Made by a program: the position numbers and the translations under genes. A stretch of DNA of 12,304 bases from a virus. Lineage: Duplodnaviria > Heunggongvirae > Uroviricota > Caudoviricetes. The DNA lies in the IMG/VR virus record IMGVR_UViG_3300032315_001309, positions 1 to 12,304 of that record; one strand, given 5' to 3'. Of this stretch, positions 1-12,304 are shown piece after piece. Position 1 is the first letter of the stretch, and the number at the start of each line of letters is the position of its first letter. The notes beneath the pieces are model-generated. The model did no database searches and was not told the origin of the DNA. It worked only from the letters and a program-made list of their open reading frames with translations.

Positions 1-497
1 CAGGTATAGCGACATTTGCAACTACTGCTGGATTTGCTTCTTCTTCCGCTGGTATAGCGACATTTGCAACTACCGCTGGATATGCCGCAACTGCAGGTAT
101 AGCCACCTTTGCAACTACTGCTGGATTTGTAGTAAACGCTGGATATGCCACCTCTGCAGGTATAGCCACCTTTGCAACTACTGCTGGATATGCGAGAACT
201 GCAGGTATATCTACTTTTGCAACTACCGCTGGTATAGCGACCTTTGCAACCTCTTCTGGATATGCAACCTCGGCAGGTATAGCTACCTTTGCAACTACTG
301 TTGGATTTGCTGCTACTGCTGGCTATGCAAGAACTGCAGGTATTATTGTTAGATCTAATGATACTTTAGTATCACCGGATCCAGTAGCAACAATCAATTT
401 TCTTGGCATTGGCAATACCTTTTCAGTTGAGGGTGATGTTGTCAATGTTTACCACACTGCTGGATTTGCTGCAGGTCTTGCTATTGCTTTTTCATAA
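1..497 (+). CDS. 3' end of an Ala-x-x (AGI/ATF/ATT/AGY) repeat virion or tail-fibre-like protein (5'-truncated; missing from the ORF track)
   Basis: Frame +3 is open from base 3 to TAA at 495-497: GIATFATTAGFASSSAGIATFATTAGYAAT...AGYARTAGIIVRSNDTLVSPDPVATINFLGIGNTFSVEGDVVNVYHTAGFAAGLAIAFS*. Such repeats are typical of cyanomyovirus fibre/structural proteins. Confidence 0.85.
   Translation, partial: GIATFATTAGFASSSAGIATFATTAGYAATAGIATFATTAGFVVNAGYATSAGIATFATTAGYARTAGISTFATTAGIATFATSSGYATSAGIATFATTVGFAATAGYARTAGIIVRSNDTLVSPDPVATINFLGIGNTFSVEGDVVNVYHTAGFAAGLAIAFS
3..345 (+). repeat. Coding tandem repeat, 9/18-nt period (GCWGGTATAGCNACNTTTGCAACTACY)
   Basis: Repeated ggtatagcNacNtttgcaac blocks encoding A-G-[IFY] / A-T-[FTS] tripeptides. 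Confidence 0.9.
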
Positions 498-500
498 ATA
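494..500 (+). promoter_or_regulatory. Putative T4-type late promoter (ATAAATA)
   Basis: cATAAATA overlapping the stop codon, 46 nt upstream of the ATG at 547. Confidence 0.5.
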
Positions 501-546
501 GTATGAAATTCAAACCACCTAATCCCACTGCTCATATAAAATAATC

Positions 547-1209
547 ATGAAACGTCAAGCTACCAGTTACACCTTTAATGCTTTGGCTAAAACCATCACT
601 TTTTCGGGGTTTATTCCGGCGAGCTTGGAAAGCATTCTTTTTGTTGATAACCGCACTACTGGAACTCTGATGTTGGCTCCGGCTGGTGGTGCGTTGTTGA
701 CTGGAACTTATGTTAGCCCAGTCTTAACTTTGGCTGTTCCTACTGGGGGTATGTTAAATACTGATGATCTACTTATTTTTGTAGATGATGGTTCAGCGAC
801 GGTGGCGATATCGGCCACATCTTTACCAATATCTGTTGGAGCCGCTACTAGCTCATTGCAGGGTATTGGTAATAGTACCTTAAATAGTATTAACGTCAAG
901 ATCCCAGCACCGGTAAATGGATTGGTGCCTGTTGATGTATTAAGTATTCCTGGTCAACCTAGATCTGTTGTGGCTGTGAGTACTTCAACTAACCTAGCAC
1001 TGACCACAACTTGTCGGCGTATTAGTATTACGGCTCGGGACGCCAACATTAGATTTAGTGTTGGAGTTGGTGCGCAGTCAGCCTCTGCTACATCCCATTA
1101 TATTTGGCAGGGGGAGAGGTTGGACTTTTCTGTGCCCGCCACTGCGAATATTGCTGCAATTCGCGCAGGAACATTAGATGGTACATTAGAAATTAGTGAA
1201 TATCTATGA
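547..1209 (+). CDS. Putative virion structural / tail-associated protein, 220 aa
   Basis: ORF track. N-terminal YTFNALAKTITF...ILFVDNRTTG resembles motifs I recall from phage structural proteins; beta-rich C-terminal domain; TGA overlaps the next ATG (ATGA). Confidence 0.6.
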   Translation: MKRQATSYTFNALAKTITFSGFIPASLESILFVDNRTTGTLMLAPAGGALLTGTYVSPVLTLAVPTGGMLNTDDLLIFVDDGSATVAISATSLPISVGAATSSLQGIGNSTLNSINVKIPAPVNGLVPVDVLSIPGQPRSVVAVSTSTNLALTTTCRRISITARDANIRFSVGVGAQSASATSHYIWQGERLDFSVPATANIAAIRAGTLDGTLEISEYL

Positions 1210-2171
1210 GAATAAGTTCTACACGACGAACTATATCTAGAAATAGTGGGCGATTAAAATTACCCGGAGAGGCTTGGCGTCGATGGGAAACTATAGATAA
1301 TCAATGGAGATCTGTTTGCTTTTCTGAATCTCTTGGGATATTTTGTGCAGTATCAGGTAATGGTACAGGTAATCGTGTCATGACATCACCGGATGGAGTG
1401 ACCTGGACTACAAGAACATCGGCAGCCGATAATAGCTGGAATTGTGTTTGCTTTTCTGAATCTCTTGGGTTGTTCTGTGCAGTAGCCAACAACGGTGTAA
1501 CCAATGCAGTCATGACATCACCGGATGGTGTGACATGGACTTCAAGAACAGCCCCAAATGCCAACAACTGGAGTTCTGTATGTTTTGCTGAATCTCTTGG
1601 GTTGTTTTGTGCAGTATCACAGAGTGGTACAGGTAATCGTGTCATGACATCACCGGATGGAGTGACATGGACCCAAAGAACCTCGGCATTTGATACCGTC
1701 TGGTATTCTGTCTGCTTTTCTGAATCTCTTGGGTTGTTTTGTGCAATAGCATCCAGCCGTACAATGATATCATCGGATGGCGTGAACTGGACTGCAAACA
1801 CAATTCCAACTAGTCTTTGGGGTTCCGTCATCTATGCTGAACCTCTTGGGTTGTTCTATGGGGTAACCGCTAATGGTAATGCTACTAATTCGGTCATAAC
1901 ATCACCAGATGGCGTGACATGGACTACAAGAGCAACTATAGATAACAACTGGGCTTCTGTATGTTTTTCTAAATCTTTCGGGTTGTTATGTGCTGTAGCC
2001 CGATTCGGCACAGGTAATCGCGTCATGACATCACCAGATGGCGTGACATGGACTGCAGGTACATCGGCAGCCGATAACACCTGGACTACTGTATGTTTTT
2101 CTGAATCTCTTGGGGTGTTCTGTGCTGTAGCCAACAACACCGTATTCGATTCAGCTATGACATCACCTTAA
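1206..2171 (+). CDS. Seven-bladed Asp-box (BNR-like) beta-propeller, putative receptor-binding/tail protein, 321 aa
   Basis: Seven ~44-aa repeats W-x-SVCFSESLGLFCAV...VMTSPDGVTWT; six contain a complete S-x-D-G-x-x-W Asp-box and the last is truncated at AMTSP*. Confidence 0.8.
   Translation: MRISSTRRTISRNSGRLKLPGEAWRRWETIDNQWRSVCFSESLGIFCAVSGNGTGNRVMTSPDGVTWTTRTSAADNSWNCVCFSESLGLFCAVANNGVTNAVMTSPDGVTWTSRTAPNANNWSSVCFAESLGLFCAVSQSGTGNRVMTSPDGVTWTQRTSAFDTVWYSVCFSESLGLFCAIASSRTMISSDGVNWTANTIPTSLWGSVIYAEPLGLFYGVTANGNATNSVITSPDGVTWTTRATIDNNWASVCFSKSFGLLCAVARFGTGNRVMTSPDGVTWTAGTSAADNTWTTVCFSESLGVFCAVANNTVFDSAMTSP
1305..2168 (+). repeat. Intragenic ~132-nt tandem repeats (propeller blades)
   Basis: For example, a 42-nt identical block TGGTACAGGTAATCGTGTCATGACATCACCGGATGGAGTGAC at 1361-1402 and 1625-1666 (distance 264 = 2x132). 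Confidence 0.9.
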
Positions 2172-2190
2172 ACCAAATTACTTTAAACTA

Positions 2191-2640
2191 ATGAATATCA
2201 CTATTGGATCTACAGTCATTCGCGCTAATGAAGCGCCGCCTAATCTCGCCACCGTTCTTGATATTAAGGGTGACACGGCTTACATTGAATATGAGGAGGG
2301 TGGAACTGGATATTGGCCAGTCGATACTCTGGAAATATATAATGCTCTACCACCTCCTCGCTGGGTTGAGTTTGTTCTGTCATTGGCCACAGATGTGGCC
2401 GTAACTCAGTTTATCGTTGGTGTTTCTCAGGTAGCACCGATGTTGGATCGTATGTTGACAGTGGGTCTAGGGCAGGCATCTCAAGGTGATTCACAAACAT
2501 TCCTGGCTGCATGGGGAACGGCTTTAGCGTCAGAGATGGTACCACCACAATTGATTACATATCTACAAACCATTGCAGCTACATATGACCTACCCCCAGA
2601 ATTTATTGCAGCGTTGTCACCACCACCGATAGAGGAGTGA
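2191..2640 (+). CDS. Hypothetical protein, 149 aa (possible tail-fibre accessory/chaperone)
   Basis: ORF track. Small beta (SH3-like) N-terminus, PPP linker, helical C-terminus; directly follows the propeller gene. Confidence 0.7.
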   Translation: MNITIGSTVIRANEAPPNLATVLDIKGDTAYIEYEEGGTGYWPVDTLEIYNALPPPRWVEFVLSLATDVAVTQFIVGVSQVAPMLDRMLTVGLGQASQGDSQTFLAAWGTALASEMVPPQLITYLQTIAATYDLPPEFIAALSPPPIEE

Positions 2641-2672
2641 GTTTTTGATTATTGGTATGTTGATTGAGTCTG

Positions 2673-2680
2673 TATAAATA
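2673..2680 (+). promoter_or_regulatory. T4-type late promoter TATAAATA
   Basis: Exact gp55 consensus in the intergenic region upstream of 2729. Confidence 0.7.
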
Positions 2681-2728
2681 TGGGTTACGATGATAACCTA
2701 AATAAATTAAATAATTGAGATACTCTTT

Positions 2729-2968
2729 ATGATTAAAATAACATGTAGGATGTGTGGAAAAGAAGTGCACACACAAGGAATTTGTGGTTGTCCTAATATG
2801 GCGTCAATTCACAATGATAAAATTACTGCTTTCGATTTATCACAAATCGTTATGACTGAATCTACTCGTAATAATAATTCTAATAGGCATCTAACTAACA
2901 TGGATCTAATGTGGCAAGAAGAAAGAAGGCGTCGAAAAATAAAGAAATTAGATTTTGATGAGAGATGA
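2729..2968 (+). CDS. Small Cys-rich (CxxC...CxC) cyanophage hypothetical protein, 79 aa
   Basis: CRMC...CGCPN motif; C-terminal RRRKIKKLDFDER; ATGA overlap with the next gene. Confidence 0.75.
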   Translation: MIKITCRMCGKEVHTQGICGCPNMASIHNDKITAFDLSQIVMTESTRNNNSNRHLTNMDLMWQEERRRRKIKKLDFDER

Positions 2969-3339
2969 ACTATAAACAATTTTTAAGAGAATCTACGGAA
3001 AAACAAATTAAATCTTTTACTGAATTTGTAAAGGATTACCTTGAATTGGATTCACTGCCAAAAATTGTTGTAATTAATGATCCAAAGTTTTCTATTGAAA
3101 ATAAAACATTTGGTTGTTTTGATTTGATGAATGATGTAATTAAAATTCAAATTTCAAACAGACACCCCTTAGATGTTTTTAGAACTCTCGCGCATGAGTT
3201 AGTACACTTTCAACAGAAAAAAAGTGGTAAAGAAATGTCAGGGGAAACTGGTTCTGATTGTGAAAATGAAGCAAATTCAGTGGCAGGTGAAATATTAAGA
3301 CATTATACTAAAACTGTTTCTAATCACGGATATAAATAA
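2965..3339 (+). CDS. Putative zinc metallopeptidase-like protein (HExxH), 124 aa
   Basis: FRTLAHELVHFQQ followed by ENEAN (candidate third Zn ligand Glu). Confidence 0.7.
   Translation: MNYKQFLRESTEKQIKSFTEFVKDYLELDSLPKIVVINDPKFSIENKTFGCFDLMNDVIKIQISNRHPLDVFRTLAHELVHFQQKKSGKEMSGETGSDCENEANSVAGEILRHYTKTVSNHGYK
3331..3338 (+). promoter_or_regulatory. T4-type late promoter TATAAATA
   Basis: Exact consensus ending 6 nt before the ATG at 3345, implying an almost leaderless mRNA. Confidence 0.65.
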
Positions 3340-3344
3340 AAATT

Positions 3345-3812
3345 ATGAAATTTAACTTTAACTTTGGAAGTAAAGAAAAAACTATTTTTGATTGGGTCAA
3401 AATTTCTTTGATCCTTGAAAGTATTCTTGAGTTTGTTTCAAGGACACTTAAGATCCCTAAGGATAAATTGTGGCCATTTATAGATGAAATTCAGCGAGAA
3501 TTGTTGAGAAGGGGTTGGATAGATGATACCGTAAATGAGTACATTATAGAAACACCTGAACTGTTAGAGCAAAGAGTGAAGCGAGATGTGGATAATGCTA
3601 TTGCTGATTATGTGAAACAAGAGCCCGAAGAAATCAATATGAAAAATGAAACTATCTTGGCCGAGATAGAAAAGGACAAGTATACAGAAGAACAGAAGAA
3701 AACGGTAAAAGAAGCTATATTTTATGAAAAACCACCTGATGGGAGTGCTGCCCAGGCCATACTAGGTGGGGAAATGGGCATAAAGGGGAAATGGGTTGAC
3801 AAAACCCGATAA
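3345..3812 (+). CDS. Hypothetical protein, 155 aa
   Basis: ORF track; phage-like codon usage; preceded by a late promoter. Confidence 0.75.
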   Translation: MKFNFNFGSKEKTIFDWVKISLILESILEFVSRTLKIPKDKLWPFIDEIQRELLRRGWIDDTVNEYIIETPELLEQRVKRDVDNAIADYVKQEPEEINMKNETILAEIEKDKYTEEQKKTVKEAIFYEKPPDGSAAQAILGGEMGIKGKWVDKTR

Positions 3813-3824
3813 ACCTGCTATATA
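3796..3824 (+). promoter_or_regulatory. Sigma70-type early promoter
   Basis: TTGACA (3796-3801), 17-nt spacer, TG-n-TATATA (3819-3824); tRNA-Pro starts 10 nt downstream. Confidence 0.8.
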
Positions 3825-3833
3825 GTATATGAC

Positions 3834-3908
3834 CGGGTATTAGCTCAGTTTGGCCAGAGCGTTCCGTTTGGGTCGGAAAAGTCAAAGGTTCGAATCCTTT
3901 ATACCCGA
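3834..3908 (+). tRNA. trnP: tRNA-Pro(UGG)
   Basis: CGGGTAT/ATACCCG acceptor, GCTC/GAGC D stem, TTCCG-TTTGGGT-CGGAA anticodon arm, AAAGG-TTCGAAT-CCTTT T arm, C1-G72 and A73; no encoded CCA. Confidence 0.95.
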
Positions 3909-3924
3909 TTGGTTGATTGACCAA

Positions 3925-3938
3925 ACACACACACACAC
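3925..3938 (+). repeat. (AC)7 microsatellite preceded by a small hairpin
   Basis: TTGGTT-GATT-GACCAA (3909-3924) then ACACACACACACAC, 16 nt upstream of the ATG at 3955. Confidence 0.85.
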
Positions 3939-3954
3939 CACATAGAATAATAAT

Positions 3955-4125
3955 ATGACACCATATGAATTGAGATTTTATATATTTCAACACGCTCAGG
4001 CGTATTTAATAGAAGAATATCGTAATAAACTAGAAACAAGTGATTCGGTTTCATTTCCTAGTTATGAACAAATTAGTAATTTAGCCGAAAAATTAAATGT
4101 ATTTGTATCAGGTGATAAACAATGA
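3955..4125 (+). CDS. Small hypothetical protein, 56 aa (below the ORF-track cutoff)
   Basis: MTPYELRFYIFQHAQAYLIEEYRNKLETSDSVSFPSYEQISNLAEKLNVFVSGDKQ*; TGA overlaps the next ATG; resembles a cyanomyovirus MTPYELRF family as I recall it. Confidence 0.75.
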   Translation: MTPYELRFYIFQHAQAYLIEEYRNKLETSDSVSFPSYEQISNLAEKLNVFVSGDKQ

Positions 4126-4364
4126 AAGCGACTGAATTTTGTTATTGGTTACAAGGATTTTTTGAAATTGATGGGGTAAGTCCACGAACAGGTCCTTATT
4201 TTACTTGCGAACAAGTTGAAATTATTCAACGACACCTTGCTCTTGTTTTTAAGCATGATATTGATCCAAAAGTTGGATCACCTCAATATCAAGCGGAATT
4301 GCAACAAATACATGACGGTAAACCGACAAATACAGGACATGGATCTGTACTTTTTGGGTGTTAA
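4122..4364 (+). CDS. Phage hypothetical protein, 80 aa
   Basis: N-terminal FCYWLQGFFE motif, recurrent in large phages. Confidence 0.75.
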   Translation: MKATEFCYWLQGFFEIDGVSPRTGPYFTCEQVEIIQRHLALVFKHDIDPKVGSPQYQAELQQIHDGKPTNTGHGSVLFGC

Positions 4365-4366
4365 TT

Positions 4367-4612
4367 ATGAAAACAGACCAAGAATTATTTGAGCGTTTTC
4401 AGTCATTAACAAGAGACATTATGGCAACAGCATCAGTTGTTCAAAATGATCATGATCGACTTATTGCTGATGGTATGATTAAATATGAGGATGTTATAGA
4501 AATATGGCGTCAATTCCTACAGAGATTTTCTGATCATAGAGAAGAAATAGATTGTCTTTTTTCAGATGTAAATATAAGACTGGTCGAGGTTTTAAATAAA
4601 TTAAAATATTAA
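4367..4612 (+). CDS. Hypothetical helical protein, 81 aa
   Basis: The ORF track starts at GTG 4358; ATG 4367, just after the previous stop, is more plausible. Confidence 0.7.
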   Translation: MKTDQELFERFQSLTRDIMATASVVQNDHDRLIADGMIKYEDVIEIWRQFLQRFSDHREEIDCLFSDVNIRLVEVLNKLKY

Positions 4613-4623
4613 TTTCACACAAA

Positions 4624-4854
4624 ATGGCAAAGACTTCTTATAGCAGGCACCAAGCACAAAAGCTTAAGAATAAATGGGAGAGGTTGAGTAAACATTTAGA
4701 ATATATTCCCGAAAGTTCACTTTCTTTTGGTAAACTATTTAAACAGGATCCATGTGATTGTGGGAATCCAAAATGTGCCATTTGTAGCTACCCTAAGCGT
4801 TTTCGTAAAAACAAACTAAACAAAAACACCGAAGTTTTTGATGAGTTAGCCTGA
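4624..4854 (+). CDS. Small basic Cys-rich hypothetical protein, 76 aa
   Basis: DPCDCGNPKCAICSYPK motif (possible Zn site); Lys/Arg-rich. Confidence 0.7.
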   Translation: MAKTSYSRHQAQKLKNKWERLSKHLEYIPESSLSFGKLFKQDPCDCGNPKCAICSYPKRFRKNKLNKNTEVFDELA

Positions 4855-4958
4855 GACGGAGCATCAACTGGCACAAGCCATTCGACTTCCAAGCCAATCG
4901 GTGGTACATTACATGTGTTGGTGAGTCGTCCGGCACATAGCCGGAAAAGACGCCATAT

Positions 4959-5020
4959 AAGATCAGTCAGCAACAACAAATACATTAGTCTCTTAAACTA
5001 ACCCGTAAAAACTGATCTTG
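4959..5020 (+). ncRNA. CAGCAA stem-loop RNA, copy C1
   Basis: P1 AAGATCAGT (4959-4967)/ACTGATCTT (5011-5019) + G; CAGCAA at 4968; inner hairpin TTAGT-CTCTTAA-ACTAA (4985-5001); CGTAAAA before the 3' strand. Confidence 0.7.
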
Positions 5021-5024
5021 CCTT

Positions 5025-5075
5025 AAGTTGATACAGCATAAAAACTGTAGCAAAAAAACAAACCCAATCAACTTG
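5025..5075 (+). ncRNA. CAGCA stem-loop RNA, copy C2 (in the DUF2828 leader)
   Basis: P1 AAGTTGAT (5025-5032)/ATCAACTT (5067-5074) + G; ACAGCA motif; inner TGT-9nt-ACA as in copy B2. Confidence 0.65.
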
Positions 5076-5081
5076 TGAAAA

Positions 5082-6557
5082 ATGACTTTTATTACTGCAC
5101 TTGAATCTGAATTGAATACCACTGAAACTCTAAATGGAGCTAAGGCATATAAATCTACTCTCAACAAATGCCTGGATCTTTTTGGTAAGATCGGCGCATG
5201 TCGCAATAATATCAAACAGGCAGAAAAACTGTTTGATCTAGCATATCGAGAAGATCCTGAAACTGCAACTCGTATTCTTTTCTGGGTAAGGGATGTACGT
5301 GGAGGTAGCGGTGAGCGTAGTATCTTCCGCACTCTATTTAAAAATCTTGTCCAAAAGAATCAAGAGCTTGGCCAAAAGCTAGTAGCACTTGTTCCTGAGT
5401 ATGGTCGTTGGGACGATCTGCTCGTTCTGGAAAATACTTCTGTTTGGAATCAAGTTTTAGATCTGATTACACATCAACTGAATACCGATCAAATCATGAT
5501 GGCCAGTGGTGGTCAGGTTTCTCTACTTGCTAAATGGCTTCCAAGCATTAACGCATCCAGTAAAGATAGTAAGCGTCTTGGACGTGAAATCGCTCAGCAT
5601 ATGGTGCTGACTGAAAGGCAGTATCGGAAAACTCTGGCTCGTCTTCGCTCTCATATTAAAATTGTGGAGCAGCAAATGTGCTCTAAGGAATGGTCTGCCA
5701 TTGATTATTCCAAAGTACCTTCACGAGCTTCTTTCATGTATCGTAAGGCATTTGGAAAACAGGATCCTACCCGATATCAGAAATATCTAACTGATGTTGA
5801 GAATGGCAAGGCAAAAATCAATGCGAGCACCCTATATCCATATGATGTTGTAGATCAGTATCTCAATAAGGGAGCACGGGGAGATAAGACTATTGATCTT
5901 CAATGGGAAGCTCTACCAAACTATATGGGTGATAATCTCCTAAATGGTCTTGTTGTAGCCGACGTTTCTGGTTCCATGACTCAAAATAATGGACTACCGT
6001 TGGCCGTTTCTATCTCTCTTGCGATGTATATTGCAGAGCGAAATGCATCACCAGTTTGGAAAGACAAGTTCATTACTTTCTCTAGTCAACCTGAGTTGCA
6101 AACTGTTGTTGGTAAAACTATTGGAGAACGTATTCAAAATCTTTCCAGAGCAGATTGGGGATATAATACTAATCTCATCAGCGTATTCAAAACTATTCTG
6201 AAAGCAGCTAAGAGTAAAGATGTTGCTCCAGTGGATATGCCACAAAAAGTAATTATTGTTTCTGATATGCAATTTGATCAAGCTTGTGTTTCTAACAAAC
6301 GAACTAACTTTGAGCATATTGAAAAACTCTATCGTGCTTCTGGGTATGAGTTACCTCAACTGGTCTTTTGGAATGTCAATGCAATTGGCGCTAATGTTCC
6401 AATGACTGTTGCTGATTACAATACCTGTTTGGTTTCTGGTTGTTCCCCATCCATCTTAAAATCTGTTCTCAAAGGTGAAATTGTCACTGCTGTGGATATG
6501 ATGAGTGATGCTGTATATTCTGAAAGGTATATGCAGGTCGGAGCGGCATTCAACTAA
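5082..6557 (+). CDS. DUF2828-family protein with C-terminal vWA domain (Ro60/TROVE-like RNA-binding protein), 491 aa
   Basis: Family motifs RDVRGGSGER, YGRWDDL, LAKWLPS, YSKVPS, MIDAS-type DVSGSM, FITFS, WGYNTN, SDMQFD, VFWN, LVSG. TROVE-like helical toroid plus vWA architecture is inferred, not computed. Confidence 0.85.
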   Translation: MTFITALESELNTTETLNGAKAYKSTLNKCLDLFGKIGACRNNIKQAEKLFDLAYREDPETATRILFWVRDVRGGSGERSIFRTLFKNLVQKNQELGQKLVALVPEYGRWDDLLVLENTSVWNQVLDLITHQLNTDQIMMASGGQVSLLAKWLPSINASSKDSKRLGREIAQHMVLTERQYRKTLARLRSHIKIVEQQMCSKEWSAIDYSKVPSRASFMYRKAFGKQDPTRYQKYLTDVENGKAKINASTLYPYDVVDQYLNKGARGDKTIDLQWEALPNYMGDNLLNGLVVADVSGSMTQNNGLPLAVSISLAMYIAERNASPVWKDKFITFSSQPELQTVVGKTIGERIQNLSRADWGYNTNLISVFKTILKAAKSKDVAPVDMPQKVIIVSDMQFDQACVSNKRTNFEHIEKLYRASGYELPQLVFWNVNAIGANVPMTVADYNTCLVSGCSPSILKSVLKGEIVTAVDMMSDAVYSERYMQVGAAFN

Positions 6558-6588
6558 TTTAACTAAAATTATCAAAGAGGCTAAACTA

Positions 6589-6756
6589 GTGGAAATTTAT
6601 GTTCGATGGGTTGGTGGAAAGTATGCAGAGGTTCATGTTGATTTTACTGGGGGTCACATTGAAAGTGGACTTCTCAATTGCAACGAACAAGTTGCGTATG
6701 GTGCCATGTTTCGTGAATTAGCGAATGAATTGGACCCAGAAACGACTGATGATTGA
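6589..6756 (+). CDS. Hypothetical protein, ~55 aa
   Basis: The ORF-track start at 6505 overlaps the DUF2828 gene; in-frame GTG at 6589 has a GAGG SD 8 nt upstream: MEIYVRWVGGKYAEVHVDF...DPETTDD*. Confidence 0.55.
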   Translation: MEIYVRWVGGKYAEVHVDFTGGHIESGLLNCNEQVAYGAMFRELANELDPETTDD

Positions 6757-6759
6757 CCG

Positions 6760-6779
6760 TAATGGCCCAGTGGCCATTA
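6760..6779 (+). terminator. Hairpin, possible terminator or processing site
   Basis: TAATGGCC-CAGT-GGCCATTA perfect 8-bp stem right after the stop codon; only a short T tract (ATTTCG). Confidence 0.45.
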
Positions 6780-6795
6780 ATTTCGAAAAGGGGGG

Positions 6796-6824
6796 TTGAC
6801 AAGCTCGCCCCCCTCTGCTAAGAT
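6796..6824 (+). promoter_or_regulatory. Sigma70-type promoter for the RNA array
   Basis: TTGACA, 17-nt spacer, TG-n-TAAGAT (6819-6824); the first RNA repeat starts at 6832, about the expected TSS. Confidence 0.8.
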
Positions 6825-6831
6825 AAATTCA

Positions 6832-6880
6832 TAGATGATTCAGCCATTAAACTTTTTTGGTAAAAAACAACATCATCTAG
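6832..6880 (+). ncRNA. CAGCCA stem-loop RNA, copy A1
   Basis: TAGATGAT/ATCATCTA 8-bp P1 + G; TCAGCCA; inner TTTT-TTGGTAA-AAAA. Confidence 0.7.
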
Positions 6881-6891
6881 ATTTAAAACCT

Positions 6892-6947
6892 TAGGTGGTT
6901 CAGCAACTAAAAATATACTAAGTCAAACTACAGTAAAAACCACCTAG
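6892..6947 (+). ncRNA. CAGCAA stem-loop RNA, copy B1
   Basis: TAGGTGGTT/AACCACCTA P1 + G; CAGCAA; inner AGT-CAA-ACT; AGTAAAA before the 3' strand. Confidence 0.7.
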
Positions 6948-6954
6948 TTAATTT

Positions 6955-7064
6955 CGGGGAATAGCTCAATGGTAGAGCAACGTAAAATATATCTAGTTTA
7001 GATATTAACTGCAATTTAAAGCATTCGGAGCCGTTGGTTGTAGGTTCGAATCCTGCTTCCCCGA
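6955..7064 (+). tRNA. tRNA-Arg(UCG)-like gene with a 38-nt insertion at 29/30 (T1)
   Basis: CGGGGAA/TTCCCCG acceptor, GCTC-AATGGTA-GAGC D arm, GTAGG-TTCGAAT-CCTGC T arm. Removing 6983-7020 gives the anticodon arm ACGGC-ATTCGGA-GCCGT. Amino-acid identity is uncertain: no A20, and C1-G72/A73 are Pro-like. Confidence 0.7.
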
Positions 7065-7065
7065 T

Positions 7066-7117
7066 TAGATGATTCAGCCATTAAACTTTTTTTGGTAAAA
7101 AATACAACATCATCTAG
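7066..7117 (+). ncRNA. CAGCCA stem-loop RNA, copy A2
   Basis: Near-identical to A1 (one extra T, plus a TA insertion); starts 1 nt after the T1 discriminator. Confidence 0.7.
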
Positions 7118-7143
7118 TATTTTTAAATTTTTATGATATAATT

Positions 7144-7193
7144 TAGGTGGTTCAGCAAATACTGTTTTCCAAATACAAACACCATCCACCTAG
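7144..7193 (+). ncRNA. CAGCAA stem-loop RNA, copy B2
   Basis: TAGGTGG/CCACCTA P1 + G; TTCAGCAA; inner TGT-TTTCCAAAT-ACA. Confidence 0.7.
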
Positions 7194-7201
7194 TTAATTT
7201 T

Positions 7202-7312
7202 GGAGAGATAGCTCAGTTGGTAGAGCAGCGTAAAATATATCTAGTTTTAGGTATTAACCGCAATACAAGCATGTTAAGCCGTTTGTCGTAAGTTCGAATC
7301 TTACTCTCTCCG
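7202..7312 (+). tRNA. tRNA-Asn(GUU)-like gene with a 38-nt insertion at 29/30 (T2)
   Basis: GGAGAGA/TCTCTCC acceptor, G73 (Asn discriminator), GCTC/GAGC D stem, GTAAG-TTCGAAT-CTTAC T arm. Removing 7231-7268 gives GCGGC-ATGTTAA-GCCGT. Confidence 0.75.
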
Positions 7313-7313
7313 T

Positions 7314-7363
7314 TAGATGATTCAGCCATTAAACTTTTTTTGGTAAAAAACAACATCATCTAG
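7314..7363 (+). ncRNA. CAGCCA stem-loop RNA, copy A3
   Basis: Near-identical to A1; starts 1 nt after the T2 discriminator. Confidence 0.7.
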
Positions 7364-7381
7364 ATTTTTTGAATGTCTCCT

Positions 7382-7454
7382 GGGCGCATGGTGAAGTGGA
7401 TTATCACTAGGAGCTTCTACCTCCTCATCCCTGGTTCGAATCCAGGTGCGCCTG
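7382..7454 (+). tRNA. trnR: tRNA-Arg(UCU)
   Basis: GGGCGCA/TGCGCCT acceptor, A20 in the D loop, AGGAG-CTTCTAC-CTCCT, CCTGG-TTCGAAT-CCAGG. Confidence 0.92.
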
Positions 7455-7459
7455 TTAAA

Positions 7460-7489
7460 GTGACATACTTCCTTCTTTTACTATATAAT
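7460..7489 (+). promoter_or_regulatory. Possible internal sigma70 promoter
   Basis: GTGACA, 18-nt spacer, TATAAT (7484-7489), just upstream of tRNA-Gly. Confidence 0.4.
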
Positions 7490-7496
7490 ATATAAT

Positions 7497-7569
7497 GCGA
7501 AATTAGTTCAGCGGCTAGAACGCTATCCTTCCAAGTTAGATGTCACCGGTTCGAATCCGGTATTTCGCT
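7497..7569 (+). tRNA. trnG: tRNA-Gly(UCC)
   Basis: GCGAAAT/ATTTCGC acceptor, U73, GTTC/GAAC D stem, CTATC-CTTCCAA-GTTAG (one T-T mismatch), ACCGG-TTCGAAT-CCGGT. Confidence 0.92.
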
Positions 7570-7606
7570 TAACAATCAATGACAAACGTATTACGATTGT
7601 GTGAAC

Positions 7607-7680
7607 GGGAACGTAGCTCAATTGGTTAGAGCACCCACCTTATAAGTGGGAGGTTCTGGGTTCAATCCCCAGCGTTCCTA
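7607..7680 (+). tRNA. trnI: tRNA-Ile(UAU)
   Basis: GGGAACG/CGTTCCT acceptor, A73, CCCAC-CTTATAA-GTGGG, CTGGG-TTCAATC-CCCAG. Confidence 0.92.
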
Positions 7681-7710
7681 TTGACTTTTGAATTTCCCCC
7701 GCTGGGGGGC

Positions 7711-7740
7711 TTGACAGGCCAGGATCTCCTGTGCTATGAT
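7711..7740 (+). promoter_or_regulatory. Sigma70-type promoter
   Basis: TTGACA, 18-nt spacer, TG-n-TATGAT; followed by a GGCC-GCAA-GGCC leader hairpin and a late-like CATAAATA (7761-7768). Confidence 0.75.
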
Positions 7741-7803
7741 CAACGTAAGGCCGCAAGGCCCATAAATATCATGGATTCAAATTTCGTTAACTCATTCAAA
7801 TCA

Positions 7804-8019
7804 ATGTCACTGACCACAAAATTTAAAAAAGATATCCAGGTGCTGCGGCAAGCTGCTAATGGTGAATTTTATTTGGACGTAAAAAACCCAAAACTTTTTA
7901 AGAAAGTAAAACGTTACTATGAAGATGTTGGTGTAGTTTTTTCTGGTGATCCTGAAGATGATTATGAAATGCTGATCGATTACCTATATGAAGATCTTGA
8001 AGTACAACCGGTTGCGTAA
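7804..8019 (+). CDS. Conserved cyanophage hypothetical protein, 71 aa
   Basis: MSLTTKFKKDIQVLRQAANGEFYLDVKNPKLFKKV...; the ORF-track TTG start at 7681 lies upstream of the promoter, so ATG 7804 (or 7771) is more likely. Confidence 0.75.
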   Translation: MSLTTKFKKDIQVLRQAANGEFYLDVKNPKLFKKVKRYYEDVGVVFSGDPEDDYEMLIDYLYEDLEVQPVA

Positions 8020-8245
8020 TTTAGATAAGTTTACAACTTATAGATATCTTGGAAATTTACTTATTATCATTGGATACTACATTCTACTTTGGCAAAGTGA
8101 GTCTGTCGGTTTAATCATAAAGCTAGTTGGGACTCTCATGGCCATACCCTCACTTTATGTTCTTAAGTTGTGGGATGCTTTGGTTATATGTGGATTCTTT
8201 GCTCTAATTGAATTTTCAAGATTATTTTATTTAATAAATCAATGA
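7988..8245 (+). CDS. Small membrane protein, three hydrophobic segments
   Basis: YLGNLLIIIGYYILLW, GLIIKLVGTLMAIPSL, LWDALVICGFFALIEF; start uncertain. Confidence 0.7.
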   Translation: MKILKYNRLRNLDKFTTYRYLGNLLIIIGYYILLWQSESVGLIIKLVGTLMAIPSLYVLKLWDALVICGFFALIEFSRLFYLINQ

Positions 8246-9033
8246 TAGGATTTAACTCTTTGGGTTTACTGGGTAGATTGGGCAATCAAATGTTTCAATA
8301 TGCTTCTTTAAAAGGTATTGCAAATAAGAACAATTACCAATATTGTATTCCCCCCTCACGTAATATTGATGAATGGAGAGATCATCAACTCTTCAACTGC
8401 TTTACTCTTAAGAATCTTAGTAAATTAAATATTCAGTATATTAAAGCTGGAAGACCTGTAGTACATGAAGCGTCTTTTGGTTTTGATGAAAAGCTTTTTG
8501 GTGAATGTCCTTCTTGGGTCAGTTTAGTTGGGTTTTTTCAATCTGAAAAATATTTTAAGCATATTGAACGAGAAATTAGAGAAGACTTTACCTTTGTGAA
8601 TTCGATTTTAATTCCATGTCAAGAAGCTATTGCAGATCTGAAAAATCCAGTTTCATTGCACATACGAAGAACCGATTACTTAACTAATCCGAATCATCAT
8701 TGTTTACCTTTAAGTTATTATGAAAAAGCACTTGGACAGTTTGATAGTGATAGGGCAGTAATCATTTTTACGGACGATCCAGATTGGATCTATACGCAAA
8801 AATTATTTTCAGATGATCGATTTGTTGTTTCTCTGGGTCAATCAAACTACATGGATCTTTGTCTAATGTCTTTGTGTAGTGAACACATTATCGCAAACAG
8901 TAGTTTTTCTTGGTGGGGTGCCTGGTTATCAAAATCTAGAAAAATAATCGCACCCTCGAATTGGTTTATTGGTTCCAACAATGCACACCTAGATACTAAG
9001 GATTTAATTCCAAGTGAATGGGAGCTATTATGA
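8242..9033 (+). CDS. Alpha-1,2-fucosyltransferase-like protein, glycosyltransferase family 11
   Basis: GRLGNQMFQYA, HIRRTDY, IFTDD, NSSFSWWGAWL motifs. Confidence 0.9.
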   Translation: MIGFNSLGLLGRLGNQMFQYASLKGIANKNNYQYCIPPSRNIDEWRDHQLFNCFTLKNLSKLNIQYIKAGRPVVHEASFGFDEKLFGECPSWVSLVGFFQSEKYFKHIEREIREDFTFVNSILIPCQEAIADLKNPVSLHIRRTDYLTNPNHHCLPLSYYEKALGQFDSDRAVIIFTDDPDWIYTQKLFSDDRFVVSLGQSNYMDLCLMSLCSEHIIANSSFSWWGAWLSKSRKIIAPSNWFIGSNNAHLDTKDLIPSEWELL

Positions 9034-9752
9034 AAGTTGCAATTATTTTTATCGGAACATCAAATTATATTAATTTTCTTCCACTTTATTATGAAAAGTG
9101 TGAAGAAAATTTTCTTGTAAATACGGATAAAACGTATTTCGTTTTCACTGACGGTGAGCTTTCCGACTCACCCGAAAACGTTTTACCTTATTATCAAGAT
9201 CATTTGGATTGGCCATATATTACTTTGAATCGTTTTCAAATCATTAATACGATTAAAAAAGACTTAGAGGATTTCGATTGGCTTGTTTTTATGGATGCAG
9301 ATACACTGGTCGTGGATAAAGTGTCGGAGAATGAATTCTTTACAGATAAACCTTTTTTTGGAGTACATCACCCCTGCGCCTACATGAAAATGTCGCCCCA
9401 CGAGACCCCTCCAGGGGCCTATGAGGCCGATCCACGGTCCAGGGCTTACGTTGACACCGGCATTGATGGGAATTTTGGCCCATACCTCCAAGGCTGCCTG
9501 TGGGGTGGGAAAACTCCCGAGATTTTTTCTTTAATTGATGAGTTAGAGGAAAACATAAAAAAAGATTTGGAAGATAATATTATTGCGGTGTGGCACGATG
9601 AAAGTCATTTGAATCATTATTTCATGAAGCATAAAGAAATGGTTCATGTGCTTGGACCACAATATGCTTATCCTGAGATATTTGCTCAACATTGTCAATT
9701 CGAACCAAAGATTGTACATTTAGCAAAAGATAATGGTAAGTATCAACAATGA
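9030..9752 (+). CDS. Glycosyltransferase family 6 (ABO/alpha-1,3-Gal(NAc)T-like)
   Basis: FIGTSNY, FVFTD, WPYITLNRF, FMDAD (DxD), YLQGCLWGG, WHDESHLNHYF; ATG 9030 overlaps the GT11 stop. Confidence 0.88.
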   Translation: MKVAIIFIGTSNYINFLPLYYEKCEENFLVNTDKTYFVFTDGELSDSPENVLPYYQDHLDWPYITLNRFQIINTIKKDLEDFDWLVFMDADTLVVDKVSENEFFTDKPFFGVHHPCAYMKMSPHETPPGAYEADPRSRAYVDTGIDGNFGPYLQGCLWGGKTPEIFSLIDELEENIKKDLEDNIIAVWHDESHLNHYFMKHKEMVHVLGPQYAYPEIFAQHCQFEPKIVHLAKDNGKYQQ

Positions 9753-10474
9753 AAATTGCAGTTTGTTATCGAGGATTCTTAAGAACTATCACGCAAACAT
9801 TTCAAAATCATCAAGAGAAATTATTTAAGGATCATGATGTAGATTTCTTTGTTCATACATGGAATAAATATCCAGAAGAGATAGCTTACGTTCAACGAAA
9901 TCTAAACCCCAAAAGAATTTTAATTGAAGATACAAAAAGACTAGAAGTTAATCCATATAACTCGATTCAGTTTAATTCTATAAATTTTCAACCCGATTTC
10001 AACAAAAACAAAAAATTATCTAATAATGGGTTGCACTCAAAACCATATAATGTTTTGAGTATGTTATACTCTTTGATGATGGTTAATTCCTTACGTAAAG
10101 AATATTCCGATGACTATCGCTTAATTATTTCAATTAGACCTGATATCTTTTTTTATGATGATTTGGATCTAAATCAAACACAACCAAATCATCTGAATAT
10201 CTCTTGGTTTGAAAATATTGGCGATCATTTAAATCATTCTGATTCAATTATTGATCATATTGCAATTGGAGATTCAAATACGATTAATCGATATTCTGAT
10301 TGTTTTTTATATGTACCATCATATTATTTTAATTTTGGGATTCAATTGGTTCCAGAAATTTTGCTTGGCTATCATGCGAGACATCATCAAAATTTAAAAG
10401 TTAATATGCTAAACTCTAGACATTCTGTAATTAGAATTGCAAATTATAATTCACTCGATAATACTGACAAATGA
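9749..10474 (+). CDS. Putative glycosyltransferase-like protein of phage glycan islands, 241 aa
   Basis: KIAVCYRGFLR...DFFVHTW N-terminus and IRPDI motif; gene context. Confidence 0.55.
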   Translation: MKIAVCYRGFLRTITQTFQNHQEKLFKDHDVDFFVHTWNKYPEEIAYVQRNLNPKRILIEDTKRLEVNPYNSIQFNSINFQPDFNKNKKLSNNGLHSKPYNVLSMLYSLMMVNSLRKEYSDDYRLIISIRPDIFFYDDLDLNQTQPNHLNISWFENIGDHLNHSDSIIDHIAIGDSNTINRYSDCFLYVPSYYFNFGIQLVPEILLGYHARHHQNLKVNMLNSRHSVIRIANYNSLDNTDK

Positions 10475-11166
10475 ACCTAAAGGATTTAGAATTAATTAGT
10501 GTAGATCAAAAACTTTATGATGGATTCAATGATTTTATCATGAGTTCAGATCTAAAGGTTTTTGGTAAACTACTGGCCAGGACTTTATTATTTCAGAAAG
10601 TAAAAGATATTCCGGGGGATATTGTTGAATGTGGCGTTTTTAAGGGCAGTGGATTATTTACTTTTTTGAAATTGAAAAGATATTTTTGTCCTAACACGTA
10701 TAAGAAAGTAATTGGATTTGATTTCTTTGATTCAAAAAAATTAACTGAATCTCTTTCTTCACACGACAAACAGACAATGACTCTTTTGTTTGAACAAAGA
10801 AATTTCACACATGACTTGTTTTATAACAATTTCTTAGAAAAGAAATTTATTGATTGTGGATTCATGGATCATGAATTTGAATTAATAGCGGGTGATATAT
10901 CAAAGTCAGTTCTGCATTTTGTGGAGAACAGACCCGGTGCTAAAATTTCACTACTTTATCTTGATTTGGATTTAGAGATTCCTACTTATGACACTTTAAC
11001 TTCTTTATGGAATAGAGTATCTTCAGGTGGAATTGTTGTTTTTGATGAGTATGCATATCATAATTGGTCTGAATCAATTGGGGTGGATAAATTCTTCAAA
11101 GACAAAAACGTAAAAATAGAATCCTTAAATTATGTTGCCCCCTCTGCATATGTAATAAAGCCATGA
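10471..11166 (+). CDS. TylF/MycF-family sugar O-methyltransferase
   Basis: IPGDIVECGVFKG, GFDFFD, LYLDLDL, GGIVVFDEY. Confidence 0.85.
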   Translation: MNLKDLELISVDQKLYDGFNDFIMSSDLKVFGKLLARTLLFQKVKDIPGDIVECGVFKGSGLFTFLKLKRYFCPNTYKKVIGFDFFDSKKLTESLSSHDKQTMTLLFEQRNFTHDLFYNNFLEKKFIDCGFMDHEFELIAGDISKSVLHFVENRPGAKISLLYLDLDLEIPTYDTLTSLWNRVSSGGIVVFDEYAYHNWSESIGVDKFFKDKNVKIESLNYVAPSAYVIKP

Positions 11167-12304
11167 ATAATTATTTATCAATCTTTGACCTTGATGGTGT
11201 TTTAATTGAAAGCCGAGAAATGCATTATAATGCATTGAATCAAGCATTAGAGAATGTAGATCCGAAGTTTGTAATATCTAAAGAAGAACATTTGAGTTCT
11301 TATGATGGTCTGCCGACTTCTATTAAGTTGAGTCTATTGACGGAAAACAAAGGTCTACCTATTGACAAACACCAACAAATATGGGAAGATAAACAGAAAG
11401 CATCTATCGAAATCTTTTCAGATCTAGAAAATGATTATGAATTAATGAGTTATTTTAAACAACTTAAAAATCATAATTATCGTATTGCGGTTGCGAGTAA
11501 TAGTATACGCAATACCGTAAAGTTAGTTCTTTTAAAATTGGGACTTCTTGAATTTATTGATTATTATGTCAGTAATGAAGATGTCATTAGAAATAAGCCG
11601 TTTCCTGAAATGTATTGGAAATGTATGTCCGCTTGTAACTGTATTCCAAAGCACACTGTAATTTTTGAGGATAGTCATATTGGAAGACAAGGTGCCATAG
11701 ACAGTGGGGCTCACTTAATTCCAATTGAGAACAGATTTGACTTGAATCAAGCAAAGATCAATAAAATTTTTGATATATTTGAAAACCAATGCGTAACTCA
11801 CATACCATGGAGATCTGAAAAAATGAATGTGCTTATTCCTATGGCTGGAGCCGGTAGTCGATTTGCCGATGCTGGATATACTTTTCCCAAGCCATTGATT
11901 GAAGTAAATGGGAAACCAATGATTCAAGTGGTTGTAGAGAACCTTAATATTGAGGCAAACTATACCTTTATTGTACAGAAAGAACATTACTTAAAGTATA
12001 GTCTACAATACCTCTTGAACTTGATTGCACCAAATTGTAATATAGTACAGGTGGATCAATTAACTCAAGGCGCAGCATGTACTACATTACTTGCGAGTGA
12101 ATTTATTGATAATGATTCACCACTTCTGATCGCTAACTCCGATCAATTTGTTGAGTGGAATAGTAATGAATGCCTCTATGCATTTAATGCTGACGGTATT
12201 GATGGTGGAATTTTAACATTTAAAAATTGCCATCCAAAATGGTCATTTGCTAAAATTGGAAGTGATGGTTTCGTATCTGAAGTAGCAGAAAAGAAACCAA
12301 TTAG
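11163..12304 (+). CDS. HAD-family phosphatase fused to a sugar-nucleotidyltransferase-like domain (3'-truncated; missing from the ORF track)
   Basis: Open from ATG 11163 to the window end: FDLDGVL, VASNS, NKPFPE, IFEDS (HAD motifs I-IV), then MNVLIPMAGAGSRF...FPKPLI, TQGAACT, NSDQ, EKKP. Confidence 0.9.
   Translation, partial: MNNYLSIFDLDGVLIESREMHYNALNQALENVDPKFVISKEEHLSSYDGLPTSIKLSLLTENKGLPIDKHQQIWEDKQKASIEIFSDLENDYELMSYFKQLKNHNYRIAVASNSIRNTVKLVLLKLGLLEFIDYYVSNEDVIRNKPFPEMYWKCMSACNCIPKHTVIFEDSHIGRQGAIDSGAHLIPIENRFDLNQAKINKIFDIFENQCVTHIPWRSEKMNVLIPMAGAGSRFADAGYTFPKPLIEVNGKPMIQVVVENLNIEANYTFIVQKEHYLKYSLQYLLNLIAPNCNIVQVDQLTQGAACTTLLASEFIDNDSPLLIANSDQFVEWNSNECLYAFNADGIDGGILTFKNCHPKWSFAKIGSDGFVSEVAEKKPI

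Follow-up and report, generated by a model that had tools for sequence, protein, structure and literature searches.

The question raised by this locus is what the small stem-loops repeated around a DUF2828 gene are, and whether they belong together with the protein that the gene encodes. The locus lies in a 12,304-nt stretch of the IMG/VR record IMGVR_UViG_3300032315_001309 (Caudoviricetes; we refer to the whole stretch as the window), whose source phage is a freshwater cyanophage. A first-pass annotation, made from the letters alone, had placed two stem-loops (C1 and C2) directly upstream and five (A1, B1, A2, B2 and A3) downstream of the gene, had ascribed to them one architecture with covarying helices, and had read them as a distinct class of Y-like RNAs bound by the DUF2828 protein. 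We scanned both strands of the window for a helix of at least 7 bp with CAGC at a distance of at most 2 nt and a loop of 20-60 nt, and recovered exactly these seven elements, all on the + strand and in two clusters around the DUF2828/DUF7788 gene (Table 1), while 200 block shuffles gave 1.5 +/- 1.3 elements over the two strands and never more than 6. Folding of all seven agrees with the architecture described: a terminal helix of 7-10 bp whose first strand is followed by the motif (U/A)CAGC(A/C)A and a variable insert, and whose 3' strand is followed by a G; the helix ends read (U/A)AG...CU(A/U), and the whole module measures 50-63 nt. From 36 copies, among them A1 and A3 of the window, we built a covariance model, which recovered all seven modules on the + strand with filters off, C1 being the weakest.

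Table 1. Coordinates in the window of the protein gene, the open-handle modules, the handle-bearing tRNAs and the associated signals; module scores are those of the covariance model.
Feature	Position	Strand	Details
C1 open-handle module	4958..5020	+	18.6 bits
C2 open-handle module	5024..5075	+	45.4 bits; 9-bp helix, A, CAGCA
Ro60-like gene	5082..6557	+	491 aa; DUF2828 + DUF7788 (Pfam)
Weak terminator-like hairpin	6761..6778	+	read from sequence
Sigma-70-type promoter	6796..6824	+	TTGACA-17-TAAGAT; 10 of 12 matches
A1 open-handle module	6831..6880	+	58.8 bits; UAGAUGAU / AUCAUCUA + G; UCAGCCA
B1 open-handle module	6891..6947	+	50.5 bits; UUAGGUGGU / ACCACCUAG; UCAGCAA
tRNA-Arg(UCG) body with 38-nt insert	6955..7064	+	Rfam tRNA 51.4 bits; ARAGORN after insert removal
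A2 open-handle module	7065..7117	+	58.1 bits
B2 open-handle module	7143..7193	+	42.1 bits; UAGGUGG / CCACCUA + G; UUCAGCAA
tRNA-Asn(GUU) body with 38-nt insert	7202..7312	+	Rfam tRNA 50 bits; ARAGORN after insert removal
A3 open-handle module	7313..7363	+	58.9 bits

The covariation claimed for the handle helix is seen in 4 of its 8 core pairs, which vary on both sides across copies in an alignment pre-selected for pairing. The inner hairpin of C1 (5 bp, 4985-5001) carries no such selection bias; it is paired in 15 of 15 aligned sequences (the window's and 14 orthologues), and 3 of its 4 pairs vary on both sides. C1 has a terminal helix of 10 bp (4958-4967 with 5011-5020) with a U.G closing pair, followed by CAGCAA at 4968-4973, and A1 contains an inner U/A hairpin with a UUGGUAA loop. 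The 7-nt loop of the C1 hairpin, CUCUUAA, recalls the anticodon loop of tRNA-Lys(CUU).

The handle is found beside the Ro60-like gene, and always on its strand, in about 40 related metagenomic phage loci. In the 47 sources formed by the window and 46 loci around the gene, all 122 hits of the covariance model lie on the gene's strand, and in five related large phage records, which include three at least 98% complete by CheckV and the complete genome of phage B3, 17 of 20 hits fall within ~5 kb of the gene; three hits in one record (G003) lie ~70 kb away from it. A reverse look-up by 15-mers found the gene in 10 of the 18 stretches whose match forms a module, against 1 of the 65 stretches whose match forms none. 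Helices closed by CAGC number 169 on the gene's strand versus 7 on the other (control 4-mers, 3-26), and 54% of the CAGCAA words near the gene on its strand are closed by a helix, versus ~7% elsewhere. The association extends to distant loci whose proteins are 26-47% identical, 16 of 21 of which have handles beside the gene, with 40 strict handles outside the gene on its strand and 0 on the other; the positive loci include Felix O1-like, Listeria A511, Staphylococcus, Campylobacter, Enterococcus, Vibrio and mycobacterial phages, and their copies show the motif variants UUACAGCAA or UAACAGCAA. The other five loci had no handle within the fetched flanks. The test of co-occurrence that the first-pass annotation had proposed, by covariance model, is thus borne out, and being encoded beside and on the strand of a Ro60-type gene is a property shared with Y RNA and YrlA.

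In two of the nine copies, the handle is attached by way of the anticodon stem to a tRNA body whose ends are open and whose anticodon loop is kept. Both genes are ~110 nt long and carry their inserts (6983-7020 in tRNA-Arg, in the 5' strand of the anticodon stem; 7231-7268 in tRNA-Asn) at tRNA position 29/30. Their Rfam tRNA scores exceed the threshold of 29 bits, but with a 49-nt insertion; ARAGORN does not call the intact genes, and calls tRNA-Arg(tcg) and tRNA-Asn(gtt) once the inserts are deleted. A closed-handle scan showed the inserts to be the handle with its ends joined, that is, circularly permuted: AUAUCUA G UU UAGAUAU UAA CUGCAAU at 6989-7015 in tRNA-Arg and AUAUCUA G UUU UAGGUAU UAA CCGCAAU at 7237-7264 in tRNA-Asn. 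The idea that the same module is embedded in two tRNAs therefore holds for this permuted, closed form, but not for the linear module, as the linear covariance model gives the two regions 3.7-3.8 bits. The embedded motifs are degenerate in the window (CUGCAA, CCGCAA), and most of 8 aligned orthologues have an exact CAGCAAU. When these 8 sequences from other loci are aligned with the window's two (10 in all), the acceptor and T stems covary, here again free of selection bias. In many loci tRNAs carry a closed handle, with 115 such handles on the gene's strand versus 21 on the other.

The protein consists of an N-terminal helical-repeat ring (DUF2828) followed by a vWA domain (DUF7788), as indicated by Pfam and by the predicted structure, and its PHROG match is PHROG 850, 'RNA-binding protein'. 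Its MIDAS is complete (D294-x-S296-x-S298, T363, D395), and in the protein alignment the DxSxS, T and D do not vary. The AlphaFold2 model of the 491-aa protein has a pLDDT of 91.7, and when it was compared with the PDB by Foldseek, as had been suggested earlier, the best 13 matches were all Ro60 (E 4e-7), covering the whole protein length with TM values of 0.35-0.61, mostly 0.45-0.61; in AFDB, Ro60 came first, followed by telomerase p80 and TEP1. The model thus shows the ring layout of the Ro60 family, in which a C-terminal vWA domain with a MIDAS closes the helical repeats, and by this predicted structure the DUF2828-vWA protein is a Ro60-fold protein. Ro60 itself binds Y RNA on the outside of its ring and takes up single-stranded ends in the central hole. 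In sequence, however, the DUF2828-vWA protein differs from Ro60: Pfam matched DUF2828 and DUF7788 only, with TROVE (PF05731) absent, and neither phmmer nor a 69-sequence profile found any PDB chain at E <= 10, the solved Ro60 proteins included.

Our preferred explanation, which we hold to be probable on the strength of sequence comparison and modelling, is that the nine elements are small RNA genes with a common handle, a putative docking site for the Ro60-like ring protein. The handle consists of the terminal helix with its conserved outer pairs AG...CU, the single-stranded (U/A)CAGCAA immediately 3' of the first strand, and the conserved G after the second strand; most likely it docks on the neighbouring DUF2828-vWA ring, and the two would make up a particle comparable to that of Ro60 (Rsr) and Y RNAs. 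Cargo or adaptor would be the role of the variable part: in the seven short RNAs it is a small hairpin, which in places resembles an anticodon loop, and in the other two it is a whole tRNA (Arg-UCG or Asn-GUU) with the handle grafted into its anticodon stem. The modules are most likely Y-RNA-like adaptor RNAs for the Ro60-like protein, and both the association with the gene and the Ro60-like predicted fold favour the earlier reading of them as a distinct class with DUF2828 as partner. We infer discrete expression and processing of the RNAs, their binding by the protein, and autoregulation. One precursor, starting at the promoter before A1 and cut by tRNA-processing enzymes, would probably yield both handle-bearing tRNAs and the five short RNAs downstream; C1 and C2 would be part of the leader of the mRNA for the protein itself, where the protein on C2 could exert translational feedback control. 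The role of the particle would probably be tRNA/RNA quality control or counter-defence during infection.

Alternatively, the elements could act in cis only, with C1 and C2 as a leader or operator for the translation or stability of the DUF2828 mRNA and the downstream copies as spacers that guide processing of the tRNA precursor or stabilise it, so that no free particle would form. This would suit the position of C2, which ends 6 nt before the ATG; C2-type copies end ~6-12 nt upstream of the start codon in the window, in close relatives and in several distant loci, the distance being ~10 nt in the loci whose protein is 62-75% identical to the window's. It is possible that C2 is a translational operator; such a role fits the preferred explanation too, because the protein must bind the handle there as well. 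The downstream copies also abut tRNA ends: A2 begins right after the discriminator base of the handle-bearing tRNA-Arg(UCG), and A3 abuts the 3' end of the handle-bearing tRNA-Asn(GUU), with AUUUUUU coming next, ahead of tRNA-Arg(UCU) at 7381. However, mycobacteriophage Aegeus and Staphylococcus phage CF9 have copies directly 3' of the gene with no adjoining tRNA, and many copies have a promoter of their own that starts at the first helix base. In the window, the promoter that had been claimed for the downstream modules is indeed found, set in a G-run/C-run inverted repeat; it ends 7 nt upstream of A1, with a predicted transcription start at ~6831, the first A1 base, and 12 of 20 related loci keep a promoter at this spacing to their first downstream module. 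It is preceded by a hairpin (AAUGGCC-CAGU-GGCCAUU, then AAUUUCG) 3' of the small ORF that comes after the Ro60-like gene, for which the terminator scan gave no call. Moreover, a handle grafted onto whole tRNAs and permuted tRNA domains is not what one expects of a spacer, and we consider a purely cis-acting role unlikely.

A somewhat smaller chance attaches to the explanation that the handle is read by a different factor, for example a tRNA-processing or tRNA-modifying enzyme of the host, or an RNA ligase or nuclease of the phage, the Ro60-like gene being no more than a habitual neighbour in tRNA/RNA-repair islands. RNA-repair genes are often near in distant phages (RtcB and an HD phosphohydrolase in A511, an RNA ligase in XbC2, phosphoesterases in Aegeus and CF9), and the window's phage record itself has an ORF of the RNA-ligase family. 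Yet these repair genes vary, the sole constant neighbour being the DUF2828 gene; RtcB is absent from B3 and three related near-complete genomes, and Pfam and PHROG reveal no repair gene within the window. More doubtful still is the idea that the 38-nt inserts are intron-like or mobile, spliced by cutting and religation, with the free modules as selfish or functionless by-products. It would agree with the restoration of canonical tRNA-Arg and tRNA-Asn upon insert removal, with the presence of the insert at the same tRNA site in paralogues with other anticodons, and with the RNA ligases encoded by these phages. Against it, we know of no splicing mechanism for such tRNA inserts in bacteria or phages, the handle is kept with the gene in phage families whose loci show no insert-bearing tRNA, and the free modules are strand-specific, covary and have promoters. 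That the elements are decayed tRNA fragments or chance hairpins of an A/T-rich intergenic region is scarcely credible in view of the shuffles, the strand bias, the covariation and the conservation with the gene across distant phage families, although T-arm sequences (GGUUCGAUUCC) in some modules of related loci make descent from tRNA likely.

If the preferred explanation is right, DUF2828, with thousands of proteins and members in hundreds of cultured phages, including the therapy-relevant Felix O1-like, Listeria P100/A511-like and Staphylococcus phages, would pass from a 'domain of unknown function' to a testable ribonucleoprotein, and the Ro60/Y-RNA principle would be carried to a second protein lineage. 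Having such an RNA partner in hand would also explain why phage tRNA clusters contain unannotated gaps and false small ORFs, and tRNAs that carry a handle would count as tRNA genes of a new kind. One probable member has been shown by experiment to be a counter-defence factor: gp130 of the Felix O1-like coliphage Bas63, a Ro60-like protein whose gene lies directly upstream of a tRNA cluster, counters the Ppl defence and is toxic on overexpression (PhageMaP; 10.1101/2024.10.10.617714). 'Ro-like RNA-binding proteins' are likewise annotated in mycobacteriophages, e.g. LeBron gp53 (PMC13148394). Proteins of Felix O1-like and cluster L phages are 35-41% identical to the window's protein, and judging from this likeness gp130 and the mycobacteriophage proteins probably belong to the same family; we take gp130 as a probable DUF2828 orthologue because of its genus, gene position and description. 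The studies of gp130 and LeBron gp53 differ from ours in that no RNA partner was identified and that the phenotype of gp130 came from the protein alone. As gp130 alone, plasmid-borne or in T7, relieved Ppl (10.1101/2024.10.10.617714), at least that activity needs no phage-encoded RNA. The first-pass annotation knew of no described RNA partner for DUF2828. For this probable homologue, which they found Ro60-like in structure, the authors of the preprint guessed that some of the 'tRNAs' could be Y RNAs (10.1101/2024.10.10.617714).

We found no published description of the handle RNAs, and the modules match no Rfam family, either in the whole window (E <= 1) or in the module stretches (E <= 10), in agreement with the novelty claimed for them. 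Their design, however, has a precedent in the Class I RNAs of dictyostelid social amoebae (RF01414; Aspegren 2004; Kjellin et al. 2021, PMC7919456), and some relatives resemble YrlA weakly. Class I RNAs measure 42-65 nt and have their two ends paired in a short stem (PMC7919456), a range of size and design into which the window modules fall with their 50-63 nt and end-joining helices of 7-10 bp. Their printed pattern, GTTGRCCTTACAGCAA...GTCAACTG, has an 11-nt motif, CCUUACAGCAA, beside the 5' stem strand, with T, C, C, A and A nearly invariant at positions 3, 6, 9, 10 and 11 (PMC5054030). The phage RNAs follow the same design as Class I RNAs, which combine a stem with CCUUACAGCAA: immediately 3' of the first stem strand comes a conserved unpaired motif that ends in ACAGCAA, the remainder varies, the 3' tail contains a G, and the genome carries many copies. 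Of the 11-nt motif the window has only (U/A)CAGC(A/C)A, which corresponds to positions 5-11. Handles of Vibrio phage BUCT194 score 31.2 and 26.1 bits on RF01414 (gathering threshold 41.5), and the window copies do not match it even at E <= 10. Unlike the phage RNAs, Class I RNAs are reported from Dictyostelia only and bind the RRM protein Rnp1A, with no Ro60-like partner reported. The likeness offers a concrete way into the mechanism of Class I RNAs, an open matter since 2004, and a bolder proposal, which we put forward tentatively and which may well prove wrong, is that the CAGCAA handle with DUF2828 is an ancient, widespread sister of the Ro60/Y-RNA ribonucleoprotein, serving phages as a universal adaptor for tRNAs and having Class I RNAs as its eukaryotic members. 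If this were true, the handle would hang tRNA parts, or whole tRNAs of chosen anticodon, on the protein, e.g. as bait or shield against tRNA-cutting host defences or as a repair guide, and Class I RNAs would gain a candidate protein partner and function.

The Y RNAs bound by Ro60 proteins of bacteria and phages have their genes beside those of the proteins (PMC4201824, PMC12135203), as is the case with the phiRo60 of Thermus phage phiLo and its Yrl1/Yrl2 (PMC12135203), and YrlA/YrlB form the family RF02553 (Chen et al. 2014, PMC4201824; YrlA structure preprint, 10.1101/312249). Window copies do not reach the gathering thresholds of Y RNA or YrlA (RF00019, RF02553), and open handles around permuted tRNA domains in Enterococcus phage TJE2 score 46.8 and 35.7 bits on YrlA (threshold 69). 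As noted earlier, the bulged Ro-binding helix of Y RNA is absent from the handle, which is instead a short perfect helix with a single-stranded CAGCAA; most window copies, at 50-63 nt, also differ from YrlA in having no tRNA domain. In the window's tRNAs, which keep their ends and anticodon loop, the handle inserted in the anticodon stem would make the same overall object as YrlA, a tRNA body plus a Ro-binding stem, in the opposite circular permutation. On both sides, the protein is a ring of helical repeats with a vWA/MIDAS domain, the RNA genes adjoin the protein gene and share its strand, the RNA combines a terminal stem (the protein site, putative in the handle RNAs) with a variable or tRNA-like module, and there are ties to tRNA clusters and, in relatives, to RNA-repair genes. 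Since the pairing of gene and RNA recurs in very different phages, it is probably a so far undescribed relative of the Ro60/Y-RNA particle.

The first-pass annotation had placed seven stem-loops around the Ro60-like gene, and a mechanical scan of both strands of the window for a helix of at least 7 bp, at most 2 nt, CAGC and a loop of 20-60 returned exactly these seven, all on the plus strand: C1 and C2 directly 5' of the gene, and A1, B1, A2, B2 and A3 3' of it. Block-shuffled controls (n = 200) gave 1.5 ± 1.3 modules, and none of the 200 reached seven. As had been described, all seven fold with a large loop inside a terminal helix, which begins with (U/A)AG and ends with CU(A/U) plus G, and CAGC(A/C)A sits 0-2 nt 3' of the first helix strand; we refer to this arrangement as the open handle. 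The asserted covariation is strong in the handle helix, though that alignment had been selected for pairing; the inner hairpin of C1, which was unselected, pairs in all 15 aligned sequences (the window and 14 orthologues), with three of its four pairs changed on both sides. The inner loop of C1, CUCUUAA, resembles the anticodon loop of tRNA-Lys-CUU, and some related loci (L002, L004) have a handle RNA with the inner loop UUUGGGU, which is identical to the anticodon loop of the tRNA-Pro in the window. Five unrelated phages carry tRNA-Pro(UGG) no further than ~2.5 kb from their DUF2828 gene, namely, that of the window, Alf5, A511, CF9 and BUCT194 (see the table).

The downstream modules were also said to have a promoter of their own, and TTGACA-17-TAAGAT is indeed predicted to end 7 nt 5' of A1. 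In 12 of 20 related loci, a promoter with a G-run, TTGACA and a C-run stands equally far from the first module downstream; in the remaining ones this module is immediately preceded by the 3' end of a tRNA. The two runs flanking the -35 hexamer (GGGGGGTTGACA...CCCCCC) could pair with each other and occur also at the RNA-array promoter of about a dozen related phage loci; the second copy in the window precedes the next gene block at ~7711.

The window shares 96% identity with Synechococcus phages B3 and B23, which are 245-kb members of the T4-like Kyanoviridae, and belongs to a virus record of 76 kb. It holds four ordinary tRNA genes, and it has an extra A-B-tRNA unit (~248 bp) relative to these two phages. 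Its two handle-bearing tRNA paralogues agree in only 79% of positions (91 of 115 alignment columns) and differ by compensating changes in their stems, whereas its A copies are 92-96% alike, and thus the A modules look more strongly conserved, or homogenised, than the tRNA paralogues.

Features of the window and of related phage loci (positions are those of the sequence named)
Feature	Sequence	Position	Strand	Remark
Ro60-like protein gene	window	5082-6557	+	491 aa; DUF2828 + DUF7788 (Pfam)
tRNA-Pro(UGG)	window	3834-3908		ordinary tRNA
tRNA-Arg(UCU), tRNA-Gly(UCC), tRNA-Ile(UAU)	window	7381-7680		all ordinary
Putative small ORF	window	6505-6756		between Ro60-like gene and RNA promoter; 83 aa from GTG, 56 aa in B3 annotation; no family match
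G-run/TTGACA/C-run	window	6790-6813; 7696-7716		
Predicted promoter	window	6796-6824		
Closed handles	window	6989-7015; 7237-7264		inside 110-nt genes; AUAUCUA-G-UU(U)-UAG(A/G)UAU, then UAA, then C(U/C)GCAAU
Predicted inserts	window	6983-7020; 7231-7268		38 nt each
Extra A-B-tRNA unit	window	7065-7312		
Two adjacent glycosyltransferase genes	window	8242-9752		3' of tRNA cluster; family 11 (fucosyltransferase-like) and family 6
ORF with HAD-hydrolase-like part	window	11163-12302		
tRNA-Pro(UGG) near DUF2828 gene	L062 (Alf5)	4064-4137		
tRNA-Pro(UGG) near DUF2828 gene	L064 (A511)	869-943		
tRNA-Pro(UGG) near DUF2828 gene	L068 (CF9)	5063-5136		
tRNA-Pro(UGG) near DUF2828 gene	L187 (BUCT194)	783-856		
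Gene 61, annotated hypothetical CDS	L063 (Aegeus)	3978-4121		144 nt; just 3' of Ro-like gene
Handles over gene 61	L063 (Aegeus)	3979-4036; 4050-4099		
Over-long tRNA genes	L066 (Cronobacter phage S13)	4868-4988; 4998-5110		121 and 113 nt; 3' of DUF2828 gene; one annotated tRNA-OTHER
Three strong handle-model matches	G003	133554-137591	-	~70 kb from DUF2828 gene

From IMG/VR we fetched 60 loci that code for a relative of the protein. A C2-type copy lies just 5' of the gene in every locus with a 62-75% identical protein and upstream sequence, usually preceded by a C1-type copy, and several A/B-type copies follow 3' of the gene in these loci. Helices adjoining CAGC number 169 on the gene's strand versus 7 on the opposite one (3-26 for nine control 4-mers), and 54% of CAGCAA words near the gene on its strand are closed by a helix, compared with ~7% elsewhere. 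The proposed association with the gene held up when a covariance model was built from 36 handle copies, which gave 122 matches in 47 sources (the window and 46 loci), all on the gene's strand. A reading of the modules as MITEs or other DNA repeats was rejected because of this strand specificity and of covariation that preserves RNA pairing. Among five related large phage records, which include three at least 98% complete by CheckV and the complete genome of phage B3, 17 of 20 model matches fall no more than ~5 kb from the gene (4 of 4 in B3). The distant matches in G003, an IMG/VR record, suggest that some genomes have a second RNA cluster. In the reverse direction, the 15-mer AGATGATTCAGCAAT was looked up in IMG/VR: where it forms a module, 10 of 18 stretches have the gene on the same strand and three more are on contigs known to carry it, versus one in 65 where it does not.

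The claim that the same module is embedded in two tRNAs stands in altered form. The linear covariance model does not score either copy; what is found is a circularly permuted, closed handle, in the order 3' strand, G, small loop, 5' strand, spacer and motif, that is, the handle with both ends joined. Rfam detects the two 110-nt tRNA matches, and ARAGORN misses both in native form. When the stretches listed as inserts are removed in silico, ARAGORN recognises tRNA-Arg(tcg) and tRNA-Asn(gtt), both of which have an anticodon stem of 5 bp and a loop of 7 nt. Therefore, judging from this recognition, the 110-nt genes are predicted tRNAs whose anticodon stem is interrupted, in its 5' strand, by an insert of 38 nt that bears the handle; the alternative that they are tRNA bodies with a substituted anticodon loop was dropped, since removal of the insert leaves an intact tRNA-Arg and tRNA-Asn. 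The insert site is kept in an alignment of ten sequences (eight orthologues from other loci and the two window copies), which also shows compensating substitutions in the acceptor and T stems and anticodons that vary among sequences. Across related loci, closed handles number 115 on the gene's strand versus 21, usually with the exact motif CAGCAAU, and the closed form also occurs in Vibrio phage BUCT194, inside a tRNA match of 115 nt. The two over-long tRNA genes of Cronobacter phage S13 gave no handle in either the open- or the closed-handle scan and may therefore hold another variant of the insert.

The protein belongs to PHROG 850 ('RNA-binding protein'). Its AlphaFold2 model, made from a 69-sequence alignment, has a pLDDT of 91.7, and the suspected likeness to Ro60 is borne out by the fold search: the 13 highest-ranked PDB matches are without exception Ro60 (from Xenopus, human, Deinococcus Rsr and Thermus phage phiLo), aligned over the full length with TM mostly 0.45-0.61, and matches in AFDB/Swiss-Prot rank Ro60 before telomerase p80 and then TEP1, that is, TROVE proteins. 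The protein alignment shows a complete MIDAS motif in the vWA domain and many nearly invariant Arg/Lys residues in the ring. The Ro60 link comes from the fold search only, as neither Pfam, a protein-versus-PDB search nor the 69-sequence profile against PDB matched TROVE or a solved Ro60; thus, going by the predicted structure, the protein is a separate lineage sharing the Ro60 architecture.

Homologues of this protein occur in 711 phage records and 6,917 representative clusters. In 21 loci with 26-47% identical proteins, a strict pattern scan for handles, with strand controls, located 40 elements outside the gene on its own strand and zero on the opposite one, 16 of the 21 loci having handles. 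The cyanophage-trained covariance model, run with filters off, recovered almost none of the distant handles, being too lineage-specific. Among the loci with handles are those of Felix O1-like Alf5, where three copies sit within the tRNA cluster, and of mycobacteriophage Aegeus, where two copies overlap a doubtful ORF of 144 nt; others are Listeria A511, Campylobacter F368, Staphylococcus CF9, Enterococcus TJE2, Vibrio BUCT194 and Yersinia P778. The consensus of these handles runs from a helix, often AGA...UCU, through (U/A)(U/A)A-CAGCAA and a variable part to the 3' strand and G(U). The variable part of the TJE2 copies is a permuted tRNA domain as in YrlA, made up of a T arm, a closed acceptor hairpin and a D arm. 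Gene 61 of Aegeus, covered by the two handles, is probably not a protein gene.

Genes of RNA-repair type lie near the DUF2828 gene in four distant phages: RtcB and an HD phosphohydrolase in A511, an RNA ligase in XbC2 (L186), a phosphoesterase and a Band-7 protein in Aegeus, and a metallophosphoesterase in CF9. The virus record of the window has an ORF of the RNA ligase family 45 kb away. B3 and three related cyanophage genomes lack RtcB, which rules out a Salmonella-type rsr-yrlBA-rtcBA arrangement for these cyanophages.

We propose that the handle is most likely the docking site for the Ro60-like protein, with the variable part as cargo or adaptor. The downstream array is probably transcribed as a single precursor (promoter, A1, B1, tRNA, A2, B2, tRNA, A3, on to tRNA-Arg) whose ends would be set by tRNA-processing enzymes, and C2, 6 nt 5' of the ATG, is a candidate operator. 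The anticodon-like inner loops of some modules and the differing anticodons of the handle-bearing tRNAs fit a role, which we offer as conjecture, in the response to host nucleases that attack tRNAs, whether as bait, as shield or as a guide for repair. The earlier interpretation as Y-like RNAs of the DUF2828 protein is supported as far as computation goes: the system appears to be a variant of the Ro60/Y-RNA kind, with binding, expression and function predicted.

Ro60 proteins of bacteria and phages bind Y RNAs encoded alongside them, among which YrlA has a permuted tRNA domain (PMC4201824, 10.1101/312249, PMC12135203). By analogy, we read the present system as Y-RNA logic operating in a second protein lineage. 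In agreement with the first-pass annotation, the literature on DUF2828, Ro-like proteins and TROVE/RtcB yielded no described RNA partner of DUF2828; LeBron gp53, which carries the annotation 'Ro-like', shows moderate toxicity in M. smegmatis (PMC13148394). The comparison with Rfam that had been put forward as a test of novelty came out as expected: none of the window's copies matches a family, even with the cut-off relaxed to E <= 10. Two handle copies of TJE2 score 46.8 and 35.7 bits against YrlA, both below threshold. Against Dicty_Class_I_RNA, two copies of BUCT194 reach 31.2 and 26.1 bits, also below threshold. Dictyostelium Class I RNAs span 42-65 nt and have a short terminal stem, with a motif of 11 nt beside its 5' strand (PMC7919456), printed as GTTGRCCTTACAGCAA...GTCAACTG (PMC5054030). 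Although not formal members of that family, the handle RNAs have the same design.

What the first reader, a model, noticed from the sequence alone, without database searches (positions are those of the whole stretch)
4985..7347. Inner hairpins of the mini-RNAs look like anticodon loops (Lys-CUU, Thr-GGU, Trp-CCA): possible anticodon decoys
Seen: C1 has a 5-bp stem with the 7-nt loop CT-CTT-AA (4990-4996); A1-A3 have TT-GGT-AA on a weak T/A stem (e.g. 6857-6863); B2 has TT-CCA-AA (7167-7173). All fit the Y-U-NNN-A-A anticodon-loop pattern. B1 aligns with C1 but lacks TCTT (loop CAA), and C2 (AGCAAAAAA) does not fit. Established knowledge: host anticodon nucleases (PrrC on tRNA-Lys, VapC, RloC and others) act in anti-phage defence. 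Inference: protein-stabilised anticodon mimics could titrate such nucleases or tRNA-modifying enzymes, with the variable loop as the specificity element.
Basis: inference. Interest (0 to 1): 0.72.

Follow-up and report, generated by a model that had tools for sequence, protein, structure and literature searches.

The report
Anticodon-loop copies on phage Ro-like RNAs
Seven small RNAs beside a cyanophage gene for a Ro60-like ring protein share one docking stem, and several carry a hairpin that copies a tRNA anticodon arm, so the phage may display anticodon loops as bait, though no function has been tested.

Summary
The coordinates and loops are as described. C1 is solid: a 5-bp stem with the 7-nt loop CTCTTAA, kept in 14 of 14 orthologues with compensatory stem changes. 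A1-A3 (TTGGTAA) sit on a slippery T-run/A-run stem, so loop size is undetermined. B2 (TTCCAAA) has only 3 pairs plus a T-T mismatch. B1 and C2 do not fit.

The resemblance exceeds chance.
- In 97 non-redundant family members, 7-nt loops are the only enriched size (55 RNAs against 26.8 +/- 4.0 in shuffles).
- Ten loops are exact 7-mers of real anticodon loops from tRNA genes in the same loci (null 0.44).
- Both results repeat in an independent set of distant phages.
- tRNA/handle chimeras, two of them in the window, carry the same loop types at the true anticodon position.

The RNAs are Y-RNA-like partners of a Ro60-fold DUF2828 protein, with a CAGCAA handle.

Against strict mimicry, U33 is present in only 3 of 14 C1 orthologues, against 98% of real tRNAs.

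The decoy function is untested: plausible, about 0.25-0.4.

This scan has already noted the protein-plus-handle-RNA system in many other phages. What is added here is a quantitative test of the anticodon reading.

The parts
4960..5018 (+). C1 small RNA: handle stem 4960-4967/5011-5018, CAGCAA 4968-4973, lower stem TAC/GTA, anticodon-arm-like hairpin 4985-5001 with loop CTCTTAA 4990-4996
5025..5074 (+). C2 small RNA: same handle (ACAGCA), no anticodon-like hairpin in this phage; ends 7 nt before the start codon
5082..6557 (+). Ro60-like protein gene (DUF2828 + DUF7788/vWA), presumed partner of the RNAs
6796..6824 (+). promoter-like TTGACA-17-TAAGAT that would start transcription at about the first base of A1
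   Evidence: same arrangement in L016
6832..6879 (+). A1 small RNA, handle with CAGCCA; T6-GGT-A6 hairpin, TTGGTAA at 6857-6863 (loop size ambiguous)
6893..6945 (+). B1 small RNA; inner hairpin aligns with C1 but has a 3-nt loop (degenerate)
6955..7064 (+). T1: tRNA-like gene with a circularly permuted handle (closed stem ATATCTA/TAGATAT, CTGCAA) inserted 5' of its anticodon hairpin; loop ATTCGGA at 7023-7029
7066..7116 (+). A2 small RNA, TTGGTAA at 7092-7098
7143..7193 (+). B2 small RNA, TTCCAAA at 7167-7173 on a 3-bp stem with a T-T mismatch
7202..7312 (+). T2: second tRNA/handle chimera; loop ATGTTAA at 7271-7277
7314..7362 (+). A3 small RNA, TTGGTAA at 7340-7346
7381..7680 (+). three ordinary tRNA genes (Arg-TCT, Gly-TCC, Ile-TAT) that continue the array

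Best explanation
The seven small RNAs are Y-RNA-like partners of the phage's Ro60-like DUF2828 protein.

Each has a docking 'handle': its 5' and 3' ends pair, and next to that stem lies an internal loop formed by (U/A)CAGCAA on one strand and an A-rich run ending in AAAAC on the other. Beyond the handle is a variable module.

In C1, probably in A1-A3 and weakly in B2, that module is a copy of a tRNA anticodon arm (5-bp stem, 7-nt loop). It descends from the same stock as the anticodon hairpins of the tRNA/handle chimeras T1 and T2.

I infer that the protein holds these hairpins out as bait for host or phage factors that read anticodon loops. Most likely these are tRNA-cleaving defence nucleases, which would be bound or kept busy instead of cutting tRNA. 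Less likely they are anticodon-loop modification enzymes. The triplet would set which factor is caught.

Shown: the RNA family, its tie to the gene, the anticodon-arm geometry and the sequence identity to real loops.

Inferred: protein binding (odds about 0.8 that these are the protein's RNA partners with anticodon-derived modules) and the bait function (about 0.25-0.4).
For: Protein:
- Pfam DUF2828 + DUF7788.
- AlphaFold model at pLDDT 80. Its 13 best PDB matches are all Ro60/Rsr over the full length.
- Homologues in 711 phage records, several annotated as Ro-like.

RNA family:
- Hits lie on the gene's strand: 234 against 35 and 57 against 2.
- They flank the gene in cyanophage, Mycobacterium, Listeria and E. 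coli phages.
- The covariance model finds only these seven copies in the 76-kb record.

Anticodon arm:
- C1 covariation and a constant 7-nt loop.
- Enrichment of 7-nt loops.
- Exact copies of real anticodon loops: 10 against 0.44, and 4 against 0.19.
- CTCTTAA, TTGGTAA and TTCCAAA all occur in real tRNAs of related phages.
- In 31 distinct chimeras the loop at the true anticodon position has T33 in 24, a purine at 37 in 24 and A38 in 25. These loops share 7-mers with the small RNAs: CTGTAAA, CGTTTAA, TTTGGGT.
- Other family members carry T arms, D arms, closed acceptor stems or whole cloverleaves, so copying tRNA parts is the family's habit.

Function (indirect):
- Ro60-like gp130 of phage Bas63 counters the Ppl defence (bioRxiv 10.1101/2024.10.10.617714).
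- Phage tRNAs are known to defeat tRNA-cutting defences (PMC11555353).
- The Listeria phage homologue lies 1.3 kb from an RtcB ligase gene.
Against: - U33 is kept in only 3 of 14 C1 orthologues (G in 6, C in 4, A in 1), against 98% in real tRNAs.
- Position 32 is A in 19 of 31 chimeras and 23 of 59 small-RNA loops, but in none of 128 real arms.
- A-class loops range from 5 to 9 nt, and their stems are homopolymer runs that change length between near-identical phages.
- B1, C2 and B2 are poor or non-mimics. Many relatives carry T-arm or other modules instead.
- No RtcB gene in this record, in B3 or in the 258-kb relative.
- Ppl, the one defence shown to be countered, is not known to act on tRNA.
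- No expression, binding or cleavage data for this phage.
- Much of the cyanophage sample is phylogenetically related, so the counts overstate independence. The distant-phage replicate is smaller.
Confidence: 0.4

Rival explanations
1. Relic or cap. The hairpins descend from anticodon arms of tRNA/handle chimeras. They now serve only as a structural cap that closes the handle, or as a spacer. The triplet has no reader and drifts freely.
For: - U33 is not conserved in the C1 class.
- Loop length varies from 5 to 10 nt in the A class, and T-run length is polymorphic.
- B1 has lost 4 loop bases and B3's B1 is shorter still.
- C2 has no such hairpin here.
Against: - Drift should erase the 7-nt length and the C32/A37/A38 pattern. 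Instead C1 keeps a 7-nt loop in 14 of 14 with compensatory stem changes.
- Exact anticodon-loop 7-mers recur in distant phages.
- Loop TGCGGAT is shared by a Mycobacterium phage and an E. coli phage on different stems.
Confidence: 0.3
2. Guide or tether. As in known Ro/Y-RNA particles, the variable module recruits an effector such as PNPase. Alternatively its pre-ordered loop pairs with a complementary triplet or loop in a target RNA, steering the Ro-like ring to particular RNAs, for example tRNAs with complementary anticodons.
For: - Y RNAs tether Ro60 to PNPase in Deinococcus and Salmonella, and phage phiLo Ro60-Yrl binds host PNPase (PMC4201824, PMC12135203).
- The triplet is hypervariable on a constant scaffold.
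Against: - Three to seven pairing bases give little specificity.
- No complementarity partner was identified.
- The loops match anticodon loops themselves rather than their complements.
Confidence: 0.15
3. tRNA maturation. T1 and T2 are real tRNA genes (Arg-UCG, Asn-GUU) whose handle insert is removed or managed by the Ro-like protein. The free small RNAs are regulators, competitors or by-products of that process.
For: - Removing 38 nt restores a 5-bp anticodon stem in both T1 and T2 (lead from note e1-5386696).
- The chimeras score 50-51 bits as tRNA.
- The arrays are interleaved with ordinary tRNA genes.
Against: - No bacterial splicing route is known for such an insert.
- A32 is present in 19 of 31 chimeras but in no canonical arm.
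- Some chimeras duplicate canonical tRNAs of the same phage, for example Pro-TGG and Thr-TGT in L029 and L018.
- The free RNAs have their own complete handles.
Confidence: 0.1

Closest known systems
Bacterial Ro60 (Rsr) with YrlA/YrlB Y RNAs (Chen et al. 2014, PMC4201824)
   Same: A ring-shaped Ro60-fold protein is encoded beside, and on the same strand as, small RNAs. The RNA ends pair into a stem bearing a conserved internal-loop motif, and the distal part mimics tRNA.
   Different: - The protein is the DUF2828 branch, with no sequence-level match to solved Ro60.
- The motif is CAGCAA, not GNCGAA.
- No Rfam family other than tRNA matches.
- YrlA keeps the T arm, D arm and acceptor arm and replaces the anticodon arm with the Ro stem. 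C1 and the A copies do the opposite: they keep only an anticodon-like arm.
- There are seven to ten RNAs per locus, and circularly permuted forms sit inside tRNA-like genes.
Thermus phage phiLo Ro60 with Yrl1/Yrl2 (PMC12135203; PDB 9l5y, 9kop)
   Same: A phage-encoded Ro60-fold protein with phage-encoded partner RNAs next to the gene. It is the best structural match to the model.
   Different: The phiLo RNAs carry the CGAA motif and no anticodon-like module is described. Sequence identity to the window's protein is about 15%.
Bas63 gp130, Ro60-like protein of a Felix O1-type coliphage that counters the Ppl defence (bioRxiv 10.1101/2024.10.10.617714)
   Same: A Ro60-like gene directly upstream of the phage tRNA array. 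The authors suspect that some 'tRNAs' there are Y RNAs. Felix O1-type phages carry homologues of the window's protein with CAGCAA-handle RNAs.
   Different: I did not verify that gp130 itself is the DUF2828 homologue. No RNA partner was defined. Ppl is not known to target tRNA.
Phage tRNAs as counter-defence against tRNA-cleaving systems (PMC11555353 and related work)
   Same: Phage-encoded anticodon-bearing RNAs in tRNA arrays are proposed to blunt tRNA-targeting immunity.
   Different: Those are full, decoding tRNAs that replace cleaved host tRNAs. The RNAs here lack an acceptor end and cannot decode. They would act, if at all, as bait.

Membership tests
Y RNA (partner of Ro60/Rsr) | Encoded next to and on the same strand as a Ro60-family gene | tested here: met
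   Ro60 fold. Position and strand bias of the RNAs.
Y RNA (partner of Ro60/Rsr) | 5' and 3' ends pair into a stem next to a conserved Ro-binding motif (GNCGAA(N)G in bacteria, PMC4201824) | tested here: not met
   The terminal stem is present and its sequence differs between classes (those sequences were picked for perfect arms). The conserved motif is (T/A)CAGCAA opposite an A-rich run ending in AAAAC, not GNCGAA.
Y RNA (partner of Ro60/Rsr) | Match to a curated Y RNA / YrlA model in Rfam | tested here: not met
   Rfam 15 at E up to 1 on the window gave only tRNA plus two chance plastid hits. In 17 related loci, only tRNA, tRNA-Sec and tmRNA reached the gathering score.
Y RNA (partner of Ro60/Rsr) | Physically bound by the Ro protein | not testable with these tools
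   Needs a pull-down or a gel shift.
tRNA anticodon stem-loop | 5-bp stem closing a 7-nt loop | tested here: met
   C1: 14 of 14 orthologues, with compensatory changes. Family-wide enrichment of 7-nt loops. Not decidable for A1-A3 (slippery stem) and not met for B2, B1 and C2.
tRNA anticodon stem-loop | Invariant U33 | tested here: not met
   The window's C1, A and B2 loops have T at this position. Among C1 orthologues it is T 3, G 6, C 4, A 1. T33 is 44% in the small RNAs and 77% in chimeras, against 98% in 128 real arms.
tRNA anticodon stem-loop | Purine 37, usually A38 | tested here: met
   C1 class: A37 and A38 in 14 of 14. Chimeras: purine at 37 in 24 of 31, A38 in 25 of 31. Weaker over all small-RNA loops: A37 47% and A38 56%, against 36% in the null.
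tRNA anticodon stem-loop | Loop sequence identical to loops of real tRNAs | tested here: met
   10 of 59 against 0.44 expected, and 4 of 31 against 0.19 in distant phages. CTCTTAA, TTGGTAA and TTCCAAA are all found in real tRNAs of related loci.
tRNA (whole molecule) | Acceptor stem, D arm and T arm forming the L shape | tested here: not met
   The free small RNAs are 48-59 nt and give no tRNA model match. Only T1 and T2 match, at 51 and 50 bits, each with a 49-nt stretch in place of the 11 central anticodon-arm positions of the model.
Decoy of anticodon nucleases (functional class) | Binds or is cut by a tRNA-cleaving defence nuclease and protects the phage | not testable with these tools

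The most novel reading that the evidence does not exclude
Phages with the DUF2828 Ro-like protein carry a fast-evolving library of protein-held anticodon stem-loops, free-standing or grafted into tRNA bodies. These act as programmable inhibitors or baits for host anticodon-reading defence nucleases, and each phage's triplet repertoire tracks the tRNA targets of its hosts' defences. The frequent U33-to-G/C and A32 changes would make the baits bind without being cut or used in translation.
Probability: 0.2. Interest if true: 0.9.

Novelty: new variant of a known kind. Interest (0 to 1): 0.66.

Why it matters
Ro60/Y-RNA particles are conserved from bacteria to humans, yet what the variable part of a Y RNA does remains largely open. 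Known bacterial tRNA mimics keep the tRNA elbow and drop the anticodon arm.

Here a large phage branch does the reverse. It displays bare anticodon arms, many letter-identical to real ones, on a common protein-docking handle, with the triplet changing between close relatives.

If these are baits for tRNA-cleaving immunity, this would be a new RNA-based counter-defence. It would also help explain why Ro-like genes sit inside phage tRNA arrays. E. coli, Listeria and Mycobacterium phages with the same handle RNAs offer workable systems to test it.

Tried and rejected
- **Loop pairs with handle.** Prompted by GCCA/TGGT in the A copies, I asked whether the loop pairs with the CAGCAA handle as an alternative fold. 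16 of 97 RNAs contain a 4-mer complement against 16.9 +/- 3.1 in shuffles, so this is rejected as a general feature.
- **Degenerate T loops or D loops.** T loops (TTCGANT) are a separate, clear class: 21 of 80 7-nt loops. C1-type loops do not fit the T54/A58 pattern. The D-loop reading of TTGGTA was dropped once TTGGTAA proved to be the exact Thr-GGT anticodon loop of related phages.
- **Minimum-energy folding.** It is unreliable in this AT-rich RNA, so I replaced it with folding-free hairpin counts.
- **Sequence search against solved structures.** No match. Only the fold search found Ro60.
- **Covariance model R1.** Trained on cyanophage copies, it reaches few distant relatives: 13 hits, all on the gene's strand.
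- **RtcB ligase.** Absent from this record, from B3 and from a complete 258-kb relative.
- **Supplementary tables of Chen et al. 2014.** Not held, so I could not check which of their 22 phages are of the DUF2828 type.
Full report
**What is there**

The window is 96% identical to Synechococcus phages B3 and B23 and belongs to a 76-kb viral record.

The ORF at 5082-6557 carries Pfam DUF2828 and DUF7788. Its AlphaFold model has a mean pLDDT of 80. The 13 best matches in the PDB are all Ro60/Rsr proteins aligned over the full length, led by the Ro60 of Thermus phage phiLo. A plain sequence search of the PDB finds nothing. Homologues occur in 711 phage records, several annotated as 'Ro-like RNA binding protein'.

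Around the gene lie seven small RNAs on the same strand:

| RNA | Coordinates |
|---|---|
| C1 | 4960-5018 |
| C2 | 5025-5074 |
| A1 | 6832-6879 |
| B1 | 6893-6945 |
| A2 | 7066-7116 |
| B2 | 7143-7193 |
| A3 | 7314-7362 |

Each has a terminal stem of 8-10 bp. This is followed by (T/A)CAGCAA (CAGCCA in the A copies) and closed on the 3' side by an A-rich run ending in AAAAC. A covariance model of this 'handle' finds only these seven copies in the whole 76-kb record. A promoter-like TTGACA-17-TAAGAT would start transcription at about the first base of A1.

**The family**

- A simple descriptor (8-bp arms plus CAGC) applied to 60 related viral loci gives 234 hits on the gene's strand against 35 on the other. 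The hits cluster just upstream and downstream of the gene.
- The same handle flanks the homologous gene in Mycobacterium phage Gabriela, Listeria phage LMSP-25 and E. coli phage JH2.
- It also occurs in many distant metagenomic phages. A stricter scan of those gives 57 hits against 2.
- The terminal stem differs in sequence between classes while staying paired. Those sequences were selected for perfect arms, so the strand bias and the location are the independent evidence.
- Rfam has no family for these RNAs. Only tRNA models match, and only on the two long tRNA-like genes.
- Published bacterial and phage Y RNAs carry GNCGAA or CGAA instead (PMC4201824, PMC12135203).

These are therefore Y-RNA-like partners of a divergent Ro60 branch with a different handle. 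This scan has already noted that system in many other phages. The Listeria RNAs lie where a transcriptome study saw three very abundant non-coding RNAs upstream of an Rsr-like gene (PMC12282133). That correspondence is my inference.

**The observation itself**

- **C1** is as described, and the minimum-energy fold recovers it. In an alignment of 14 orthologues the loop is always 7 nt. The four inner pairs are paired in every sequence, and three of them show changes on both sides. The loop reads C-N-N-U-U-A-A. C32 occurs in 13 of 14, A37 and A38 in 14 of 14, and the 'anticodon' is mostly NUU (CUU, UUU, GUU).
- **A1-A3** have GGT between a run of 6-7 T and a run of 6 A. TTGGTAA is one of several equally drawable loops. 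The T run is 6, 7 or 8 long among copies here and in B3. ViennaRNA prefers a competing GCCA/TGGT pairing.
- **B2** has 3 pairs and a T-T mismatch.
- **B1** looks like C1 with four loop bases lost.
- **C2** has no such hairpin here.

**Is it more than chance?**

In 97 non-redundant family RNAs, I counted hairpins of at least 4 bp whose loop ends cannot pair. Such hairpins with a 7-nt loop occur in 55 RNAs, against 26.8 +/- 4.0 (max 36) in 200 dinucleotide shuffles. Loop sizes 3-6 and 8-11 are not enriched beyond size 6 (38 against 28). The folding-based count gives 36% against 7.6%.

About a quarter of these loops are tRNA T loops (21 of 80). The rest show C or A at position 1, T at position 2 (44% against 30%) and A at positions 6 and 7.

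The sharpest test uses the 77 distinct anticodon-loop 7-mers of ordinary tRNA genes in the same loci. Ten of 59 non-T-loop loops are exact copies, against 0.44 +/- 0.65 expected (max 3 in 300 shuffles). CTCTTAA, TTGGTAA and TTCCAAA all occur as real Lys-CTT, Thr-GGT and Trp-CCA loops.

In an independent set of 45 RNAs from phages whose protein is at most about 47% identical, 7-nt loops are again the only enriched size (23 against 12.2 +/- 2.8). Four loops are exact anticodon loops (Lys, Met, Asn, Thr), against 0.19 expected.

**Homology with true anticodon arms**

The two long tRNA-like genes at 6955-7064 and 7202-7312 score 51 and 50 bits as tRNA, each with a 49-nt stretch in place of the 11 central positions of the anticodon arm in the tRNA model. 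That stretch holds a circularly permuted handle. The A-rich strand and the 3' arm come first, then a closing loop, then the 5' arm and C(T/C)GCAA. A short hairpin follows, holding ATTCGGA in one gene and ATGTTAA in the other.

Such chimeras are common in relatives. At the position fixed by the T arm, 31 distinct arms have T33 in 24, a purine at 37 in 24 and A38 in 25. Fourteen become exact canonical loops if position 32 is changed to C or T. Their loops overlap the small-RNA repertoire (CTGTAAA, CGTTTAA, TTTGGGT). Position 32 is A in 19 of 31 chimeras and 23 of 59 small-RNA loops, but in none of 128 canonical arms. This marks handle-associated anticodon arms as a lineage of their own.

Other members carry a T arm alone, a T arm plus a D-like arm and a closed acceptor stem (YrlA-like), or a whole cloverleaf or tRNA within the handle. 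Copying tRNA parts is what this family does.

**What argues against strict mimicry**

- U33 is present in 98% of real arms but is T in only 3 of 14 C1 orthologues.
- A-class loops range from 5 to 9 nt.
- Several copies are degenerate.
- Complementarity between loop and handle, which could have explained the A-copy variant CAGCCA, is not enriched.

**Mechanism**

The RNA family, its link to the gene, the anticodon-arm geometry and its identity to real loops are shown. Protein binding and function are inferred.

The best reading is that the Ro-like protein holds out anticodon arms as bait for factors that read anticodon loops. The triplet would act as the specificity element, since it varies between orthologues while positions 32, 37 and 38 stay fixed. 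tRNA-cleaving defence nucleases are the most natural targets. Phage tRNAs are known to counter such systems (PMC11555353). A Ro60-like protein of a Felix O1-type phage counters the Ppl defence (bioRxiv 10.1101/2024.10.10.617714). The Listeria homologue lies near an RtcB ligase gene.

None of this touches these RNAs directly. Ppl is not known to act on tRNA, and this phage group has no RtcB. From memory only, as a lead: the pattern conserved in C1 (U36-A37-A38 with a free position 34) resembles the determinants of t6A37 formation. Lys, Asn and Thr tRNAs all carry t6A, so modification enzymes remain a live alternative target.

The rivals are:
- a relic or cap with no reader;
- a guide or tether in the manner of known Y RNAs;
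- a role in maturing the chimeric tRNAs.

**Verdict**

At family level, the anticodon-loop reading is well supported and replicated. The decoy interpretation is plausible but untested.

Relative to known Ro/Y-RNA systems this is a new variant. It has a new handle, a divergent protein branch, and modules that keep the anticodon arm, which all described tRNA-mimicking Y RNAs discard.

Noticed in passing
window 6955-7064 and 7202-7312; for example L016:4081-4192, L018:4086-4198, L029:4335-4447: tRNA-like genes carrying a circularly permuted copy of the handle, inserted 5' of the anticodon hairpin. About 60 such chimeras occur in related loci. Most have A at position 32, which no ordinary tRNA in the same loci has.
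   Followed up: partly
L068:3966-4020 (Mycobacterium phage Gabriela) and L070:4904-4957 (E. coli phage JH2): The inner loop TGCGGAT is identical in these two very distant phages, on different stems (TGTT/AACA against CTTTT/AAAAG). It is not a known anticodon loop (G at position 33) and is unexplained.
   Followed up: no
L073:4904-5018: A complete, high-scoring tRNA (73 bits, loop CTGATAA, Ile-GAT) lies nested inside a handle stem with ACAGCA and AAAAAC, as if a whole tRNA were the module.
   Followed up: no
L029:2028-2279: A cyanobacterial-type permuted tmRNA gene (116 bits) lies directly upstream of the Ro-like gene in a related phage, within the tRNA array.
   Followed up: no
window 6785-6824 and 7700-7740; L016:3975-4012: The promoter-like TTGACA is embedded between a G run and a C run that can pair (GGGGGG-TTGACA...CCCCCC). 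This is repeated before the RNA array and again after the tRNAs. It could be a terminator and promoter in one, or a regulated promoter.
   Followed up: no
window 6832-7362 versus L001:5237-5512 (phage B3): B3 has one A-B-T unit fewer than the window (2849 against 3099 aligned bases). Its B1-type RNA has a much shorter interior, and its A copies have T runs of 7 and 8. The array changes by unit gain or loss and by slippage between 96%-identical phages.
   Followed up: partly
L011, L016, L018, L029 upstream of the gene (positions 1-2350): Larger relatives (about 258 kb) carry 13-17 ordinary tRNA genes directly upstream of C1/C2 and the Ro-like gene, so the gene sits inside a near-complete tRNA set. 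The window's phage has only four tRNAs nearby.
   Followed up: partly
L069:5841-7052 (Listeria phage LMSP-25): An RtcB-type 'tRNA-splicing ligase' gene lies 1.3 kb downstream of the DUF2828 gene, echoing the bacterial rsr-yrlA-rtcB operon. It is absent from the cyanophage group.
   Followed up: partly

What the first reader, a model, noticed from the sequence alone, without database searches (positions are those of the whole stretch)
6955..7312. Two tRNA genes interrupted by homologous 38-nt inserts at the same non-canonical site (29/30)
Seen: T1 insert 6983-7020 TAAAATATATCTAGTTTAGATATTAACTGCAATTTAAA; T2 insert 7231-7268 TAAAATATATCTAGTTTTAGGTATTAACCGCAATACAA. Removing exactly these restores full 5-bp anticodon stems (ACGGC/GCCGT; GCGGC/GCCGT) with 7-nt loops reading UCG (Arg) and GUU (Asn; G73 agrees). 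Each insert holds an ATATCTA/TAG(A/G)TAT hairpin kept by a G-U substitution. Both loops have an atypical A32. The inserts are far too short for group I introns; short non-canonical introns are an archaeal/eukaryotic feature. Inference: either a phage tRNA intron removed by an unknown enzyme, or an unspliced tRNA-Y-RNA chimera that shields or displays its anticodon.
Basis: partly seen in the sequence, partly recalled or inferred. Interest (0 to 1): 0.9.

Follow-up and report, generated by a model that had tools for sequence, protein, structure and literature searches.

The report
Phage tRNAs carrying Ro60-type RNA handle
Two cyanophage tRNA genes are each interrupted in the anticodon stem by a conserved 38-base element that, across many phages and some bacterial assemblies, occurs only beside a gene for a Ro60-like RNA-binding protein, so it is more likely that protein's docking "handle" (a Y-RNA-like tRNA chimera) than an ordinary intron.

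Summary
Rfam's tRNA model finds 6955-7064 and 7202-7312, each with 49 nt where 11 are expected. Removing 6983-7020 and 7231-7268 restores 5-bp anticodon stems with UCG and GUU loops.

The inserts are not decay. The same module (A-rich strand, covarying 6-7-bp hairpin, then ACNGCAAU) interrupts tRNAs in other cyanophages, in Aeromonas T4-like phages and in many uncultured phages.

The key context is the gene 400 nt upstream (5082-6557, Pfam DUF2828+DUF7788). Its model (pLDDT 94) matches only Ro60/TROVE structures. A covariance model of the module gave:
- 49 hits in 80 phage loci holding this gene, all on the gene's strand;
- further hits in bacterial-assembly loci holding it;
- none in 200 control loci.

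The insertion site varies (26/27 to 31/32), and in many relatives the module replaces the anticodon loop.

Best reading (0.6): T1 and T2 are tRNA/Y-RNA-like chimeras whose insert is the handle for the Ro60-like protein. Binding and lack of splicing are inferred. Protein-dependent splicing is not excluded: four complete relatives encode a T4 Rnl1-type ligase.

I found no paper or Rfam family describing this. Earlier follow-ups in this scan reached the same reading on other genomes.

The parts
6955..7064 (+). T1: 110-nt tRNA (Arg-UCG-type anticodon arm, discriminator A) with the module inserted between positions 29 and 30
   Evidence: Rfam tRNA 51.4 bits with a 49-nt anticodon-arm segment. Identical copy in Synechococcus phage B3, annotated tRNA-Pseudo.
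6983..7020 (+). T1 insert (38 nt): A-rich strand 6983-6988, hairpin 6989-7005, CUGCAAU 7009-7015, linker 7016-7020
   Evidence: Sequence. Covariance model R1 hit 6980-7015, 38.5 bits, E 5.6e-7.
7021..7031 (+). T1 distal anticodon stem-loop (GC + AUUCGGA + GC); anticodon UCG at 7025-7027
   Evidence: Sequence. The 2-bp distal stem is predicted by RNAalifold across 18 homologues.
7202..7312 (+). T2: 111-nt tRNA (Asn-GUU-type anticodon arm, discriminator G) with the module inserted between positions 29 and 30
   Evidence: Rfam tRNA 50.0 bits. Absent from phage B3, which has only the T1 unit.
7231..7268 (+). T2 insert (38 nt): A-rich strand 7231-7236, hairpin 7237-7254 (one U-G pair), CCGCAAU 7258-7264, linker 7265-7268
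   Evidence: Sequence. R1 hit 7228-7264, 35.4 bits, E 2.9e-6.
7269..7279 (+). T2 distal anticodon stem-loop (GC + AUGUUAA + GC); anticodon GUU at 7273-7275
   Evidence: Sequence.
5082..6557 (+). Gene for a 491-aa Ro60-like protein (helical TROVE-like ring part plus vWA domain with intact MIDAS), the proposed partner of the module
   Evidence: Pfam DUF2828 (E 1.7e-39) and DUF7788 (E 4.5e-50). AF2 model pLDDT 94, pTM 0.92. The top 13 Foldseek PDB hits are all Ro60/TROVE, TM up to 0.62. D294/S296/S298/T363/D395 are invariant in 83 sequences. PHROG 850 'RNA-binding protein'.
6892..6946 (+). Free-standing stem-loop with the two motifs in the other order (helix strand, UCAGCAA, variable part, AGUAAAA, pairing helix strand)
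   Evidence: Regex with an 8/8 complementary helix. Context only; not analysed further.
4960..5018 (+). Second free-standing stem-loop of the same build (CAGCAA ... CGUAAAA), just upstream of the Ro60-like gene
6832..6882 (+). Repeated hairpin unit (also at 7066-7118 and 7314-7363) that flanks T1 and T2 in an ordered array; a related unit lies at 7144-7194
   Evidence: Direct-repeat family D1; sequence.
6796..6824 (+). Sigma-70-like promoter match (TTGACA, 17 nt, TAAGAT, with TG) in front of the RNA array
   Evidence: Consensus scan. The number of such matches in the region is not above shuffles, so only its position is suggestive.

Best explanation
T1 and T2 are tRNA-derived partner RNAs of the phage's Ro60-like protein, in effect tRNA/Y-RNA-like chimeras.

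Shown:
- Each folds as a normal cloverleaf.
- From the 5' strand of the anticodon stem an extra arm projects, made of an A-rich strand, a covarying hairpin, ACNGCAAU and a short linker.
- The two halves of the anticodon stem can still stack, so an anticodon loop is kept.
- The module is conserved over very distant phages and occurs beside genes of this protein family.

Inferred:
- The module is the docking handle for the Ro60-like ring.
- The RNA works with the module in place, as Y RNAs do.
- The tRNA body supplies processing by RNase P and 3' end enzymes, stability and possibly charging. In the window the two tRNAs also punctuate an array of free-standing small RNAs carrying related motifs.

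What the particle does is unknown. RNA surveillance or repair during infection, or capture of a host nuclease as reported for Thermus phage phiLo Ro60, is the most likely field.
For: 1. Homologous inserts at the same site occur in Aeromonas phages Ahp1, Aeh1, PX29 and phiAS5, in Synechococcus phages B3, B23 and BUCT-ZZ01, and in IMG/VR contigs.
2. All 7 hairpin pairs show compensatory changes, and shuffled and slid controls score far lower. The cloverleaf plus hairpin consensus has 21 of 24 pairs with compensatory change.
3. The adjacent ORF is Ro60-like by fold with a conserved MIDAS.
4. Orthologues lie beside the insert-bearing tRNAs in every locus tested that holds enough flanking DNA.
5. 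Model R1 gave 49 hits in 80 phage loci with the gene, all on the gene's strand, covering all 19 loci whose protein is 62% or more identical. It gave 8 hits at E<=0.01 in 7 of 80 bacterial-assembly loci, all within about 1 kb of the gene. It gave 0 hits in 100 random viral loci, and 0 in 100 viral loci holding uninterrupted tRNAs with the same D-arm and anticodon stem. None of those 119 tRNA loci encodes the protein.
6. The insertion site is not fixed (26/27 to 31/32). About 40% of 61 module-bearing long tRNAs have no restorable anticodon arm. In the bacterial-assembly loci read, the module replaces the anticodon loop.
7. Stem-loops with the same two motifs in permuted order stand alone in the window.
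8. Aeh1 also has an ordinary tRNA-Asn(GUU) elsewhere.
9. Precedent: Y RNAs encoded next to Ro60 mimic tRNA (PMC4201824), and a phage Ro60 binds phage-encoded Y-like RNAs (PMC12135203).
Against: - No binding, expression or size data exist.
- Many members, T1 and T2 included, keep a complete anticodon arm with U33 and a purine at 37. Most GUU members have discriminator G. This looks like selection for decoding or charging, which a module at 29/30 would probably hinder on the ribosome unless it is removed.
- All four complete relatives encode a T4 Rnl1-type RNA ligase.
- The protein is not detectably a TROVE member by sequence.
- Only 7 of the 61 more distant phage loci show the module.
Confidence: 0.6

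Rival explanations
1. The insert is a true intron of a new kind. An unknown endonuclease cuts at both ends, perhaps guided or marked by the Ro60-like protein bound to the module. A phage RNA ligase of the T4 Rnl1 type then joins the halves into ordinary decoding tRNA-Arg and tRNA-Asn.
For: Exact removal restores canonical 5-bp stems and 7-nt loops with U33 and R37 in T1, T2 and at least 20 relatives, against 3.6% of shuffled controls. Both halves of the anticodon stem covary across the insert. GUU members mostly keep discriminator G. B3, BUCT-ZZ01, Aeh1 and PX29 all encode an Rnl1-type ligase plus a second RNA-ligase domain.
Against: There is no conserved pairing or sequence at the 3' junction: the linker is 4-10 nt and variable, with no BHB. 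No splicing endonuclease, RtcB or PNK3P-type end-healing domain was found. The insertion site varies and many relatives cannot be restored to a tRNA. The same two motifs occur in exon-less free-standing RNAs. Aeh1 has a separate ordinary tRNA-Asn. No protein-dependent tRNA splicing is known in bacteria or phages (my own knowledge).
Confidence: 0.2
2. The chimeras are baits. The tRNA body, with its exposed and fast-changing anticodon loop, attracts host anticodon nucleases or other tRNA-directed defence enzymes, while the handle ties them to the Ro60-like ring for sequestration or for repair by Rnl1. This is a functional sub-version of the best explanation.
For: The same acceptor stem carries different anticodons in related phages: UCG/UAA/UGG, GCA/GUA, UGG/UGU. 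At least 4 of 14 groups of long tRNAs do this, against 0 of 9 groups of ordinary tRNAs in the same loci. Some loops break the U33 or R37 rule. T1 and T2 share a D-arm and anticodon stem that, among 120 uninterrupted phage tRNAs with that exact pattern, go with anticodon UCU in 93, which suggests anticodon turnover on one scaffold. An Rnl1-type ligase is present.
Against: Numbers are small and lineages are not independent, so the 4/14 versus 0/9 contrast is not significant. No nuclease partner is identified. Anticodon switching also occurs in real tRNA evolution.
Confidence: 0.1
3. The two genes are decaying tRNA pseudogenes, or tRNAs disrupted by a small selfish DNA insertion with no RNA-level function.
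For: tRNAscan-based annotation calls the B3 copy a pseudogene. ARAGORN does not call either gene.
Against: Module sequence and position are conserved between cyanophages and Aeromonas phages, with compensatory changes in the hairpin and in both halves of the anticodon stem. The cloverleaves are intact, including the 15-48 pair switching from A-U in T1 to G-C in T2. The link to one protein family is strict.
Confidence: 0.03

Closest known systems
Bacterial and phage Y RNAs of the YrlA type with Ro60/Rsr (Chen et al. 2014, PMC4201824; Thermus phage phiLo Ro60 with Yrl1/Yrl2, PMC12135203)
   Same: Small RNAs are encoded right beside a Ro60-fold gene. They combine a protein-binding module with a tRNA-like body, often in several copies per locus. 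An unpaired conserved motif sits next to a helix.
   Different: The protein is DUF2828+DUF7788, not a TROVE member by sequence. The motif is ACNGCAAU rather than GNCGAAN0-1G. There is no Rfam YrlA or Y RNA hit. Here the body is a full tRNA with open acceptor ends and, in T1 and T2, a complete anticodon arm. The module is a capped hairpin inserted into the anticodon stem, not a stem formed by the RNA's two ends.
Archaeal and eukaryal protein-spliced tRNA introns at non-canonical positions (review PMC4090602)
   Same: A short insert sits in a tRNA gene at a non-canonical position of the anticodon arm, and its removal restores a cloverleaf.
   Different: There is no bulge-helix-bulge motif. No splicing endonuclease or RtcB is present in the phage genomes. 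The hosts are bacteria. The insert has its own conserved sequence and is linked to a Ro60-like gene.
Group I introns in bacterial and phage tRNA genes
   Same: They interrupt the anticodon arm of tRNA genes in bacteria and phages.
   Different: Group I introns are about 200 nt or longer, lie in the anticodon loop and have a ribozyme core. Here there are 38 nt, in the stem, with no Rfam intron hit.
Class I RNAs of dictyostelid social amoebae (Kjellin et al. 2021, PMC7919456)
   Same: The paper describes a short stem joining the two ends plus an adjacent unpaired 11-nt motif, in which U3, C6, C9, A10 and A11 are nearly invariant. The module consensus acUuACAGCAA has the same letters at those five places. 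The free-standing stem-loops in the window have the same topology.
   Different: Class I RNAs are eukaryotic, and their only known binder is an RRM protein. In T1 and T2 the order of the parts is circularly permuted. No Rfam hit links them.
Engineered 'tRNA scaffold' for recombinant RNA (Ponchon and Dardel; from my own knowledge, not checked here)
   Same: A foreign structured RNA placed in the anticodon arm of a tRNA is processed and stabilised like a tRNA.
   Different: It is man-made, and it usually replaces the anticodon loop, as in the relatives rather than in T1 and T2.

Membership tests
tRNA (Rfam RF00005) | Cloverleaf scoring above the family's gathering threshold | tested here: met
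   51.4 and 50.0 bits against a threshold of 29.
tRNA (Rfam RF00005) | Uninterrupted 17-nt anticodon arm | tested here: not met
   49 nt in place of 11 model positions.
tRNA (Rfam RF00005) | Aminoacylation and use in decoding | not testable with these tools
   Needs acid-gel, tRNA-seq or translation assays.
Archaeal/eukaryal protein-spliced tRNA intron | Bulge-helix-bulge at the two splice sites | tested here: not met
   The consensus fold of 18 homologues shows no pairing between the junctions, and the 3' linker varies in length and sequence.
Archaeal/eukaryal protein-spliced tRNA intron | Splicing endonuclease (PF01974) and RtcB-type ligase available | tested here: not met
   No hit in this record or in four complete relatives. 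The archaeal control genomes did give hits.
Group I intron in tRNA | Ribozyme core recognised by Rfam; located in the anticodon loop | tested here: not met
   No intron family even at E<=10. The insert is 38 nt and lies in the stem.
Y RNA / YrlA | Encoded next to a Ro60-type gene | tested here: met
   The gene is 400 nt upstream and has a Ro60 fold. The linkage holds across loci and is absent in controls.
Y RNA / YrlA | tRNA-like domain | tested here: met
   Full tRNA cloverleaf.
Y RNA / YrlA | Ro-binding stem formed by the 5' and 3' ends, with the GNCGAAN0-1G motif; match to the Rfam model | tested here: not met
   A capped hairpin with ACNGCAAU instead. No Rfam Y RNA or YrlA hit.
Y RNA / YrlA | Bound by the Ro60 protein in cells | not testable with these tools
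   Needs immunoprecipitation or EMSA.
Ro60/TROVE proteins (for ORF 5082-6557) | Helical-repeat ring plus vWA domain with MIDAS | tested here: met
   Full-length Foldseek matches to 1yvp, 2i91, 9nf8, 2nvo and 9kop. The DxSxS..T..D residues are invariant.
Ro60/TROVE proteins (for ORF 5082-6557) | Sequence match to TROVE (Pfam) or to solved Ro60 chains | tested here: not met
   Pfam gives DUF2828, DUF7788 and VWA_2 only. phmmer and profile searches of the PDB find no Ro60.
Dictyostelid Class I RNA | End-joining short stem with an adjacent 11-nt motif (U3, C6, C9, A10, A11) | tested here: inconclusive
   The motif letters agree, but the topology in T1 and T2 is permuted and no model-based match was obtained.

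The most novel reading that the evidence does not exclude
The module is the recognition element of a third, protein-guided kind of tRNA splicing. The Ro60-like ring docks on the handle. A so far unidentified nuclease excises it from whatever position of the anticodon arm it occupies. The phage Rnl1-type ligase then seals the tRNA. This would let the phage keep a private pool of tRNAs that becomes usable only in infected cells.
Probability: 0.15. Interest if true: 0.92.

Novelty: new variant of a known kind. Interest (0 to 1): 0.76.

Why it matters
The function of the tRNA-like part of bacterial Y RNAs, and of Ro60 in microbes generally, is still unclear. This system differs in several useful ways:
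- The Ro60-like protein's partner is a complete tRNA that still shows an anticodon.
- It sits in cultivable phage-host pairs (Aeh1 and PX29 on Aeromonas; B3 and BUCT-ZZ01 on Synechococcus).
- The family also reaches uncultured phages and bacterial-assembly contigs.

This gives a large uncharacterised protein family (DUF2828+DUF7788; 6917 cluster representatives at E<=0.001) a concrete RNA ligand to test. It also explains long tRNAs in phage records that are annotated as pseudogenes, given doubtful anticodons (Aeh1 'Val-CAC', PX29 'Leu'), or left unannotated. It may connect to the orphan Class I RNAs of social amoebae. If the RNAs turn out to be spliced, that would be a new splicing pathway.

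Tried and rejected
- ARAGORN finds neither gene.
- Rfam, at gathering thresholds and at E<=10, gives no family for the insert or for the flanking hairpins.
- T4 rnaC and rnaD (species 1 and 2 RNAs) were read as possible relatives. They show neither motif.
- My first database pattern, built on the D-arm plus GUAAAAU, returned mostly coding-sequence chance matches, with only about 6 true hits among 119.
- A strict regex for free-standing permuted modules found only 2 in 80 protein-linked loci. The A-rich strand is too variable for such a regex, so I make no claim about how common the free form is.
- A loose clustering control for anticodon variability merged unrelated tRNAs and was discarded. 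It was replaced by exact acceptor-stem groups.
- G73 enrichment among GUU members was not significant under the strict 5-bp parse (3/5 versus 12/56, p=0.09).
- A second-round model (R2) added only two more distant loci.
- Sequence searches of the protein against the PDB found nothing. Only the fold comparison did.
- Papers: 'DUF2828' gives only incidental plant and tardigrade mentions. Searches for tRNA introns in phages, and for Ro60 or Y RNA in T4-like phages or cyanophages, found no description of this element.
- One review could not be opened.

Full report
**What is in the sequence**

The window is a piece of a T4-like cyanophage. It is 87.6% identical over the region to Synechococcus phages B3 and B23 (Kyanoviridae), and its own record is a 76-kb fragment.

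Rfam's tRNA model finds six tRNAs. Two of them, 6955-7064 and 7202-7312, hold 49 nt where the model has 11 in the anticodon arm. ARAGORN misses both.

The inserts are 6983-7020 and 7231-7268, 38 nt each. Their removal gives ACGGC/GCCGT with loop AUUCGGA (UCG), and GCGGC/GCCGT with loop AUGUUAA (GUU, discriminator G). Each insert has a 7-bp hairpin, with one U-G pair in T2. The rest of each cloverleaf is regular, and the 15-48 pair switches from A-U in T1 to G-C in T2.

**The insert is a conserved, structured module**

BLAST and pattern scans found the same element at the same place in several groups of tRNA genes:
- Aeromonas T4-like phages Ahp1, Aeh1, PX29 and phiAS5;
- Synechococcus phage BUCT-ZZ01;
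- many IMG/VR contigs.

The common plan has four parts:
- an A-rich strand, often GUAAAAU;
- a 6-7-bp hairpin whose sequence changes freely;
- two to four bases followed by ACNGCAAU;
- a 4-10-nt variable linker.

In an alignment of 54 inserts all seven hairpin pairs show compensatory changes. 89.6% of cells are paired against 65.7% in shuffles, and 91 cells have changes on both sides against 23.5. Sliding the partners drops the covariation score from 0.67 to 0.11-0.18. RNAalifold on 18 full-length homologues returns the cloverleaf, the insert hairpin and the 2-bp distal anticodon stem. Of 24 predicted pairs, 21 carry compensatory change, and nothing resembles a bulge-helix-bulge. Decay is therefore excluded.

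**The decisive context is the neighbouring gene**

The ORF at 5082-6557, 400 nt upstream, matches Pfam DUF2828 and DUF7788. It has no sequence match in the PDB. An AlphaFold2 model from 83 sequences (pLDDT 94, pTM 0.92) has Ro60 as its 13 best Foldseek matches, all over the full length:
- Xenopus Ro60 with Y RNA;
- human Ro60;
- Deinococcus Rsr;
- Thermus phage phiLo Ro60.

TM-scores reach 0.62. The vWA part keeps an invariant MIDAS. PHROGs calls the family 'RNA-binding protein'.

Orthologues of this gene lie beside the insert-bearing tRNAs in every locus with enough flank. PX29p152, 36% identical, lies 2.3 kb upstream of the PX29 copies.

**Strength of the link**

A covariance model of the module (R1) gave the following.

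| Set searched | Hits |
|---|---|
| 80 phage loci chosen only for encoding the protein (969 kb) | 49 at E<=0.01, all on the gene's strand, covering all 19 loci with a protein 62% or more identical |
| 80 bacterial-assembly loci with the protein | 8 at E<=0.01 in 7 loci, all within about 1 kb of the gene |
| 100 unrelated viral loci (827 kb) | 0 |
| 100 viral loci holding ordinary tRNAs with the same D-arm and anticodon stem (786 kb) | 0 |

None of the 119 tRNA control loci encodes the protein. Only 7 of the 61 more distant phage loci show the module, even with a second-round model. The RNA partner has therefore either diverged there or lies elsewhere.

**What the relatives say about intron versus handle**

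A scan for 95-135-nt cloverleaves found 79 distinct long tRNAs. Most lie in these loci, often two to five per locus.

Among 61 that carry the module, a single deletion restores a perfect 5-bp stem with U33 and R37 in 22, and a 4-bp stem in 13 more. Only 3.6% of shuffled controls can be restored in this way. The deletion site ranges from 26/27 to 31/32, most often 28/29 or 29/30, and both halves of the stem covary. The remaining 40% or so have no restorable anticodon arm. In the Firmicutes-type loci the module plus a short linker simply replaces the anticodon loop.

The window itself holds free-standing stem-loops (4960-5018 and 6892-6946) in which CAGCAA follows one strand of a helix and (C/A)GUAAAA precedes the other. 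This is the order expected for a circular permutation of the insert. That lead came from a first-reader note on this window, and I checked it only by regex.

Related phages carry different anticodons on the same acceptor stem: UCG/UAA/UGG on the T1 body, GCA/GUA, and UGG/UGU. Ordinary tRNAs in the same loci never do (at least 4 of 14 groups against 0 of 9; small numbers).

T1 and T2 share a D-arm and anticodon stem. Among 120 uninterrupted phage tRNAs with that exact pattern, 93 carry anticodon UCU. Aeh1 has a separate ordinary tRNA-Asn.

**Enzymes**

The window's record and four complete relatives (B3, BUCT-ZZ01, Aeh1, PX29) have:
- no RtcB;
- no tRNA-splicing endonuclease;
- no PNK3P domain.

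All four complete relatives encode a T4 Rnl1-type ligase, and all five records have a second RNA-ligase domain. A cut-and-seal pathway therefore cannot be ruled out.

**Conclusion**

The best-supported reading is that the 38-nt inserts are the docking handle of the phage's Ro60-like protein. T1 and T2 are then tRNA/Y-RNA-like chimeras, analogous to YrlA RNAs that sit beside Ro60 and mimic tRNA (PMC4201824) and to the Yrl RNAs of phage phiLo (PMC12135203).

They differ from those in three ways. The protein family is different, the motif is ACNGCAAU, and the whole tRNA including its anticodon arm is kept.

The linkage, conservation and fold are shown. Binding, persistence of the insert in the mature RNA, and the biological role are inferred. 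Splicing (0.2) remains the main rival, because so many members keep a rule-abiding anticodon arm.

**Prior knowledge**

Rfam has no family for this element. Literature searches found no description of it. Public phage records annotate these genes as pseudogenes, give them doubtful anticodons, or leave them unannotated.

The module consensus agrees at the five near-invariant positions of the 11-nt motif of dictyostelid Class I RNAs. This is a lead taken from earlier notes of this scan and is only partly checked.

Earlier follow-up agents of this scan reached the same Ro60-like-protein-plus-handle-RNA reading on other genomes. I arrived at the gene link independently, before opening those notes.

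Noticed in passing
L168:2352-2468 (Aeh1); same place in L169 and L170: Just upstream of the module-bearing tRNAs, the Aeromonas phages carry a 117-118-nt tRNA-like RNA. It has a normal acceptor stem and D-arm but two T-arm-like hairpins (GGTTCGA(A/T)TCC twice). PX29 annotates part of it as tRNA-OTHER.
   Followed up: no
L168:2618-2736 (Aeh1) and L170:2619-2735 (PX29): A second long tRNA with the module is annotated 'tRNA-Val CAC' in Aeh1 and 'tRNA-Leu', joined from two pieces, in PX29. No canonical anticodon arm can be restored with 5 bp, so both annotations look doubtful.
   Followed up: partly
window 6832-7363: Ordered array: hairpin A, stem-loop B, tRNA T1, A, B, T2, A, then three ordinary tRNAs (Arg-UCU, Gly-UCC, Ile-UAU). 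Phage B3 has only one A-B-T unit. The tRNAs may punctuate processing of the small RNAs.
   Followed up: partly
window 7681-8019: The ORF right after tRNA-Ile(UAU) has a weak match (E 0.0099, below cut-off) to the TiaS TCKD domain of the archaeal tRNA-Ile2 agmatidine synthetase, and a solid match to PHROG 552 of unknown function.
   Followed up: no
L101:7156-7284: An IMG/VR tRNA starts its insert with the same CGUAAAAU but carries a longer and different insert of about 57 nt with no ACAGCAA. It is possibly another kind of interrupted phage tRNA.
   Followed up: no
L253:9905-10009 (Aeh1 114904-115008): A 105-nt 'tRNA-Glu UUC' is annotated in the main Aeh1 tRNA cluster next to gp57B, so its length suggests another interrupted tRNA. 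R1 was not run on it.
   Followed up: no
L006:10101-10218, L137:1550-1669 and the homologous tRNA on the minus strand of L070: One tRNA body (acceptor GGGAACG) has the module between the D-arm and an intact UUUUU/AAAAA anticodon stem. It carries GCA, GUA or CCA in three related contigs. All three read codons one step from stop codons.
   Followed up: partly
L255-L334: Homologues of the Ro60-like protein (38-43% identity) are frequent in Clostridia, Treponema and other gut or rumen MAGs, and in a few isolates (Thermoactinomyces, Mycolicibacterium, Selenomonas, Anaerotignum). Whether these are prophages was not checked.
   Followed up: no
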